In this document: positions 1-64,000 of the stretch, in pieces
Layout of the letters: each line of letters begins with the position of its first letter
Numbering within the stretch: position 1 is the first letter of the stretch
Assembly: GCA_964498965.1 (NCBI GenBank)
Contig: CAZCJU010000003.1
Span: forward strand, 107-64,106
Direction of reading: 5' to 3'
Source of the DNA: an uncultured Lachnospiraceae bacterium
Lineage (GTDB): Bacteria > Bacillota > Clostridia > Oscillospirales > CAG-272
Length of the DNA stretch: 64,000 nt
Made by a program: the position numbers and the translations under genes
Notes under the pieces: generated by a model
Databases searched by the model: none
Told to the model about the DNA's origin: nothing
The model's input: only the letters and a program-made list of their open reading frames with translations

Positions 1-547
1 CTTTTTGCATATCGAGTGCGAAAAACGTATCCATACCGAATTCGAAAAACTCCCAAAGCACACCGACCGTCATCGAAAAACAAAATGCGACGAGTGACAG
101 GTACAGCGGCGACAAATTTATATTTTTCGCATTTCGGTTCAGCAAATCGACGAGAGCGAAGCCGACTGCGGCAAACAAAAAGCCGTTTATCGTATGCAGC
201 ATAGTATCCCAACCGGATATTTTGATGTAATAGCAATTTATTTCTCCGAGTATTTCAGCCGAGAATATAAACAAAAATATTATACATTCAAGCACCGTAG
301 GAAGCTCCACGTTAAGCTTTTTCTCGATAAACGGAGGAATGAGGAAAAGCACGAGCGAAAGCAAGCATATCATGGCGTTTTCGTAATTTCCGAGAAATAC
401 AGAACGAACGAGAACGCCCAAAACAAGCACTCGAAGCACCGAATAAACGGCAAAGGATACTTTATTTTCCTTTATCGTTTTTTTCAGCTCCGCACCGTAG
501 CCCGCTCTTTTTTTTATCTTTTTCGATCTCTTTTCAGTTTTTTTCAT
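1..547 (-). CDS. Multi-pass membrane protein (YjdF/DUF2238-like); C-terminus cut by window edge
   Basis: Absent from the ORF track because it has no stop inside the window. Minus-strand ATG at 547-545 overlaps the TGA of the upstream gene (TGATG). My translation: MKKTEKRSKKIKKRAGYGAELKK..AMICLLSLVLFLIPPFIEKK..WDTMLHTINGFLFAAVGFALVDLL..VAFCFSMTVGVLWEFFEFGMD, with several hydrophobic helices. Family name is from memory only. Confidence 0.6.
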   Translation of the reverse strand, partial: MKKTEKRSKKIKKRAGYGAELKKTIKENKVSFAVYSVLRVLVLGVLVRSVFLGNYENAMICLLSLVLFLIPPFIEKKLNVELPTVLECIIFLFIFSAEILGEINCYYIKISGWDTMLHTINGFLFAAVGFALVDLLNRNAKNINLSPLYLSLVAFCFSMTVGVLWEFFEFGMDTFFALDMQK

Positions 548-1623
548 CACCGAGTTTCCTTATATTTATTCATCACCACATTATACACGATACATACGTT
601 TTTATAAAACGACGAATGCTCAGCACAGCGAAACAGTTCCGCTGTGCTGTCGCAAAACGCATTTACGACATTTTCGCCGCTTTCGTTCGCACGCACGACG
701 TGGCAGACCGAGGAAAAATGCATCATGAGATACAGCACCGAAAACGAAGTGAACGCCCGCTGCGGTGTAGCCGACGAATCCGCAAAAGGAAAGCACTCAT
801 AAAAAATATGATTGAGCAGCAGCCCTGCGTAATATTCCTCATAATGCGGTAAGATTTTTTTATATTCGTTCTCGCACGCTTTAAAAAACGCCGCTTCCCC
901 GCTTTTTTCCGCATTTTCGGATATAAAGCTCAGGCATTCGACCCCCGAATGCACAAGAGAGGGATTGCTTTCGCCGAGTACACGCACAAGCTCGTTCATA
1001 AGCATAAGGACAAACTCGATATCGGCGTAAACGATATTCGGCGTATCGCTTCCGCACGCTCTTCCGATATCCGCTATTCGTTCTTTGACGGTTTCGGCAC
1101 AGTTTGACATAAGGAGCATACATTTTTCCCGTACTTCGTCCTTGTATTCTATATCGTGCGGTCGGGGAGGTATATATCCGTTATATTCGCGTTCTATGTA
1201 TTCGAGTCGCATACCGTCGCCGACTATCAGCTCAACCGTTTTTTCGCAGCTTCCCGAGCATACGACCTCCGGGCATTTCCACATTCTGACGCATCTCGGA
1301 TACAGTCTGCAGACTGCGGGTATCGCTCCCTCCCCGCACTCTCTTTGAAGCGAGCAATACCCCTCTGCATCTACGAGCGGGCATTTTCCGTTTTTTCCGT
1401 CATTAATGAAGCCGTACTCATCGGGGTCGGGCGAGGGAGAGGGCAGAAACGCACTGTCGAGCCGCTTTCGCAATCCGGCGGAGCATTTCAGTCCGAGCAG
1501 CCTGAAATACTCCTTTTCGGATATCGGAATGAGCCAACCGCCACAGCATACACGGCGGCAGTTTCCGCATTTACACTTAAAATTTTTCAAATAAGACGGG
1601 ACTCTGATCTTGATTTTTCCCAT
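547..1623 (-). CDS. CxxCxxCC cysteine-cluster protein (FliB / YkgJ-like, flagellin lysine-N-methylase family)
   Basis: 358-aa ORF. The N-terminal KNFKCKCGNCRRVCCGGWLIPISEKEY matches the F-C-x-G-x-C-x3-CC-x-GW-I signature of FliB-type proteins. Confidence 0.7.
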   Translation of the reverse strand: MGKIKIRVPSYLKNFKCKCGNCRRVCCGGWLIPISEKEYFRLLGLKCSAGLRKRLDSAFLPSPSPDPDEYGFINDGKNGKCPLVDAEGYCSLQRECGEGAIPAVCRLYPRCVRMWKCPEVVCSGSCEKTVELIVGDGMRLEYIEREYNGYIPPRPHDIEYKDEVREKCMLLMSNCAETVKERIADIGRACGSDTPNIVYADIEFVLMLMNELVRVLGESNPSLVHSGVECLSFISENAEKSGEAAFFKACENEYKKILPHYEEYYAGLLLNHIFYECFPFADSSATPQRAFTSFSVLYLMMHFSSVCHVVRANESGENVVNAFCDSTAELFRCAEHSSFYKNVCIVYNVVMNKYKETR

Positions 1624-1755
1624 GGTTTTTTACCCCAACAAATTTCAGGGTAATTATATCACCGAAAAAAATATTTTTTCAATAACAAGATGAAAACATT
1701 TATTTTTTCGTTTTGAATATTTTTTCGATGTTTTTTGTACGTTTTTCAACAGTTC

Positions 1756-1962
1756 TCAGGCTTTTCTGTTCAGCGGATTATATTCCTCGCTCAATCCCGC
1801 CACAAGCGATGCCATTTCCTCTTTTGACTTGGCATTTCTCGCTCTTGCGGTAACGCTCTCCTTTTCCTCTGCGGTAAGTGCGGCAAAGAAACGCATTGCG
1901 GGCAGATTTCGTTTAAGTGCCGCCGAAAAGCCCTGCGGCAGGTCGTTTTTCGATTCGTACAT
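1756..1962 (-). CDS. Small helical hypothetical protein (weak YdeI/OmpD-associated C-terminal domain resemblance)
   Basis: 68-aa ORF with GGAGG 6 nt upstream of the ATG (plus strand cctcc at 1969-1973). Charged, helical sequence: LPQGFSAALKRNLPAMRFFAALTAEEKE. Confidence 0.5.
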   Translation of the reverse strand: MYESKNDLPQGFSAALKRNLPAMRFFAALTAEEKESVTARARNAKSKEEMASLVAGLSEEYNPLNRKA

Positions 1963-2081
1963 ATTACCTCCGAAAAATTCGTATTCACGTACCGACTCAC
2001 CGTCGCATCAAACGACGGCGGCAAGCCCCTGTTTAAGGTGTATCGATATACGTATTATACGCAATACGGCGGAATATATGC

Positions 2082-2120
2082 AAAAAGCCGCCCCGAATAA
2101 AATATCCGAGGCGACGGCTT
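2082..2120 (-). terminator. Rho-independent terminator after the ytvI-like gene
   Basis: Minus strand reads AAAGCCGTCGCCTCG-loop-CGGGGCGGCTTTTT, starting immediately after the stop codon. Imperfect GC-rich stem followed by a T5 run. Confidence 0.55.
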
Positions 2121-3245
2121 TCAGTCGTTATTATTTGTGTTTTCGTGCGGAATACTTTTGAAGATGTGAATTTTCTCGCGTCTGTTCAGGTCGGTGAGAA
2201 GTGCGAGAATTATCGGGAAGCCGAAAAGTCCGACTATACCGAACAGTGCCGTACCCGAAACCATGGCGATCAGCGTAGCCACGGGGTGGAGTCCGACCTG
2301 TTTCCCGACTATCTTCGGTTCTATTATCTGTCTTATGACGGTTATCACGACGTACACTATCAGCAGTGCCAGACCTATACCGAGTTTATTCTGTATCAGC
2401 GATACGACCGCCCACGGGATAAGCACCGTGCCGGTGCCGACTACCGGCAATATATCGAACACGGCGATAAGGAAGCTTACGAGAGCCACACGTCCCATAG
2501 AGCCGACCATATCGGGGAATATCAGGTTTGCTATCGAAAGGCTGACAAAAAGCTCGGTAAATGTTATGAGCAATATCAACGCATACGAGCGGATATATTT
2601 CAGCAGTATGGTCGTCACGTACCGTTTGATTTCGAGTATCGTGTTTTGTGTCTTTTCGGGGAACTGAGCGATGCACCATTTACCGATATGCTCATAATCG
2701 GCGGATATGAAGAACGTTGCGATTATCGTTATCAGAATGCTGAGCAGCAGGCTCGGGATACCGGACACGAGGGTAAATACCGTATCCACCATTTTCGTCA
2801 TTTCCTGCAATCTTGCGGCAAGCCACGACATTACCGTGTTTATATCGAGCGAAATGTCGGGGTTTACGATCTTCAGCTTTTCTTCTACAGCCGACAACAC
2901 GTCCTTGACCGCAGGCATAAGTGTATTTTTGTAGTAGTCGGGGAGCATATTCACCCATTTTATCACCGCCGCAACGAGCCTTATCGTACCGAAGGTGAGC
3001 AACGCTCCCACAGTACAGTAAAACAGTATAACGACGGCGGTCGAGGCTATTCGAAGTTTGAATTTCATTTTGTTTTTGATAAAACGTACCGCCGGTCGCA
3101 ATATAGAAGCTATCAAAAACGCAAGCACGAACGGTGCGAGTGCCGCCAAGATATACTTAAAAACGAAATACACCAGCACGACTATCAGGGCAAAATAAAC
3201 GACGTTAATTATGAATCTTCTTTTTTTCTCTACGGAATCCTGCAT
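2121..3245 (-). CDS. AI-2E family transporter / sporulation integral membrane protein YtvI-like
   Basis: Track ORF 2121..3386 trimmed to the ATG at 3245 (MQDSVEKKRRFIINVVYFAL), which follows AGGGGTG and avoids overlap with tcdA. Roughly 8 TM helices with AI-2E-like layout. Confidence 0.8.
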   Translation of the reverse strand: MQDSVEKKRRFIINVVYFALIVVLVYFVFKYILAALAPFVLAFLIASILRPAVRFIKNKMKFKLRIASTAVVILFYCTVGALLTFGTIRLVAAVIKWVNMLPDYYKNTLMPAVKDVLSAVEEKLKIVNPDISLDINTVMSWLAARLQEMTKMVDTVFTLVSGIPSLLLSILITIIATFFISADYEHIGKWCIAQFPEKTQNTILEIKRYVTTILLKYIRSYALILLITFTELFVSLSIANLIFPDMVGSMGRVALVSFLIAVFDILPVVGTGTVLIPWAVVSLIQNKLGIGLALLIVYVVITVIRQIIEPKIVGKQVGLHPVATLIAMVSGTALFGIVGLFGFPIILALLTDLNRREKIHIFKSIPHENTNNND

Positions 3246-3328
3246 GATATTCACCCCTTTTTGTAAAAAGCTACCCGGTTTTATTGTATTCGATAATTGT
3301 GAACCCGATAATATGTATTTATAACTTT

Positions 3329-4030
3329 TTACGTCAGCAAAAGTATATCTTTGATGACTTCCGATGCCATGATAAGGCCCGCACATCCCGGAACGAATGC
3401 AATGCTTCCGGGAGCGTGTCTGCCGTTTGACATTTCGGTAAGCTTCAACGTATTTTCCTCGATCGAATACACGGTTTTCAGTTTATCCACCCGTGCTTCT
3501 CTGAGTTTTTTTCGCATAACTCTCGCAAGCGGACAGCCCCGTGTTTCGAAAACGTCGCCGACACGAAGCAAGCACGGATCGAGCTTATTTCCCGTACCCA
3601 TACTGCTTATCACCCTTACTCCCGCCTCCTTGCAGGAGCTTATCAAAAACACCTTGCTCGACACGGTATCTATCGCATCCGCAACGTAGTCAAGCTCGGC
3701 AAGCGAAAAATTCTCCTCCTCGCCGTAGAAAATGCGTTTTTCGGTCACCTCGCAGTCGGGATTTATATCCCTTATTCTTTCGGCGGCAACTTCCGTTTTA
3801 TATCTGCCGACAGTCGAAGTCAATGCGACGAGCTGACGGTTTATGTTGCTTTCGGACACGGTATCTCCGTCAACGAGCGTGATATGACCGACGCCGGTCC
3901 TCGCAAGTGCTTCGGCGGTATAAGAGCCGACGCCGCCCAATCCGAACACTGCCACACGGGCATTTTCGAGCTTTTTCAGTCCGTTTTCGCCTATGACCAT
4001 TTCCGTTCTTATGCTTCTTTCTCTTTTCAC
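3329..4030 (-). CDS. tcdA: tRNA threonylcarbamoyladenosine dehydratase (ThiF/E1-like, TcdA)
   Basis: VAVFGLGGVGSYTAEALARTGVGHITLVDGDTVSESNINRQ is the ThiF-family Rossmann motif. Length of 233 aa fits the TcdA/CsdL subgroup. Confidence 0.8.
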   Translation of the reverse strand: MKRERSIRTEMVIGENGLKKLENARVAVFGLGGVGSYTAEALARTGVGHITLVDGDTVSESNINRQLVALTSTVGRYKTEVAAERIRDINPDCEVTEKRIFYGEEENFSLAELDYVADAIDTVSSKVFLISSCKEAGVRVISSMGTGNKLDPCLLRVGDVFETRGCPLARVMRKKLREARVDKLKTVYSIEENTLKLTEMSNGRHAPGSIAFVPGCAGLIMASEVIKDILLLT

Positions 4031-4602
4031 AGCTCGTCCAGATCGAGAGAAAACGACGGCAGAAAATGCTCGTTAAAATATATCAGCTCATCGGAATCGT
4101 ATGCCTCAAGCGAGCGTCTTATCGTTTTTTCCGCACTCGAAAACTCTCTGTTTCCTCCCTTTGCTTCTTCGATGCATTTTATCAAAGCACACAGCTTATC
4201 GGCGGTCTTGACAAGTCTGTAGGTAAGCTCGTCGCACTCCTCGCACACAAGCGGTTCATATGTTTTCTTAAGCTCTTCGGGAAGCTTGGATAGCAGCAGC
4301 CGTGCGGAGTTTTTTTCTATTTCGTCGTATGTGCTTCGCATTTTTTCGTTGTAATATTTAACGGGTGTCGGCAGATCGCCGCAAAGCACCTCGGAGCTGT
4401 CGTGGTAAAGTGCGAACAAAGCCGTTTTATCCGGATCCGCCGTTCCGCCGAACACATCTCGGTTTATGACCGCAAGCAGATGTGCGATGACAGCCGTTTC
4501 CGCACTATGCACTGCGAGGCTTTCCTCCTGCATACAATGCATGAGCGACCAGCGATTGATGTATTTTTGCCTGAACAGTAAGGCGGGAAAGGTATATTTC
4601 AT
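4027..4602 (-). CDS. HD-domain 5'-deoxynucleotidase (YfbR-like)
   Basis: RQKYINRWSLM..ESLAVHSAETAVIAHLLA..ALYHDSSEVLCGDLPTPVKY carries the H..HD..D metal motif pattern of YfbR-type HD hydrolases. The start overlaps... the gene's stop overlaps the tcdA start by 4 nt. Confidence 0.75.
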   Translation of the reverse strand: MKYTFPALLFRQKYINRWSLMHCMQEESLAVHSAETAVIAHLLAVINRDVFGGTADPDKTALFALYHDSSEVLCGDLPTPVKYYNEKMRSTYDEIEKNSARLLLSKLPEELKKTYEPLVCEECDELTYRLVKTADKLCALIKCIEEAKGGNREFSSAEKTIRRSLEAYDSDELIYFNEHFLPSFSLDLDEL

Positions 4603-4633
4603 GTATTTCTCCTTCGATTGCGAATATATGCAC

Positions 4634-6025
4634 TCATTTTCCGACGCAGAATTTCGAGAAGATCTCGCCGACGATATCTTCGCTTATCTGTGTGCCGTCG
4701 GCTCTGCCTATCGCCTCCATAGCATCGGTCAGATCTATCGAAGCGATATCAACGCTTTGACCGTTTTTCAGTGCCTCACATACGTTTTTCAGACTCTGTC
4801 TTGCCGAGCTTATTTCTCCGAGCTGTCTTGCGTTTGCGATATGCGGCTCGTCGTAATCTATACCGCCCGCCAAAAACATTTTTTCGGTAAGCGATCCCAG
4901 CTCGTCTATTCCCTCCGAGGTCTTTGCACTGATATGCACGACGTTTTCGAAATGCTTCGATATTTCGCTCTCGTCGAGTCGCTTTTCACCGTCACATTTA
5001 TTTATTACCGCTATTTTCGCACAATCGGCATCTTTCAGTGCGGAAACGAGCCTTGCGTCCTCCGTATCGAACGGGCGAGTGGCATCGAACACGGCAAGAG
5101 CAAGCGAGCATTCTCTCATTTTTTTCATTGCTCTGTCAACGCCGATAGCTTCGATCTCATCGCTCGTTCCGCGTATTCCGGCGGTATCGCACAGCCGCAG
5201 GACGGCATCGCCGCAATTCACGGTATTCGTCACTACATCTCTCGTCGTTCCCGCCGTCGAGGTAACTATCGCCACTTCTTCGCCCGACATGGCATTGAGC
5301 AGTGAGGATTTTCCGACGTTAGGTTTACCGCATATTACCGTGTCTATGCCGACGCTGACAGCTTTTTTGACTTCATACGAGCGAACGAGCCGTTCAAGTC
5401 GCTTGTCGATCTCCTCCACCCGTCGAAGCATCGTTTCGGGCGAAACATCGCTCAAATCCTCGTCGGGGTAATCGATATAAGCATAAATGCTTGCGACGAT
5501 GCTTTTCATTTCATCATACAGCAAGCCTATCTCACCGCTCAACCGTTCTCTGCCCGAAACGCTTGCCAGTTTAAGTCCGGCACGGCTCTGTGCGTCGATA
5601 ACGTCCATGACCGCCTCCGCACCGGACAGGCTCAGCTTTCCGTTCACGAAAGCTCTTTTCGTAAACTCGCCCGCACCCGCAGGGCAAGCACCCGCTTCGA
5701 AAAGGGCTTCAAGCACGAGTCGTGTCACCAAGACACCGCCGTGACACATTATTTCCGCCATATCCTCGCCCGTATATGAATGCGGAGCTTTGTATATCAC
5801 GGCTATTCCGTCATCTATCACGTCACCATCCTGCATGATGACACCGTACACCGTTTTATTTGCGTCAAAGCTGTACAACGGCCGTTTTGCTTTCGGTTTA
5901 AACACAGCCGAAGCTATTTTAAGTGCGTCGTCGCCCGTTACCCGTACGATCGCTATCGCACCTCTGCCCTTTGCACTCGAAAGTGCCGCCACGGTCTTAT
6001 CAGATCTCATAGTATACCCGTTCAT
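4634..6025 (-). CDS. mnmE: tRNA modification GTPase MnmE
   Basis: G1 motif GKPNVGKSSLLN, G-domain DTAG, and the canonical C-terminal FCVGK. 463 aa. Confidence 0.95.
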   Translation of the reverse strand: MNGYTMRSDKTVAALSSAKGRGAIAIVRVTGDDALKIASAVFKPKAKRPLYSFDANKTVYGVIMQDGDVIDDGIAVIYKAPHSYTGEDMAEIMCHGGVLVTRLVLEALFEAGACPAGAGEFTKRAFVNGKLSLSGAEAVMDVIDAQSRAGLKLASVSGRERLSGEIGLLYDEMKSIVASIYAYIDYPDEDLSDVSPETMLRRVEEIDKRLERLVRSYEVKKAVSVGIDTVICGKPNVGKSSLLNAMSGEEVAIVTSTAGTTRDVVTNTVNCGDAVLRLCDTAGIRGTSDEIEAIGVDRAMKKMRECSLALAVFDATRPFDTEDARLVSALKDADCAKIAVINKCDGEKRLDESEISKHFENVVHISAKTSEGIDELGSLTEKMFLAGGIDYDEPHIANARQLGEISSARQSLKNVCEALKNGQSVDIASIDLTDAMEAIGRADGTQISEDIVGEIFSKFCVGK

Positions 6026-6178
6026 TTCAATCGATAATTTTTTTTATTTTATCACGCCGAGCCGGCTTTGTCAATATTCGTCGTGTAAAATTTGACTGTA
6101 TGTCCGAATTTAGGCACGGCAGGAATAAAAAAAGCGGCATTACGAGAAGGAATTTATCAAAATTTATGCAATTAGTGA

Positions 6179-6207
6179 TTGATTTTTGGATTTGAATGTG
6201 ATATACT
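6179..6207 (+). promoter_or_regulatory. Sigma-A-type promoter for the GH3 operon
   Basis: TTGATT (6179-6184), 17-nt spacer, TATACT (6202-6207). It lies inside the over-extended track ORF. Confidence 0.45.
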
Positions 6208-6247
6208 GTATGATAAGGTAGTATATACTGTAAAAGGAGCGATCGTT

Positions 6248-7255
6248 TTGTCTGTAAATGTAAATGAAATATTAACAAGTATGAGTGTAGAGGAAAAGGT
6301 AGGTCAGCTTTTCCTCGCACACTGCCCCGACCGTGACGAGGAACGAGTAATAAAGGAACTGCACGTCGGCGGTTTTGTCATGTTCGCACGCGATTTCGAA
6401 AGCTACACGCCCGACGGAGTAAGAGAAAGAGTCGCAAAATTTCAGTCGTGGGCGAAGATCCCGCTCGCGTTGTCGGCAGACGAGGAAGGCGGTTCGGTCA
6501 CACGCATAAGCAAATTCCCTCAATTCAGAGAAAAGCCGTTCGAAACGCCTCACGATATGTACCGTAAGGAGGGACTCGGCGGTATTCGCCGCGAAGCAAA
6601 GGAAAAAGCGGAGCTGATGAAATCGCTCGGTTTGAATTACAATTTGGCACCCGTGTGCGATTACAGCATAGACCCCGATTCGTACATTTCAAAACGTGTA
6701 CTCGGCGTTTCACCGCAGGTAACGGCGGAATATGTGAGAATAGTAACGAAAAAATTCAACGAACTTAATGTGGGTGTATCGCTCAAGCACTTCCCCGGTT
6801 ACGGCGGAAACAGCGACACGCACAAGGGAATGTCGTCGGACCTGCGTCCTCTTTCGATATTCGAAAGCGAGGATCTGCTGCCGTTCATCGCCGGCATAGA
6901 GGCGGGAGCGGACAGCGTAATGGTATCGCACAACATAGTCAAATGCTTCGACGAGGAATACCCGTCGTCGCTGTCGTACCCCGTTCACGAATATTTGCGT
7001 AAAAAGCTCGGCTTTAACGGCGTAATAATCACCGATTCGCTCACAATGAGTGCTATACGGGAGTTTACGAACGGAAACGACCCCTGCACACGTGCGTTGC
7101 TGTGCGGAAACGACATGATAATCACATCGAAATACGAGGACGGCTATCATGCGTTGCTTGAAAACGTATCAAACGGCACGGTAAGTGCCGACATACTCGA
7201 CTCCGCCGTACTGCGTATACTGAAAATGAAAGCGAAGCTCGGCATAATAAGATGA
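6248..7255 (+). CDS. Glycoside hydrolase family 3 protein (beta-N-acetylhexosaminidase, NagZ-like)
   Basis: KVGQLF, SADEEGG, KHFPGYG and GVIITDSLTM motifs typical of the GH3 N-terminal domain. Start moved to TTG 6248, which lies 8 nt after AAGGAG (6234-6239). Confidence 0.8.
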   Translation: MSVNVNEILTSMSVEEKVGQLFLAHCPDRDEERVIKELHVGGFVMFARDFESYTPDGVRERVAKFQSWAKIPLALSADEEGGSVTRISKFPQFREKPFETPHDMYRKEGLGGIRREAKEKAELMKSLGLNYNLAPVCDYSIDPDSYISKRVLGVSPQVTAEYVRIVTKKFNELNVGVSLKHFPGYGGNSDTHKGMSSDLRPLSIFESEDLLPFIAGIEAGADSVMVSHNIVKCFDEEYPSSLSYPVHEYLRKKLGFNGVIITDSLTMSAIREFTNGNDPCTRALLCGNDMIITSKYEDGYHALLENVSNGTVSADILDSAVLRILKMKAKLGIIR

Positions 7256-9165
7256 CAGATACGAAAAAGAGGGACACGCCCGCAATAAAGAAAATACTGT
7301 CCTCAAAAGCTTTGCGTATCGTCTGTCTTATCGTATACGACGCATTGGCACTTGCGTTTGCGGAGATGTTTTCGCTTTTCCTTCGAGAGGATCTTAACGT
7401 AAACAGTGCCGATTTTTCGGTCGAGTTCGCAAATCTGATTCAATATTTGCCCGTCGCCGTACTGCTTACCGTGGTCATATTCGCACTTCTCCGCATTTAC
7501 GACAGTCTTTGGCAGTTCGCAAGCATATACGAATATTCGCTGATACTGTTAGGTACCACGATCGCATTCGTTATAAACACCGTTCTGCGTACCGTACTTG
7601 ATCTTAAGCTTCCGCGTTCGTGCTATCCGATGATATGGATGCTTTTCACGTTCGAAACCGTCGGGATAAGAGTTCTTTACCGCGTCGTAAGAAGCGGAAG
7701 AAAGAAAAACAGCGGTAAAAAAACGACAAAATGCAACGTCATGCTGATCGGAGCGGGCTATGCCGCAAACATATTGTTGAAAGAATTCAACACAAGCACG
7801 CTTCACAATAAGAAGAAGGTCGTTTGCATAATCGACGATGCCCTTGAAAAAAAGGGCTTGCGTATGGGCGGAGTGCGGATCGTCGGCACACGCAACGACA
7901 TTCCCGAAATGGTCAAAAAGTACGAGGTAGACGAGATCATTTTCGCAATTCCCTCTCTCGACAGCAAGGAAAAAGCAAAAATTCTCGGAATATGCAAAAA
8001 AACGCGTTGTTCGCTCAAGACGTTGCCCGGCATATCGCAATACGTAAACAACGAAATACGTCTGTCGTCGCTTGAAAGCATCGACGTAAACGACTTTTTG
8101 GGCAGAGAGCCGATAAAAGCGGATATTGACAGTATTATCGGCTACATTGAGGGCAAGGTCATAATAGTTACGGGCGGAGGCGGCTCTATCGGAAGCGAGC
8201 TATGCCGTCAGATAGCGTGCCACAAGCCGAAGCGGCTCATAATATTCGACATATACGAAAACAATGCATATGATATACAGAACGAGCTTAAGTCCGTACA
8301 TCCCGATTTAGACCTTGTCACGCTCATAGGCTCCGTAAGGGACGAGCATCGCGTGGATCAGGTATTCGAAAAATACCGTCCCGAAATAGTATTTCACGCC
8401 GCCGCACACAAGCACGTGCCTCTTATGGAGGATTCTCCCAACGAGGCAGTGAAAAACAATGTGTTCGGCACATTGGCACTCGCCCGTGCCGCCGACGCTT
8501 ACGGCGTAAGCAGGTTCATACTCATTTCTACGGACAAGGCGGTAAACCCGACGAACATAATGGGTGCGACGAAGCGTATATGCGAAATGATCATTCAAAG
8601 TCAAAACAAAAGGTCTAAGACCGAATTTGTCGCCGTTCGTTTCGGAAACGTACTCGGTTCGAACGGAAGCGTTATTCCGCTTTTCAAAAAACAGATAGCC
8701 GAGGGCGGTCCGGTCACGGTCACCGACCCGAACATCATCAGATTTTTCATGACTATTCCCGAAGCCGTCGGTTTGGTGCTTAAGGCGGGAGCTTTAGCAC
8801 ACGGAGGCGAGATATTCGTACTCGACATGGGTCAGCCGGTAAAAATACTCGACCTCGCAGAGAACCTCATTCGCCTTTCGGGGCATATTCCCTACACGGA
8901 CATAGACATAGTTTTTACCGGTCTGCGTCCCGGCGAAAAGCTTTACGAAGAGATACTGCTTGACGAGGAGGGCATAAGATCCACCTCGGACGAAAAAATA
9001 TACATCGGTCACCCGCTCGATTTCGACACGGACGAGTTTGAAGCTTCACTCGCCCGTTTGCACGAGATAATGAACGACGATTCGTGCGACATGAAAGCGG
9101 AAATAAACAAGATCGTGCCTATAAAGGGCTATAAAGCACATACGGAGATTAGTGCGAGGATATAA
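7252..9165 (+). CDS. Membrane-bound polysaccharide biosynthesis protein, CapD/PglF/WbpM-type NDP-sugar 4,6-dehydratase
   Basis: N-terminal TM helices, then Rossmann motif VTGGGGSIGSEL and an SDR-like core (HAAAHKHVPLME). The ATG overlaps the GH3 stop (ATGA). Confidence 0.85.
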   Translation: MTDTKKRDTPAIKKILSSKALRIVCLIVYDALALAFAEMFSLFLREDLNVNSADFSVEFANLIQYLPVAVLLTVVIFALLRIYDSLWQFASIYEYSLILLGTTIAFVINTVLRTVLDLKLPRSCYPMIWMLFTFETVGIRVLYRVVRSGRKKNSGKKTTKCNVMLIGAGYAANILLKEFNTSTLHNKKKVVCIIDDALEKKGLRMGGVRIVGTRNDIPEMVKKYEVDEIIFAIPSLDSKEKAKILGICKKTRCSLKTLPGISQYVNNEIRLSSLESIDVNDFLGREPIKADIDSIIGYIEGKVIIVTGGGGSIGSELCRQIACHKPKRLIIFDIYENNAYDIQNELKSVHPDLDLVTLIGSVRDEHRVDQVFEKYRPEIVFHAAAHKHVPLMEDSPNEAVKNNVFGTLALARAADAYGVSRFILISTDKAVNPTNIMGATKRICEMIIQSQNKRSKTEFVAVRFGNVLGSNGSVIPLFKKQIAEGGPVTVTDPNIIRFFMTIPEAVGLVLKAGALAHGGEIFVLDMGQPVKILDLAENLIRLSGHIPYTDIDIVFTGLRPGEKLYEEILLDEEGIRSTSDEKIYIGHPLDFDTDEFEASLARLHEIMNDDSCDMKAEINKIVPIKGYKAHTEISARI

Positions 9166-9173
9166 ACCGAAAA

Positions 9174-9677
9174 ATGAAAAAGTCTTTCTCATTGAATAAA
9201 AAACAGCTCATCGTGCTTATCATCGCAATATTCACGCTTATCGCTATATTCTCTTTTTCGCTGTTCGACGGCGATTCAAGTCGACAGATGAGCGACGGCT
9301 TCGACAGCGGAGTAGGTCAAGTCGTGCGTAAAGTGCTGTCGGTATTTGTCGGCGAAAAACGCTCGCAGGAGCTGAACATAAGAAAATTAGGTCACTTCTT
9401 CGAGTATTCCGTTTTGGGCTTTGAGGCATCGCTGTTTGTTATATTACTCGGCGGATCGAATGCGATCAATGCGGTCTGTATGCTGTTTTTCGGCATGGCA
9501 TCGGCTCTTATCGACGAAACGATACAGCTCGGCAGAGCCGGCAGGTCGGGGCAAATATCCGACGTTTGGCTCGACCTTTGCGGCTTTACGCTTTGTGCCG
9601 TATTGACCTTGACCGTCAATGCGTTCGTTCGCTCGTCGAAGCGGCGAAAAAGCGACAAGGCAAACAAGCGGGCATAA
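9174..9677 (+). CDS. VanZ family membrane protein
   Basis: 167 aa, 4 TM. GHFFEYSVLG and IDETIQL motifs are typical of VanZ-like proteins. Confidence 0.7.
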   Translation: MKKSFSLNKKQLIVLIIAIFTLIAIFSFSLFDGDSSRQMSDGFDSGVGQVVRKVLSVFVGEKRSQELNIRKLGHFFEYSVLGFEASLFVILLGGSNAINAVCMLFFGMASALIDETIQLGRAGRSGQISDVWLDLCGFTLCAVLTLTVNAFVRSSKRRKSDKANKRA

Positions 9678-9696
9678 GGATCGATCCTTTAATGAA

Positions 9697-9743
9697 GGTG
9701 ACGACCGAGTTCAATAAGGGTTTTGTCCGTCACCGTATTTTTT
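9697..9743 (+). terminator. Possible Rho-independent terminator after vanZ
   Basis: GGTGACG (9697-9703) pairs with CGTCACC (9728-9734), followed by GTATTTTTT. The large 24-nt loop lowers confidence. Confidence 0.4.
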
Positions 9744-9955
9744 CAAATCAAAATCGTATTTTTTCAAAATCGTATTTTTTATATTTTTCCGAATTTGATG
9801 CTTATAAATACACATTTTCATAATATACTGTAATACACGCAATGCAATGTCGGCGGCGACGCAGTGCGGCTTACGGTGCAATTGCAGCCGTGCCGCATGG
9901 GACTGTGCCGACAGGTTTGCTTCGGAACGAACCGAATTAACGAATTGGAGAGAGC

Positions 9956-10699
9956 ATGTCAAAAGATTTCATGTCGGCAATATCCGACTTTATGGATAAA
10001 AGCGTTGAAAAAGCGAACAAGGCGGCAGATGCCGTCGAAAAGCTCGCAGATCTTGTGACGGAGCTTGACGAGGACCTGACATCTATAATGGAGCGTGACC
10101 CCGCCGCACACAGCAAAGCCGAGGTGGCATTGCTTTATTCGGGCTTTCACGCCGTCCTCGCACACAAGCTGTCGCACAAGCTGAATGACAAGCACCCGCT
10201 CGCCGCACGTGCGGTAAGTCAAGGTGCGAGATTTCTTACGGGAATAGAGATACACCCCGCCGCAAAGATAGGAAAGGGGCTGTTCATAGACCACGGAATG
10301 GGAGTGGTTATCGGCGAAACAGCCGAAATAGGCGATAACTGCACGATATATCAAGGTGTTACGCTCGGCGGAACCGGCAAGCACAGCGGAAAGCGTCACC
10401 CGACGCTCGGAAACAACGTAATGGTCGGCTCGGGAGCAAAGGTCCTCGGGCCGTTCAAAGTAGGCGACGGAGCGAAGATAGCCGCCGGAGCCGTCGTGCT
10501 TCATGAAGTACCCGAAAATTCGACCGCAGTCGGCATTCCCGCAAGAACGGTAAACAAAGGTTCGGGTAAATGTCAAAGCAGCGATCTCGATCAGGTTCAC
10601 ATAGCCGATCCCGTTGCACAGGAATTATGCAAGCTTCGCCTCAAAACAGACGAGCTGCAAGCGGAAATAGACAAATTGAAAAAGGAAGAAACGAAATGA
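9956..10699 (+). CDS. cysE: Serine O-acetyltransferase
   Basis: DPAAHSKAEVALLYSGFHAVLAHKLSH N-terminal SATase helix domain plus left-handed beta-helix hexapeptide repeats (GIEIHPAAKIGKGLFIDHGMGVVIGETAEIG). Confidence 0.9.
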   Translation: MSKDFMSAISDFMDKSVEKANKAADAVEKLADLVTELDEDLTSIMERDPAAHSKAEVALLYSGFHAVLAHKLSHKLNDKHPLAARAVSQGARFLTGIEIHPAAKIGKGLFIDHGMGVVIGETAEIGDNCTIYQGVTLGGTGKHSGKRHPTLGNNVMVGSGAKVLGPFKVGDGAKIAAGAVVLHEVPENSTAVGIPARTVNKGSGKCQSSDLDQVHIADPVAQELCKLRLKTDELQAEIDKLKKEETK

Positions 10700-12084
10700 A
10701 GCTTTTCAACACGATGACAGGCGAAAAAACAGAATTCGTCCCCATGGAGGCGGGCAAGGTCAAGATGTATGCCTGCGGACCCACCGTATATAATTATTTC
10801 CACATAGGAAATGCGAGAATGCTCGTCGTATTCGACATGATGAGAAGATATATGGAATACCGAGGCTATGAGGTCAAATTCGTGCAGAATTTCACCGATG
10901 TCGATGACAAAATAATAAAGAAAGCCAACGAGGAGGGCATTTCGTCGAAGGAGCTTTCCGAAAAATATATAAAAGAATACTTCACCGATGCCGAGGGTCT
11001 CGGAATAAGGAAAGCCACCGTACATCCGAAAGCGACGGAAAACATCGACGAAATAATCGATATCGTAAAGACGCTTGTCGATAAGGGCTTTGCTTATCAG
11101 GTAGACTCGGACGTTTATTTCAGCACGAAAAAGTTCGGCGAATACGGCAAGCTGTCGCATATGCCCATAGACGAGCTTGAAGCGGGAGCGAGGATCGATG
11201 TAAACGATATCAAGCGTGACCCGCTTGATTTTGCACTTTGGAAAGGTGCGAAGCCGAACGAGCCGGCATGGGAAAGCCCGTGGGGCATGGGACGTCCCGG
11301 CTGGCATATAGAATGCTCGGCAATGGTTCGTCGTTATCTCGGAAAAACGATAGACATACACTGCGGCGGACGAGATCTTGTCTTTCCGCACCACGAAAAC
11401 GAGATAGCCCAGTCGGAATGTGCAAACGGCTGTGAATTTGTTCGATATTGGGTCCATAACGGCTTCATTTCCGTGGACAACGAAAAAATGTCGAAGTCTG
11501 CCGGGAATTTCTTCACCGTTCGTGAAGTAGCCGAAAAATACGGTTACGACGTTATAAGATATTTCCTGCTTTCCGCACATTACAGAAAGCCTATCAACTA
11601 TTCGCCGGAAATAATAGAGCAGGCGAAAGCCTCGCTTGAGAGAATACACAACTGCGAAGACAACCTATCGTTCATCATGAAGAACGCACCCGACGGAGAA
11701 GCATGCGAAGGTGTCGTATCCGTTTGCGAAAAAAGAAAAGCTCAATTTATCGAAGCTATGGACGACGATTTCAATACTGCGGACGGAATCGCCGCAATAT
11801 TCGAGCTTGTAAAGGATCTCAATTCGGCTTCCAAGAATATGACTGCGGGCTGTGCGAAATACGCATACGGATCGCTTCACGAGCTTACCTCGCTCATGGG
11901 GCTTGACAAAAAGAACGCTGCGGGCATTGACAGCGAATTTATCGAGGCGAAGATCGCCGAGCGTGCGGCGGCAAAGAAAGCCAAAAATTACGCATTGGCA
12001 GATGAAATACGCAAGGAGCTGTCCGATATGGGCATAATTTTAGAGGACACATCTGCCGGAACAAAATACAAATTCAAGGAATGA
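10696..12084 (+). CDS. cysS: Cysteine--tRNA ligase
   Basis: HIGN (YNYFHIGNARM) and KMSKS (EKMSKSAGN) class-I motifs. Track ORF trimmed to ATG 10696 (MKLFNTMTGEK), which overlaps the cysE stop (ATGA). Confidence 0.95.
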   Translation: MKLFNTMTGEKTEFVPMEAGKVKMYACGPTVYNYFHIGNARMLVVFDMMRRYMEYRGYEVKFVQNFTDVDDKIIKKANEEGISSKELSEKYIKEYFTDAEGLGIRKATVHPKATENIDEIIDIVKTLVDKGFAYQVDSDVYFSTKKFGEYGKLSHMPIDELEAGARIDVNDIKRDPLDFALWKGAKPNEPAWESPWGMGRPGWHIECSAMVRRYLGKTIDIHCGGRDLVFPHHENEIAQSECANGCEFVRYWVHNGFISVDNEKMSKSAGNFFTVREVAEKYGYDVIRYFLLSAHYRKPINYSPEIIEQAKASLERIHNCEDNLSFIMKNAPDGEACEGVVSVCEKRKAQFIEAMDDDFNTADGIAAIFELVKDLNSASKNMTAGCAKYAYGSLHELTSLMGLDKKNAAGIDSEFIEAKIAERAAAKKAKNYALADEIRKELSDMGIILEDTSAGTKYKFKE

Positions 12085-14135
12085 AAAAAAAGAAAAAGAT
12101 ACTTAACAAATTTTTTCTGTTCGGTGCGTTTTTCGTGCTTGTGTGTACCGTATATATGATCCGACTTGTAAATCTGCAAATAACGGGTGTTGACCGTTAT
12201 ACGTACAGTGCGTCGCAAACGACCGTATACCGCGAAAGCATTCAGGCGTTGCGAGGAGAGATATTCGACCGCAACGGTGTAAAGCTCGTGGCGAACGTCC
12301 GCACGTACTCGATCGAATTCGATTACGAGGCACTCGATGCCGCTTCGTCGGGCAAAAACGCCGCGATTGCCGAAGCCATATCCGTTCTCGAAGCGTGCGG
12401 GTGCGAGATCAAAACGGATTCGCCTTTTTCGGGTACATATCCGCACGTTCAATACAACGAAAAGCTGGAGCTTACCCGAATCAAATCGAGATTTGACAAT
12501 TTTTGCCGCAGTGCCGAGCTTGACGAGGACGTTTCGTGTATAGATTTTTACGAGTATCTGCTTGATCGGTATCGCCTTGTCGATAAAAGCGGAAATTTCA
12601 AGATCGACGCACGATATGTCGACACCGTAGTTGCCATAAGATACGATATGGAAACCTGCAATTTTTCGTCGTCAAGTCCGTATGTTCTCGTAAGCGATGC
12701 CGACAGTGCGTTGATCACGGCGATAAAAGAGCATGGCTGTCAGGGCGTGCGAACGGAAACCGAATGCAGCCGAGAGTATCTTTTTCCCGGTTCGGCATCG
12801 CACATTCTCGGCAGAGTAGGCAGCATTCCCGCCGAGGATAAGGAATACTATCTCGCAAAGGGCTACAGTCTTGATGCGACAGTCGGCATAGACGGAGTGG
12901 AAAAAGCATTCGAAGAGCTTTTGCGAGGTATCGACGGCGTTTGCGTGATAGAAAAGGACGAGAGCGGAAATGTTGTAAATTCGTACATTGAAAAAGAAGC
13001 CGTGGCGGGCAAAAACGTCTGGCTTACTATAGATATCGAGCTTCAACAGACCGCCGAAAAAGCACTTGCCGAAAATGTGGCATGGGTCAGAGAAAAGGGC
13101 GAAGCAACGGGCGAGGTAAACCAAGGCGAAAAAGCGGACAGCGGAGCGGTGACGGTGATAAATACGAACACCTTTGAAGTGCTTGCAATGGCATCGTACC
13201 CGACCTATGACTTAAACACGTTCGGCGAAAATTATTCTTCGCTCTTAAGCGACGAAAAAAAGCCGCTTTTCAACCGAGCTTTATTCGGAAACTACGAACC
13301 CGGTTCCACATTCAAGGTCGCAACATCCATAGCGGCACTCACCGAGGGAACGATAACCGCTTCGACGACGATATACGATTCGGGAAAATACGAATATTAC
13401 AAGGACTATCAGCCTAAATGCTGGCTTCACTCCGGACACGGAAACGTAAACGTGGTGTCCGCTCTCGGCTATTCATGCAATATATTTTTCTATGATGTCG
13501 GCAGGCGAATGGGAATAAACACGCTCAATGCCTACTGTACCAAGTTAGGACTCGGCGAATACACGGGAATAGAGATCTCGGAATCAAAGGGCGTACTTGC
13601 CTCTCCCGAGGCAAAGGAAGAAGCGGGAGGCGGCATATGGGTGCCGGGCGACACACTGCAAGCGGCGATCGGTCAGTCCCTGAATGCGGTAACTCCCTTG
13701 CAGCTTTCCTCGTACATTTCGACGGTAATTAACGGAGGAACACGGTACAAATGCACGCTTCTTTATAAGACCGTGCTTTATTCGGGTGAGGACGAGGAAT
13801 ACAACGTCCCCGTCGTTCTCGACTCCGTAAGCATTTCGCAATACAATGTAAACCTCGTAAAAAAGGGAATGAAAATGGCGAAGGAAAACACCTCGACCAC
13901 AAAGAAGTATAAGTTTTCTTTCGGTGCGAAAACGGGTACGGCACAGATATCAAAGGACAGCAACAATGCACTTATTACGGCATTCGCTCCCTATAACGAT
14001 CCAGAAATAACTGTTTCGTGCGTTATCGAGCAGGGTTTTTCGGGCGTAAATGCCGCACCTACCGTGTTAAAGGTCATATCGCACTATTTCGATCTCAACG
14101 ACGACGGCTCGGAAAAAACGAATACGGAACAGTAA
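12081..14135 (+). CDS. Class B penicillin-binding protein (PBP2/SpoVD-type transpeptidase)
   Basis: N-terminal TM. SxxK (GSTFKV), SxN (YSCN) and KTG (AKTGTA) motifs. The ATG overlaps the cysS stop (ATGA). Confidence 0.9.
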   Translation: MKKKKKILNKFFLFGAFFVLVCTVYMIRLVNLQITGVDRYTYSASQTTVYRESIQALRGEIFDRNGVKLVANVRTYSIEFDYEALDAASSGKNAAIAEAISVLEACGCEIKTDSPFSGTYPHVQYNEKLELTRIKSRFDNFCRSAELDEDVSCIDFYEYLLDRYRLVDKSGNFKIDARYVDTVVAIRYDMETCNFSSSSPYVLVSDADSALITAIKEHGCQGVRTETECSREYLFPGSASHILGRVGSIPAEDKEYYLAKGYSLDATVGIDGVEKAFEELLRGIDGVCVIEKDESGNVVNSYIEKEAVAGKNVWLTIDIELQQTAEKALAENVAWVREKGEATGEVNQGEKADSGAVTVINTNTFEVLAMASYPTYDLNTFGENYSSLLSDEKKPLFNRALFGNYEPGSTFKVATSIAALTEGTITASTTIYDSGKYEYYKDYQPKCWLHSGHGNVNVVSALGYSCNIFFYDVGRRMGINTLNAYCTKLGLGEYTGIEISESKGVLASPEAKEEAGGGIWVPGDTLQAAIGQSLNAVTPLQLSSYISTVINGGTRYKCTLLYKTVLYSGEDEEYNVPVVLDSVSISQYNVNLVKKGMKMAKENTSTTKKYKFSFGAKTGTAQISKDSNNALITAFAPYNDPEITVSCVIEQGFSGVNAAPTVLKVISHYFDLNDDGSEKTNTEQ

Positions 14136-14196
14136 ACGCAAAACGGTTTCGTGTTTAACAAGGTCCGTGTTTATCGAAAATTTTCGTAAAAAGCTC

Positions 14197-14240
14197 ATAC
14201 CGCACTCTTTGACAGGGTGCGGTATTTGTTGCTTTTCGTT
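14197..14240 (+). terminator. Rho-independent terminator after PBP gene
   Basis: ATACCGCAC (14197-14205) pairs with GTGCGGTAT (14217-14225), followed by TTGTTGCTTTTCGTTT. Confidence 0.6.
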
Positions 14241-14299
14241 TCGGGCGGAAATTTTTTGACAACTTTAAGTTGCAAACCGGTCGTTGCCTTATCGATTTC

Positions 14300-14445
14300 G
14301 AGCCGCACAGACTGACTTAGATAGTACGATAGGATAATGCCCTCATCCGTCAATCCTTCGGATTGCCGCCTTTCCCCGGTGGGGGAAGGCTTACGAGAGA
14401 GGTTTCGCCGACACCTTTCCCCGGTAGGGGAAGGCTTACGGGGAT
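14300..14445 (+). repeat. Modular hairpin intergenic repeat, copy A (most complete)
   Basis: M1 GCACAGACTGACTTAGATAGTAC (14305-14327). M2 GGATAATGCCCTCATCCGTC (14332-14351). UUCG hairpin CAATCCttcgGGATTG (14351-14365). Two CCTTTCCCC-ggtr-GGGGAAGG hairpins, each followed by CTTACGRG (14368-14398 and 14414-14443). Homologous copies at 43060, 61165, 35868, 48594 and 54905. Confidence 0.8.
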
Positions 14446-14561
14446 ATGCGAAAAAATTTTTGAAATGCGAGCTTACAAACCAAAAGCGAAATTTCACAGT
14501 ATAAAACTCCTTTATTGACAGATAATAACAGTATCACAGAAGCGAAAAGGAGATTTTATAT

Positions 14562-15092
14562 ATGAAAGCCACGGGAATCGTAAGGAAGATCGACGATTTG
14601 GGACGAATAGTTATTCCGAAAGAGATACGTCGAACGCTGTTTATTCGAGAGGGCGATCCGCTTGAAATATATGTCGGCGGTGACGGAGATATAATTTTCA
14701 GGAAATATTCACCGGTAAAGGAACTGGGAGCCATAGCCGCCGACATAGTATGCGGCGTGGCAAAGGCTTGCTCGTCGGGTGCGGCTGTATTCGACCGCGA
14801 CGAGCTGTCCGCACACTGTTCCCTGCCCAAATCGGCGGCAAGCGGAAAGATGTCGAAAAAGCTGTCCGATATTTGCGTACAGCGTAAGCCTGTGCTGTGC
14901 ATCGACGAAAATGTGCCGTTTACCGAGGGCGGCACACTTCTTGTCGATGCGTGCTGTCCGATAGTCGCAAACGGCGAGGTGATCGGCTGTGTGGCATCGG
15001 CACGCCACGAAGACGGCGGAAGCGGTCGTGACGGCTCGCTCAAAGCGGTAAGTGTTGCGGCATATTTTCTCGGAACGAGGCTTTCCGATTGA
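14562..15092 (+). CDS. spoVT: Stage V sporulation protein T (AbrB-family regulator with C-terminal GAF-like domain)
   Basis: MKATGIVRKIDDLGRIVIPKEIRRTLFIREGDPLEIY is the AbrB/SpoVT swapped-hairpin domain. Length of 176 aa fits SpoVT rather than AbrB. AAAGGAG lies upstream of the ATG. Confidence 0.9.
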   Translation: MKATGIVRKIDDLGRIVIPKEIRRTLFIREGDPLEIYVGGDGDIIFRKYSPVKELGAIAADIVCGVAKACSSGAAVFDRDELSAHCSLPKSAASGKMSKKLSDICVQRKPVLCIDENVPFTEGGTLLVDACCPIVANGEVIGCVASARHEDGGSGRDGSLKAVSVAAYFLGTRLSD

Positions 15093-15141
15093 ATTTTGCG
15101 TGCATTTTCGGAAAGATTTCAAAAAATAATGTAAAATGTTA

Positions 15142-15170
15142 TTGATTTTTGCGATAAGATAATATATAAT
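15142..15170 (+). promoter_or_regulatory. Sigma-A-type promoter for fba
   Basis: TTGATT (15142-15147), 17-nt spacer, TATAAT (15165-15170). Confidence 0.5.
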
Positions 15171-15253
15171 ATACGATATAGGTACGTTTTGTCGATACTT
15201 CGACACCGATACGTATCGGAAAATATTAAAATTATTTTATCGGGAGTTTTAAA

Positions 15254-16183
15254 ATGGCACTTGTAACAACTAAAGAAATGTTTGCGAAAGCATATGCGGG
15301 CGGATACGCCATAGGAGCATTCAACATCAATAACATGGAGATCATTCAGGCAGTCGCCGACGCTTGTGCGGAGGAAAAGTCACCTGTTATTTTGCAGGTT
15401 TCGACCAGTGCGTTAAAGTATGCGAAGCTTCCCTATCTGCGTGCTATGGTAGATGCGGCGATAGAGGACACAGGCGTTGATATTGCACTTCACCTCGATC
15501 ACGGTCCGGATTTCGAGGCTTGCAAGATGTGTGTTGACGGCGGCTTCACCTCCGTCATGATAGACGGCTCGTCGCACCCGTTCAAGGAGAACATCGAAAT
15601 AACGAAGCGTGTCGTTGATTACGCACACGCACACGGCGTTACCGTTGAGGGAGAGCTTGGGAAGCTTGCCGGTGTTGAGGACGATGTAAACGTAAGTGCG
15701 GAGGATTCCACCTACACGCACCCCGCAGAGGCAGAAGAATTCGTAAAGGCTACGGGCGTTGACTCGCTTGCCATAGCGATAGGAACGAGCCACGGAGCAT
15801 ACAAATTCAAGGGTGAGGCGAAGCTTCGTTTCGACATTCTCGACGAAGTCGCTCAAAGGCTTCCCGGCTTCCCCATAGTTCTTCACGGAGCGTCGGGTAT
15901 AGATCCCGCTGTTATAGAGCTTATCAACAAATGCGGCGGCAAGATCGACGGTGCGGCAGGCGTACCCGCCGAGATGCTCAGACGTGCTGCATCGGGAGCG
16001 GTATGTAAGATAAACATGGATTCCGACATAAGGCTCGCACTCACGGCGGGCATCCGAGAAACGTTTGTAAACGATCCGTCTGTATTCGACCCGAGAAAGT
16101 ACCTCGGCCATGCAAGAGATATGGTAAAGGCACTTGTAAAGGACAAGATAGAGAACGTACTCGGCTCAAACAACAGAGCGTAA
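15254..16183 (+). CDS. fba: Class II fructose-1,6-bisphosphate aldolase
   Basis: GAFNINNMEIIQAV, HLDHG and VLHGASG motifs of class II ketose-bisphosphate aldolases. 309 aa. Confidence 0.9.
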   Translation: MALVTTKEMFAKAYAGGYAIGAFNINNMEIIQAVADACAEEKSPVILQVSTSALKYAKLPYLRAMVDAAIEDTGVDIALHLDHGPDFEACKMCVDGGFTSVMIDGSSHPFKENIEITKRVVDYAHAHGVTVEGELGKLAGVEDDVNVSAEDSTYTHPAEAEEFVKATGVDSLAIAIGTSHGAYKFKGEAKLRFDILDEVAQRLPGFPIVLHGASGIDPAVIELINKCGGKIDGAAGVPAEMLRRAASGAVCKINMDSDIRLALTAGIRETFVNDPSVFDPRKYLGHARDMVKALVKDKIENVLGSNNRA

Positions 16184-16920
16184 TGAAAAAAATTACGGAT
16201 ATTACCGTAAATTCGCACGACACGGACGGATCGGGAACGGTCCGTCTGTCGTGTACCGTGCGTTATATGCAGGAATGTGCGATGCTTCAATTACAGCACA
16301 CACACCCGACCTCGGAGGAATTGCGGCAACGTCGGCAGGCCTTCATCATAAGCAAGATGAGCGTAAAATGCTTCGCACCGCTTTTCGCATACGACGATCT
16401 TGAGGTACAGACGTGGCTCGCCGCTTTTCACGGCGTTACATACGACAGAGTATACAGAATAAAGAGAAACGGTGTAACGGTTGCCGAGGCGGCATCGATA
16501 TGGTGTCTTATCGGTTCGGGGAAAAAGCTTTTGCGTGCCGATACATGGGACAACACGCCGCACACGGACGATGACAGCGTAGACGTTGCGATCTCGCATC
16601 GGTCGTTTTTTCCGAGCGACGATACACTTGAGCAAGTCGGCGAAAAGCTCGTATCGTACGGCGACATCGATTCTAACCGTCATTTTAACAACACACATTA
16701 TCCCGATATGTACTGTTCCTTTATACCGGAGCTGAACGATTTTTCACTCGGGAAAAAATTTTTCATAAGCGATTACTCGGTCAAATTTTTAAACGAAGCC
16801 CCGCTCGGGGAGCGGTTGACTGTATATCGGTCCAAAACCGATGATGTATATTATTTCAAAACCGTCAGAGCGGACGGTTTGATCAACACGGAAGCACGTC
16901 TGTGTATTGCCGAATATTAA
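16183..16920 (+). CDS. Acyl-ACP thioesterase family protein
   Basis: 245 aa with a double hot-dog style layout. N-terminal VNSHDTDGSGTVRLSCTVRYMQECA resembles the acyl-ACP thioesterase family (from memory). The ATG overlaps the fba stop (TAATG). Confidence 0.6.
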   Translation: MKKITDITVNSHDTDGSGTVRLSCTVRYMQECAMLQLQHTHPTSEELRQRRQAFIISKMSVKCFAPLFAYDDLEVQTWLAAFHGVTYDRVYRIKRNGVTVAEAASIWCLIGSGKKLLRADTWDNTPHTDDDSVDVAISHRSFFPSDDTLEQVGEKLVSYGDIDSNRHFNNTHYPDMYCSFIPELNDFSLGKKFFISDYSVKFLNEAPLGERLTVYRSKTDDVYYFKTVRADGLINTEARLCIAEY

Positions 16921-16930
16921 GGAGGGAAAA

Positions 16931-18574
16931 TTGAAAAACAGATTTCTTACTTTTATCGGTATAATTTTGCTTTTTATCCCGACCGCCATTGCGATAGCCG
17001 TATACAATCCTCCGACACAGTCATTGCTGCAATCGTCCTCGGAGATCGAGAGCATGGTCGTTACCGATCCGTCGGGTGTGCTTCACAGCATATCGTCGAA
17101 GGACGAAATAGCGACGGTTTCGACGTTGCTTCACGGAAAGGAGCTTGACGGTCTGCCGTCCGCTGCTTTAGATTACGGAAAATTCGACATAACGCTGAAT
17201 GCGGGCGATGAAAGCGATGTCTATACGGTTTACGCAAATATAGACGATCTCGACGGCATATATTACAAGCACGGCGAAAAATATTACAAGGCGGACACGA
17301 GCGTCAGCGAGAGCTTTCTTTCCTCCTCCTTTTCCGCTTCCCTTTACAATGCAGACGCTCCCACACTGACCGTCGGCGATTCCGTATCTATAGCTCCTTG
17401 TGAGATCGAATGGAGATACAGGCTCGTAAACGGCGAATATGCGAATGCGGAGCTTACGACGAGCGACAAAAAGCAAAACGGCGGTGAGGGCAAGGGCGAT
17501 CTTAATCTCAAATTTTCAAGAACTCCCGACACAGCCATAATAACGTTTTCACATGACGGCGAGGAATACAAGCGTACCGTACTTGACAGCACGTTTGACG
17601 GTGTTGAGGTTGACGAAGCGACAGTGTTTTCGGTAAGAATAGAAGCTCAATGGGACACATCGACGGTTCATTCCGGCGGCAGTGCCGTGTACGAGTTTGA
17701 ATACACCGTCGGCGGCAAGCCCGCATTCGAGATATATTCCTACGGTGTTCACGCCGGCAAAGTCACGACCGAGCAGGGCGGTATCATTGTAATTACCGCA
17801 AAGAACGCCGAGGTTGACAAGCTCAAAATCGAAATTTCTCCGCACGGCTTCACCGACAGCTTTACACCGACCTTTTACGGCGACGGTGAGATAAAGTACG
17901 CACTTATTCCGACAAGCTATGTGACGGAGGTATCGGACGAATACGAAATCAAGCTGTCCTATGAGAACAAGACATACACCTATTCCGCAAGCGTAACGGA
18001 AAGAACCTCCGGAACGGGCAAAAAGGAATATTCCTCCAAGGCTTCGGCAATAGAAAAATACATTAACGACGACAGCGTGTCATCACTGAAAAAGCTCATA
18101 TCCGACATTGCCGCACTCGATACATCATCGACGTATATCGGTTCGAACGATATCGTATTTCCCGGCGGAGTGACGACGCATCGCACCGGCTACGGCCTTT
18201 TGATGACCTTCAAAAGCATTGACGGCTTGAGCTTTAATCACTGCGGTATCGACGTGAAGATCAGGGACGGCAAGGACGTGACCGCTTCAAGTGACGGTAC
18301 GGTCGTTTACGTCGGCACGGACACGATATTCGGCGGCGTTGTTGTCATCGATCACGGACTCGGAATACGCAGTATGTATTGCAGAGTAAGCACCGATATA
18401 GTAAAAGTCGGCGATGCGATAAAGCAGGGCGACACGATAGCGAAAGCGGACGGCAGCGGCTTCGGCGACAGCGAGCGTGTGCATTACAGTGTAATGCTCG
18501 GCGATGCGTTTATTTCTCCGTTACTTCTCATCGAGAACGGTTTCCCCGACAATTTTCCTATCACAGCGGAATGA
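16931..18574 (+). CDS. Membrane-anchored protein with C-terminal LytM/M23 domain (probably non-catalytic)
   Basis: TTG at 16931 lies 5 nt after AGGAGG (16920-16925). N-terminal TM FLTFIGIILLFIPTAIAIAVY. C-terminal HCGID..DGTVVYVG..GDTIAKADGSGFGDSERVHYSV aligns to M23 motifs HxxxD and HxH, with substitutions (see finding). Confidence 0.8.
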   Translation: MKNRFLTFIGIILLFIPTAIAIAVYNPPTQSLLQSSSEIESMVVTDPSGVLHSISSKDEIATVSTLLHGKELDGLPSAALDYGKFDITLNAGDESDVYTVYANIDDLDGIYYKHGEKYYKADTSVSESFLSSSFSASLYNADAPTLTVGDSVSIAPCEIEWRYRLVNGEYANAELTTSDKKQNGGEGKGDLNLKFSRTPDTAIITFSHDGEEYKRTVLDSTFDGVEVDEATVFSVRIEAQWDTSTVHSGGSAVYEFEYTVGGKPAFEIYSYGVHAGKVTTEQGGIIVITAKNAEVDKLKIEISPHGFTDSFTPTFYGDGEIKYALIPTSYVTEVSDEYEIKLSYENKTYTYSASVTERTSGTGKKEYSSKASAIEKYINDDSVSSLKKLISDIAALDTSSTYIGSNDIVFPGGVTTHRTGYGLLMTFKSIDGLSFNHCGIDVKIRDGKDVTASSDGTVVYVGTDTIFGGVVVIDHGLGIRSMYCRVSTDIVKVGDAIKQGDTIAKADGSGFGDSERVHYSVMLGDAFISPLLLIENGFPDNFPITAE

Positions 18575-18585
18575 ATCGAAAATTT

Positions 18586-18616
18586 CCCACCGCAACTGCG
18601 GTGGGATTTTTTGTTT
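18586..18616 (+). terminator. Rho-independent terminator after LytM gene
   Basis: CCCACCGC-aact-GCGGTGGG followed by ATTTTTTGTTTT. Confidence 0.75.
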
Positions 18617-18721
18617 TGCCGTTTATATTTCGGTCTTTCGGTCAACAATTAATTGTCAATGACCGATTGCCGGCAACCGATCGGCAATTGATCGGGAATC
18701 GAAAGAAAACGGGGGGACAAA

Positions 18722-20116
18722 ATGCTCGGCAAAGATTATTTCACCGATATCGCATATTTCGACGCTTGTTTTGAAGGCAGCTTTGATATCGTTCGGCGTG
18801 ATATCGAGGTATGCGGCAAAAAATTTTGCGTATATTTCACCGACGGACTTACAAAAGACGAAACTATGCTGAAGATCCTCGATTCGTTGATGAAGCTCGG
18901 CTCTTTAGATACGGTCGAATCGTCGAAGGAATTTACCGACCGTCTTATCCCGTACATCGAATGTGACATTTGTTCCGATCCCGACACGGCGATAAGCTTT
19001 GTTTTATCTGGCTGTGTTTTGCTTTTGGGCGAGGTATTGCCGACGCCTGTGCTTATAGACGCACGGACATATCCGGTACGTTCCGTCACCGAACCCGAAA
19101 ACGACCGTGTTTTGCGTGGGGCGAGAGTCGGCTTTGTCGAAACGCTTATTTTCAACACGGCATTGATACGTCGTCACATACGAGATAAAAATTTGAAAAT
19201 GAAGCTTATCTCCGTCGGCAGTATCTCAAAAACGGACGTGGTAATATGTTATCTTGCCGGCACGGCGGACGAAAAATATGTAAAATCACTCGAAAAGCGA
19301 ATAGCGGCGATAAAAACGGATTCGCTCGTCATGGGAGCGGAATCCTTGGCGGAATGCCTGATACGCAAGAAGTGGTACAATCCTTTTCCCAAAATAAGGT
19401 ACACCGAGCGGCCCGACGCACTCGCCGCTTCCGTAATGGAGGGCAGTGTCGGCGTTTTGGTAGACAATTATCCGCAGGCGATGATATTGCCTACCTGCAT
19501 TTTCGATTTTCTGCAGGAAACGGACGATTATTCTCTTCCTCCGCTTGTCGGTTCTTATCTTCGCTTCACACGGTGTTCGCTGTTTTTTCTGACAATGCTT
19601 CTTTCGCCGCTTTGGTATCTGCTCATAACTCACCCTCAATACATTCCCAAAGCTCTGCACTTCATACAAGTCGAGGAAAACGCCGGTCTGCCGATCATCG
19701 TGCAAATGCTTTTACTTGAATTTGCGGTTGACGGAATGAAGCTTGCGGCATTGAACACGCCCTCCATGCTGTCCGGCAGTTTCTCCATAATCGGCGGTCT
19801 GCTTTTGGGTGATTTTGCGGTCAAGGTCGGGTGGTTCATTCCCGAAACGATACTGTATTCCGCGTTTGTTTCTCTCGCCAATTTTTCGCAACCGTCCTAC
19901 GAACTCGGTTACGCATTCAAGTTTATGCGAATCCTGCTGCTTTTGCTCACCGCCCTTTTCGGGCTTGTCGGCTTTTGTGCGGGGATCATCCTTATCACTG
20001 TCCTCATTGCGTCAAATAAGGGTATCGACGGAAGCCGGCGTTATCTGTATCCTCTCATACCGTTCAACGGCAAGGCACTGCTCAGACTGCTTTTCCGCAT
20101 CAAAAAGGACAAATAG
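18722..20116 (+). CDS. Spore germination protein, GerA-A-subunit / SpoVAF family (orphan)
   Basis: 464 aa: a soluble N-terminal domain (FCVYFTDGLTKDE..LIDARTYPVRSV.EPE.DRVLRG) plus about 5 C-terminal TM helices, typical of GerAA/SpoVAF. No B or C subunit genes nearby. Confidence 0.8.
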   Translation: MLGKDYFTDIAYFDACFEGSFDIVRRDIEVCGKKFCVYFTDGLTKDETMLKILDSLMKLGSLDTVESSKEFTDRLIPYIECDICSDPDTAISFVLSGCVLLLGEVLPTPVLIDARTYPVRSVTEPENDRVLRGARVGFVETLIFNTALIRRHIRDKNLKMKLISVGSISKTDVVICYLAGTADEKYVKSLEKRIAAIKTDSLVMGAESLAECLIRKKWYNPFPKIRYTERPDALAASVMEGSVGVLVDNYPQAMILPTCIFDFLQETDDYSLPPLVGSYLRFTRCSLFFLTMLLSPLWYLLITHPQYIPKALHFIQVEENAGLPIIVQMLLLEFAVDGMKLAALNTPSMLSGSFSIIGGLLLGDFAVKVGWFIPETILYSAFVSLANFSQPSYELGYAFKFMRILLLLLTALFGLVGFCAGIILITVLIASNKGIDGSRRYLYPLIPFNGKALLRLLFRIKKDK

Positions 20117-20152
20117 AAGAATATTTGCGGCTTTGTCCGAATAGTCTGTAGC

Positions 20153-21037
20153 ATGATGAACATTGAAAACACCCGTGATCCGCTTTACATCGCATATCGA
20201 TATCTTCCGAAACGGCTATGCGATCCTCTGCGTCTTTTCGCACTGAAAAATCCGTCCCTGCCTCCGCTGGTTACCGAGCTTAGACTTCGCATTAACGGCT
20301 CGTTTTCTCTGAGTCTGCCCGACAAAAATCTCACCGTATCTCCTCTCGGCGACACGCAGGGCGGCGTGCTTATCTGCACAAGGGATGACATAGACGAATG
20401 CGTGCGGCTTTTATGCTCGAATTCGTATCAATCCCACGAAAGCGAGATAGAAGCCGGGTACATCTCCTCGCCCGACGGGCTACGTGCGGGTGTTGCCTGC
20501 TCCGCATCGCCCGACGGCGGTGTACATACGGTAAATTCCGTTTGCATACGCATTCCGCACGCAGTTCAAGCCGACGTTTCCCCGTTGTTTTCGGACGGAG
20601 TCCTTTCGACGCTGATATTTTCGCCGCCCGCCGAGGGCAAAACGACCGTACTGCGGCTGTGTATCTCTCATCTGTGCGAATCGGGACTTCGTGTTGCCGT
20701 TATCGACACACGGTACGAGCTGTCGGCATCGTCACCTCCTCCGCTTGCCGACTACATATGCGGAAAAAGCAGAGGAGAGGGCATCGAGATTGCCACGAGA
20801 ACGCTGAATCCGCAGGTCATTATCTGCGACGAGATAGGTTCAAAGGACGAATGCGACGCTATATTGTCCGCACAAAACACGGGCGTTCCGTTTATCGCGA
20901 CTGCTCACGGTTCATCGCTTGAGGCGATCTTACGTCGTCCGAGCATCGCTTTGCTTGCTTCGAACGGAGTTTTCGAGCGATTCGCACGGTTAAGACGAAC
21001 GGGAAACGAATTTTCGTTCGATATAGTACGTCAATGA
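20153..21037 (+). CDS. spoIIIAA: Stage III sporulation protein AA (ATPase)
   Basis: Walker A PPAEGKTTVLR, Walker B VIICDEIG, and ATAHGSS. First gene of an 8-gene operon in canonical order. Confidence 0.9.
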   Translation: MMNIENTRDPLYIAYRYLPKRLCDPLRLFALKNPSLPPLVTELRLRINGSFSLSLPDKNLTVSPLGDTQGGVLICTRDDIDECVRLLCSNSYQSHESEIEAGYISSPDGLRAGVACSASPDGGVHTVNSVCIRIPHAVQADVSPLFSDGVLSTLIFSPPAEGKTTVLRLCISHLCESGLRVAVIDTRYELSASSPPPLADYICGKSRGEGIEIATRTLNPQVIICDEIGSKDECDAILSAQNTGVPFIATAHGSSLEAILRRPSIALLASNGVFERFARLRRTGNEFSFDIVRQ

Positions 21038-21489
21038 TCGCAAAGCTGTTAGCTTCATGCATTATACTGTCGTGTGCCTATATTTACGGCAAGCATTCGG
21101 CGAATGCGGTGATAAACAAGGGGCAAAGAGGACGCGAGCTGCTTTGTGCCATGTATTTTGCACTCGGTCAGCTTGAACGGAAAATGCCGACGGACGTTAT
21201 GATCTCTCGTTTAAGTGCGACATACCCGAAGCTGTTTCACCTCGGTGAAAGCTGTGCGGATATATGCCGCCGTTTCGAACACGACGGGGAGGACGGGGCG
21301 ATATGTGCCGAATTTTTCTCATATCTCGGCAAGACGGACACAATGTCCCAAATAAAGGAATTGGAATACATAACGGAGCGAATGAAGGCACAGGTCGATG
21401 AGCTTAGCGAAAAAAGCAAGCGGGACGCACGGCTCAGGCGTCTTATACCCTTGTTTTTCGCCTCTCTCGTTCTGATCGTGCTGTTATAG
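21034..21489 (+). CDS. spoIIIAB: Stage III sporulation protein AB
   Basis: Position in the operon. N- and C-terminal TM helices flank a helical domain. 4-nt overlap with spoIIIAA. Confidence 0.8.
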   Translation: MIAKLLASCIILSCAYIYGKHSANAVINKGQRGRELLCAMYFALGQLERKMPTDVMISRLSATYPKLFHLGESCADICRRFEHDGEDGAICAEFFSYLGKTDTMSQIKELEYITERMKAQVDELSEKSKRDARLRRLIPLFFASLVLIVLL

Positions 21490-21497
21490 GTAAGAAT

Positions 21498-21692
21498 ATG
21501 GACGCTTCACTTGTTATCAAAGCTCTCGGAATAGGTATCCTCGTATCCGTCGCCTGTCAAATCCTCACCAAAAGCGGACGCGACGAGCAAGCGACGCTCG
21601 TTTCGCTGACGGGCATTATAATAATACTTTTAATGATCGTCGGTCAGCTTGAAAAGCTGATAAGCACCGTAAGGAGCGTATTCGGGATATGA
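21498..21692 (+). CDS. spoIIIAC: Stage III sporulation protein AC
   Basis: 64 aa, two TM helices, LTKSGRDEQA loop typical of SpoIIIAC. Confidence 0.9.
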   Translation: MDASLVIKALGIGILVSVACQILTKSGRDEQATLVSLTGIIIILLMIVGQLEKLISTVRSVFGI

Positions 21693-22072
21693 ATATCACC
21701 GCCTGCTGTGTCTTTTGTGTATTTGCTTGCGTTATTTTGCATTTTATAAAGCGTCTTGACGACGGGATCGCCCGTGTATTGGCCGTCGTGCTGTGCGTTT
21801 TCCTTTTCTTTTCGGTATGCATATACATCAAACAACCCATCGACTATCTTAAGCGGGTCGCACAAAGCACGTCGTTCGGGAAATACTTGCCGTACATGAT
21901 AAAATCGCTGTGCATAGGTCTTATCTGCAAAAGCTGTGAGGACATTTGCGTGAGCCTCGGCGAGGCGGGTGTCGGGGGGATCATCGAGGGAGCGGGGAAG
22001 CTTGCAATAATAATAACATGTCTGCCTCTTCTCGAAGAAATAATAAGCACCTCGAGCGGATACATAAAATGA
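21689..22072 (+). CDS. spoIIIAD: Stage III sporulation protein AD
   Basis: 127 aa, 4 TM. The D.G..GIIEGAGKLAII pattern is typical of SpoIIIAD. Overlaps spoIIIAC by 4 nt. Confidence 0.85.
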   Translation: MNITACCVFCVFACVILHFIKRLDDGIARVLAVVLCVFLFFSVCIYIKQPIDYLKRVAQSTSFGKYLPYMIKSLCIGLICKSCEDICVSLGEAGVGGIIEGAGKLAIIITCLPLLEEIISTSSGYIK

Positions 22073-23139
22073 AGAAAATAAAATACATAATAGTCATACC
22101 GTTATTAATACGGTTAATATGTTTTTTCCCTCTTCGTGCATATTCGTCGGAAGAATACCGTATCGAAACACCGAATGAGGTCAACGAACTACTCGGGAAA
22201 AGTGCCGAGGAATACGTATCGCAGGGCGGGGACATATTTTCCGTCGTAACACAAGCGATAAAGAGTGCGTTTCCCTCTCTGTTCACCTCCGTTTTTTCGC
22301 TTGTCGGAATGCTCGCTGTCGGTGCGGTTCTAAATGCGATATGCTCGCTTTCCGATTCTTCCTCACGTGTTTACACGCTTGCAAGCCGCATGTGCTGTGC
22401 CTTAATGATTTTCGACACGATAAAAAGCACTTGTCTTTGCACGAAAACGGCAATGGACACCATGGTCACGGTCATGTCGTCGTTTCTCGGCATCATGTGT
22501 GTATCCGGCGTCGGCTCGTCGCAGGTCGTTTCCGCTTCCTCTCACGCCACCGTCGTTTTAACGGTACTGCACCTCATAAGCGGTCTCTGCTCCCGTGCCG
22601 TAATGCCCGCCGTATACGCTTCCTTCGGACTTTCGCTCGCTTCTGCTCTATCCGACACTCCCGAGCTTTACGGATTTATAAACGCCTTCAAAAAACTTGC
22701 CGTCACTCTTTTATCTGCCGGCTGCGGTCTGTTTTCTTTTTGTCTTACTCTGCAAAGCGTCGCTCTCACCTCACTTGAACAGGCGATAGGCAGGGGCGTG
22801 CGTTTTGCCGCCTCGGCTTTCATACCGATAATCGGTTCGTCGCTCTCGGAGGCCACCTCATATGTTATAGAGGGCATGAAAACGATCCGTTCGCTTTCAT
22901 GTGCCTCGGCATTGCTCGTGCTTTTGCTGGTGCTTGTCGTTCCGCTGTGCATGATACTCTGTAATAAACTCTCGCTCGGCATAGCGTCGCTTTGTGCGGG
23001 GATTTTGACGCTTGACGGCGAAAGGAAGCTCATAGACGGTATAAATTCCCTGCTCACGATCCTGCTTGCCGCACTTCTTTCATGCTTTACCGTGCTTGTC
23101 GTTTCATGTGCGACATTTATGAAATTCAATTATGCGTGA
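22069..23139 (+). CDS. spoIIIAE: Stage III sporulation protein AE
   Basis: Track ORF trimmed to ATG 22069 (MKKIKYIIVIPLL), which overlaps the spoIIIAD stop (ATGA). Signal-like N-terminus followed by a polytopic membrane domain. Confidence 0.85.
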   Translation: MKKIKYIIVIPLLIRLICFFPLRAYSSEEYRIETPNEVNELLGKSAEEYVSQGGDIFSVVTQAIKSAFPSLFTSVFSLVGMLAVGAVLNAICSLSDSSSRVYTLASRMCCALMIFDTIKSTCLCTKTAMDTMVTVMSSFLGIMCVSGVGSSQVVSASSHATVVLTVLHLISGLCSRAVMPAVYASFGLSLASALSDTPELYGFINAFKKLAVTLLSAGCGLFSFCLTLQSVALTSLEQAIGRGVRFAASAFIPIIGSSLSEATSYVIEGMKTIRSLSCASALLVLLLVLVVPLCMILCNKLSLGIASLCAGILTLDGERKLIDGINSLLTILLAALLSCFTVLVVSCATFMKFNYA

Positions 23140-23596
23140 AAATCTGATCTGCCTTATTGTAATGACCTGCTGCGTGGGAGTAACGATGTTGCTTTCCCCG
23201 GAGGGAAAGCTCAAAAAATACGTTTCGCTCGCCTGTTCGCTGTGCGTGACGGCGGCACTGTTTGCGTTTTTACCGAATACCGATTTTGAACCGAGCGTCA
23301 TTTCGCCGGTCACCGTTTCGGACAATTCGGACCGCATACGCACCGAAATAATACAGCGTACCGTAGACGGAATAAGCACGGGAATAAAAAAGGACCTCAT
23401 GAATCGTTACGGATTAAAGGACGGGGAGATAACGGTGCGGTGCAACTACACGGACGGAGAGGAGATAGAGATGATCGGATATTACATAGAGCTGTGCGGT
23501 ACGGGTAATATCCTAAAGACCTCACGCATACAATATTATGTAAGCGAAAATTACGGAGCTGAATGTACGGTGGTTTACGTTGAACAGATCGAATAA
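23132..23596 (+). CDS. spoIIIAF: Stage III sporulation protein AF
   Basis: Two N-terminal TM helices (ICLIVMTCCVGVTMLLSPEGKLKKYVSLACSLCV) plus a small soluble domain. Operon position. Confidence 0.8.
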   Translation: MRENLICLIVMTCCVGVTMLLSPEGKLKKYVSLACSLCVTAALFAFLPNTDFEPSVISPVTVSDNSDRIRTEIIQRTVDGISTGIKKDLMNRYGLKDGEITVRCNYTDGEEIEMIGYYIELCGTGNILKTSRIQYYVSENYGAECTVVYVEQIE

Positions 23597-24038
23597 AGAA
23601 AAGCTCAAGGCACTTGCTTTGAAAAACAAGCTGCCTCTGTTGCTTTTGCTTTTCTCCGCACTCGGTGTCGCTCTGCTGCTTTTCGGCGGCGGCGAGGATG
23701 CGGACAAAAGCTCCGAAAGCACTGCGGAGCTTAAAAAAAGCACTGAAAGCGACATACGGAAAATGGCGGAAAAAATAAGCGGCTCGCATGCATACGTTAC
23801 CGTAAGCATCGACTGTCTTTACACCGATGAATACGCCCGAAACGAGAGCGGCGGTCTTTTGCAGGCAAACGGCAAGCCCGTGCTTGTAAAAAGCGAGCTG
23901 CCGCAGCTGAGAGGAGTTACCGTCGTATGCAAAAACGGCGACGACGCAGATATACGTTCCCGAATAACGCAAGCGGTATGCTGTGCATACGGAATAAGCT
24001 CGAACAGGGTATTCGTTTGTTCTTATTTTAACGGATAA
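23580..24038 (+). CDS. spoIIIAG: Stage III sporulation protein AG
   Basis: TTG start, N-terminal TM, and a C-terminal ring-building-motif-like segment (LPQLRGVTVVCKNGDDADIRSRITQAV..SSNRVFV). Confidence 0.8.
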   Translation: MNRSNKEKLKALALKNKLPLLLLLFSALGVALLLFGGGEDADKSSESTAELKKSTESDIRKMAEKISGSHAYVTVSIDCLYTDEYARNESGGLLQANGKPVLVKSELPQLRGVTVVCKNGDDADIRSRITQAVCCAYGISSNRVFVCSYFNG

Positions 24039-24068
24039 AACCGAAAATTTTAATGTATGGAGGTACAT

Positions 24069-24623
24069 ATGAAAATACTGAAAGCCGGCAATCCAGCAAA
24101 GGAGGGTGAAGAGAAAAAGAAGTTCGATATCAAAGGGCTTATCGAAAAAATAGGAAAGCGAAATCTGATAATAATCGGCTCGGTACTCGCCGTCGGCATT
24201 ATCGTTTACGTAAATTGGTTCCTGCTTGAGGACAACGAACCCGCCTCGTCGCAGCCGTCCGATCAGGCACAGCAAAAAGCGGACGATTATTTCACATCCT
24301 CGACTCTGAATCGCAACCGGGCGAGGGATGAGGCAATGGAGGTGCTTCAAGCCGTAGTCGATGCAGGTTCGTCCGAGGACGCTTCGAAATCGGCACTTGC
24401 CGACATTTCGAGGATCGCCGCCGACATTGAAAAGGAAGCCAATGTGGAATCGCTCGTAAAGTCAAAAGGTTTTTCCGAGTGTGTTGCGGTCATATCGGGT
24501 GACAGCATAAGCATTGTCGTTCGCTCGGAAGCGTTGCTTCCCTCGGATATAGCTCAGATCAAAGAGATCGCATATGAAAACGCCGATATTCTTCCCGAAA
24601 ACGTTGTAATAATACAAAAATAA
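24069..24623 (+). CDS. spoIIIAH: Stage III sporulation protein AH
   Basis: Start moved to ATG 24069, 5 nt after GGAGG (24059-24063). N-terminal TM followed by DYFTSSTLNRNRARDEAMEVLQ, typical of SpoIIIAH. Confidence 0.85.
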   Translation: MKILKAGNPAKEGEEKKKFDIKGLIEKIGKRNLIIIGSVLAVGIIVYVNWFLLEDNEPASSQPSDQAQQKADDYFTSSTLNRNRARDEAMEVLQAVVDAGSSEDASKSALADISRIAADIEKEANVESLVKSKGFSECVAVISGDSISIVVRSEALLPSDIAQIKEIAYENADILPENVVIIQK

Positions 24624-24658
24624 TACGAAAACAATGCGAAAATAATTTTATCAAAGCC

Positions 24659-24687
24659 TTGACAATTACCTTATATTGGTATATAAT
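24659..24687 (+). promoter_or_regulatory. Near-consensus sigma-A promoter
   Basis: TTGACA (24659-24664), 17-nt spacer, TATAAT (24682-24687). Confidence 0.6.
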
Positions 24688-24719
24688 TGATAAAATCTAT
24701 TTTGATCCGTCGAGGAATT

Positions 24720-25349
24720 ATGAAAAACAGCGGCAACAAGGTAAACATCAAAAAGGAATATTTAGCCGAGATCGACGCACAAAACGACCGCATACAGGCG
24801 ATAAGACAGCGTCTTAACGAAAAATGCGTACATGAGGATGCCGTCCCCATGCCGGAAGAACCCGACAGAGAAGTTTTTTACCGAAAAGCGAGCGATGAAG
24901 TGCGTGCGGATCGTTCCGTGTTGCTCTTCGGGGCGTTATTCGGAGCGACGGTGGGATTGATATTCGGTCTGCTCACGGCTTTTTCGGTCATTCGCTTTCC
25001 GGAAGCGTCGTTTTTGAAAGACACCGTTTTCTGTCCCGACAGCACGTTTGACAAGATAATGTCGGTGATCGTTCCCACTGTATTCTTTTCCCTGTTTTTT
25101 CTTGCATTGAGCTTGATACCGCTGTTTATAATACGCACGGAACGTCGGCTGACGCTTGAAAGATCAAGCGAAAAAATGTACAAAACGGCACTTGACAAAT
25201 ACTATTCCGAGCTTTTCAAATACAACAGGCAAAAGGAAAAGGATAAGGAGCGTTTCGTCGAATACGAGTCGCTCGTATCGAATTGCGACAAAGCCGTCGA
25301 TATAAACGAACGCTTTGCCGAGCTTATAAAAGAATATTTCGAAAAATAA
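24720..25349 (+). CDS. Hypothetical 2-TM membrane protein with coiled-coil-like flanks
   Basis: Track ORF trimmed to ATG 24720 (MKNSGNK). Two hydrophobic helices (VLLFGALFGATVGLIFGLLTAFSV and IMSVIVPTVFFSLFFLALSLIPLFII). No family recognised. Confidence 0.6.
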   Translation: MKNSGNKVNIKKEYLAEIDAQNDRIQAIRQRLNEKCVHEDAVPMPEEPDREVFYRKASDEVRADRSVLLFGALFGATVGLIFGLLTAFSVIRFPEASFLKDTVFCPDSTFDKIMSVIVPTVFFSLFFLALSLIPLFIIRTERRLTLERSSEKMYKTALDKYYSELFKYNRQKEKDKERFVEYESLVSNCDKAVDINERFAELIKEYFEK

Positions 25350-25413
25350 AATATCTCGGTTATTCGGTTCTCCCGCATGACTGAGATATTTTGTATTTTC
25401 GGATGACAAGCGA

Positions 25414-25740
25414 TCATTTTACAACAGTGAGCGATATAAGCAGCTCCGTGTCGTCGGGCTGATTTTCGATATCGACCGCCGCCCTGTTACGCTTTATCTG
25501 CCCGCATTTATCGCATTTATGTATTATGATATAGCCCTTTTTGGGATCAGGTTCGACAGCTATCGGGCGAAGTATTCCGTGGCAATCGCAGGCTCTGTCG
25601 CCGGGATCGATATCCACGTGGAGCGAGCAAAGGCACTTCGGGCAATGGTTGCGTGACGAGCTTTTCATCGGTTCGACCCGGAAACCGCAATTCAGGCAAA
25701 CAAAGCCGTTATCGTTTTTGGTGAATCTTTTATTTTGCAT
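25414..25740 (-). CDS. RNHCP domain-containing zinc-ribbon protein
   Basis: FVCLNCGFRVEPMKSSSRNHCPKCLCSLHVD..HKCDKCG contains the literal RNHCP motif and paired CxxC ribbons. Trimmed to ATG 25740 (MQNKRF). Confidence 0.75.
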   Translation of the reverse strand: MQNKRFTKNDNGFVCLNCGFRVEPMKSSSRNHCPKCLCSLHVDIDPGDRACDCHGILRPIAVEPDPKKGYIIIHKCDKCGQIKRNRAAVDIENQPDDTELLISLTVVK

Positions 25741-25800
25741 AAAATTCCGTTCCTTGCAAAGAATAGTATCGGTCGGCAAGCACCCTATATAAAAACGAAT

Positions 25801-26100
25801 ATGAAAAAAACAAACGGGATATATTACTTCTTCGGTACATTCTTCTCTTTTATCATGCTTCGACTGCTGAGCATACGATCAAGCTGTTATTTCGGCGACG
25901 TAAATCAATACAACGAGCTTTGGGGAGTGACGGACGGCACCGAAGGTGCGGCGGTGATTCAACGAAGCGTCGCACACACCGAGTCGGCTATCGGGACACC
26001 GTTTTCCTCTCTCGGCGTCATTATCATCGCACTGATCGTATTCGCCGTCGTTTTGCTTGCGGCGATAATAGGTATAATAACGAGAATGCGTCAAAAATAA
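25801..26100 (+). CDS. Hypothetical small membrane protein
   Basis: 99 aa from the internal ATG (MKKTNGIYYFFGTFFSFIMLRLL..GVIIIALIVFAVVLLAAIIGIITRMRQK). No clear RBS, so this is uncertain. Confidence 0.35.
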   Translation: MKKTNGIYYFFGTFFSFIMLRLLSIRSSCYFGDVNQYNELWGVTDGTEGAAVIQRSVAHTESAIGTPFSSLGVIIIALIVFAVVLLAAIIGIITRMRQK

Positions 26101-26125
26101 CGCATACCGGCGTATATCGCATATA

Positions 26126-27274
26126 TCAGCTTTCGCTTTGACCGAGAGAGAACAATTCGCTGTTCATAAGCGACACGGAGGAAAAATCGACGGAGGAATA
26201 CGCTTCGTTATCCGTATTTACGAGCGACAGGTACGAATCAAGCTTTTCGTTCTGTTTTTTCTCCCGAACCGTATCCGACAAGCCGTCGAAAAAGTTTTGG
26301 TTTATCTCTTTTTCGTATGCGTAGTCCTCCAGCTCGTATTTTTTGATTATATGCAAGCCCATCGAGCTTTCCGCAAGGCGTACCTCGCCGGGCTTCATTT
26401 CAAGCACCGCATTCAAAAACGATTCCTCGTAGGTGTCCTCACTCGTGATATACAAGCCGTCCGTATAATACGTCATACTCTCGTCTTCATTGTATTCTTC
26501 GAGCAATGTTTCGAAATTCTCGCCGTCTGTCACTCGCTTCAACAGCTGTTCTCCGAGAGTTCTTTTTTCGGCTTTTTCTTCTTCGGTCAGTTCTTCCGTT
26601 CTGTAATAGCCCGTTGACGGATTCATTACCTTTTCTCCGTCGCTGTCAAGCACATATTTCTCGTTCAGATCGAGGTATATGTGCTTGACTCTGTTATAAT
26701 TTTCTTTATAGTACGCTTGAAGCTCTTCCTCGGTGACTTTTTCCTTACCATCGTCGCCGTACAGATACTCAAGCACCAAGGCACGTCTGAATTCCGATTT
26801 ATAAATGGATGACAAGCTGTTTATATTAAGTCCGTACACGCCGAGAGCGGAATTCAATGAGTTTCTCGACCCCATTTGCTTGGCGTTTTCGTCGATCTTT
26901 TCCTTTACCGCATTTTCGATTTGCTTGTCGTTGTCGTCGATCGAGCCTAAGCCGTAATCGTCATACAGCTTTTGACAGACGAGAAGCTGCTTCAGGCTGC
27001 TGTCGACCTGTGCGACGGTAAGCTCTCCGAGCGTTTCACCGTCCGACGAGGTGAGCCAAAATTTCTCGTCGTAATTATCTCCGTCCACATAGCCCGCCGA
27101 CGAAAACATCTCGAAAAAGCTCGTTTTGTAATATGATATCCAATATTTATACTCGTTATCCGATATACTGTATTCGCCCAACGTAAACACGGGCGTGCTT
27201 TTCGGCGACGTACAGGAGGCAAGCGTGCCTGCGAGCATCGTTACAAAAAGCGTCAAGCATATTATTTTTTTCAT
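26126..27274 (-). CDS. PrsA/SurA-like lipoprotein with degenerate parvulin domain (paralog 1)
   Basis: Trimmed to ATG 27274 (MKKIICLTLFVTMLAGTLASC, lipobox LASC). The C-terminal VKHIYLD...ENFETLLEEYNED...SSMGLHIIKKYEL follows the parvulin pattern. Confidence 0.7.
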   Translation of the reverse strand: MKKIICLTLFVTMLAGTLASCTSPKSTPVFTLGEYSISDNEYKYWISYYKTSFFEMFSSAGYVDGDNYDEKFWLTSSDGETLGELTVAQVDSSLKQLLVCQKLYDDYGLGSIDDNDKQIENAVKEKIDENAKQMGSRNSLNSALGVYGLNINSLSSIYKSEFRRALVLEYLYGDDGKEKVTEEELQAYYKENYNRVKHIYLDLNEKYVLDSDGEKVMNPSTGYYRTEELTEEEKAEKRTLGEQLLKRVTDGENFETLLEEYNEDESMTYYTDGLYITSEDTYEESFLNAVLEMKPGEVRLAESSMGLHIIKKYELEDYAYEKEINQNFFDGLSDTVREKKQNEKLDSYLSLVNTDNEAYSSVDFSSVSLMNSELFSLGQSES

Positions 27275-27288
27275 TTCAGCCCCCAAGC

Positions 27289-28413
27289 TTAAAATACATA
27301 TGTCCACGTATTGCTGTACGCAACGGTGTTTATTTGATATTTTTCGATTATTTCCTCATTGATCTCTATCTCATCGAAGCATTGTGCCAAGCGTTTCTTA
27401 TACTTGTTTTCCCGAACAAGCTCTTCGAAATCGGAAAAATCCGATTCGTTTTCATCTCTTTCGTACGCACCCTCGTCAAGCTCCAGTCTTTGTATCAAAT
27501 GCAGACCGTAATCGGAGCGGAAAAGCATAAACGAACCTATGCTCGTCGATTTCACGTTTGTAAGTATATCGGGAAAATAGTCGCTTTCGTTCACGCTTGC
27601 CGTGCAGATATAGTGACCGTAGGGATAGCTTTCGTGTCCCAGCTCCTCCGTATACTCGTCGATAAGCTTGTCGAAATCCTCGCCTTTTTCCGCTCTTTCC
27701 TTGAGTTGCTTAGCAAGCTCGAACTTTTCTTCCCATCGTTCGTCCGAGATCTCCTCCCAGACCGCATATCCGTTCTCGTCGTATTGCAGCTTTCCGTTTT
27801 CGTCAAGCACGTAATCGACGTCCATGATGTACAAATGCTTGTACCGCACGTAATTTTCGTTATAATACGCCGTTCTGTCGCCGCTGTTCACCACATCGAT
27901 ACCGCTTTCGCCGTACAGATAGTCCTCGAGCATTTCGGACTTTGCATTCAGCAGGAATATTTCCGTCATGACCGAGCGGTCCACGCCGAGCTGTACCATA
28001 AGCGAATCCTGTTCGAACACGCTTTCCTCGCCCACTCCCAGCACCATGCCGTCTATCAGTGCTTCGACCTCTTTCTTTTTGGCATCCGTCACCTTTAAGC
28101 CGTATTCCTCGAAAAGATATGCGGCGGCAAGCTTGGATTTTATCGCCGTCAGCGTTACGTCCTGCAGATATTCCTTAACGGTCACGCCGTTGACCTCGCC
28201 GTTCCAAAATTCCTCCGTGTCGCCGTTTGAATAAAGGTTTATCCAGTACGGGCGGTAGCAAGACATGAAATAAGCGTACATCGATTCGCTCAATTTCACC
28301 TTTCCGGCTTTCATCGCCGGCTTTGCGGAGCAGGATGAGCAACATAGCAGTACTGCGGCAAGCAGGATACATACGACGGTTTTTATCGGTTTTCTTGTAT
28401 TTTTACTGTGCAT
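27289..28413 (-). CDS. PrsA/SurA-like lipoprotein with degenerate parvulin domain (paralog 2)
   Basis: Start taken at ATG 28413 (MHSKNTRKPIKTVVCILLAAVLLCCSSCS, lipobox-like). YKHLYIMD...EDFDKLIDEYTEE...SDYGLHLIQRLEL is homologous to the downstream paralog. Confidence 0.7.
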   Translation of the reverse strand: MHSKNTRKPIKTVVCILLAAVLLCCSSCSAKPAMKAGKVKLSESMYAYFMSCYRPYWINLYSNGDTEEFWNGEVNGVTVKEYLQDVTLTAIKSKLAAAYLFEEYGLKVTDAKKKEVEALIDGMVLGVGEESVFEQDSLMVQLGVDRSVMTEIFLLNAKSEMLEDYLYGESGIDVVNSGDRTAYYNENYVRYKHLYIMDVDYVLDENGKLQYDENGYAVWEEISDERWEEKFELAKQLKERAEKGEDFDKLIDEYTEELGHESYPYGHYICTASVNESDYFPDILTNVKSTSIGSFMLFRSDYGLHLIQRLELDEGAYERDENESDFSDFEELVRENKYKKRLAQCFDEIEINEEIIEKYQINTVAYSNTWTYVF

Positions 28414-28707
28414 TTTCGGTATCGACCTCGTCAAAAGTTCTTTTTCGCATAGTATTATACATTATTATTGCGTTTTTATCAACACTCCCTCGTCCTTTTT
28501 TTGTATAAATTTCTTGAACACATTCGTTTAATAACGATATTTTGCGGGCATGAGAATGATGCCGCATTATTACATACAAATGTTAAAATTATAATCTCAG
28601 AATGCTTGCGTTAATTTTTTGGGCAGTTCATCAAATGTTTATATATTTGTGGTATCATTGACGGTGTGTAACTATGTCACGAGATTTGAGTGTAAAAGGA
28701 ATACAAA

Positions 28708-29637
28708 ATGATCAAAATAGAACACCTTACGAAATATTATGCGGACAACCTTGCGGTAAACGACATAAGCTTTGAGGTAGGCGACGGCGAGGTCGTCGGC
28801 TTCCTCGGTCCGAACGGTGCGGGCAAATCCACGACTATGAATATGCTCACGGGCTATCTTTCATCGACCTCAGGCAGTTGCCGTATAGACGGACTTGACA
28901 TATTGCAAAACCCGAACGAAGCAAAAGCGAAGATCGGATTTTTGCCCGAGCAGGTACCCGTTTACCCGGATATGACACCGAGAGAGTATCTGAATTTCAT
29001 TTACGATCTGAAGCGTTGTACGCTTAACCGAAAGAAGCACATCGACGAAATAATCAAGGTGCTTTCGCTCGGCGATGTGTCCTCTCGGCTGATATCTCAG
29101 CTTTCAAAAGGCTACCGCCAGCGTGTCGGCATTGCGGGTGCGTTGGTATCGAATCCGAAGGTTCTCATTTTCGACGAGCCGACGATAGGACTCGATCCGA
29201 GGCAGATCATCGAAATACGTTCACTGATACGTATGCTCGGACGCGACCACACGGTGATACTTTCCACGCACATATTGCCGGAGGTAATGGCGGTATGCGA
29301 CCGAATAATCATCATAGACAAGGGCAGGATCAAAGCCGACAAAAAAACATCGGAAATAGGCGAGCTTGCCGATAACAGGAAGCGGTTCACGATAAAGGTC
29401 TGCGGAACACGCAACGAGATCCAAAATGTTCTCCGTTCCTGCGAGGGAGTGGCTCAGGTGGAGTTTATGAGTACCGCACGCGACGGCACGTCGCTGTTCA
29501 CCGTGCATTGCAAGCCCGGCTTCGACGCACGACGCAGCATTTTCGCCGCACTCGCACAACGCAATGCTCCCATAATGGAGCTTACGCCGATCGGTGCAAG
29601 CCTTGAGGACATATTCATAGCCCTCACATCGAAATAA
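28708..29637 (+). CDS. ABC transporter ATP-binding protein (ABC-2 / GldA-like)
   Basis: Walker A GPNGAGKSTT, signature LSKGYRQRV, Walker B LIFDEPT. Confidence 0.85.
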   Translation: MIKIEHLTKYYADNLAVNDISFEVGDGEVVGFLGPNGAGKSTTMNMLTGYLSSTSGSCRIDGLDILQNPNEAKAKIGFLPEQVPVYPDMTPREYLNFIYDLKRCTLNRKKHIDEIIKVLSLGDVSSRLISQLSKGYRQRVGIAGALVSNPKVLIFDEPTIGLDPRQIIEIRSLIRMLGRDHTVILSTHILPEVMAVCDRIIIIDKGRIKADKKTSEIGELADNRKRFTIKVCGTRNEIQNVLRSCEGVAQVEFMSTARDGTSLFTVHCKPGFDARRSIFAALAQRNAPIMELTPIGASLEDIFIALTSK

Positions 29638-29666
29638 ACCGCATTTTCAAACCGAAAGGATCAATT

Positions 29667-30374
29667 ATGTTTGCCATATATAAAAAAGAGTTGCGTACAT
29701 ATTTCACGACCTTTATAGGCTACGTGTTCATTGCCGCATTTCTTGTGATGTCAAGTGTTTTATTCATCATTTCGACGTTGTCGCAGGGAGCGGACGCCGA
29801 TATAACCTCGTACTACACGCTTGTGATACTTGCGTTTGTGGTGCTGATACCGCTTCTTACGATGAAGCTGTTTTCGGAAGAAAAGCGTCAAAAGACCGAG
29901 GTGCTTCTTTTGACCTCGCCCGTAAGCCTTTTCGGCATAGTTTTGGCAAAATATCTTGCGGCGTTCACCATGTTTGCCGCTACTCTTATCGCTTCGTGTG
30001 TGAATTTGATACCGTTATATATGTACGGTGAACAGAACACGGGCGTGATACTCGGAAATCTGTTTTCCGTATTGCTTATCGGAAGCGGCTTCATAGCTAT
30101 CGGCGTATTCATATCCTCGCTTACCGAAAACCAGCTTGTTTCGGCCGTTTGCACTATCGGTGCGATAATGCTTCTTCTTGCCGTGGGAATGCTGTCGACC
30201 TCTATAGGCTTTCAGCCGTTGAGGGAGGTATTGAATTTCTTCTCCATATTCAACAGATACACGTATTTCACATACGGCATAGTCGATTATTCGGCGTTGA
30301 TATATTATTTTTCGATAACTGTAATATTCCTGTTTCTGACCGTTCGTGTATTCGAGCGACGCAGATGGGCATGA
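29667..30374 (+). CDS. ABC-2 type permease (GldF-like)
   Basis: 235 aa, 6 predicted TM helices, immediately downstream of the ATPase. Confidence 0.75.
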   Translation: MFAIYKKELRTYFTTFIGYVFIAAFLVMSSVLFIISTLSQGADADITSYYTLVILAFVVLIPLLTMKLFSEEKRQKTEVLLLTSPVSLFGIVLAKYLAAFTMFAATLIASCVNLIPLYMYGEQNTGVILGNLFSVLLIGSGFIAIGVFISSLTENQLVSAVCTIGAIMLLLAVGMLSTSIGFQPLREVLNFFSIFNRYTYFTYGIVDYSALIYYFSITVIFLFLTVRVFERRRWA

Positions 30375-30393
30375 GCGGACGGGAGGAACGAAG

Positions 30394-31968
30394 ATGAAAA
30401 ACAACGGAAAAAAAGAAAAATTCTCCTTAAAAAGTGCGTTGGCGAGCAGAAGATTCAAATTCGGCTCACTCGCCGTAACGCTCACGGTATTTTTCGTGGC
30501 ACTCGTTATTTTGGCTAACGTCATAATCGGAAATCTGTTTTCGAAAAGCGGTGTATATTCGGACCTTACCGGTTCAAGTATTTACACTCTCTCGGACGAA
30601 GCGAAAGCATATCTCGACCGTCTTAATTGCGACATTACGATAAAATTCGCTCAGCCGACAGACACGATAGCTTCAAATGCGTATCAAACGATGATCTATC
30701 GCTGTGCCTCGGATTATGCGGAGGCAAGCAAGGCATACGAGCATAAAATAACGGTCGAAAGCTTTGATGCCATGCTCGAGCCGACGAAATTCGAGGAATA
30801 CAAGAAGTTGATCTCGGCGGACTGGGCGGACACGAACGTTATCGTCGAAAATGCCAACGGTCAGGCGATAGTTTACACGCAAAAAGCGTTTTTCTCCTCC
30901 GACAACAGCACGATCGTCGGCTTTTCGGGTGAAAGAAAATTCATGAACGCATTTTTACAGCTGGGCGGACTTGAGCGTTCCGTCGTATGTTTCACCGTCG
31001 GTCACGGTGAGGTAAGGGGAACGCAGGATTTCGACGCAAACGGCAACTACATCGGTTACACGCTCGAGGACGGAGCGAAATACGAGGAATTTTTCCGTAT
31101 GCTCGACGATTCCGGCTTTGAGCTTAGGTGGATAAACCTACTGAACGAGGACATTCCGGAGGAATGCAGACTTTTGATCATTCTCGACCCCAAGACGGAT
31201 TTTATCGGTAAGGAGCTTGACGACCTCGACAGCTTATCGGAGATCGACAAAGTAAAAGCGTATGCGGCGAACATAAACATGGGTTCCACCATGGTATTCA
31301 AAGGCTCGCTCGGCGTTGAATTTCCCGTTTTGGATCAATTCTTAGCCGAATACAGCATAGAGATAGATTCGACGAAAGTCATCAAGGAAAGCACTGAAAA
31401 CTCCATTTCGGCAGACGGAGCTTCTTTCACCGTTAAGTATACGACCTCCGGTCTCGGTTCGTCGATACAGCAGAATTACAGGAATCTCAGAACGAAATTC
31501 GTAAACGCCGCTCCCGTAACGGTACACGAGGACTACGACGAATACAAAACCATCTCGACATCGTCTATATTCACCACATCGTCCTCGGCAATGGTAGCCT
31601 CCGTTGACGAAAACGGCGAAAGCGGCTACGAGGTCGGTTCTTACGACCTTATGGCTATAGCCGAAAAGCGTCACGTTCAGGACAATTCGGAGATTACGGG
31701 CTATCTGCTTGCGTGCGGCTGTCCCGAAATGCTCGAATATGTCGGCTCGCAATCTTATGCGAACAGAGATATAATCAATACGCTTATTCAAAAATTGCCC
31801 TTGAAAAAGATGCCCGTTGACCTCGATTACAAAAAATTCGACGATTACGGTCTTTCCTCGATAACCTCGAACGCCGTAAGCGTATGGTCGGTGATTCTTG
31901 CCGGCGTTATGCCCGCATGCGTTCTGATCGTCGGTTGCATAGTCGTTATACGCAGAAAGAGAAGATAA
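30394..31968 (+). CDS. GldG-like ABC-transporter auxiliary protein (Gldg family)
   Basis: Trimmed to ATG 30394 after GGGAGGA. One TM at each end flanks a roughly 470-aa extracytoplasmic domain, the GldG architecture. Confidence 0.6.
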   Translation: MKNNGKKEKFSLKSALASRRFKFGSLAVTLTVFFVALVILANVIIGNLFSKSGVYSDLTGSSIYTLSDEAKAYLDRLNCDITIKFAQPTDTIASNAYQTMIYRCASDYAEASKAYEHKITVESFDAMLEPTKFEEYKKLISADWADTNVIVENANGQAIVYTQKAFFSSDNSTIVGFSGERKFMNAFLQLGGLERSVVCFTVGHGEVRGTQDFDANGNYIGYTLEDGAKYEEFFRMLDDSGFELRWINLLNEDIPEECRLLIILDPKTDFIGKELDDLDSLSEIDKVKAYAANINMGSTMVFKGSLGVEFPVLDQFLAEYSIEIDSTKVIKESTENSISADGASFTVKYTTSGLGSSIQQNYRNLRTKFVNAAPVTVHEDYDEYKTISTSSIFTTSSSAMVASVDENGESGYEVGSYDLMAIAEKRHVQDNSEITGYLLACGCPEMLEYVGSQSYANRDIINTLIQKLPLKKMPVDLDYKKFDDYGLSSITSNAVSVWSVILAGVMPACVLIVGCIVVIRRKRR

Positions 31969-33812
31969 TGAACGATAACGAAAACGAAAAAGACGTTCTT
32001 CCGTCCGATGACGGAAATGACAGAAATGACGGAAGCGACGAAAAAAATGCAGAGCTGAACGAGATCCTTTACGGCTCCGAATACAGCGAATATCTCGACG
32101 CACTCGGGAGCGAGGACGAGAATGACGACGGAGCTTTACCCGAAATGTCCACGTTTTCGCTCCCGTCCGACGACGAAAACGACAAGAACGGCGAAAAGAA
32201 AAAGAAGCCCGCCACCGTGCTGAAAAAGCAGACGAAGCTCATAATCGTTTTTTCCGTGATCTTCGTTGTTTTGCTTGCTCTCACGCTTGTTTTGGGACCT
32301 ACCGGATATGACGTTTTCGGCTTAAAAACGGAAGAAGAAACGCCCTCGATCCCGTTCGTGGACGGCGAGGTATCGCTTTCGGCGAGCGGAAAGCGGCTTT
32401 TATTCGAGCATATAGAACGCGAAAATCTTCAATCCGTCGAGGTACACAATTCTCACGGCACATACACGGCTTATTACAACAACATAAACGGCGATTTCTG
32501 TTTTCTCGGAGCGGAGGACGCATTATACGACGAAACGCTTTTCTCGTCGCTTGTCGTAAGCTCCGGTTACGTTGTCATGCAAGACAGGCTCGGTCACGAG
32601 GAAAGAAACCCGGATTACTCGGAATACGGTTTGGCGGAAACGGACGAGCGTGCTTACTATATTATAACAACACGTGACGGCAGAAGCTATAAGCTGTACA
32701 TCGGCAAATCGACGCTTGACGGTAGCGGCTATTACGCAATGGTTGACGGACGCGACGAGATATACGTTATCGGCTCGTCAATAGAATCGACGTTGCTTGC
32801 AGACGTGAAAACGCTGCTCACACCCATAATCACCTTTCCCATCGAGGGCAACGACTATTTGACCGAGATAAAGAAATTTTACATCAGCCGAAACAGCGAA
32901 GCATACATAGGAATTTCCTATGTGGGCGAAACAGACGACAAGGAATCCGCCGGCATAACCATCCCGTTTACGATATTCTATCCGAAATATTTTACGGCAT
33001 CTACCACGCAGGTGCAAACGCTCTTTTCCTCGGCGGTAAATCTTACCGGCGACGAGATACTCGAGGTCGGAATTTACGAGGAGGACGGCGTTGACGAAAA
33101 CGGCGACAAAAAATATAAGCTTCGTGACGGCTTGGCGGAAAAGTATTTCCTTGATGAGCCTGCCTACGATATGCTTTACTACTACACCGACAACAACTAC
33201 ATCAGCTTTGTGACATTTTCGCCGAAGCAACGTGACGAGGACGGCAACGAATTTTATTATGCTACCTCGCAAATATACGACACAATAGTAAAAATATCTG
33301 CCGACAAAGTAAAATTTCTCGAATGGGAGCTTGTGGACTATCTCGAGCGTTCCATATTCAATTATCACATCGACTACGTAAAAAGCATAGAGATAACGGG
33401 CAAGGACAAAAACTTCCTTTTCACGCTTACGGGAACGGGTGAGGCTCTTGAAGTCACCGAAAAGCATTCGGGAAAGATATTACGTTCATATCCCAAGGGC
33501 GAAAATCTCGATGCGGGAGATAACGTATACAATTTCAGGCAGTTTTACAAGACATCGCTTTCCGTCTACACCGAGGACAGCGTCGATGAAAGCACGATAG
33601 GCGAAAAAGCACTTCTGCTCACCGTTACGGTGACTTTGCGTAACGGCAAGTCCTCCGAATACAAGTTTTATTCGTACTCGGATCTGCGGTGTTACTACAC
33701 GATAAACGGAGAGGGAGAATTTTTCGTAAAGCGTTCTGCGGTCACGAAAATGGTAAGGGACGCACAAAAGGTCGTTGACGGAATAGCGGTCGATTCCGAA
33801 GCCGAGGTATAA
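31968..33812 (+). CDS. DUF4340-like single-pass membrane protein with acidic N-terminal tail
   Basis: Trimmed to ATG 31968 (ATAATG overlap with the upstream stop). About 105 aa of D/E/N-rich tail, then TM LIIVFSVIFVVLLALTLVLG, then a large extracytoplasmic domain. The usual partner of GldG-like genes (from memory). Confidence 0.55.
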   Translation: MNDNENEKDVLPSDDGNDRNDGSDEKNAELNEILYGSEYSEYLDALGSEDENDDGALPEMSTFSLPSDDENDKNGEKKKKPATVLKKQTKLIIVFSVIFVVLLALTLVLGPTGYDVFGLKTEEETPSIPFVDGEVSLSASGKRLLFEHIERENLQSVEVHNSHGTYTAYYNNINGDFCFLGAEDALYDETLFSSLVVSSGYVVMQDRLGHEERNPDYSEYGLAETDERAYYIITTRDGRSYKLYIGKSTLDGSGYYAMVDGRDEIYVIGSSIESTLLADVKTLLTPIITFPIEGNDYLTEIKKFYISRNSEAYIGISYVGETDDKESAGITIPFTIFYPKYFTASTTQVQTLFSSAVNLTGDEILEVGIYEEDGVDENGDKKYKLRDGLAEKYFLDEPAYDMLYYYTDNNYISFVTFSPKQRDEDGNEFYYATSQIYDTIVKISADKVKFLEWELVDYLERSIFNYHIDYVKSIEITGKDKNFLFTLTGTGEALEVTEKHSGKILRSYPKGENLDAGDNVYNFRQFYKTSLSVYTEDSVDESTIGEKALLLTVTVTLRNGKSSEYKFYSYSDLRCYYTINGEGEFFVKRSAVTKMVRDAQKVVDGIAVDSEAEV

Positions 33813-33814
33813 CA

Positions 33815-34486
33815 ATGGCAGTACTCGAATGTGACGGAGTATCTAAAGTATATAAGCAAGGCGAGGAAATCGTTTCCGCAGTCAAGGACTGCGACTTCAC
33901 CGTCGAAGAGGGCGAATTTACCGCAATAATCGGTTCGTCGGGTTCCGGCAAAAGCACGCTTTTGTCTATGCTCGGCGGGCTTACGCAGCCGTCGGGCGGA
34001 AAGGTATACATCAGAGGCTGTGACATTTACAATTTATCCTCCGAAGAGCTTGCCGTTTACAGGCGGCGACACATAGGCTTTATTTTTCAAAATTACAATT
34101 TGATTCCCGTTTTCACCGCACTCGAAAACATACTTATGCCCGTTTTGCTCGACGGACGCCGTGTAAACACGGAACACGTCAAGGAACTGCTCGACGTGCT
34201 TGGTATTGCCGACAGAATACACCATTTGCCGTCGGAGTTATCGGGCGGTCAGCAACAGCGTGTTGCCGTTGCACGTGCTTTAATAAATTATCCGTCGCTC
34301 GTGCTTGCCGATGAGCCTACGGGTAATCTCGACAAGGAAAGCACGCAGGAACTGATGAAACTGTTGCTCGAAACGAAAAAACTTCAAAATCAAACTCTTG
34401 TTATGGTAACGCATGACGACAATGTTGCCGCAATGGCGGACAAGATATACCGCATGGACGACGGTTGGCTCAAGCGCGTGACCTAA
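33815..34486 (+). CDS. ABC transporter ATP-binding protein, MacB/LolD/FtsE class (no cognate permease adjacent)
   Basis: Walker A GSSGSGKSTLLSML, signature LSGGQQQRVAVARAL, Walker B LVLADEPTGNLD. Starts 2 nt after the DUF4340-like stop. Confidence 0.85.
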   Translation: MAVLECDGVSKVYKQGEEIVSAVKDCDFTVEEGEFTAIIGSSGSGKSTLLSMLGGLTQPSGGKVYIRGCDIYNLSSEELAVYRRRHIGFIFQNYNLIPVFTALENILMPVLLDGRRVNTEHVKELLDVLGIADRIHHLPSELSGGQQQRVAVARALINYPSLVLADEPTGNLDKESTQELMKLLLETKKLQNQTLVMVTHDDNVAAMADKIYRMDDGWLKRVT

Positions 34487-34532
34487 AACGCAATGAAAGG
34501 TTTAAAATAATGAAAGGTTTAAAATACTGAAA

Positions 34533-35789
34533 ATGAATGTAAAGGAATATGTAAACGGTCTTTGCCGTGATGCAAAAGATGCCTCCTACGCACTTGCAAC
34601 CTCGTCAAGTACGGAGCGTAATGCGATCTTGATATCGATATCGAAAAAGCTGTGCGAGGAAGAAAATATCGCGAAGATCATCGAGGCAAATCGGCTGGAT
34701 CTCGAACACGCAAAAAACAACAATATAAGACCGACCATGATCGACCGCCTTACGCTTAGCCGCGAGCGGCTGACGAACATTGCCGCGTCCGCGTCCAAGC
34801 TCGCCGCACTTCCCGACGTTCTCGGGCAGGGCGAATGCTTCGTGCGACCGAATGGCTTGAAAATACGTCGTGTCGCCGTTCCGCTCGGCACAGTCGGCAT
34901 AATTTACGAGGCACGTCCGAACGTCACGGTCGATGCGGCGGGAATATGTATAAAAACGGGCAATTGTGCGGTGCTGAGGGGCGGAAAGGAAGCGATAAAT
35001 TCAAACAAAGCGTTCATTTCCGTAATTCATTCGGCATTGACGGAATGCGGATTTGACCCGCACTGTATCGCACTTATCGAGGACACGAGCCGAGAATCGA
35101 GCTACGCTTTAATGGAAGCGGTCGGACTGATCGATGTGCTTATCCCCCGAGGCAGCAAGAGCTTGATAAATTCGGTATGTCAAAACGCACGTGTTCCCGT
35201 TATCGAAACGGGTGCGGGAAATTGCCACATTTATGTGGAAAAAACGGCCGATATCGACACGGCGGTGAAAGTAACGCTCAACGCCAAGCTTTCGCGTCCC
35301 TCCGTTTGCAATGCGGCGGAATCGTTGCTCGTGGACAGAGCGATAGCGGGCAAATTTTTGCCGAGGCTCTATTCCGCTTCAAGAGAAAAAGAGTTGATTT
35401 TCAGAGGCAACGAAGAGGTAAAAGCGATACTTCCGCAAGCCGAAGATGCTTGCGAGGAGGACTATTATGCAGAATACTACGATTATATAATATCCGTCAA
35501 GCTTGTAGACGGTGTCAAAGAAGCGGTTGAAAACGTAAACAAGTATTCCACTCACCACAGCGAAGCGGTTTTGACAAGCGATCTGTCCGTTGCCGATTAC
35601 TTCACATCGCATGTTGACAGTGCGGCGGTTTATGTAAACGCTTCGACACGCTTTACCGACGGCGAAGAATTCGGCTTCGGTGCGGAGATCGGCATATCTA
35701 CGCAAAAGCTTCATGCCAGAGGACCTATGGGACCCGAACAGCTTACAATATATAAGTATATCATAGAGGGCAACGGTCAGATACGATAG
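34533..35789 (+). CDS. proA: Glutamate-5-semialdehyde dehydrogenase
   Basis: 418 aa of the aldehyde dehydrogenase family, with the ProA-typical VIPRGS.SLI and CNAAESLLV (catalytic Cys) segments. Confidence 0.9.
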   Translation: MNVKEYVNGLCRDAKDASYALATSSSTERNAILISISKKLCEEENIAKIIEANRLDLEHAKNNNIRPTMIDRLTLSRERLTNIAASASKLAALPDVLGQGECFVRPNGLKIRRVAVPLGTVGIIYEARPNVTVDAAGICIKTGNCAVLRGGKEAINSNKAFISVIHSALTECGFDPHCIALIEDTSRESSYALMEAVGLIDVLIPRGSKSLINSVCQNARVPVIETGAGNCHIYVEKTADIDTAVKVTLNAKLSRPSVCNAAESLLVDRAIAGKFLPRLYSASREKELIFRGNEEVKAILPQAEDACEEDYYAEYYDYIISVKLVDGVKEAVENVNKYSTHHSEAVLTSDLSVADYFTSHVDSAAVYVNASTRFTDGEEFGFGAEIGISTQKLHARGPMGPEQLTIYKYIIEGNGQIR

Positions 35790-35825
35790 ACTGATCATCG
35801 AACAAAGCATAATTTCAAATAACAA

Positions 35826-35860
35826 GACGGACGAATCGATTGATTCGTCCGTTTATTTTT
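35826..35860 (+). terminator. Rho-independent terminator after proA
   Basis: GACGGACGAATC-gatt-GATTCGTCCGT followed by TTATTTTT. Confidence 0.8.
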
Positions 35861-35867
35861 ATATAGC

Positions 35868-35916
35868 GGAATAACGCCCTAATCCGGCAATCCGCACAAA
35901 CCAACTCAGTGAGTAC
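35868..35916. repeat. Partial copy C of the modular intergenic repeat (modules in swapped order)
   Basis: GGAATAACGCCCTAATCCG (M2-like, 35868-35886) followed by GCACAAACCAACTCAGTGAGTAC (M1-like, 35894-35916). Confidence 0.6.
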
Positions 35917-35956
35917 TATACGATATCGCTTTATGAAAGACTTACAAATAGGCGTT

Positions 35957-38539
35957 TCATATCATTTTTTTCAATTCGCGCAAAAAGTCGAATGCTTCTA
36001 TGGGATTCATGAGATTGAGATCGACGTTTTCAAGTCTGCGGCGTATTTCGTCCGCCGCCACGGATTCGAGAGATATATTCATATCTTCAACACATTCAAC
36101 CGTTTTGGGTATTATTGCTCTCGGATTTTTGTTTTCCGCTTCGATAAGTATTTCACTTGCTCTTTTTGTGACCTCATTAGGCACGCCGGCAAGCTTTGCG
36201 ACCTCTATACCGTAGCTGTCGTCCGTCGCTCCTTTGACTATCTTACGCAGAAACGTTATGTTGCCGCCACGTTTTTTCGCCGCAATATTGTAATTCACCA
36301 CGCCCTCGCAAGTATCCTCGAGGTCTGTCAATTCGTGATAATGCGTGGCGAAAAGCGTTTTCGCACCTATTTTTTTCGCCGTATACTCCGCACAGGCACG
36401 TGCAATACTCATACCGTCAAATGTAGATGTTCCTCTGCCTATTTCGTCGTATATTATAAGGCTGTTTTTGGTGGCGTTATTTAGTATTTCCGCCACCTCG
36501 TTCATTTCTGTCATAAACGTGGACTGACCGGACACAAGGTCGTCGCTCGCACCGACACGCGTGAATATTCTGTCAACAAGACCTATTCTCGCTTCGCTTG
36601 CGGGTACGAAAGAACCCATATGAGCCATGATAACTATTATGGCGACCTGTCGCATATACGTAGATTTTCCCGCCATATTCGGGCCTGTTATCAGCATGAG
36701 CCTGTTATGCTGTGTATCAAGCACGGTATCGTTCGGCACGAACCGAGCCTGCTCCGCAAATTTTTCCACCACCGGGTGTCTGCCGTCTTTTATATATATC
36801 ATATCGGACAGATCTACCTCCGGTCTGACATAACCGTGCTTCAACGCCGCCGTAGCGAGCGACAACAATGCGTCCGTCTGTGCAACGTATTCCGCCGCAC
36901 TCGTCATTCTTTCTATGCTTTCGCTTAATTTTTCCTTAAGCTCGCAAAAAAGCTCGTACTCCAGCTTTACCGCCTTATCGCCGGCACCCAATATTTCGCC
37001 CTCGAATTTTTTCAGTTCCTCGGTGATATATCTTTCGCAATTGGTCAGCGTCTGCTTTCTGATATATCTGTCGGGTACGTTTTCCGCATTCGAGCGGCTC
37101 ACCTCTATATAGTATCCGAAAACTCTGTTATACGATATTTTTAAATTCTTTATTCCCGTCGCACGCCGTTCGTTTTCCTCCGTTTGTCGCAGGAAGGAAT
37201 CGCCGTCCTTCAATATTTGTCTGAGTCTGTCAAGCTCTTTGTTGTGTCCGCTCCGTATAAATCCGCCCTCACGCACCGAAAACGGCACTTCGTCGTCGAG
37301 CGTATTGTGTATCAGCTCCGCAACGTCCTCGAGAGTGTCGATCTTCTCCGCCAGCTCATCCGTGCTTTCGTTTTTCAGTGCCGAAACGCACGAGCGGACA
37401 CGGGGCATACAACGACACGTCTGCTCTATGGCTTTCATATCTCTCGGATTTACCGAGCCGTAAACTATTTTCGCACACAGTCTTTGCAGATCAAGCACGC
37501 CTCGCAGGGCTTCGCCGAGTTCGTTTGAAACGGTGAAATCGTTTATCATCGCCTCAATACGGTTTTGGCGTGTGTTTATCTCGTTTAATGAATAAAGCGG
37601 CTCGTTTATCCACTTTTTCAGCATTCTCGCTCCGCCCGAGGTCTTTGTACTGTCAAGCACCCAGAGCAACGAGCCTTTTTTCTGACCTCTACGCATACTC
37701 TCGCACAGCTCCAAACTGCGTCTTGCGTTCAGATCGAGCTGTAAATGCTGTCCCGAGGTATATATTTCGAGCTTGTTTATGAATGAAATATCCGTCATTT
37801 GCGTAGCTTCGACATACTGCAGCAACGCACCGACGCATTTCACCGTTTCGACTTCAAGTCTTGTCGCATTCGTTTCGGGAAATTGCTTTTTCACACATTG
37901 CAGGCATTCGGAAAACACGAAGAGGTTTTCGCAGTCGTCGTTCACCGTGCATTGCAACTGTTTTGAGAAAAATTCGGATAAATGCGGGAAGTTAGTGGCG
38001 GAAGCACTTAAAAGTACCTCTTTCGGTCTGTATGTTCCGCATTCGTTTATGACGAATTCCTCTCCGTGCATAGCGTCGCCGCCGTCTCTGAACGAAGTGA
38101 ATATGTTGCCGGTGGAAATGTCGGAAAAGCACACCGCCGCCCGATCGCCGTCAATGTAAATTCCGGCTATGTAGCTGTTGTCGTTTTCATCGAGCATATT
38201 CGCCGATGTCACCGTTCCGGGCGTTATCAAACGAACTATCTCGCGTCGTACAAGCCCTTTCGCTTGCGACGGATCCTCGGTCTGCTCGCAAACGGCTATT
38301 TTGTATCCGCTTTTCACGAGTTTTTCTATGTAGCCGTCTACACTGTGATAGGGTACACCGCACATCGGAGCTCGCTCGGCTTCGCCGCAATCGCGTCCGG
38401 TGAGCGTAAGCTCAAGCACAGAAGAGGCGGTCTTTGCATCGTCGAAAAACATTTCGTAAAAATCGCCCAAACGGTACATTAAAATGTAGTCCGTATAATT
38501 CTTTTTTATCTCCAAATACTGGAGCATCATCGGTGTCAT
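35957..38539 (-). CDS. mutS: DNA mismatch repair protein MutS
   Basis: N-terminal MTPMMLQYLEIK and Walker A GPNMAGKSTYMRQ. Track ORF trimmed to ATG 38539, preceded by GGAGGG. Confidence 0.95.
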   Translation of the reverse strand: MTPMMLQYLEIKKNYTDYILMYRLGDFYEMFFDDAKTASSVLELTLTGRDCGEAERAPMCGVPYHSVDGYIEKLVKSGYKIAVCEQTEDPSQAKGLVRREIVRLITPGTVTSANMLDENDNSYIAGIYIDGDRAAVCFSDISTGNIFTSFRDGGDAMHGEEFVINECGTYRPKEVLLSASATNFPHLSEFFSKQLQCTVNDDCENLFVFSECLQCVKKQFPETNATRLEVETVKCVGALLQYVEATQMTDISFINKLEIYTSGQHLQLDLNARRSLELCESMRRGQKKGSLLWVLDSTKTSGGARMLKKWINEPLYSLNEINTRQNRIEAMINDFTVSNELGEALRGVLDLQRLCAKIVYGSVNPRDMKAIEQTCRCMPRVRSCVSALKNESTDELAEKIDTLEDVAELIHNTLDDEVPFSVREGGFIRSGHNKELDRLRQILKDGDSFLRQTEENERRATGIKNLKISYNRVFGYYIEVSRSNAENVPDRYIRKQTLTNCERYITEELKKFEGEILGAGDKAVKLEYELFCELKEKLSESIERMTSAAEYVAQTDALLSLATAALKHGYVRPEVDLSDMIYIKDGRHPVVEKFAEQARFVPNDTVLDTQHNRLMLITGPNMAGKSTYMRQVAIIVIMAHMGSFVPASEARIGLVDRIFTRVGASDDLVSGQSTFMTEMNEVAEILNNATKNSLIIYDEIGRGTSTFDGMSIARACAEYTAKKIGAKTLFATHYHELTDLEDTCEGVVNYNIAAKKRGGNITFLRKIVKGATDDSYGIEVAKLAGVPNEVTKRASEILIEAENKNPRAIIPKTVECVEDMNISLESVAADEIRRRLENVDLNLMNPIEAFDFLRELKKMI

Positions 38540-38656
38540 GTGTACCCTCCGAAAATTTAATTTGTCGTTGTTTTTTGAAAATACCGTCCCATTTATCAAT
38601 GAAAGCAAATTTCGGGTTGCCATCTTTCCGAAAAAGGCGGAAGGTTTATGCACGGG

Positions 38657-40525
38657 TCAGCGGTCGGCTGTGAGGTAGATGAGCAGTACGGAGATATCGG
38701 CGGGGGAAACGCCGCTTATTCTCGACGCTTGGCCTATGCTTTCGGGGCGAAATTTTTCGAGCTTTTGCATAGCCTCAATACGTAGACCTTTTATTTTCGT
38801 ATAATCGATATTTTCGGGCAATTGCGTTTTTTCGAGCTTTTGCGATCTGCGAACCTGAGCATACTGTTTTTCGATATATCCGGCGTATTTTATTTTAACG
38901 CCCGCGGCGAACAAAATATCCTTGTCCTTTTCCGTTCTCGACGTATCGAATTCGGACAAAGCGTTATGATCCACGCCGGGGCGACGGAGCAATTCATCGA
39001 GGTGAAAAGCTCTCGGAGCGGATTCCGGCGAGCCTATCACCTCGTACAGAGCCTCACTCGGCTTAATTACGGTTTTTTTCGCCCGTTCTATCTCGTCGTT
39101 TATACGTTTTTGTTTTTCGAGGAATTTCTCGTACCGTTCGTTATCGATCAAGCCGACACGGCGACCTATGGGAGTAAGGCGTTCATCGGCATTATCCTGT
39201 CTGAGCAGAAGTCTGTACTCGCACCGCGAAGTCATTATTCTGTACGGCTCATTAGTACCTTTTGTGACGAGATCGTCTATAAGCGTACCTATATACGATT
39301 CCTGCCGCAGAAGCACCATCGGTTCTTCGCCTTTCAACTTGAGGGCTGCGTTTATGCCGGCGACAAGGCCCTGAGCGGCTGCCTCCTCGTATCCGGACGT
39401 TCCGTTGAACTGTCCCGCACCGTACAGACCGGATATATTTTTAAATTCGAGAGTGGCTTTAAGCTGGGTCGGGTCTATACAATCGTACTCTATGGCATAC
39501 GCATGACGCATTATCAATGCGTTTTCGAAGCCGTCGAGCGAATGTAGCATTTCGAGTTGGACATCGGGCGGGAGTGACGAGGAAAAGCCCTGCAGATACA
39601 ACTCCTCCGTATCCTCGCCGAGGGGTTCGACAAACAGCTGATGTCGTTCCTTATCCGCAAAACGGACTATTTTATCCTCTATACTCGGGCAATATCTCGG
39701 ACCTGTGCCTTTTATGACACCCGAATACAGCGGTGAGCGGTGAAGATTATCTTTGATTATTTTATGTGTTTTTTCGTTTGTATAAACGATATGGCAAGGC
39801 AATGAGGGACGAGCGGCGAAGCTTTCCCTATCGGTCAGCACCGAAAACGGGATCTCGCAATCGGCGTGCTGTTCTTCCAGCTTAGTCAAGTCAACGCTCG
39901 AGCGTAAGACTCTTGCGGGAGTACCCGTTTTGAACCTCATCAGTCGTATACCGGCTTTTTCGAGCGATGCGGAGAGTCCGAGTGAGGGCAAAAAGCCGTC
40001 CGGACCGGATGAATACGCCGTATCGCCGACGACGACACGACTTTGCAGGTACGTGCCTGTGCATACTATGACGCATTTACAGTCGAATCTGACGTTAAGC
40101 GAGGTTATTACGCCCTTGACTTCGCCGTTTTCGATGACTATATCCGTGACTTCCGCCTGATACAATCGCAGGTTTTTCGTTTGCTCTATCGTATGCTTCA
40201 TCAAAATATGGTATTTCGCACGGTCCGCCTGCACACGTTTTGAGTGTACGGCGGGACCTTTACCCAAATTCAGCATACGGTTTTGGAGTGTGACATCGTC
40301 GGCGGTTTTTCCCATTTGACCGCCCAACGCATCTATTTCGAACACGAGGTGTCCCTTGCCCGTGCCGCCGATCGATGGGTTACAGGGCATATTTCCGACG
40401 GAATCGAGGTTCATGGTGAACAATATCGTATCAATTCCGAGCCTTGCACACGCCAAAGCGGCTTCTATTCCGGCATGGCCCGCACCTATCACGGCAACGC
40501 TTGTTTCTCCGAGCTTACATACCAT
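38657..40525 (-). CDS. mnmG: tRNA uridine 5-carboxymethylaminomethyl modification enzyme MnmG (GidA)
   Basis: FAD motif VIGAGHAGIEAALACARLG. 622 aa with typical GidA conservation throughout. Confidence 0.95.
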   Translation of the reverse strand: MVCKLGETSVAVIGAGHAGIEAALACARLGIDTILFTMNLDSVGNMPCNPSIGGTGKGHLVFEIDALGGQMGKTADDVTLQNRMLNLGKGPAVHSKRVQADRAKYHILMKHTIEQTKNLRLYQAEVTDIVIENGEVKGVITSLNVRFDCKCVIVCTGTYLQSRVVVGDTAYSSGPDGFLPSLGLSASLEKAGIRLMRFKTGTPARVLRSSVDLTKLEEQHADCEIPFSVLTDRESFAARPSLPCHIVYTNEKTHKIIKDNLHRSPLYSGVIKGTGPRYCPSIEDKIVRFADKERHQLFVEPLGEDTEELYLQGFSSSLPPDVQLEMLHSLDGFENALIMRHAYAIEYDCIDPTQLKATLEFKNISGLYGAGQFNGTSGYEEAAAQGLVAGINAALKLKGEEPMVLLRQESYIGTLIDDLVTKGTNEPYRIMTSRCEYRLLLRQDNADERLTPIGRRVGLIDNERYEKFLEKQKRINDEIERAKKTVIKPSEALYEVIGSPESAPRAFHLDELLRRPGVDHNALSEFDTSRTEKDKDILFAAGVKIKYAGYIEKQYAQVRRSQKLEKTQLPENIDYTKIKGLRIEAMQKLEKFRPESIGQASRISGVSPADISVLLIYLTADR

Positions 40526-41504
40526 GCTCGATCGCCTCCGTACAAGCCTCGGACACTATATCGAGGCACTGCTCGATATCGTCGGCTTTGATACTGCAGC
40601 CTGCAGCACGGCTGTGACCGCCGCCGCCGAATTCGGCTGCAATTACGGACACATCGACGTGCTTCGAGCGAAACGAAACACGGTATTCGCCGACGCAGGC
40701 TTCCTTTACGGAAAACGCTATTTCCACGCTCGGCACGCCGCGAGCCAAATTAACTATATCCCCGTCCTCGCCGTTCGGCATACCGTAAGCGAGGCGCATT
40801 TCCTCGGTTATATACGTGCCGACGACACGGTCGAACGAATAAAACCGCATATTATCTATGATCTCCGCCTGCATTTCAAGCTGGAGCTTCGTTATAAAAT
40901 TATGGAGCTCGTCGTTTATCGTCGAACTGTCTATGCCGTATTCGAGCAACTCGGCTGCGATACGGTGCGTTTTCGGTGTTGTATTCGAGTATGCGAAGCC
41001 GCCCGTATCGGAGGATATCGCACAATACAGGTATTCCGCACATTCTTTGTCGAGTTTGCCGACACCGTCCGATTCGAGCTGCTTTCCTATCTCGTAAACG
41101 ATCTCGCCGCAGGCAGCGGCGGTGTCATCGACGCAGACACGGCAATTACCGTCAAGTCGGGACGAGGAATGGTGGTCAATTGCGAAATCTATTCTGTCCG
41201 CATATTCCTTATATCTGCCGAGAAGTGAAAAATCGGCAACATCGACGGTGATATAGCACTTAGGCGAAAAGCCGATGAGCCGTTCTATACCGAGATCGTC
41301 GGTTTCGGTCAAAAAGCAGAGGCGTGCGGGTATTCTGTCCGCACAAACTACCTCAGCACGTCTGCCGGTGCTTTCCAATATGCGTTTAAGCCCCAGAGCC
41401 GAGCCTAACGTATCGCCGTCGGGGCGAGAGTGGGTAAACAGCAGAAAGCTGCCGTATTCGGTCAGCCTTTTGCACAGCTCGGGAACTGAGATAAGCTCAG
41501 CCAT
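40515..41504 (-). CDS. nrnA: DHH/DHHA1 phosphoesterase (NrnA-like oligoribonuclease / pAp phosphatase)
   Basis: FTHSRPDGDTLGSALGL, AIDHHSS (DHH) and GGGGHSRAAG (DHHA1) motifs. Trimmed to ATG 41504, an 8-nt overlap with rbfA. Confidence 0.8.
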   Translation of the reverse strand: MAELISVPELCKRLTEYGSFLLFTHSRPDGDTLGSALGLKRILESTGRRAEVVCADRIPARLCFLTETDDLGIERLIGFSPKCYITVDVADFSLLGRYKEYADRIDFAIDHHSSSRLDGNCRVCVDDTAAACGEIVYEIGKQLESDGVGKLDKECAEYLYCAISSDTGGFAYSNTTPKTHRIAAELLEYGIDSSTINDELHNFITKLQLEMQAEIIDNMRFYSFDRVVGTYITEEMRLAYGMPNGEDGDIVNLARGVPSVEIAFSVKEACVGEYRVSFRSKHVDVSVIAAEFGGGGHSRAAGCSIKADDIEQCLDIVSEACTEAIEHGM

Positions 41505-41868
41505 TTTCGTTTTCCCCGCTAATTTCTTTGAGAATTTTAGATATACCCGCACCGTATTCCGCACTCGTATCGGGTACGAATGTAAGTTCGGGCGTTACAC
41601 GCAGGTTAAGCGAGGCGGCAAGCTCCCGTCTGATGTATCCGGAAGCGGACTTCAGTCCCGTTTTGATCTCCTTGCGAGCCGCCGTCGCTTCTTCGCCGTC
41701 GAGCTTATCCAAAAACGTGAAATACACCTTGGCGTATTTTAAGTCGGCGGAAACGTCACAGCCCGTTATACAGGTTAGATATCCGTTCACCCTCGGGTCC
41801 TTGACGCCTCGTATTATGCGGGAAAGCTCCCGCATAACCTCTTCGTTTATTCTTTGTTTTCTGTACAT
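41497..41868 (-). CDS. rbfA: Ribosome-binding factor A
   Basis: 123 aa. RINEEVMRELSRIIR..VKDPRV...T.VDVS.DL..AKVYF is the RbfA pattern. Confidence 0.9.
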   Translation of the reverse strand: MYRKQRINEEVMRELSRIIRGVKDPRVNGYLTCITGCDVSADLKYAKVYFTFLDKLDGEEATAARKEIKTGLKSASGYIRRELAASLNLRVTPELTFVPDTSAEYGAGISKILKEISGENENG

Positions 41869-41896
41869 AATGTTTTTCGGGCGGAACGCTCAAAAA

Positions 41897-42964
41897 TTAT
41901 ATTTTCATCGTCCAGCCGAATTTGTCCTCTATCATGCCCCACTGAATACCCGTAAGGGTGTCGTAGAGCCACTGAGATATTTTACCTATTTTACCGTCGT
42001 TGATAAGAGCTTTTTTATTCTCGTCGTCAAGCGTACCGATGGGAGAAATTACCGCCGCCGTTCCCGTGCCGAACGCTTCTTTAAGCTCGCCCTTGTCGTA
42101 TGCTTCGTAAAGCTCGTCTACCGACACCTTACGCTCGGAAACCTTGTAACCCTCGCTCTTGAGCAGCTCGATGCAGGACGCTCTCGTCACGCCGGGAAGA
42201 ATATTGCCCAGATCGAGTGCGGGCGTTACCACTTCATCGCCGAGAACGAAAAATACGTTCATCGCACCGACCTCGTCGATGTACTTTCTTTCAACGCCGT
42301 CGAGCCAAAGAACCTGCGAATAACCGAGCTTTGCGGCTTTTTCCTGCCCTTTAAGGCTTGCGGCATAGTTACCGCCGACCTTGGCAAAGCCCGTACCGCC
42401 CTTAACGGCACGAACGTATTCTCTTTCGATAAATATTTTAACGGGGTTGATACCCTCCGCATAATATGCCGCAACGGGCGAGAGGATTATGCAGAAAATA
42501 TACGTGTGCGACGGGTGAACGCCGAGCTGAGGGTCTGTCGCTATGATAAACGGTCTGATGTAAAGGCTCGTGCCGACGGATGTCGGTATCCAGTCTTTGT
42601 CGAAAAGCACAGTTTCCTTTATGGCTTGAAGCACGTCCTCGTCGGGAATTTGCGGTATGCAAAGACGTTCGTTCGTGTTTCTCATACGCTCGATATTCTT
42701 CATGGGACGGAAAAGCTGAATGTCGCCCGACGGCGTGCAATATGCTTTCATTCCCTCGAACATCTCCTGTGCATAGTGGAATACCATGGCACTGGGGTCA
42801 AGACTGATGGGAGCGTAAGGAACGATCCTTGCATCGTGCCAGCCCTTGCCCTCGGTGTAATTCATCAGAAACATATGATCGGTGAAGTATTTGCCGAAGC
42901 CGAGATTATTGTAATCGGGCTTTGTTTTGGGTGTTTGCGTTCTTATCTTTTTGATTTCAAGCAT
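41897..42964 (-). CDS. ilvE: Branched-chain amino acid aminotransferase
   Basis: 355 aa of the class IV aminotransferase family. GFGKYFTDHMF N-terminus and GGTGFAKVGGNYAASL are typical of the long IlvE form. Confidence 0.9.
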   Translation of the reverse strand: MLEIKKIRTQTPKTKPDYNNLGFGKYFTDHMFLMNYTEGKGWHDARIVPYAPISLDPSAMVFHYAQEMFEGMKAYCTPSGDIQLFRPMKNIERMRNTNERLCIPQIPDEDVLQAIKETVLFDKDWIPTSVGTSLYIRPFIIATDPQLGVHPSHTYIFCIILSPVAAYYAEGINPVKIFIEREYVRAVKGGTGFAKVGGNYAASLKGQEKAAKLGYSQVLWLDGVERKYIDEVGAMNVFFVLGDEVVTPALDLGNILPGVTRASCIELLKSEGYKVSERKVSVDELYEAYDKGELKEAFGTGTAAVISPIGTLDDENKKALINDGKIGKISQWLYDTLTGIQWGMIEDKFGWTMKI

Positions 42965-43059
42965 TTTATTTACCTCTAAATAATTATAAAATTCTTCTGA
43001 TTTACGTCTTTTCTTCGGAAAAGACGGACCATGCGTAGCATGGTGGTCGAGGCGAAGGA

Positions 43060-43195
43060 GGTCGCACGGACTAACTCAGTCGGTACGGCGGGATAACGCC
43101 CTCATCCGTCGGTTTCGCCAACGCCTTCCCCAAGGGGGAAGGCGTTACAGAGGTACGATCGACACCTTTCCCGGATGGAAAAGGCTTACGAAACG
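43060..43195 (+). repeat. Modular hairpin intergenic repeat, copy B
   Basis: M1 GCACGGACTAACTCAGTCGGTAC (43064-43086). M2 GGATAACGCCCTCATCCGTC (43091-43110). Hairpin ACGCCTTCCCCaagGGGGAAGGCGT (43121-43145). Hairpin CCTTTCCcggatGGAAAAGG plus CTTACG (43165-43190). Confidence 0.8.
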
Positions 43196-43208
43196 GGCGG
43201 GAAGGCAA

Positions 43209-43817
43209 TCATATATTCGAGATGAATTTACCGAGCATTTCGGCGATCCTCGTATATCCGAGCTTACTCGGGTGTACGCCGTCACGCAACAGGGCGGTAT
43301 GATTTTCTTCGTTAACGCACAGCAGCGAGTTCATATCGCAGATATTGTCGAAGTCCGAGCGAACCACCGCTTGTCGATAGTCGTCGAGGGTAAGTCCGAC
43401 GGGATTTTTCGTGACATCCGCAACGGCTTTCAGCTCCGTATCGGCACGTTCCGACAGTCGCCAGATCGGTGTACATATCACACTTTCGGCAAACGGGTAT
43501 TTTTCTCCGATCAGATCCACGACTTTTTCAAGCGAACGCCGAAATTCATCAAGCGTTACGCCGTAGAACCAATCGTTTGTTCCCGCCCAAACGAGTACGC
43601 AATCCGCACCCGCTTCGGGCGATGCGTTTTCCAGCTGTTCGACGACCGAAAACGGATAGCCCTCGCTCAGTGCGGCGGCATTCACCGCATGATTTTCAAC
43701 GTGCGACGTATCATGCGACACGTTCAAAGCTTCGCACAGCATTTTTTCATATCCGCCGCCGCTGAAATTCGTTGTGGAAATGCTGTCGCCGAATATTATG
43801 AGCCTTGTGACTCTCAT
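43209..43817 (-). CDS. SGNH/GDSL hydrolase family protein
   Basis: Block I IIFGDSIS (GDS) and block V DGVHPS (DxxH). The ATG overlaps the YfhO stop by 4 nt. Confidence 0.8.
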   Translation of the reverse strand: MRVTRLIIFGDSISTTNFSGGGYEKMLCEALNVSHDTSHVENHAVNAAALSEGYPFSVVEQLENASPEAGADCVLVWAGTNDWFYGVTLDEFRRSLEKVVDLIGEKYPFAESVICTPIWRLSERADTELKAVADVTKNPVGLTLDDYRQAVVRSDFDNICDMNSLLCVNEENHTALLRDGVHPSKLGYTRIAEMLGKFISNI

Positions 43818-46723
43818 TCTCCGTCACTCTCCGAGCCGTTTTGCGTATCGACATTATTCGTATCCGTATCGACGTTTGTATCGTCGCTTTCATCGGTCAT
43901 GACCGTATTCGTGTCGATATCGGTATCGGTATCTGTTTCGTCGGCAGCCGTTTCCTCCGTGCTTGTCGCAAGCAGTCGCTGTAACGAGGTCGTATAGCCG
44001 CTTCCGTCGGCACGAACCGCCGCAAGAAGCTTTTCCCGACGTTTTTTACGTTTTTTATAATCCGCAACGGTGCAAACGGCAACGACAGCAATGCCGACAA
44101 CGCACAGCACGCAACCGACCGCAAAGCCCTGCGGCACATAACTCATTTCGATCGTATGCTCGCCCTGTGACACACGGAAGCAGAGCAACGAATCGAGTGA
44201 TTTTTCAAGTTTAACCTTTTTACCGTCGACCTTGACTGTCCAGCCCTTATCATAGGGAATGGATGTATAGACAAGCTCGTCGCCCTCTGCGATATCGATA
44301 TTTCCTTTTATGCTCGTGTCGGAAAAGTCCTCGATGAATATTTTGCTTTCTCTCAGCTCCTCTATCGCTTCCTCGAACGCCTGTGAGTCGAAATAGAAGA
44401 AATAGTTTTGATTTTTATAAAAATACAAATCCTTATCCTTGAGCTTAAGTCTTACGGTGATTTCCTTGCCCTCTTCATAGGTGCCGATATTTTTTATCGT
44501 ATGCGTTTCGTTACCCATATAAGAGCCTTTGGAAACCAACGCACCGCTTCTGCCGTTTTCGCCCTCGGCAACGGAGAGGGTGACCTCGCGGGGATACTTC
44601 GACGGGAAGTGGATATATATATCGCCGGAATATTTCGTTGTGAATTCGTACTCGACATAGCCCGACGAATCCTCTTCGAGCAAGGCATATTTTTTATGTC
44701 CGCTCGCACTCGCCTCACGAACGCCGTCGGTGGTGACGCTCACGTTTTCTATCGGCTTGAACACCTCAACCTCACGTCCGAGCATAGAGGAAATGATACC
44801 GTTCAGCACCTCGGGTGCGGGAGCTTCATCGGCTATTTCGTATTCGGCGAGAGCTTCGTTTACTCCGAAAAGTATGGGCAGGCAATACGGGTTTTCGTAG
44901 GCATACAGCATATCGCCCTTTTCGCTCGTTGCGTCGGGATAGTCGTACATGAGTTTATACTGTTCACACAAGTCGTCCTTATTAGACAAAACGTATTTTA
45001 TACCGAGCAGGGAGTCGGAAACGGGGTTACCGCCTGCGTATCTCGACCAATGTGACTTCGAGGCGTAGCCCATTTTATTGAGCAGGTGTATTACCGAAGC
45101 ATTCAGCGTCGAGGTGGAGTTGGTAACTCCTCGCATTTGAAGTGCCATGTTGTCGTTGACCTTACGGTGTACCGTTTTTTCCATTCGGTACAGGCTTATA
45201 TCCTCGCTCTGCACCTTTTTCACAAGCGGCGACCAGCGGTCCATAAATTCGACGTAGCTCGTTCGGGTGGAATAATAAACATCCTCATGCAACGACAGCG
45301 TATCGTAGACACCGTTTAAAAACAGTTCAAGACAGACGACGGAGAGCAATACCGCCGATGCACCTCGGTAATTTTTTTTGCAATAGCCCCAGATAAGAGC
45401 GAGCAGAACGCCGAGCATTATTACGGTGAACCAGATGCAGAATATGTCGTCGATAAATTCGAAATCCATCGTCTGCACGAAAACGACGCACAAGCCTATA
45501 ACGGCGGTGCAGGAAAGCACCGTGCGGAACATCGTACCGTCGAGAAAACGGAACGCCTCGTAGGCAAAGACGATCACGAGGAAGCAGAACATGAAGCTGT
45601 AGCGGTAATTCAACCAGTTCGGACGTTGCATTCCGTGCCAGAAGAGGTCTACCGTCGAAGCGGTGAACGAAAACACCATGAGAGCGAGAATTATGCCGCT
45701 CATTATTTTTTCTCTGCCCTTTATCCGCTTTGTGACAAAATATACCGGCAACATAATAAGCGAAAGTACGCCGCAGTATATGAACGGCAGCCCCTCGGGG
45801 CGAACCGTATCATACGAGTTCGGCAACATTTGCGTGAATACGTTTATGTAGTCAAATTTCGATTTAAACTCGTAATTCGGATTCGAAAACGTGTTTTTGC
45901 CGAATTGCAATGAAAAATATGCGGGTATTATTATTATCGAAGCGATCATTGCCGCCGCAACGGAGCAAAGCAACCACTTATAAAAAGTGAAAAAGAAGCG
46001 TGTGAAGTCCTTTAACGTGTATTTCGAAATGTAATAGTAGAAAAAGTACAAAGTGGAGAATATCGCCATCATGAATCCGATGTAAAAATTCGAAATGAAG
46101 CACAGGGCGAGAGTGACGGTGTAAAGCGTGAATTTGCCCGTGTGGCAGATACGCTCGATCCCCAAGGCTATCAACGGCAGATAAATAAGCGAATCTATCC
46201 ACATCGTGTTGTTTGCCTGAACGACGGCGTAGCTCGTCAAAGCGTACATCGTCGAGAACATCACGACCGTAAACGGTTTCGACGGACGGCTGTTGTGCAG
46301 ATAGTAGCCGAACGACAGACCCATTGAGCCGACCTTGAGCAGCGTCATGGTAAGCAAAAACTCCGTGATCCCGTCTTCGGGGAAGAATACGGACAAAAGT
46401 GCAAACGGCGAAGCGACGTAGTAAGCGTAAATTCCGGAAAATTCGCCGCCCAACGCCCGATACCAGGAGTAGAACGGGCTTGCGTCGCCCTGCAGGATAT
46501 CGCGCATGGCTTCGAAATAGTACACGTACTGACCGTTCAGGTCAAGCACAAGCACGGATTTTTCGCCAAACGGGTAAACGCCCCGTATTATAAATATGAA
46601 CCAGTTTATCAGCAGAGGAAGCAGAAAGCAGACGAGCAGATACAGCTTGTCCGAGTTTTTTATCCTCTGCCATAACGACGGCTTCTTCAGCGAAAGAAGC
46701 GGTAATGTATTTTGTGCGGTCAT
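43814..46723 (-). CDS. YfhO family polytopic membrane protein (putative glycosyltransferase) with acidic C-terminal tail
   Basis: YPFGEKSVLVLDLNGQYVYYFEAMRDIL..FYSWYRALGGEFSGIYAYYVASPFALL is the YfhO N-terminal signature. 969 aa. The tail is TEETAADETDTDTDIDTN..DTNVDTDTNNVDTQNGSESDGE. Confidence 0.8.
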   Translation of the reverse strand: MTAQNTLPLLSLKKPSLWQRIKNSDKLYLLVCFLLPLLINWFIFIIRGVYPFGEKSVLVLDLNGQYVYYFEAMRDILQGDASPFYSWYRALGGEFSGIYAYYVASPFALLSVFFPEDGITEFLLTMTLLKVGSMGLSFGYYLHNSRPSKPFTVVMFSTMYALTSYAVVQANNTMWIDSLIYLPLIALGIERICHTGKFTLYTVTLALCFISNFYIGFMMAIFSTLYFFYYYISKYTLKDFTRFFFTFYKWLLCSVAAAMIASIIIIPAYFSLQFGKNTFSNPNYEFKSKFDYINVFTQMLPNSYDTVRPEGLPFIYCGVLSLIMLPVYFVTKRIKGREKIMSGIILALMVFSFTASTVDLFWHGMQRPNWLNYRYSFMFCFLVIVFAYEAFRFLDGTMFRTVLSCTAVIGLCVVFVQTMDFEFIDDIFCIWFTVIMLGVLLALIWGYCKKNYRGASAVLLSVVCLELFLNGVYDTLSLHEDVYYSTRTSYVEFMDRWSPLVKKVQSEDISLYRMEKTVHRKVNDNMALQMRGVTNSTSTLNASVIHLLNKMGYASKSHWSRYAGGNPVSDSLLGIKYVLSNKDDLCEQYKLMYDYPDATSEKGDMLYAYENPYCLPILFGVNEALAEYEIADEAPAPEVLNGIISSMLGREVEVFKPIENVSVTTDGVREASASGHKKYALLEEDSSGYVEYEFTTKYSGDIYIHFPSKYPREVTLSVAEGENGRSGALVSKGSYMGNETHTIKNIGTYEEGKEITVRLKLKDKDLYFYKNQNYFFYFDSQAFEEAIEELRESKIFIEDFSDTSIKGNIDIAEGDELVYTSIPYDKGWTVKVDGKKVKLEKSLDSLLCFRVSQGEHTIEMSYVPQGFAVGCVLCVVGIAVVAVCTVADYKKRKKRREKLLAAVRADGSGYTTSLQRLLATSTEETAADETDTDTDIDTNTVMTDESDDTNVDTDTNNVDTQNGSESDGE

Positions 46724-46761
46724 GTTGTTCCTTTCCGAAAATTCGAAGCTTCGATTATTCT

Positions 46762-47748
46762 TTATTTTTGTCGGATCCGCGATTGCCGATCGAGCAGTGC
46801 GTCCAGGATCGATACCGTTTCGTCAAGCGTTTGAGTGCCGTTTATCGCAACTCGTGCCTCCGTCGCACCGTCAACGCCTTTAAGATATCGGCAAAGGTGC
46901 TTTCTTACCTCAAGCAGACCGATATGACCTTTTTTTTCGACCGCAAGCTGTACATGCCTTTTCGCCGAAAGGATCTTTTTTCGGCCGTCGGGCGGTGTGT
47001 ACGGCTTTTTGTCGAGATACGAAATTATTTCTTCGAAAACGCATGGTGAGCCGAACGCAGCACGCCCTATTGCCACCCCGTCGCATTTCGTGTATTCAAG
47101 CACCCGCTCGACCTCTTGTCCGCAGGTGATGTCGCCGTTGGCTATGACGGGGATCCCGAGCTTGCTTTTTATCTCGGCGACCGTTTCGTATTCCACACAG
47201 TCGGGAGCATATAATTGCTTTCTCGTCCTGCCGTGTACGCATACCATCGAGGCACCCGATTGCCAAACGGCATATGCCAGCTCGGGTGCGGTCAAATGCT
47301 CGCTGTCTCTGCCTGTCCTCATTTTCACCGTCACCGGTACGGGGGATACCTTGACCGCCGCTTCTACGAGCCGTGCGGCAAGCGGTATATTGTCCATGAG
47401 TGCCGATCCCTCGCCGTTCGACACTATCTTTTTGACCGGACAGCCCATATTTATGTCGAAAAACAAAGGCAGTCTGTCCGTTTGGGATAACGCCTGTACG
47501 GCGTAGGCAAGTTTGTCGGGATCCGAGCCGAACAGCTGTATGCCGCACGGGCATAGCTCGCTTTGTATGTCTGCGAGTGCCGCCGTCTTTTTGTCGCCGT
47601 AGTAAACGGCAGCGGCGGAAACCATTTCGGTCACGGTAAGCTCCGCACCGCTCTCCGCACAGAGCATACGCATTGTTGAATCGGTGACGCCCGCCATGGG
47701 AGCCAGCATTACACCGTGTTTAAATTCGGCATTACCTATTTTTAACAT
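46762..47748 (-). CDS. dusB: tRNA dihydrouridine synthase (DusB-like)
   Basis: LAPMAGVTDS..FDINMGCPV.KIV..G.GSAL is the TIM-barrel Dus pattern. 328 aa. Confidence 0.9.
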   Translation of the reverse strand: MLKIGNAEFKHGVMLAPMAGVTDSTMRMLCAESGAELTVTEMVSAAAVYYGDKKTAALADIQSELCPCGIQLFGSDPDKLAYAVQALSQTDRLPLFFDINMGCPVKKIVSNGEGSALMDNIPLAARLVEAAVKVSPVPVTVKMRTGRDSEHLTAPELAYAVWQSGASMVCVHGRTRKQLYAPDCVEYETVAEIKSKLGIPVIANGDITCGQEVERVLEYTKCDGVAIGRAAFGSPCVFEEIISYLDKKPYTPPDGRKKILSAKRHVQLAVEKKGHIGLLEVRKHLCRYLKGVDGATEARVAINGTQTLDETVSILDALLDRQSRIRQK

Positions 47749-47844
47749 TTTTCTGCTTTCATATTTGCTTTCACAGTCATATTTATTTTATCAAACATAT
47801 GTGAACTTGATATTAACTATGAAAAGTGATTTTTGAAACCTTGT

Positions 47845-48342
47845 CTACCATTCGAGGCGGTGCAATTTGCCTTCGGTGAGCATTCCGCAAAAATCACGCT
47901 GTCTGAGAGCCTCGTATATGCCGACGGCGGCGGAATTCGAGAGGTTTAAGCTTCGCAAGCCGTCACGCATCGGTATGCGGACGCAGGAACTCTCGTGTTG
48001 CTTGAGCAGCTCCTCGGGCAATCCCGCACTTTCTTTGCCGAAAACGAGGAAAACTCTTTTCGGGTACATAACGTCCGTGTGCCGACGTTTCGCCTTTGTG
48101 GAGTAAAAAAACATCGACTCGTTTTTGTTTATTTCCATGAAAGCGTCGAGAGAATCGTAGTACGTGATGTCGAGAGCGTGCCAGTAGTCAAGTCCCGCAC
48201 GCTTCAGCTTTTTGTCGTCTATTTGAAAGCCGAGCGGCTTGACCAAATGCAGAGCCGCACCCGTCGCGGCACACGTCCTGGCTATGTTTCCGGTGTTTTG
48301 CGGAATTTCGGGTTCTATCAGTGCTATATTGATATCGCTCAT
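47845..48342 (-). CDS. trmL: tRNA (cytidine/uridine-2'-O)-methyltransferase TrmL (SpoU family)
   Basis: Trimmed to ATG 48342 after AGGAGG. The IALIEPEIPQNTGNIARTCAATG N-terminus and SPOUT-knot C-terminus (LNLSNSAAVGIYEALRQ) fit TrmL. Confidence 0.85.
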   Translation of the reverse strand: MSDINIALIEPEIPQNTGNIARTCAATGAALHLVKPLGFQIDDKKLKRAGLDYWHALDITYYDSLDAFMEINKNESMFFYSTKAKRRHTDVMYPKRVFLVFGKESAGLPEELLKQHESSCVRIPMRDGLRSLNLSNSAAVGIYEALRQRDFCGMLTEGKLHRLEW

Positions 48343-48366
48343 TTTTCGCCTCCTGTAAATACATAT

Positions 48367-48396
48367 ATTATCGCACATTTTCGGTGCTTTTGTCAA
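48367..48396 (-). promoter_or_regulatory. Candidate sigma-A promoter for trmL
   Basis: Minus strand TTGACA (48396-48391), 18-nt spacer, GATAAT (48372-48367). A tandem 12-mer lies just upstream (48405-48429). Confidence 0.4.
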
Positions 48397-48593
48397 TACA
48401 TTTTTCGTAAATACCGCTCGTAAATACCGAAAAAACAACGCCTTTGCAAAAAACAACGCACCTCTCTCGCAAGCCTTGATATTTCGCCGGTCACGCAAAG
48501 CTTAACCCTATCTTCCGAATCTTCCCCGCTCTGTTCCATCGCAAGCCCTCCGCTTCAGAGAACGGACCGTAGCTTGCACTCTCTCAAGTCCAA

Positions 48594-48700
48594 GCCTTCC
48601 TCCTTAAGGGAAGGCTACGGGAGAGGAGGCTGATACTGCCGCCTTCTCCGAAAGGGACGGCTTTATGAGGGGAGGAAAGATAAAGGTTAACGAGAGTGAG
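48594..48700 (+). repeat. Degenerate copy D of the hairpin repeat family
   Basis: GCCTTCCtccttaaGGGAAGGC plus TACGGGAGAGG (48594-48626). GCCGCCTTCTCCgaaaGGGACGGC plus TTTATGAGGGG (48638-48672). Further GGTTAACGAGAG unit. Confidence 0.6.
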
Positions 48701-48730
48701 GGAATGTATCGGTGAAGCGGACGGACGGTA

Positions 48731-48773
48731 GAGAAAAAGCCTCCCTTTACGAGTGAGTTCGGGGGAGGCTTTT
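48731..48773 (-). terminator. Rho-independent terminator after dockerin-protein gene
   Basis: Minus strand AAAAGCCTCCCCC-loop-GGGAGGCTTTTTCTCT. GC-rich 7-9 bp stem followed by a T-run. Confidence 0.65.
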
Positions 48774-48817
48774 AAGTTATAGGGCAGACGGTTATGAAGG
48801 AGGGGGTAAGGAGAAGA

Positions 48818-50695
48818 TCAATTGTGTTGTGCGAGGTCGTTTGCGAGTGCTATTACGTCGTAAACATCGATCCTGCCGTCTTCGTTAATATCGCAATCCG
48901 ACAGATCGGCATTAAGTTTACCGTTCACATAAGCGTCGAGCATAAGCACGTCCTTAAGGTCGGTGGTCCCGTCGCCGTTGGGATCTCGGTTTATCTTTTT
49001 CGGTGCCGTATCGATCGCCGAAGTACCGTACCATTTTCCGTCCGACACGTTCCATTTTGAGCTTGACGAATCGTAATACACCGTCACGTTACTGCCGGAG
49101 AACGATCTTTCCGAAGCCTTCGGTTCATCGCCGCCGAAGGTGATCTCCAATTCGCCGTTTACATTCGCAAATGCTCCGTCGCATATTTCCGACACGTCGT
49201 ATGTTATTCCGTTCGAGGTTATCCGTGCCGGCAGGCTCACCGCCGTTGTATTTTTGCTCATTCCGCATCCCGACAGGCCGCTCGTATTTCCGATGCGAGC
49301 CGTACACGATGACGGATCGAGGGTATAAATTATTCCGTTTTCGTCCTTATATCTGTTATAAAACAGTTTTTTTGCCGATATCTGAACACGGTTTTCGGTC
49401 CTGTCACCGGAATAGTCGTCGCAAAGCGAATAAAACAGCTCGCCGTCTTTCACTCGCAGTCCGTAAAGGTTCATATAATTATACGGTTTTGTGTAAGTAT
49501 ATACGGTCGAAGTGTTTGCACCGTCGAGGTCTACGGAATAAACGGCATCCGAGGTGTTATAATACAAGGTGTTTCCGTATACGGCGATACCGAACGAGAA
49601 CATATAGTATCCTCCGCTCGGTGCGTACCAATACGCCGCTTTTTTGAGAACACGTTCGGTCGTCGGCGTATCCGCATCGATATCGGCGGTTCTGAGTATT
49701 TCACACGACGAGCCGTATCCCGAGGAATAGTACCATTCCCCATCGCGATGCTCTATCGGGCATTTCAGGCTTCTCCATGCACGTGCTTCGTACTCGGTCG
49801 AGGTCGGAAATTCCGTTGTCGTCTGCAAAGCCGTGCCAAGCTCGTCCCACGTCGAATGCGACGTCGAGGTCGCTTTTATTCCGTCATCGGACAGCAGAAA
49901 ATTGTTATGATAAACTCTGCCGACCATATCCCACGCCGGGTCATCCCATGTAACATCCACGTGATACCAATACGAGCCTATTTTGACTATATTCCACGAA
50001 TGGTTCAGCTCCGTACTCGGCACTACGTTTGCCGGTATACCGAGCCGGTTCAATATGTATTTATACAGATACGAATAGCCCTGACACACGGCGTTTTCCT
50101 CGCACAACGCTCCGTATGCGGTATACACGCTGTCGTCCGGATCGTTGCCGAGCAGCACAGCCGCATCGTATCCGCAATTCAGCACGATACGGTCATGCAC
50201 CCACAACGCCTGTTCCGCCGTTCCGTCTATCTCGCTTGCCGCCTCGACGAGCTTATTCGCACGTGTATTGAATTCCCCGATCTGTTTTTCGACCTCATCG
50301 GGAGTGCCGTTGAGGAAGAAATAGATAGAGTAGAGATAATTTCCCGAGCGGCTGTATGAAAACGACAGCTTAAGGAAGAATATTTCGGTATAACGCTTAA
50401 GGAACGAATCGGCAAAAGTCTTTATATTTTCGGTCGGGATCTTGTAATCATAAAGATTAAACATGATCTTATATGCGTCACGTGACGAATCGTACGTATA
50501 ATTCGAAAGATCGAATATTTTTTCGCGCATTTGCTTACCGAGTTCCTCGTATATGTAGCCGCCGTCGCTCTCCCCGACGGGCAAAGCGGCGGCATCGTCG
50601 TTCTCGCCTCTCGCCTCGATAAAAGGCAGAGCCGTTAAAACCGCAACGACGCACAGCAGACAGGCAAGCGATCTTTTCAAGTATACGTTAAGCAT
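48818..50695 (-). CDS. Secreted multidomain protein: transglutaminase-like core, beta-propeller-like region, BspA-type LRR, C-terminal type-I dockerin
   Basis: Signal peptide MLNVYLKRSLACLLCVVAVLTALPF. Cys-His-Asp core CQGYSYLYKYILN..NHSWNIVKIGSYWYHVDVTWDDP. Dockerin duplicated Ca-loop DPNGDGTTDLKDVLMLDAYV..DINEDGRIDVYDVIALANDL. Confidence 0.85.
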   Translation of the reverse strand: MLNVYLKRSLACLLCVVAVLTALPFIEARGENDDAAALPVGESDGGYIYEELGKQMREKIFDLSNYTYDSSRDAYKIMFNLYDYKIPTENIKTFADSFLKRYTEIFFLKLSFSYSRSGNYLYSIYFFLNGTPDEVEKQIGEFNTRANKLVEAASEIDGTAEQALWVHDRIVLNCGYDAAVLLGNDPDDSVYTAYGALCEENAVCQGYSYLYKYILNRLGIPANVVPSTELNHSWNIVKIGSYWYHVDVTWDDPAWDMVGRVYHNNFLLSDDGIKATSTSHSTWDELGTALQTTTEFPTSTEYEARAWRSLKCPIEHRDGEWYYSSGYGSSCEILRTADIDADTPTTERVLKKAAYWYAPSGGYYMFSFGIAVYGNTLYYNTSDAVYSVDLDGANTSTVYTYTKPYNYMNLYGLRVKDGELFYSLCDDYSGDRTENRVQISAKKLFYNRYKDENGIIYTLDPSSCTARIGNTSGLSGCGMSKNTTAVSLPARITSNGITYDVSEICDGAFANVNGELEITFGGDEPKASERSFSGSNVTVYYDSSSSKWNVSDGKWYGTSAIDTAPKKINRDPNGDGTTDLKDVLMLDAYVNGKLNADLSDCDINEDGRIDVYDVIALANDLAQHN

Positions 50696-50763
50696 ATCGG
50701 TCCTCTTTTCCGTACCGGCACTTTTGCGACCTTAAATGCGAAAAACCGCACCGGCACGACTAT

Positions 50764-50792
50764 ATCTTAACACATATTCGATAAAATTGCAA
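50764..50792 (-). promoter_or_regulatory. Candidate sigma-A promoter for dockerin-protein gene
   Basis: Minus strand TTGCAA (50792-50787), 17-nt spacer, TAAGAT (50769-50764). Confidence 0.4.
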
Positions 50793-50886
50793 CACCTTTT
50801 TCGCCATTCGAAATATTTTTGTGCAATGTCACAGTTTTTTGACGTAAAATTTGTGGATCATGCCGAAGCAAAATCCGCTCGAGCCG

Positions 50887-51051
50887 TCAACACGGGCAGT
50901 CACAGCCGTTTTCTTTCTTCTTTTTTCTTTTGCGGCATTTGAAAATACATAAATGCATACAAAACACGGCGGCGGCAACGATCGCCGCCGCTACGGCGAG
51001 CTTGCAGTTGACATGCTTTGAACAGCACGGACCGAATTGAGGCTTGCTCAT
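50887..51051 (-). CDS. 54-aa Cys-rich small membrane protein (resembles FeoB-associated Cys-rich membrane protein family)
   Basis: Internal ATG at 51051 lies 8 nt after GGGAGG. Sequence MSKPQFGPCCSKHVNCKLAVAAAIVAAAVFCMHLCIFKCRKRKKKKENGCDCPC: one TM helix, a K/R cluster, then a CDCPC tail. 9 Cys in total. Confidence 0.55.
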   Translation of the reverse strand: MSKPQFGPCCSKHVNCKLAVAAAIVAAAVFCMHLCIFKCRKRKKKKENGCDCPC

Positions 51052-51316
51052 AATTTTTTCCTCCCGAAGCATTGTTTTTATTCGATAAGGGTTTTGTCCC
51101 GTCGCTCTATGCGGCAAGTGCATTCGGCAGCCGGATCGTATCCCGCACCGAATTATGACCGAAACGTACCGCTCGAGAAGCGGGGGACATTCTTGTCTGA
51201 GTTATTATTTACCGTTTTATGCGATATTATTCCGAATAAAAAACTCCGTACATTTCGTAAAGAAGATGTTTCGCCTGTTTTCCGGATCTACGGAAATACT
51301 GTTCGGATAACGCAAA

Positions 51317-51350
51317 TATCCCGTCCGCTCTAAACAGAACAGACGGGATA
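51317..51350 (-). terminator. Possible terminator after adhesin gene
   Basis: TATCCCGTC (51317-51325) and GACGGGATA (51342-51350) form a 9-bp stem. On the minus strand it is followed by ATTTGCGTTAT, a weak U-tract. Confidence 0.4.
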
Positions 51351-51365
51351 AATTATTTTATTCGC

Positions 51366-52712
51366 TTATTTCGCAAAAAGCTTTTTCTTTTTGCCGTAAA
51401 TCGCCGTTCCTACCAAAGCACCGCCGCTGACAAAGAAAAGTGTGATCCAAAGTGCCGTGCGGCTGTTGTCGCCGGTCTGCGGAGGAATTACCTCGGGAGC
51501 TTTTCCGACTACCGTATCGGCAAGAGCGATTTCGTTTTCGCCGTTTGCATCGGCAAAATATTTACCGCATTCCTCGCAGTGCCAATATTCGATATTGCCT
51601 TCGGTTTCGACGGTTGCCGCTTTTGCTTCGGTGTGCTTCAGCGTGGTGTGGTTATCGGCATTTACTTCGCCGTATTCCTCGTCGCAGTATTCACACTTTG
51701 CTTTATGCGTGCAATCGGCTGTACCGCCTGTGTGAACGCATACATATCCGCATTCCGTGCAAACGCCGTCTTCCCACTCGTGTTTTTCGAGAGCAACCTC
51801 TACCGCACCGCAGCATTTACGCTTTTGTTCGTGCTGTGTTTCGTTCTTTGTTGTCCACTCTTTTTCATCGGTGTGCTTATTTGCGTTCACCTCGCCGTAT
51901 TCCTCGCCGCAGACTTCGCATTTCGCCTTGTGCGTGCAGTCGGCTGTACCGCCCGTATGTCCGTAGTTTACGGTAACGGTAATCTCGGTAGTATTACCTG
52001 CCTTGTCTGTAACAACAACGGTCTGTGTACCCTCAGCAGGCAACAGGGTGAACTGTCCGTTTGTAAGCGTAACGGGATTGCCGTTTACCGTCACGCTTGC
52101 AATACCGTCATCATCCGAAGCTGTTACAATCTGTGCCGAGCAGTAGGTTTTACCGTCCGTAAGACCGCTGATCACAGGCCGGTCCGTAACCGTCAAGGTT
52201 ACGCCGTCATAGTACCCGAATTTCGATGTTGTGAAGGTGTAATGCATTCCGGCTTTGAATTCAAAATCATCTGCACGGCCGACGTCATCACCGTTTATAG
52301 AGGCAATCCATATCGAATCTCCCGGTGTCGGATTGGTAATGCAGAAATCATAGATGCCCGCCGGAATCTCAATAGTCTGCGAACTGCCGTAACGTACGAC
52401 TGCCTCCGTATCGCGCGTCCAACCGGCATCTGCGGGAATCTTGTAATCAAAGGCGGAATATACCTCCTCGGTGGAGTCTTTGCGCATGGCAAGTGCGCCT
52501 ATGCTGCCAAAACGGATGCCGTAGGCGGTTGCGGTGGAATCCAGCAGCATCTGGTAGCCGGAGTCATCGCCCCAGTCGCACTGACTGACGAGCGTAACGG
52601 TGGCGTATCCTTCTGTTGCCGTAGTTGTCGCCGTTGTCGTAATCGGTGTCAGCGGCAGAAGCGAAAGCACCATACACAAAACAAGTACTGTGTTTTGAAT
52701 TCGTTTTTTCAT
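51366..52712 (-). CDS. Cell-wall-anchored surface protein (adhesin-like N-domain, Ig-like region, Cys/His repeat modules, PQTG sorting signal)
   Basis: Signal peptide MKKRIQNTVLVLCMVLSLLPL. GYQMLLDSTATAYG resembles the cleaved-adhesin/DUF2436 motif. Two 30-aa repeats HTGGTADCTHKAKCE(V/Y)C(G/D)EEYGEVNA(N/D)(K/N)HT (nt 51870-51959 and 51645-51734). C-terminal PPQTGD plus TM plus KKKK. Confidence 0.8.
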   Translation of the reverse strand: MKKRIQNTVLVLCMVLSLLPLTPITTTATTTATEGYATVTLVSQCDWGDDSGYQMLLDSTATAYGIRFGSIGALAMRKDSTEEVYSAFDYKIPADAGWTRDTEAVVRYGSSQTIEIPAGIYDFCITNPTPGDSIWIASINGDDVGRADDFEFKAGMHYTFTTSKFGYYDGVTLTVTDRPVISGLTDGKTYCSAQIVTASDDDGIASVTVNGNPVTLTNGQFTLLPAEGTQTVVVTDKAGNTTEITVTVNYGHTGGTADCTHKAKCEVCGEEYGEVNANKHTDEKEWTTKNETQHEQKRKCCGAVEVALEKHEWEDGVCTECGYVCVHTGGTADCTHKAKCEYCDEEYGEVNADNHTTLKHTEAKAATVETEGNIEYWHCEECGKYFADANGENEIALADTVVGKAPEVIPPQTGDNSRTALWITLFFVSGGALVGTAIYGKKKKLFAK

Positions 52713-53160
52713 CAGACATAACCTCCAAATTAATATTTATGATTTCGTGCCGTATCCTACGGCTGATTTTCGGTTAATAAGATTGTTTAGTAGTATGTGT
52801 AACATACTACTAAGGGGATATCCCCTTAAAATTTTTCGTCTTATTCGGTCAGCGTATCCGAACGTGCCGTCGGGTCATACTCTTTCACTTGAAAACCGTT
52901 TCGGAACGGTAAAATCCTTCGGCTCGATCTGCATCGATTCGTCTTCGACCGTGTTCCTCATTCGGAACATTTCGCATAAATCAAGTATAGCATAAAGTCA
53001 TCGAAAACGCAAGAGCCTTTTCAATATGCCTCTGCGGAAAATGAAACTTTTTCGTGAACATCATTTTCGTTTTGAGTTTTGAAGCGAATGATTCGACGTA
53101 ACGCTTTTTGTGATTTCGAGGCTTTGTCTTTCTGCGGTTTCAATCGATCCGGTCGCTCGC

Positions 53161-53200
53161 AAAATTAAAGGGAGAAGCCGCTTTTCACGCAGCTTCTCCC
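53161..53200 (-). terminator. Rho-independent terminator after PPIase gene
   Basis: Minus strand GGGAGAAGC-loop-GCTTCTCCC followed by TTTAATTTT. Confidence 0.65.
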
Positions 53201-53224
53201 GCGGGAATTATTTATTTAATCGGC

Positions 53225-54763
53225 TTAAAATTCCATTGCCGTGAATTTGTCCTCTGAATATGTCGGCACGATCTTTTCCTGTGCGGCTTCGTAAACCTCG
53301 CTGTAGTTATCGGAAAGCAACTGAGCCCTTGCCGAAGCAAGCGAACCTGTGTAGCCCTGTGCGTCGAAATACATTATGTGGTATCCGTAGTCTGTCTTTA
53401 CTATGTCCGAATCTCCGACGCTTCTTGAGGTGTCGAAGCACCATTCGTCGAATTCCTCGACCATATCGCCCTCGTAGATACCGTCGTACAGACCGCCCAT
53501 CATGGACGAGCCGCCGTCGGCGGAATAAAGCATGGCAAGCACCTTGAAATCGCCGACAGACGAGCCGCCGTCGGTGAATTTTTTATATATCGCCTCTGCT
53601 TTTTCCTTTGCCGTTTTGTCCGCTTCGTCCGTATCGTCGTCGGGAACTACGAGAATGTGACGCACGCTCACGGTCCTGCTCTCATCGCCGTACATCGGTG
53701 CGACTATCATCATTACCGTGTATATCTGTTCTTCATCGTTGTGATCGTAGTATACATCGCCCGCTTTCCTCTCTGTGTCGAACATCCAGTCAAGCTCGTC
53801 GTAGCCCTCGCTGTAGCCCTGCCCCGTGACCAGCGTTCCCTCTACCGCTTCTTTCCTTTCTTCCTCGCTCAGATCGGCATAGTATAATTGCATTTTAGCC
53901 GTTAAAACGGCTTCGAACTCGGCATCGCTCTTGCATTCCTTAAGTGCCTTCGCCATGTCCTCCGCCTGAGCCGCGGTGAGCGTTATTTCCTCGTCGTCGT
54001 AGTCGTCATCGTCGTCGCCCTCGTCGGCTGCGTCGGTTTCGGCATCGGTTTCCGCATTTTCATCCGTTTCCGATACGTAGCTTACGGAGAAATATCTGTA
54101 ATCCGTAAGCGAATACAGCTTTTTGTTTTCGTTATATTGAGCGTTTATCTCGTCAAGTGTGAATTCATGTTCGAAAAGCTCCGCACAGGCATATTTCATT
54201 GCGAGCATCTTGAGCTTTACGCATTCCTCTACCGTTTCCTTTGATACTTTGGAAGCGAATTTGCTCTCGTCGAAATCGTTCGCCAACCAGTCGGATATGA
54301 GCTTTTCCTCGTTTTCCGTGAGAGTTTTTCCGTCGGCTACCGCACTCTCCGCAAGCACTAAATACTCATTCAGATACGAAGCCAAATATTCCGAGCAGTA
54401 TTCGTACCACGTCGTGTCGGTCATTATGTACTGATCCTTGAGCGATTTTGTGTAGTCGACAAGCGTGCCGCCGTACAGCTCGATGTACTGTGCCGAGGTT
54501 CCCGCTATCTGATCGGCTATATCATACATGAAATATCTGACCATCTTGTCGTCTATCTTAAAATGCTCCGTTTCGTATATCAGTTCGCCGGAATCCGGTA
54601 CGGTAACGACTTCTCCCGTTGTGTCGGCACCGCTCATTCCGTCCGTGCCGGGTGTCGTGTCAACATCGACGACTTTGCAGGCGGAAAGTACCGTCGATAT
54701 AAGTAAAACGACGACACACAGCACCGAAAAATGCTTCTTTTCGAATAATTTCATCATATTCAT
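53225..54763 (-). CDS. PrsA-like peptidylprolyl isomerase lipoprotein (parvulin domain intact)
   Basis: Lipobox ISTVLSAC. Parvulin core VRHILV...FKVLAMLYSADGGSSMMGGLYDGIYEGDMVEEFDEW...KTDYGYHIMYF. Acidic linker ETDENAETDAETDAADEGDDDDDYDDEE. Confidence 0.85.
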   Translation of the reverse strand: MNMMKLFEKKHFSVLCVVVLLISTVLSACKVVDVDTTPGTDGMSGADTTGEVVTVPDSGELIYETEHFKIDDKMVRYFMYDIADQIAGTSAQYIELYGGTLVDYTKSLKDQYIMTDTTWYEYCSEYLASYLNEYLVLAESAVADGKTLTENEEKLISDWLANDFDESKFASKVSKETVEECVKLKMLAMKYACAELFEHEFTLDEINAQYNENKKLYSLTDYRYFSVSYVSETDENAETDAETDAADEGDDDDDYDDEEITLTAAQAEDMAKALKECKSDAEFEAVLTAKMQLYYADLSEEERKEAVEGTLVTGQGYSEGYDELDWMFDTERKAGDVYYDHNDEEQIYTVMMIVAPMYGDESRTVSVRHILVVPDDDTDEADKTAKEKAEAIYKKFTDGGSSVGDFKVLAMLYSADGGSSMMGGLYDGIYEGDMVEEFDEWCFDTSRSVGDSDIVKTDYGYHIMYFDAQGYTGSLASARAQLLSDNYSEVYEAAQEKIVPTYSEDKFTAMEF

Positions 54764-54814
54764 CAGACCTCGCTTGAGTATAAATTCGCAACGACATCAC
54801 ATCGTCCAAAGTCG

Positions 54815-54843
54815 AGTATATTCCGAATTATCGAATTTGTCAA
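54815..54843 (-). promoter_or_regulatory. Candidate sigma-A promoter for PPIase gene
   Basis: Minus strand TTGACA (54843-54838), 17-nt spacer, TATACT (54820-54815). Confidence 0.5.
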
Positions 54844-54904
54844 CCGAAAATATGTAAATTATTCAGCACGACCGCCGCCGACATAAGCCGACATAAATGA
54901 TATG

Positions 54905-55050
54905 CCAAGGCTTATGAAGGGATAAGATGGGAAAGCTTACGAGGAGTAGTGATGAGAATGCTTGTATGAGAAGTCAAAGGGTCGAAGATTTGCGTGGGAA
55001 CGGAAAGGTGGTCTGCGTAAGTGAGTAAAAACGGAAAAGTTTGCGAGGGT
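54905..55050. repeat. Degenerate copy F: run of GCTTAYGAGRRG-like units
   Basis: GGCTTATGAAGGG, AGCTTACGAGGAG, TGCTTGTATGAGAAG, CTGCGTAAGTGAG and TTTGCGAGGGTCGG resemble the CTTACGRGAGG tails of copies A, B and D. Hairpins are mostly eroded. Confidence 0.4.
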
Positions 55051-55106
55051 CGGATCAAAATTTACCGTATGTTCTCAAAATATTAATTAAATATATGTGG
55101 GTGGGG

Positions 55107-55135
55107 TTTACAAAACGGCGATTTTATGTTATCAT
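55107..55135 (+). promoter_or_regulatory. Candidate sigma-A promoter for lexA
   Basis: TTTACA (55107-55112), 17-nt spacer ending in TGT, TATCAT (55130-55135). Confidence 0.5.
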
Positions 55136-55186
55136 ATAGCAGCGTATCACATATTACAATGTCCCATATGCGATGTAAATTTCGGG

Positions 55187-55200
55187 CGAACAAATATTCG
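55187..55200 (+). promoter_or_regulatory. LexA (Cheo/SOS) box 1
   Basis: CGAACAAATATTCG compared with the Firmicute consensus CGAAC-N4-GTTCG: one mismatch in the right half. Embedded in a 19-nt direct repeat GGGCGAACAAATATTCGGT. Confidence 0.6.
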
Positions 55201-55220
55201 GTCGTCCGAAAAAGCGGGGG

Positions 55221-55234
55221 CGAACAAATATTCG
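55221..55234 (+). promoter_or_regulatory. LexA (Cheo/SOS) box 2
   Basis: Identical CGAACAAATATTCG 34 nt downstream of box 1. Both lie between the putative -10 and the lexA ATG. Confidence 0.6.
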
Positions 55235-55294
55235 GTATTGCGTGATCAGGGTCATTTAACCGAAAATACGAACGGCAAAAAAAGGGGCAACAAG

Positions 55295-55885
55295 ATGGAG
55301 AAGCTTACATCTACGGAACGCGAAATATACGATTACATATTCAAATCGATAGAGAGCGAGGGTTACTCGCCGTCGGTGCGGGATATAAAATCGGCATTAA
55401 ACATAGGAAGCACCTCGACGGTGCATGTATATTTACAGCGACTTGAGGACAAGGGCTACATACGTAAGGAACATGGAAAAAGCAGGACGTTGCGTATAGG
55501 GGGCGTTTCCGACGGAGGCATACCGATAATAGGACGCATAGCGGCGGGTTCACCCGTATTTGCCGAAGAAAATTTCGACGGTTATCTTGAATTTTCGCTT
55601 CCGCCGAAGTACCGCAACAACGAGGTATTCGCACTCAAGGTCGAGGGAGAGAGCATGATAGAAGCGGGAATATTCAACGGCGATCTTATAGTGGTTGACA
55701 TGACGCCGTATGCGGAAAACGGTGACATAGTCGTAGCACTCATAAACGACGAGGCGACGGTAAAAACGTTTTATAAAGAGAACGGGCATTTTCGGCTTCA
55801 GCCGGAAAACAGTTCGATGGCACCCATAATCGTAAAGGACGTTGCCGTTCTCGGCAAGGTCATAGCCTCTGTAAGGTACTATTGA
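55295..55885 (+). CDS. lexA: LexA repressor (SOS regulator, S24 autopeptidase)
   Basis: Trimmed to ATG 55295 (MEKLTSTEREIYDYI). Winged-helix SVRDI..ALNIGSTSTVHVYLQRLEDKGYI. Cleavage region GRIAAGSPVFAEEN. Catalytic VEGESM and ATVKTF (Ser/Lys dyad). Confidence 0.95.
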   Translation: MEKLTSTEREIYDYIFKSIESEGYSPSVRDIKSALNIGSTSTVHVYLQRLEDKGYIRKEHGKSRTLRIGGVSDGGIPIIGRIAAGSPVFAEENFDGYLEFSLPPKYRNNEVFALKVEGESMIEAGIFNGDLIVVDMTPYAENGDIVVALINDEATVKTFYKENGHFRLQPENSSMAPIIVKDVAVLGKVIASVRYY

Positions 55886-55913
55886 GCATCGGTTTCGGAG
55901 GACACGCAAGCAC

Positions 55914-58364
55914 ATGAAAAACAATAACATAACGATAACGATATACTGGCCGCCGACGGAGGAGTACATCAACGACGAGCAATACGGATATTTAGCCGAG
56001 GCGGGAATAGATCACATACTCGGAGCAGGCGAGGAAACGCTTCACACGCCCGAAAATCAGGAGAAGATGATCCGGCTTTGCGAAAAGCACGGCATGACGA
56101 TGACGGTACACGACGGCTCGTTCGGGCCGTCGCTCATCGGCAAAAACGCAGATGAGATAAAGGCGGCGGTAAGAAAATACGTTTCGTTCCCGTCGGTAGA
56201 CGGTTTTTATTTACAAGACGAGCCGTTAAATCCGAACGTATACATAAAGGCGGCGAAGGCGATAAAGGAAGAAGCACCCGACAAGACGCTTCATCTCAAT
56301 TTTTTCCCGTACGTCGCATATCCGGACAAAAAGACATACGAAAAGCAGATGCGCGACTGGTGTGCGTTATGTCACGCAAACGGCTTCGATGTTGATTTTC
56401 TGACATACGATATGTACCCGTTCGGTTTTGAAAAAGGTCACATGAACAGGGAGGCGTATTACGAAAATCTCGATATTTGCCGTCGTGTGGGGCTTGATCA
56501 CGGCGTAAAAACGGGAATATATCTGCAAAGTGTAAGTCTTATAGGCGGCTATCCCGCCCCGGACGCATACAGGCTCGAATATTCGGCGAATCTAGCACTC
56601 GCATACGGTTTCAAGTGGCTTTCGTATTTCACGTACTTCACGCCCGTAAACCGTCCGAACGAGAGCTTTGCCGACGGCATAATGACGCACGACGGCAAAA
56701 AAACGCCTTTATACGATACGGTAAAGCGGCTCAACGAAAGAATACATATGTTAGGCGAGCATATCGGCGACTGTGACTGCTTGTGGGTATACGGCAACGG
56801 CACATCATGGGGCAGGGCAAGCATACCCGAAACGCTTTTCGTTCAGCCGTGCGACAAGCTCAGCTACACGTTATCGTTTCTTTCCGGCAAACGAGGCTCG
56901 TACCTTATGGTCGTAAACGACAATTTTCTGAGCAAATGCAAGCTCAAGCTGAAATTCGACAAAAGGATAAAGGATTTGAGCTATTTAAGCTCGAACGGCG
57001 GCTTCAAGCCTTTAAAGCTTCATCGTCAGACAGCCGAAATACGGCTTGCTCCGGGCGGATGTTGTCTTATTTCGCTGCCGGAGGGAGAATACGATGTTCC
57101 CGAGGCGATCGAAGAGAACGAAAACAAGGCACGCTCCGCTTTGATATATGCGACAAGCTCGCTCGGCTCGAACGGATATTACATTTCCTCGTTAAACGAC
57201 GGGGTGAGAGCGGCTCGTGACGGTGACGGCGGCTGGCGAAGCACGTCCGACGAATGTTGCGACATAATAATCGACCTTAAAACGGTAAAAAAATTCGACC
57301 GTATCGACCTATATCGGAGCAACGCTTTGTTTTTCCCGAGAAATTTCGCCGTTTCCGTATCGACGGACGGCAAGAGCTACGACATTATCGGCTCGTGTGG
57401 CGGTTACGAGATCGGCAGCCGCAGTGTTTGCACGGTGCAGTTTGACGAGGCGGAAGCAAGGTACATAAAGCTGTCGATAGTCAAGCAGGTTTCGTCGCTG
57501 AGGCAGATAGAGGTATATCACGATCCCGACGGGGCGATCAAGGCTCAAAGTTCATACGAGCTGTACGGTGAAAAAGGTGTCACGGAGTACTCGAAAGGCG
57601 AAAACATCGCATTGGGCAAGCCCGTTTACGCTTCTTCGCAGACCTCGAAAGACTATCTGCAATGGGGTTGGAACGTGAGTTATCTCACCGACGGCACTGC
57701 GGAAAACGGCTTTTCGTCCGAGCCTAAAAGGAATTTCAAGCCGAACAGCGAGGAATTTGCCATAATAGATCTGGGTGACAAATTCAAGATAGACCGTGTG
57801 GACATCACCGCAAAGGGTCTTTATCCGAGGGATTATTCCGTCCTCGTATCGACCGACGGCGGAGCATGGCGAGAATTTGTAGCAATAGAGGGAATGAAGC
57901 CCGTACCCGAGGGCATGACCGTGGAGCATACGTCGAAAAGCGTGCTTACGGCACGGTACGTCATGATAAAAGGCACATATTTACGGGGAAACGACACGGA
58001 CGGTTGTATGTTGCAGCTCGGTGAGGTCGAGGTATACGGCTCACCCGTATGCGACACGACGGAGCTGAAAAAAGCGTTATCGATATACGAATCGCACGGC
58101 GGAGATATTTCCTCGTCCATATATACCGAGCCGCTGACGCTGGAGGAACGGGGAGAGCTTACGCAGAGCGGAGCGGAACGTTACACACGACTTTTGCTCG
58201 ATGCGGTAGACCCGGACGGTACGCTTTCGCTTGACGGCGAGGCAGCGGAGCTTAAGCGGGGAAAGCACGTATCGAAAAAGGCCGTCGGCATTGCGGCGGC
58301 GGGTGCGGCGGCACTTGCGGCGGCGGCTATCGGAGCTATAATCTACAAAAAGAAGAAGAAATAA
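55914..58364 (+). CDS. Large protein: N-terminal TIM-barrel-glycosidase-like region, two F5/8 type C (discoidin) domains, C-terminal TM anchor; no signal peptide
   Basis: GGAGGA lies upstream of the ATG. Discoidin-like segments (SSLNDGVRAARDGDGGWRS...ARYIKLSIV..LRQIEVY and VSYLTDGTAENGFSS...ARYVMIKGT..LQLGEVEVYG). Extreme C-terminus AVGIAAAGAAALAAAAIGAIIYKKKKK. Confidence 0.75.
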   Translation: MKNNNITITIYWPPTEEYINDEQYGYLAEAGIDHILGAGEETLHTPENQEKMIRLCEKHGMTMTVHDGSFGPSLIGKNADEIKAAVRKYVSFPSVDGFYLQDEPLNPNVYIKAAKAIKEEAPDKTLHLNFFPYVAYPDKKTYEKQMRDWCALCHANGFDVDFLTYDMYPFGFEKGHMNREAYYENLDICRRVGLDHGVKTGIYLQSVSLIGGYPAPDAYRLEYSANLALAYGFKWLSYFTYFTPVNRPNESFADGIMTHDGKKTPLYDTVKRLNERIHMLGEHIGDCDCLWVYGNGTSWGRASIPETLFVQPCDKLSYTLSFLSGKRGSYLMVVNDNFLSKCKLKLKFDKRIKDLSYLSSNGGFKPLKLHRQTAEIRLAPGGCCLISLPEGEYDVPEAIEENENKARSALIYATSSLGSNGYYISSLNDGVRAARDGDGGWRSTSDECCDIIIDLKTVKKFDRIDLYRSNALFFPRNFAVSVSTDGKSYDIIGSCGGYEIGSRSVCTVQFDEAEARYIKLSIVKQVSSLRQIEVYHDPDGAIKAQSSYELYGEKGVTEYSKGENIALGKPVYASSQTSKDYLQWGWNVSYLTDGTAENGFSSEPKRNFKPNSEEFAIIDLGDKFKIDRVDITAKGLYPRDYSVLVSTDGGAWREFVAIEGMKPVPEGMTVEHTSKSVLTARYVMIKGTYLRGNDTDGCMLQLGEVEVYGSPVCDTTELKKALSIYESHGGDISSSIYTEPLTLEERGELTQSGAERYTRLLLDAVDPDGTLSLDGEAAELKRGKHVSKKAVGIAAAGAAALAAAAIGAIIYKKKKK

Positions 58365-58368
58365 ATCT

Positions 58369-59724
58369 ATGAATATAATCGTTATCGGAGCGGGCAAGGT
58401 CGGCTCCGAAATATGCGAGCATTTGGCAACGGAGGGACACGATGTCACCGCCGTTGACACGGAAAAGCGTGTGCTTGACGAACTGTCGGACAAGCTTGAT
58501 ATAATGACCGTTTGGGGCAACGGAGCGGAAATGTCGAAGCTCCGCCTTGCGGGAGCGGAGCGTGCGGAGCTGGTCATTGCCGTCACGGCGAGCGACGAGC
58601 TTAATCTGCTCTGCTGTGCCTCGTCGAAGGCATTGGGAGCGAAGCACACCGCCGCACGTGTAAGGAGCCGCGAATATTCCGAAACGCTTTCCGTCATGAA
58701 AGAAACGCTCGGCTTGTCGCTGTCGATAAATCCCGAGCTTGCGGCGGCAAAGGAGATATCGAGAATGCTCCGCTTTCCATCCGCAACAAAGCTTGAAACG
58801 TTTTCGAGAGGTCGCGTGGAGCTTGCCGAATTTACCGTTTCGCCCGAAAGTCCGCTTTGCGACAAGTCGCTGATCGAGCTTAAGGGAGAAACAAAGCTCA
58901 GCTTCCTCGTTTGCGGCGTTGCACGTGGCAAGGACGTATTTATTCCCTCCGGCGATTTCGTTTTGCGTGCCGGCGACACGGTAAACGTGACCGTGTCCGA
59001 CAGCGACGTTACGAAATTTTTCAAGCACGCCGGCATATACCGCAAGGGTGTGCGTGATATTATCATCGTCGGCGGCGGCAGGATAGCGTATTATCTCGCC
59101 AAGCTGCTGGAAGAAACGAGGATCGACGTAAAAATAATCGAAAAAAACAAGGAACGATGCGATGTACTGTGTCGAGAGCTGAAAAACGCAACGATAATAA
59201 ACGGTGACGGCTCGAATCCCGAGCTGCTCGTCGAGGAAGGCATAGACACCGTGGACGGCTTCGTCGCTTTGACCGACATCGACGAGGAAAATGCGATAAA
59301 TTCCATGTACGCTTCCTCGAGAGGTGTGCATAAAACCGTTACCAAGATAAATCAAATGGCGTATATCGACTTTTACCGACGTGCGGGGATAGAGAGCATA
59401 ATTTCCCCGAAATACATAACCGCCGCCTTTATCCTGCGTTTCGTCCGTGCTATGTGCAATTCCGACGGAGCGGAAATGGAACGGTTGTATAAAATAATGG
59501 ATAACCGTGCGGAGGCACTCGAATTTTCGGTCACCGAATCCTCCGAGCTTACCGACGTGCCTTTGAAGGCTCTGCCGATCAAAAAAGACGTTAAGCTGGC
59601 GTGTATAGTAAGGGACGACAGGGTGATAACCCCGTCGGGCGGCGATATGATAAAAGTCGGAGATACGGTCGTCGTCGTGACCGCCGGAAGCAGCGTTCGC
59701 TCGTTAAAGGACATACTGAAATGA
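58369..59724 (+). CDS. trkA: Trk system potassium uptake protein TrkA (tandem RCK/NAD-binding domains)
   Basis: MNIIVIGAGKVGSEI and a second IIIVGGGRIAYYLA Rossmann motif. 451 aa. Confidence 0.9.
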   Translation: MNIIVIGAGKVGSEICEHLATEGHDVTAVDTEKRVLDELSDKLDIMTVWGNGAEMSKLRLAGAERAELVIAVTASDELNLLCCASSKALGAKHTAARVRSREYSETLSVMKETLGLSLSINPELAAAKEISRMLRFPSATKLETFSRGRVELAEFTVSPESPLCDKSLIELKGETKLSFLVCGVARGKDVFIPSGDFVLRAGDTVNVTVSDSDVTKFFKHAGIYRKGVRDIIIVGGGRIAYYLAKLLEETRIDVKIIEKNKERCDVLCRELKNATIINGDGSNPELLVEEGIDTVDGFVALTDIDEENAINSMYASSRGVHKTVTKINQMAYIDFYRRAGIESIISPKYITAAFILRFVRAMCNSDGAEMERLYKIMDNRAEALEFSVTESSELTDVPLKALPIKKDVKLACIVRDDRVITPSGGDMIKVGDTVVVVTAGSSVRSLKDILK

Positions 59725-61151
59725 ACCGCAGAATGCTTATCTACCTGTCGGGCATTATCCTTACGATAGAGGCGTGCCTGCTTACCCTGCCCGCCGCAGT
59801 CGCCGCCGCATACGGCGAGGATATGCTCCCTTTTGCGAAAACGATCGTTTGCTTAATGACCGTCGCCGTACCGGCAATGCTCGCAAAGCCGAAAAACACG
59901 AAGATCTATGCGACCGAGGGCTTCGTCTGCGTCTGCCTGTCGTGGTTGTTGTTGTCGTTCTTCGGTGCGTTGCCGTTTTATTTTTCTTCGGCGATACCGT
60001 CCTTTACAGACTGTTTTTTCGAAGCCGCCTCCGGGTTTACGACTACCGGAGCTACGATACTTACCGATATAGAGTCGCTTCCCAAAGGAATTTTGTTTTG
60101 GCGAAGCTTTACACACTGGATAGGCGGTATGGGCGTGCTTGTCTTTATGCTCGCCATTCTTCCGTCAAACGCCGGTGCGATACACCTTATGCGTGCGGAG
60201 GTTCCCGGCCCGACTAAAGGCAAGCTCACGCCGAAGCTGCGTTCGACGGCTAAAATACTTTACGGTATATACATCGCCTTGACCGTGATAATGATAATTG
60301 CCCTGCTTTTGTGCGGTCAAAGCCTGTACGAAAGCACGGTGGACGCTCTCGCCACGGCGGGTACGGGCGGCTTTTCGATAAAAAACAATTCCGTCGCCGG
60401 ATATAACGATCCCGCCGTCGAATGGGTCATTGCCGTTTTCATGATACTGTTCGGTGTGAATTTCAATATGTATTACCTGATATTGATAGGTCATGCCAAG
60501 GATATATTCAAAAACGAAGAGCTTAGATGCTATTTCGCCGTAATGGCGGCAAGCATAGCGACGATTGCCGTCAATATCTACGGGCTTTACGGCTCAATAT
60601 CGACAACGTTGCGTCACAGCACTTTTCAGGTAGCGTCGATAATGTCTACGGCAGGCTATTCCACCGTTGATTATAATAATTGGGGCGAGTTGTCAAAAAC
60701 GGTGCTGTTCGTGCTGACCGCGGTCGGTGCCTGTGCAGGCTCTACGGCGGGCGGACTTAAAATATCGAGAATAATCATACTCGTTAAAAACGCATTCAGA
60801 GAAATAAAACATATGATACGTCCCAGATCCGTCAATGTCATACGTCTCGACGGCGAAGCGGTGGACGAGGAAACCGTGAAAAGAGCCGGAAACTATTTTT
60901 CGCTCTATATCGCCGTCATAGTACTCGTAACACTCGTGATAAGTGCGGACGGCTTCGACCTGACAACGAATATCACAGCCGCATTGACGTGCGTGAATAA
61001 CGTCGGACCGGGTCTTAACCTCGTCGGACCGTCGGGCAGCTTCGCAATTTATTCGGAGCTGTCGAAATGGACGCTGTCCTTTGCGATGATAGTCGGCAGA
61101 CTCGAAATATTGCCGTTCATGGTCCTCTTCTCCCCACTCGCAAGAAAATAA
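59721..61151 (+). CDS. trkH: Trk/Ktr-type potassium transporter membrane subunit TrkH
   Basis: Trimmed to ATG 59721 (ATGA overlap with trkA). Repeated selectivity-filter-like GFTTTG, TAGTGGF and STAGYST segments. About 10 TM helices. Confidence 0.9.
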   Translation: MNRRMLIYLSGIILTIEACLLTLPAAVAAAYGEDMLPFAKTIVCLMTVAVPAMLAKPKNTKIYATEGFVCVCLSWLLLSFFGALPFYFSSAIPSFTDCFFEAASGFTTTGATILTDIESLPKGILFWRSFTHWIGGMGVLVFMLAILPSNAGAIHLMRAEVPGPTKGKLTPKLRSTAKILYGIYIALTVIMIIALLLCGQSLYESTVDALATAGTGGFSIKNNSVAGYNDPAVEWVIAVFMILFGVNFNMYYLILIGHAKDIFKNEELRCYFAVMAASIATIAVNIYGLYGSISTTLRHSTFQVASIMSTAGYSTVDYNNWGELSKTVLFVLTAVGACAGSTAGGLKISRIIILVKNAFREIKHMIRPRSVNVIRLDGEAVDEETVKRAGNYFSLYIAVIVLVTLVISADGFDLTTNITAALTCVNNVGPGLNLVGPSGSFAIYSELSKWTLSFAMIVGRLEILPFMVLFSPLARK

Positions 61152-61164
61152 TATCGAATTAAAG

Positions 61165-61245
61165 CCCTCCTCTTTTGCTCTCTCCCCAAGCCTTCCCCCG
61201 GGGAGGGTGGCAACACGAAGGATCGACGGATGAGGGTTTCGCCTT
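61165..61245 (-). repeat. Copy E of the hairpin repeat family (inverted orientation)
   Basis: The reverse complement AAACCCTCATCCGTCGATCCTTCGTGTTGCCACCCTCCCCGGGGGAAGGCTTGGGGAGAGAGC aligns base-for-base with copy A positions 14338-14400. Confidence 0.75.
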
Positions 61246-61357
61246 GAAAAAATTTCAATCAACAAATTTGTTTACAAAAAATTAATAAAATACCCCGAAA
61301 ATTCACCTCATTATAAGCCATTACAGTATGAAGAGATGTAAAGGAGTACAATGCAGC

Positions 61358-61885
61358 ATGAAACAAGACGAACTTTTAAAGCTTGACGAATTGCTTGCCG
61401 AATGCGGAGAAAGCGTAGAAGCACTCGATTCACTCTACCGAATGACGTACACAAAGGTCTGTTCCGTATGTTATGCGGTGAGCAAGAACAAATGCGAGGC
61501 ACAAGACGACGCACATGACACGTATCTGCGGTTGATATCCGTGTATAAAAAATACAAAAGCGGAACAAATCCTTTGGCATTCGTACTTCGTGTTGCCGTA
61601 AACGTAACAAAGGAGAATCTGAAAAAGCGAAAAAGGCTCGTTTTGGTCGAAGAACCTGCCGCAGACAACGGTAACGACGATGCCGTCGATCAAGCGGAGA
61701 GCAGACTGTACACAGAGCAACTGCTCGCTCGGCTCGACGAAAATAAACGGCTTATAGTAATGCTTCACATTTATTCCGAACTTACGTTTAAGGAAATATC
61801 GACCGTTATGGGCATGAACGAAAGCAGCGTGTACTCTCAATACGAAAAGGCACTCGGCATATTGAAATATGAGGTGGAACAATGA
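61358..61885 (+). CDS. ECF-type RNA polymerase sigma factor (sigma-70 regions 2 and 4)
   Basis: DDAHDTYLRLISVYKKY (region 2) and LTFKEISTVMGMNESSVYSQYEKAL (region 4 HTH). Start ambiguous between 61328 and 61358; AAGGAG lies at 61341-61346. Confidence 0.75.
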   Translation: MKQDELLKLDELLAECGESVEALDSLYRMTYTKVCSVCYAVSKNKCEAQDDAHDTYLRLISVYKKYKSGTNPLAFVLRVAVNVTKENLKKRKRLVLVEEPAADNGNDDAVDQAESRLYTEQLLARLDENKRLIVMLHIYSELTFKEISTVMGMNESSVYSQYEKALGILKYEVEQ

Positions 61886-63462
61886 AAAACGAAGATTTCA
61901 GACTTGACAAAGAGCGAATCGACGACGAGATGAACGAGATGTTCGCATTTGACGAAGCCGTCATCGAAAAAACGACGCAGGACGCAATGAAAGAAAAAAT
62001 GCGTTCGGAAGCGAAGCGAAAGAATGCACGTGCAAGGAACAGACTGATAGTATCGACTGCGGCGGCTCTCGCCGTTGTGGTTACGTCGGTAACGCTTTTG
62101 CCGTCGTTGTTCGGCAACGATCCGGCCGGCGATGATAACGATGATAACAGAGTTCTCAACGCACCGGGTACGGGAATTTACGGGAACAAAAACGACATTG
62201 AAGCAGATCCCGACATTGAAGCAGATCTCGATGGGGGTATCTCTCAAGACACGGAAATAGCGATCGCTCCGTTCGATCCCTATGAAGTTTCCTCTGAATT
62301 CTCCGAATTTACGGAAAGAATGTATCGCATCGCATTGAAAAAGGATCAGGTGTTGATCGCAAGCAACGAGCTGAAATACGAAATATTTGACGGTGCGGAA
62401 GCGGATAAATTGCAAAAAATGCGTGAGGTGATGACGGCGAAGCTCGAGCGTGAGCTGATTTCAAGCACCGAAAAGGACGGAGGAAGCGACGAAATTTATT
62501 ATGTCGTACCGGAGGACGAGGTCGTGCCGGAGGACACTCCGTCGACGACGGCTGCCGTTGAGGAAGTTATCGACACCGTAGCTCTTGACTATTATTCGGA
62601 TTATACGTCAAAAGACAGGTCTGCGGAAGAAGCTGTCGATATCGGCGAAATGTATGTTATGAGCGAAGCCGCTTACGAAATAATACCGGATAACACAGTC
62701 GAGGAAACGACACACGTCACAAATAAAAATATGTTTTGTACGGACGATGCCGATCTCGTCATCATATATTCCGACGGTTGCAGTATTGCCGTTTGGCTGA
62801 TCATAGAATCGGACTCGGATCACAGTGCCGGATTGTATAGATATTTTGACTTTCGGAGGGGTGAAACCTATTCCCCGTCCATGAATTCGATTGACGAGCC
62901 GACGTTTATATATGAAACCGATTTTGACGGCGATACCGAGCTTTACGAAGAAATGTTCGATATGCCGAATAAGCTTAACAAAGAGATCGATACCGACACG
63001 CCGAACGACGACACGACGATACCGGACCGCGGCTATACTCTCTATGTAAACGGCGATCCCTATGATGAATATACTTCGGCAGACAGATGTAAAAATTTGT
63101 GTAAATTATATCCCGAGGATAATTATTTAAAAGAAATGTATCTCGCCTGCAACGGAATATTCTCGGAAGAAATATTCAAAATAGGCGTGGAATATGACGA
63201 GGATTTCGATTTCGATAAAGCCGAAGCAATAGATCTCGACGCTTCCTTTAATATCGTAAGCACACAGGCGTTCGAATTGGAATTCGATGCACCCGGCTAT
63301 GCGGCAACATATAATATTCCCGAAAAAACACCCGGTTGTTTGCGTGCATACTGCGTATACCTCAGCTTCGACGAAAACAAAGCGGACGACTATGAAGTAA
63401 TACAGGCGGTAATGATGTTTATAGACGGAAGCACCATATCGGAAATATTGACCGCAGAATAA
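61882..63462 (+). CDS. Single-pass membrane protein, putative anti-sigma factor with large acidic extracytoplasmic domain
   Basis: ATGA overlap with the sigma gene. About 55-aa cytoplasmic N-terminus, TM LIVSTAAALAVVVTSVTLLPSLF, then a 450-aa D/E-rich domain. No family recognised. Confidence 0.6.
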   Translation: MKNEDFRLDKERIDDEMNEMFAFDEAVIEKTTQDAMKEKMRSEAKRKNARARNRLIVSTAAALAVVVTSVTLLPSLFGNDPAGDDNDDNRVLNAPGTGIYGNKNDIEADPDIEADLDGGISQDTEIAIAPFDPYEVSSEFSEFTERMYRIALKKDQVLIASNELKYEIFDGAEADKLQKMREVMTAKLERELISSTEKDGGSDEIYYVVPEDEVVPEDTPSTTAAVEEVIDTVALDYYSDYTSKDRSAEEAVDIGEMYVMSEAAYEIIPDNTVEETTHVTNKNMFCTDDADLVIIYSDGCSIAVWLIIESDSDHSAGLYRYFDFRRGETYSPSMNSIDEPTFIYETDFDGDTELYEEMFDMPNKLNKEIDTDTPNDDTTIPDRGYTLYVNGDPYDEYTSADRCKNLCKLYPEDNYLKEMYLACNGIFSEEIFKIGVEYDEDFDFDKAEAIDLDASFNIVSTQAFELEFDAPGYAATYNIPEKTPGCLRAYCVYLSFDENKADDYEVIQAVMMFIDGSTISEILTAE

Positions 63463-63484
63463 AATAAACAAAAACGGAGAACAA

Positions 63485-64000
63485 ATGAAGCTGTATCTTT
63501 CCGTCGATTGCGGCGGAACAAAAACCGATTGTGTCCTTTTTGACGAAAAAGGAACGGTCTTTAAAGAAATAAGGGTGTACGGAGGAAGCAACCGCCGCAC
63601 ACTCCCTCCTCATGCCGTAGAAGAAAATATAATAAATTGCCTTAAAGAAGTCGAAAAAGCCGTAAACGGCGAAAAGATCGAGTGTGTGTACGGGTATTTT
63701 ATGCACAACGAAGAGCTTTTCGACAAATATTGCCGTGAAATACTCAAATGCGAAAGAACCGTACCGATAGAAGAGGGTACACTCGCACTGTACTGTGCCG
63801 ATATCGACAACAGCGGCGTAGTACTGCTGTCGGGTACGGGTGCGGACGCATTCGTCATAAAAAACGGCACGACCGTCGATATAATAGGCGGCTACGGTGC
63901 GTTTTTGGGCGACGACGGCTCAGGCTATCATATGGGCAGAGAAGGCATAAAAGCGGCGTGTGCGGCGTATGAAGGCAGAGGAGAAAAAACGGTATTGCTC
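63485..64000 (+). CDS. BadF/BadG/BcrA/BcrD-type ATPase (N-acetylglucosamine kinase-like), 3' end truncated by window edge
   Basis: Not in the ORF track because it has no stop in the window. ATG at 63485. My translation MKLYLSVDCGGTKTDCVLFDEKG...LLSGTGADAFV...GGYGAFLGDDGSGYHMG shows the ASKHA phosphate-1 and phosphate-2 motifs. Confidence 0.75.
   Translation, partial: MKLYLSVDCGGTKTDCVLFDEKGTVFKEIRVYGGSNRRTLPPHAVEENIINCLKEVEKAVNGEKIECVYGYFMHNEELFDKYCREILKCERTVPIEEGTLALYCADIDNSGVVLLSGTGADAFVIKNGTTVDIIGGYGAFLGDDGSGYHMGREGIKAACAAYEGRGEKTVLL

Follow-up and report, generated by a model that had tools for sequence, protein, structure and literature searches.

The intergenic hairpin element behind the PBP gene of the 64-kb window (the whole stretch of DNA that was analyzed, 64,000 nucleotides) belongs to a palindromic repeat family that is abundant, that is gained and lost between relatives, and whose units are linked to genes for small DUF559 endonucleases. 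The reading that we favor, with somewhat better than even confidence, is that the copies in the window are gene-less and partly decayed members of this widespread element, on which DUF559 would act in trans. The original prediction had the repeat without an associated protein, and this is correct inside the window, where tblastn and HMM searches detected no DUF559 gene or remnant in the 64 kb, so that we regard the window copies as non-autonomous relics, but elsewhere a DUF559 endonuclease gene lies between two inverted units.

The repeat family and its copies in the window

Metagenomes were scanned with a pattern describing the junction of module M2 with the hairpins, CCCTCATCCGTC N18-36 GGGGAAGGC, which returned at least 120 loci, mostly from human gut and rumen with a few from soil-type samples. 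The consensus unit consists of the core CCCTCATCCGTC, a first hairpin (hp1), CCA, a second hairpin (hp2) of the form CCTTCCCC-loop-GGGGAAGG, and C(T)n. A covariance model, R1, was built from 58 of the metagenome units with the window sequence excluded, and it finds 247 units across 670 kb (100 loci). On the window R1 aligns at full length with three copies, A (61.3 bits, E 9e-15), C (45.7 bits) and B (45.4 bits, E ~1e-10 for both), which are members of this repeat family, and copies D, E and F fall below R1 significance. The invariance of the core and of half of hp2 among the collected units is partly by construction, because the search pattern fixed both; the left arm of hp2 was unconstrained by the pattern and is nevertheless almost invariant.

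Copy A sits in the 426 nt that separate the PBP gene (12081-14135) from spoVT (14562-15092), behind a canonical terminator at 14197-14225 that belongs to PBP according to a terminator scan of the window, and the modular element at 14300-14445 is present as described. It begins with M1 (GCACAGACTGACTTAGATAGTAC, 14305-14327, plus strand), the head module, which is lineage-specific, and continues with a full unit at 14332-14398 (plus strand, E 8.8e-15), in which the core CCCTCATCCGTC occupies 14340-14351, the variable hp1, CAATCC-TTC-GGATTG, occupies 14351-14365, and the near-invariant hp2, CCTTTCCCC-GGT-GGGGGAAGG, occupies 14369-14389 and is followed by the tail start CTTACG, all on the plus strand. 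This hp1 is the hairpin that had been put forward as a 6-bp stem with a UUCG loop; the stem is there, but the quoted sequence, CAATCCttcgGGATTG, has one G too many and there is no UUCG tetraloop. The tail module 3′ of hp2, CTTACGAGAGAGG (14390-14402, plus strand), is found again behind the second hairpin of A, in copy B and in a relative with 89% identical PBP (L011), and with up to three mismatches the tail motif occurs 18 times in the window versus 7.2 expected. A second, partial unit in copy A (14405-14443, plus strand; R1 18.1 bits, E 0.0026, about 0.003; model positions 19-66) contains an hp1 remnant GGTTTCGCC, GACA, and hp2 as CCTTTCCCC-GGTA-GGGGAAGG with CTTACGGGG, and lacks the core. 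It belongs to a three-copy direct repeat of the hairpin and CTTACG module (D8), with 96% identity to 14369-14395, and the proposed recurrence of this module is confirmed by a repeat search.

Copy B comprises M1 at 43064-43086 and a full unit at 43091-43151 (both plus strand; E 1.4e-10), with the core at 43099-43110, a weak hp1 and a perfect 11-bp hp2, ACGCCTTCCCC-AAG-GGGGAAGGCGT, at 43121-43145, and it is antisense to its minus-strand neighbors, which encode a GDSL lipase and an aminotransferase. A second hp2-like module follows at 43156-43193 (plus strand), CCTTTCCC-GGAT-GGAAAAGG with CTTACG, which is degenerate, joins D8 at 74%, and is not significant alone (R1 10.5 bits, E 0.27). Copies A and B have in common a 48-nt block of M1 and M2 with 79% identity (D11). 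The full unit of copy C (61182-61244, minus strand; E 1.2e-10) begins 14 nt past the trkH stop, upstream of a sigma-factor gene, and has no M1. It is an inverted copy, as had been stated, but it does not match A nearly base for base, the 40-nt inverted arms of the two (I1) being 83% complementary. Copy D (35866-35916, plus strand), recognized from pattern counts and sequence and undetected by R1, is a rearranged fragment that lies between convergent genes, one aldehyde dehydrogenase-like and the other mutS, directly past a terminator. Its order of degenerate core (GAATAACGCCCTAATCCGGC), half of hp1 (AATCC) and M1, with no hp2, agrees with the earlier description of M2, here degenerate, preceding M1.

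M1 (GCACRGACTRACTYAGNNNGTAC) and M2 (GGATAAYGCCCTCATCCGTC) occur three times each in the window, where shuffles expect 0.03 and 0.01, and none of 100 shuffles reaches three occurrences. Region E (48586-48700, without assigned strand) reaches only 10.4 bits (E 0.28) and 7 bits (E 2.2) with R1, and its designation as an eroded copy (at 48594-48700) does not hold up; it is possibly an eroded pair of hp2-like hairpins with tail-like motifs, and its membership is doubtful. The proposed copy F (54905-55050) is without hairpins and consists solely of 3-mismatch matches to the tail motif, and TRF reports an unrelated 10-nt repeat alone. Given the scores of E and F, the six copies originally counted become three full units (A, B and C), two partial units, fragment D and one doubtful region, with F unsupported, and the other long intergenic regions of the window contain no additional copies. 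The copies are all intergenic and close to stop codons or terminators, as had been noted, and their neighbors are all housekeeping genes. In our reading the window copies are decayed solo units and D is a deletion fragment. Their head and tail modules, M1 and CTTACG, are lineage-specific; outside the lineage of the window, M1 gave one chance-like match only, among the at least 120 metagenome loci listed. As to the source of M1 and M2, a tRNA-derived or protein-coding origin was rejected, with stops in the shared frame of A and no coding conservation.

The suggested search of Rfam gave no family that matches the repeat. At the gathering threshold the whole window gave no match to Rfam 15; copies A and B, scanned permissively, gave only E > 2; and 26 related loci gave only unrelated families (tRNA, 5S rRNA and ssnA), none of them at unit positions. 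The repeat is not a CRISPR either, with two hairpin modules 45 nt apart, the other copies tens of kilobases off, and CRISPR-DR57 at E 3.9. Some cores contain CUGAUGA, and a hammerhead ribozyme was considered but discarded, given that G frequently replaces the U, that GAAA and stem III are both missing, and that Rfam gave no hit. A literature search by exact sequence and by concept found no description of the repeat family. The idea that the repeat is confined to this genome fails in view of its abundance in gut, rumen and other metagenomes and of a full unit that scores 58 bits on an alphaproteobacterial plasmid. Indeed, BLAST of phages and plasmids with the consensus unit, besides a few uncultured gut phage records, found a complete doublet on a Methylosinus plasmid, whose plus unit is the one scoring 58 bits and in which an IS4 element, with a CAAAG duplication, interrupts one hp2 loop. 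Viral contigs gave no match, and a genome-collection scan with the 20-mer M2 gave chance hits and two coding hits, in a glycosidase-like gene encoding WTDEGVIL.

Doublets, turnover and the DUF559 gene

Units commonly occur in pairs, and among 83 neighboring pairs there are 49 in head-to-head orientation, with cores facing ~40 nt apart, 18 tail-to-tail and 16 in tandem. The doublet center of 47-49 nt has its own covarying hairpin, CCCG-NNNN-CGGG, and the doublet arms of ~55-65 nt are terminal inverted repeats. The earlier statement that the element has no terminal inverted repeats is true of the decayed local copies, the window itself having single units only, as solo arms, but outside the window units form inverted-repeat doublets.

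Comparison of near-identical contigs shows how quickly these structures change. One contig may have a whole doublet where another has a single hp2 hairpin; a doublet may be matched by a single unit, with the junction at an AGGGG microhomology; a 60-nt module may be inserted inside hp2; and a 61-nt solo unit may be present or absent, with a 4-nt GGGC repeat at both borders. The remaining indels end in a hairpin or in the AGGGG microhomology, the indels examined have neither a consistent target-site duplication nor defined ends, and the presence/absence differences could all be deletions by hairpin recombination rather than insertions. Tandem reiteration of hp2 is seen as well, with three modules set apart by an 8-nt spacer in contig L139 and two modules in copy A of the window. 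Relatives were found through the PBP protein. In the 89% relative, each of ~20 contigs ends ~115 nt past the PBP stop, inside CTCCCTCATCC, one such contig starts inside GGGGGAAGGCTTACGGGGG, adjoining the mnmE stop, and the longest read-through of the PBP-spoVT spacer has the same modules in another arrangement. In the relative with 78% identical PBP, the spacer is of equal length and has no unit, and there is no unit in 22 kb. The suggested comparison of orthologous spacers gave a different module arrangement in one relative and no unit in the other. The REP/BIME-like behavior claimed for the family is borne out by its units, and its mosaic and fast-changing character is, by analogy, that of BIMEs and REPINs.

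The gene enclosed by these doublets was identified by listing head-to-head unit pairs 300-2600 nt apart and scanning the ORFs between them with Pfam. The two tightest pairs (L041 and L085) enclose DUF559 proteins of 116-131 amino acids (PF04480; 104-107 bits versus a cut-off of 20.6), and the other three pairs enclose a housekeeping gene, for aspartate-semialdehyde dehydrogenase, or ORFs without a Pfam match. A third DUF559, 51-56% identical, has the same inverted-unit setting in L061, and in every case found the gene inside a tight doublet is DUF559. The gene and the units are closely interlocked: GAC(G/T)GATGAGGG, the core in reverse complement, stops 3-15 nt short of the ATG, which puts its GAGGG at the ribosome-binding-site position, and the downstream core begins a few codons past the end of the DUF559 domain.

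A protein-only search yielded 3671 DUF559 homologs at E < 1e-10, most of them on very short contigs, and six contigs were fetched. All seven Clostridia genes chosen in this way by protein homology, which are close relatives of one first found beside a unit, are flanked, with a minus unit upstream (12.7-70 bits) and a plus unit at the 3′ end (21-58 bits). The upstream and downstream scores are 70 and 45 bits in L143, 65 and 43 bits in L145, 24.5 and 49 bits for the first gene of L139, 60 and 58 bits for its second gene, and 22 and 23 bits in L160; L151 has an upstream unit at 43 bits, with a further unit at 68 bits, and a degenerate downstream unit, and the weakest upstream unit is that of L159 (12.7 bits, E 0.007), with 21 bits downstream. 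Unit-flanked DUF559 genes are found between housekeeping genes, namely purH and purD, a comM-like gene and thiI, and gyrA and rnhA, and several copies lie close together in L139.

The association extends beyond the Firmicutes. In Novosphingobium, inverted repeats of 66 nt that are 89% complementary and score 22-36 bits with R1 enclose a DUF559 gene, and a Deinococcus DUF559, located between paaD and paaZ, is bracketed by 56-nt inverted repeats that are 98% complementary, with a module order in the arms that differs from that of Clostridia. An inverted doublet follows immediately after the Sinorhizobium DUF559 gene and also after E. coli ycjD, the E. coli element showing family likeness at the motif level only (R1 < 7 bits), and nothing was found adjacent to a Neisseria DUF559. 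The DUF559 proteins have the motif D...E-x-D-G-x-x-H, in which D49, E60, D62, G63 and H66 are invariant in 12 sequences, and the nearest solved structure is 3HRL (E 2e-11), an uncharacterized “endonuclease-like protein.”

A nuclease gene bracketed by inverted units, together with hundreds of gene-less units and doublets, suggests a partnership resembling that of REP and RAYT; the RAYT-REP hypothesis arose from such a signature, which here has another enzyme fold and is spread unusually widely among taxa. The basic unit of ~55-65 nt has a conserved core CCCTCATCCGTC of single-strand type, an hp1 that is paired and free in sequence, an almost fixed hp2 (CCTTCCCC/GGGGAAGG) and a short T-rich tail. 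The most frequent form is the inverted doublet, with cores facing across a spacer of ~48 nt, and the full-length form carries, in place of the spacer, a gene for a ~120-aa DUF559 endonuclease of the Vsr/PD-(D/E)xK fold. We infer that DUF559 mobilizes the units, possibly acting in trans on the hairpins in the manner of a RAYT or of a homing nuclease on its site, and such action would drive both the spread and the turnover of units. By analogy, DUF559 may be the functional counterpart of the RAYT transposases on a PD-(D/E)xK fold. The window copies would then be passive relics, at most adding stable hairpins to neighboring transcripts. The wider proposal, that DUF559 proteins (Vsr-fold, including E. 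coli YcjD) are the trans-acting nucleases of REP-like palindromes across phyla and that the gut Clostridia repeats are their non-autonomous offspring, is one that we put forward tentatively, and we consider it plausible but not probable.

One important consideration is that the units might be spread by other means, such as a RAYT/IS200-like transposase, some other enzyme, or slippage and recombination at hairpins, in which case DUF559 would be a selfish homing-type nuclease that inserts at the doublet center, and the units would be its landing site rather than its own ends. We judge this unlikely, though it is the alternative that fares best. It would account for the exact replacement of the 47-49-nt doublet center by the DUF559 ORF, for the more than 95% of units that have no ORF, and for the arrangement in L143, where the unit(-)-ORF-unit(+) block has the same unit(+) sequence to its left and to its right, which is what copying into a unit already present would produce. 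Other mobile elements enter the hairpins as well, as the IS4 insertion with its CAAAG duplication illustrates, and the clade is known to include a homing endonuclease, that of a group I intron, which has been grouped with Vsr and DUF559 (Steczkiewicz et al., PMC3424549). Against it, the Deinococcus and Novosphingobium genes travel with their own near-perfect inverted arms of 56-66 nt into operon spacers, with few other copies on the replicon (3 places, including the two arms). Moreover, no RAYT or other transposase turned up beside the units examined, the ORFs between inverted units 300-2600 nt apart being DUF559, one housekeeping gene or ORFs without a Pfam match. For the gyrA-side DUF559, the flanks in L139 and L151 are too diverged for a comparison of empty sites, and no allelic pair of empty and occupied sites was recovered for the same locus.

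Pairing in DNA or RNA

The informative part of the unit with respect to pairing is hp1, because it was left unconstrained by the search pattern. In five of its six pairs both partners change, and doubly changed cells number 88, versus 24.6 in shuffles, with none of 500 shuffles as high. Within hp1, 94% of cells are paired, and this falls to ~57-60% if the partner is slid by one column. Covariation, which the original prediction had proposed to test, supports the pairing of hp1 in this comparison with shuffles, and the claim that stem potential is kept despite sequence change is upheld across the metagenome units. The evidence for structure comes from this comparison rather than from energy, since single-sequence folding of copy A is no better than that of its shuffles (z -0.8).

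The pairing pattern is DNA-like. G-U pairs make up under 2% of pairs, 13 of 781 on the plus strand and 3 of 729 on the other. The hp1 loop is of the type C-TNC-G in 51 of 114 cases, which on the opposite strand is C-GNA-G, and triloops of the GNA type with a C-G closing pair are classic DNA mini-hairpins of very high stability. Where the neighboring genes are in tandem, 25 units point in the same direction as the genes and 35 in the opposite one, and units avoid coding sequence, 35% overlapping ORFs versus a coding fraction of 82%, both comparisons being approximate because crude ORF calling is noisy in high-GC contigs. Downstream of hp2 the family consensus reads CTTT(T), the T frequencies at the three positions that follow being 66%, 58% and 49%, and only 13% of units have five or more T in the 7 nt after hp2. 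Taken together, the covariation of hp1, the near absence of G-U pairs, the loop type, the orientation and the weak tail make the repeat look like a DNA-level REP/BIME-like element with hairpins that are relevant on either strand, and not like a strand-specific RNA.

Somewhat less probable still than the homing scenario is a role at the RNA level, in which the repeats would be cis-acting 3′-UTR or intergenic hairpins that terminate transcription or shield mRNAs from 3′ exonucleases and are maintained by the host. Such a role would fit the position of copies just past stop codons, the strong G+C hairpin of hp2 with its CTTT(T) consensus, and the slightly higher number of G-U pairs on the plus strand (13 versus 3); a doublet would terminate transcription both ways, and in E. 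coli REP elements stabilize upstream mRNA. These points are set against the unbiased orientation to genes, the scarcity of G-U pairs and of T-rich tails, and the lack of an Rfam match. In the window, moreover, none of the copies passes the intrinsic terminator scan, only the separate PBP terminator at 14197-14225 doing so, copy A stands behind this real terminator, and copy B is antisense to its flanking genes. An RNA-level role would also leave the link to the DUF559 gene unexplained. For individual copies a host RNA-level role as terminator or stabilizer is possible. It also tells against the favored reading that the strong conservation of the core and hp2 beside a free hp1 is not the expectation of neutral decay of selfish copies, and it could reflect a host-level function instead. 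The last alternative, that chance or low-complexity G+C-rich hairpins (ordinary terminators) merely look alike, is next to impossible even with E and F at chance level and an unremarkable folding energy for A, in view of M1 and M2 counts far above shuffles and R1 E-values of 1e-10 to 9e-15 for A, B and C, the counts and R1 together refuting it for A, B, C and D, and of the hundreds of homologous units elsewhere.

Implications and comparison with known systems

For the window itself, the point is a modest one: the repeats are real and most likely inert relics, and locally they probably do no more than add hairpins within or close to transcripts and create a spurious ORF. The ORF at 14195-14497 (minus strand), correctly called spurious in the original prediction, encodes KPSPTGER twice plus LTDEG and should not be annotated as a gene, and units in general generate spurious ORFs with PSPxGE- and TDEG-type motifs. 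Units also break short-read assemblies in gut-microbiome genomics, as in the 89% relative, in which every contig ends in one.

If the link to DUF559 holds, the consequences would be broader. It would provide a testable function for DUF559, a domain family with thousands of members and one solved structure, and would extend the REP/RAYT model of how bacteria come by interspersed palindromes to a second class of enzyme, unrelated to the first. The literature searched contains no link of DUF559 to interspersed repeats and no described role for DUF559. A DUF559-repeat partnership would be new and similar to the known one of REP and RAYT. Independently, among genes flanked by invertible inverted repeats, DUF559 domain-containing proteins have been reported as enriched with an odds ratio of 14.3, and “endonuclease domain-containing protein” likewise with an odds ratio of 9.6 (Milman et al., PMC9881135). 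Flanking inverted units would, if the link holds, explain the enrichment of DUF559 among these “programmed inversion” candidates.

Several known systems share features with the repeat described here. MITEs, such as the Correia elements of Neisseria and RUP, BOX and SPRITE of Streptococcus pneumoniae, are similar to the ~170-nt doublets in having long inverted terminal arms, in being non-autonomous and intergenic, in creating spurious ORFs and in breaking short-read assemblies, and BOX is likewise modular; the present family differs in that no parent DDE transposase and no consistent target-site duplication were found and in that solo units and hairpins are common. PATEs and the ends of IS200-IS605 elements also have subterminal hairpins beside a conserved single-strand motif, and GNA triloops are typical of stable ssDNA hairpins, but here no TnpA or TnpB is nearby, and neither HEARO nor any other omega-RNA family of Rfam is matched. 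The free-standing Vsr-fold homing endonuclease genes, represented by I-Bth0305I (PDB 3R3P; PMC3424549), offer a small nuclease gene from the same superfamily clade that is precisely inserted inside a conserved sequence, between housekeeping genes. In contrast to them, the DUF559 genes here lie outside introns and inteins, and their putative site is a multicopy repeat.

The family also resembles the interspersed palindromes of Enterobacteria and Pseudomonas. The BIMEs of E. coli are likewise mosaics of palindromic units and short modules in alternating orientation, with tandem reiteration of modules (two of hp2 with tail in the window, three of hp2 with spacer in L139) and with hot spots for IS insertion, a resemblance that is descriptive only, as there is no sequence relationship. 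With the REP/REPIN-RAYT systems the family shares the many short extragenic palindromes, the frequent inverted doublets, the occurrence in both orientations relative to genes, the compensatory changes in stems, and a small nuclease-type gene between two inverted units while most units are gene-less. It differs from them in that the bracketed gene is a DUF559 of the Vsr/PD-(D/E)xK type and not a Y1 HUH transposase, in that DUF559 copies may cluster, as in L139, in its longer unit of two hairpins plus a 12-nt core, and in a unit sequence that crosses phyla (Clostridia and Alphaproteobacteria) rather than being restricted to one species or genus.

The PBP-spoVT spacer and motif look-alikes

In the relative whose PBP is 78% identical to that of the window, the PBP-spoVT spacer (L008 12046-12469) is similar in length to the spacer that holds copy A in the window, at 422 nt versus 426 nt, but it is unrelated in sequence, with short direct repeats of its own (gatagtcaac...), and the unit is absent from it. 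When the M2 20-mer was compared with 185,579 species genomes, the sole Firmicutes matches were L004 6080-6099 and L005 1173-1192, both within coding sequence of homologous genes that we take, judging from their sequence, to be glycosidase-like. The peptide encoded there, WTDEGVIL, resembles the LTDEG pseudo-peptide of the repeat's spurious ORF, a likeness that is coincidental.

The tail motif GGCTTAYGRGRGRGG has two one-mismatch matches within called ORFs of the window, at 48461-48475 and 29914-29928, both on the reverse strand. One of the two lies within the 5'-terminal part of the ORF called for the SpoU methylase, suggesting the possibility that the true start of this ORF lies further downstream than called. 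Separately, a hairpin at 48735-48775 (AAAAAGCCTCCC...GGGGAGGCTTTT) resembles a bidirectional terminator, and its loop TTTACGAGTGAG is similar to the tail module CTTACGAGAGAG of the repeats.

Module reiteration and short DUF559 contigs

Reiteration of single modules occurs outside the window as well, and locus L139 contains three tandem hp2 hairpins (GCCTTCCCCCCTCAGGGGGGAAGCC) at 2890-3012, separated by the 8-nt spacer AAGGAAAA. Copy A of the window shows module reiteration of this same kind in its pair of hp2+CTTACG modules. Most of the best 120 DUF559 homologues from the protein search are carried on contigs of just 0.5-3 kb, as expected if multicopy repeats flank the gene and break assemblies. 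A metagenome contig of 1145 nt (L041 1-1145) has an internal 793-nt periodicity, each period comprising a unit, the DUF559 gene, a second unit and a 330-nt spacer. A tandem duplication or a circular molecule could account for this pattern, as could an artefact of assembly. The contigs L066 and L071 are otherwise 93-97% identical and differ by a 175-nt insertion (L066 12722-12898) of a distinct, unrelated palindromic element, indicating that other small mobile repeats are also present in these genomes.

Doublets and possible related hairpins in Proteobacteria

In E. coli, an inverted doublet of ~240 nt (L157 1531-1771), the arms of which begin CCCTCACCCC, lies no more than 25 nt downstream of the DUF559 gene ycjD. 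The region carries no repeat annotation in MG1655 (L164, 1351039-1351407). The doublet is like the unit family at the motif level only, with no score from R1, the covariance model of the unit. For the query region, which also includes ycjD itself, the median number of places in an E. coli genome is 4, and parts of it are therefore multicopy. For the inverted arm of the Deinococcus DUF559 locus (L156), the part containing hp2 is matched at 86-95% by sequences from other Deinococcus plasmids and Rahnella megaplasmids, as well as from one Aeromonas caviae record, and from these sequence matches C/G-rich hairpin units of related type may be widespread in Proteobacteria.

A doublet on plasmid pOB3b1 of Methylosinus trichosporium OB3b (L138 1477-1500 and 2917-3060) shows that the Clostridial unit is present in Alphaproteobacteria too. 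The loop of its left hp2 hairpin is interrupted by an IS4-family element, with a 5-bp duplication, CAAAG, an insertion that resembles the targeting of REP loops by IS elements in E. coli.
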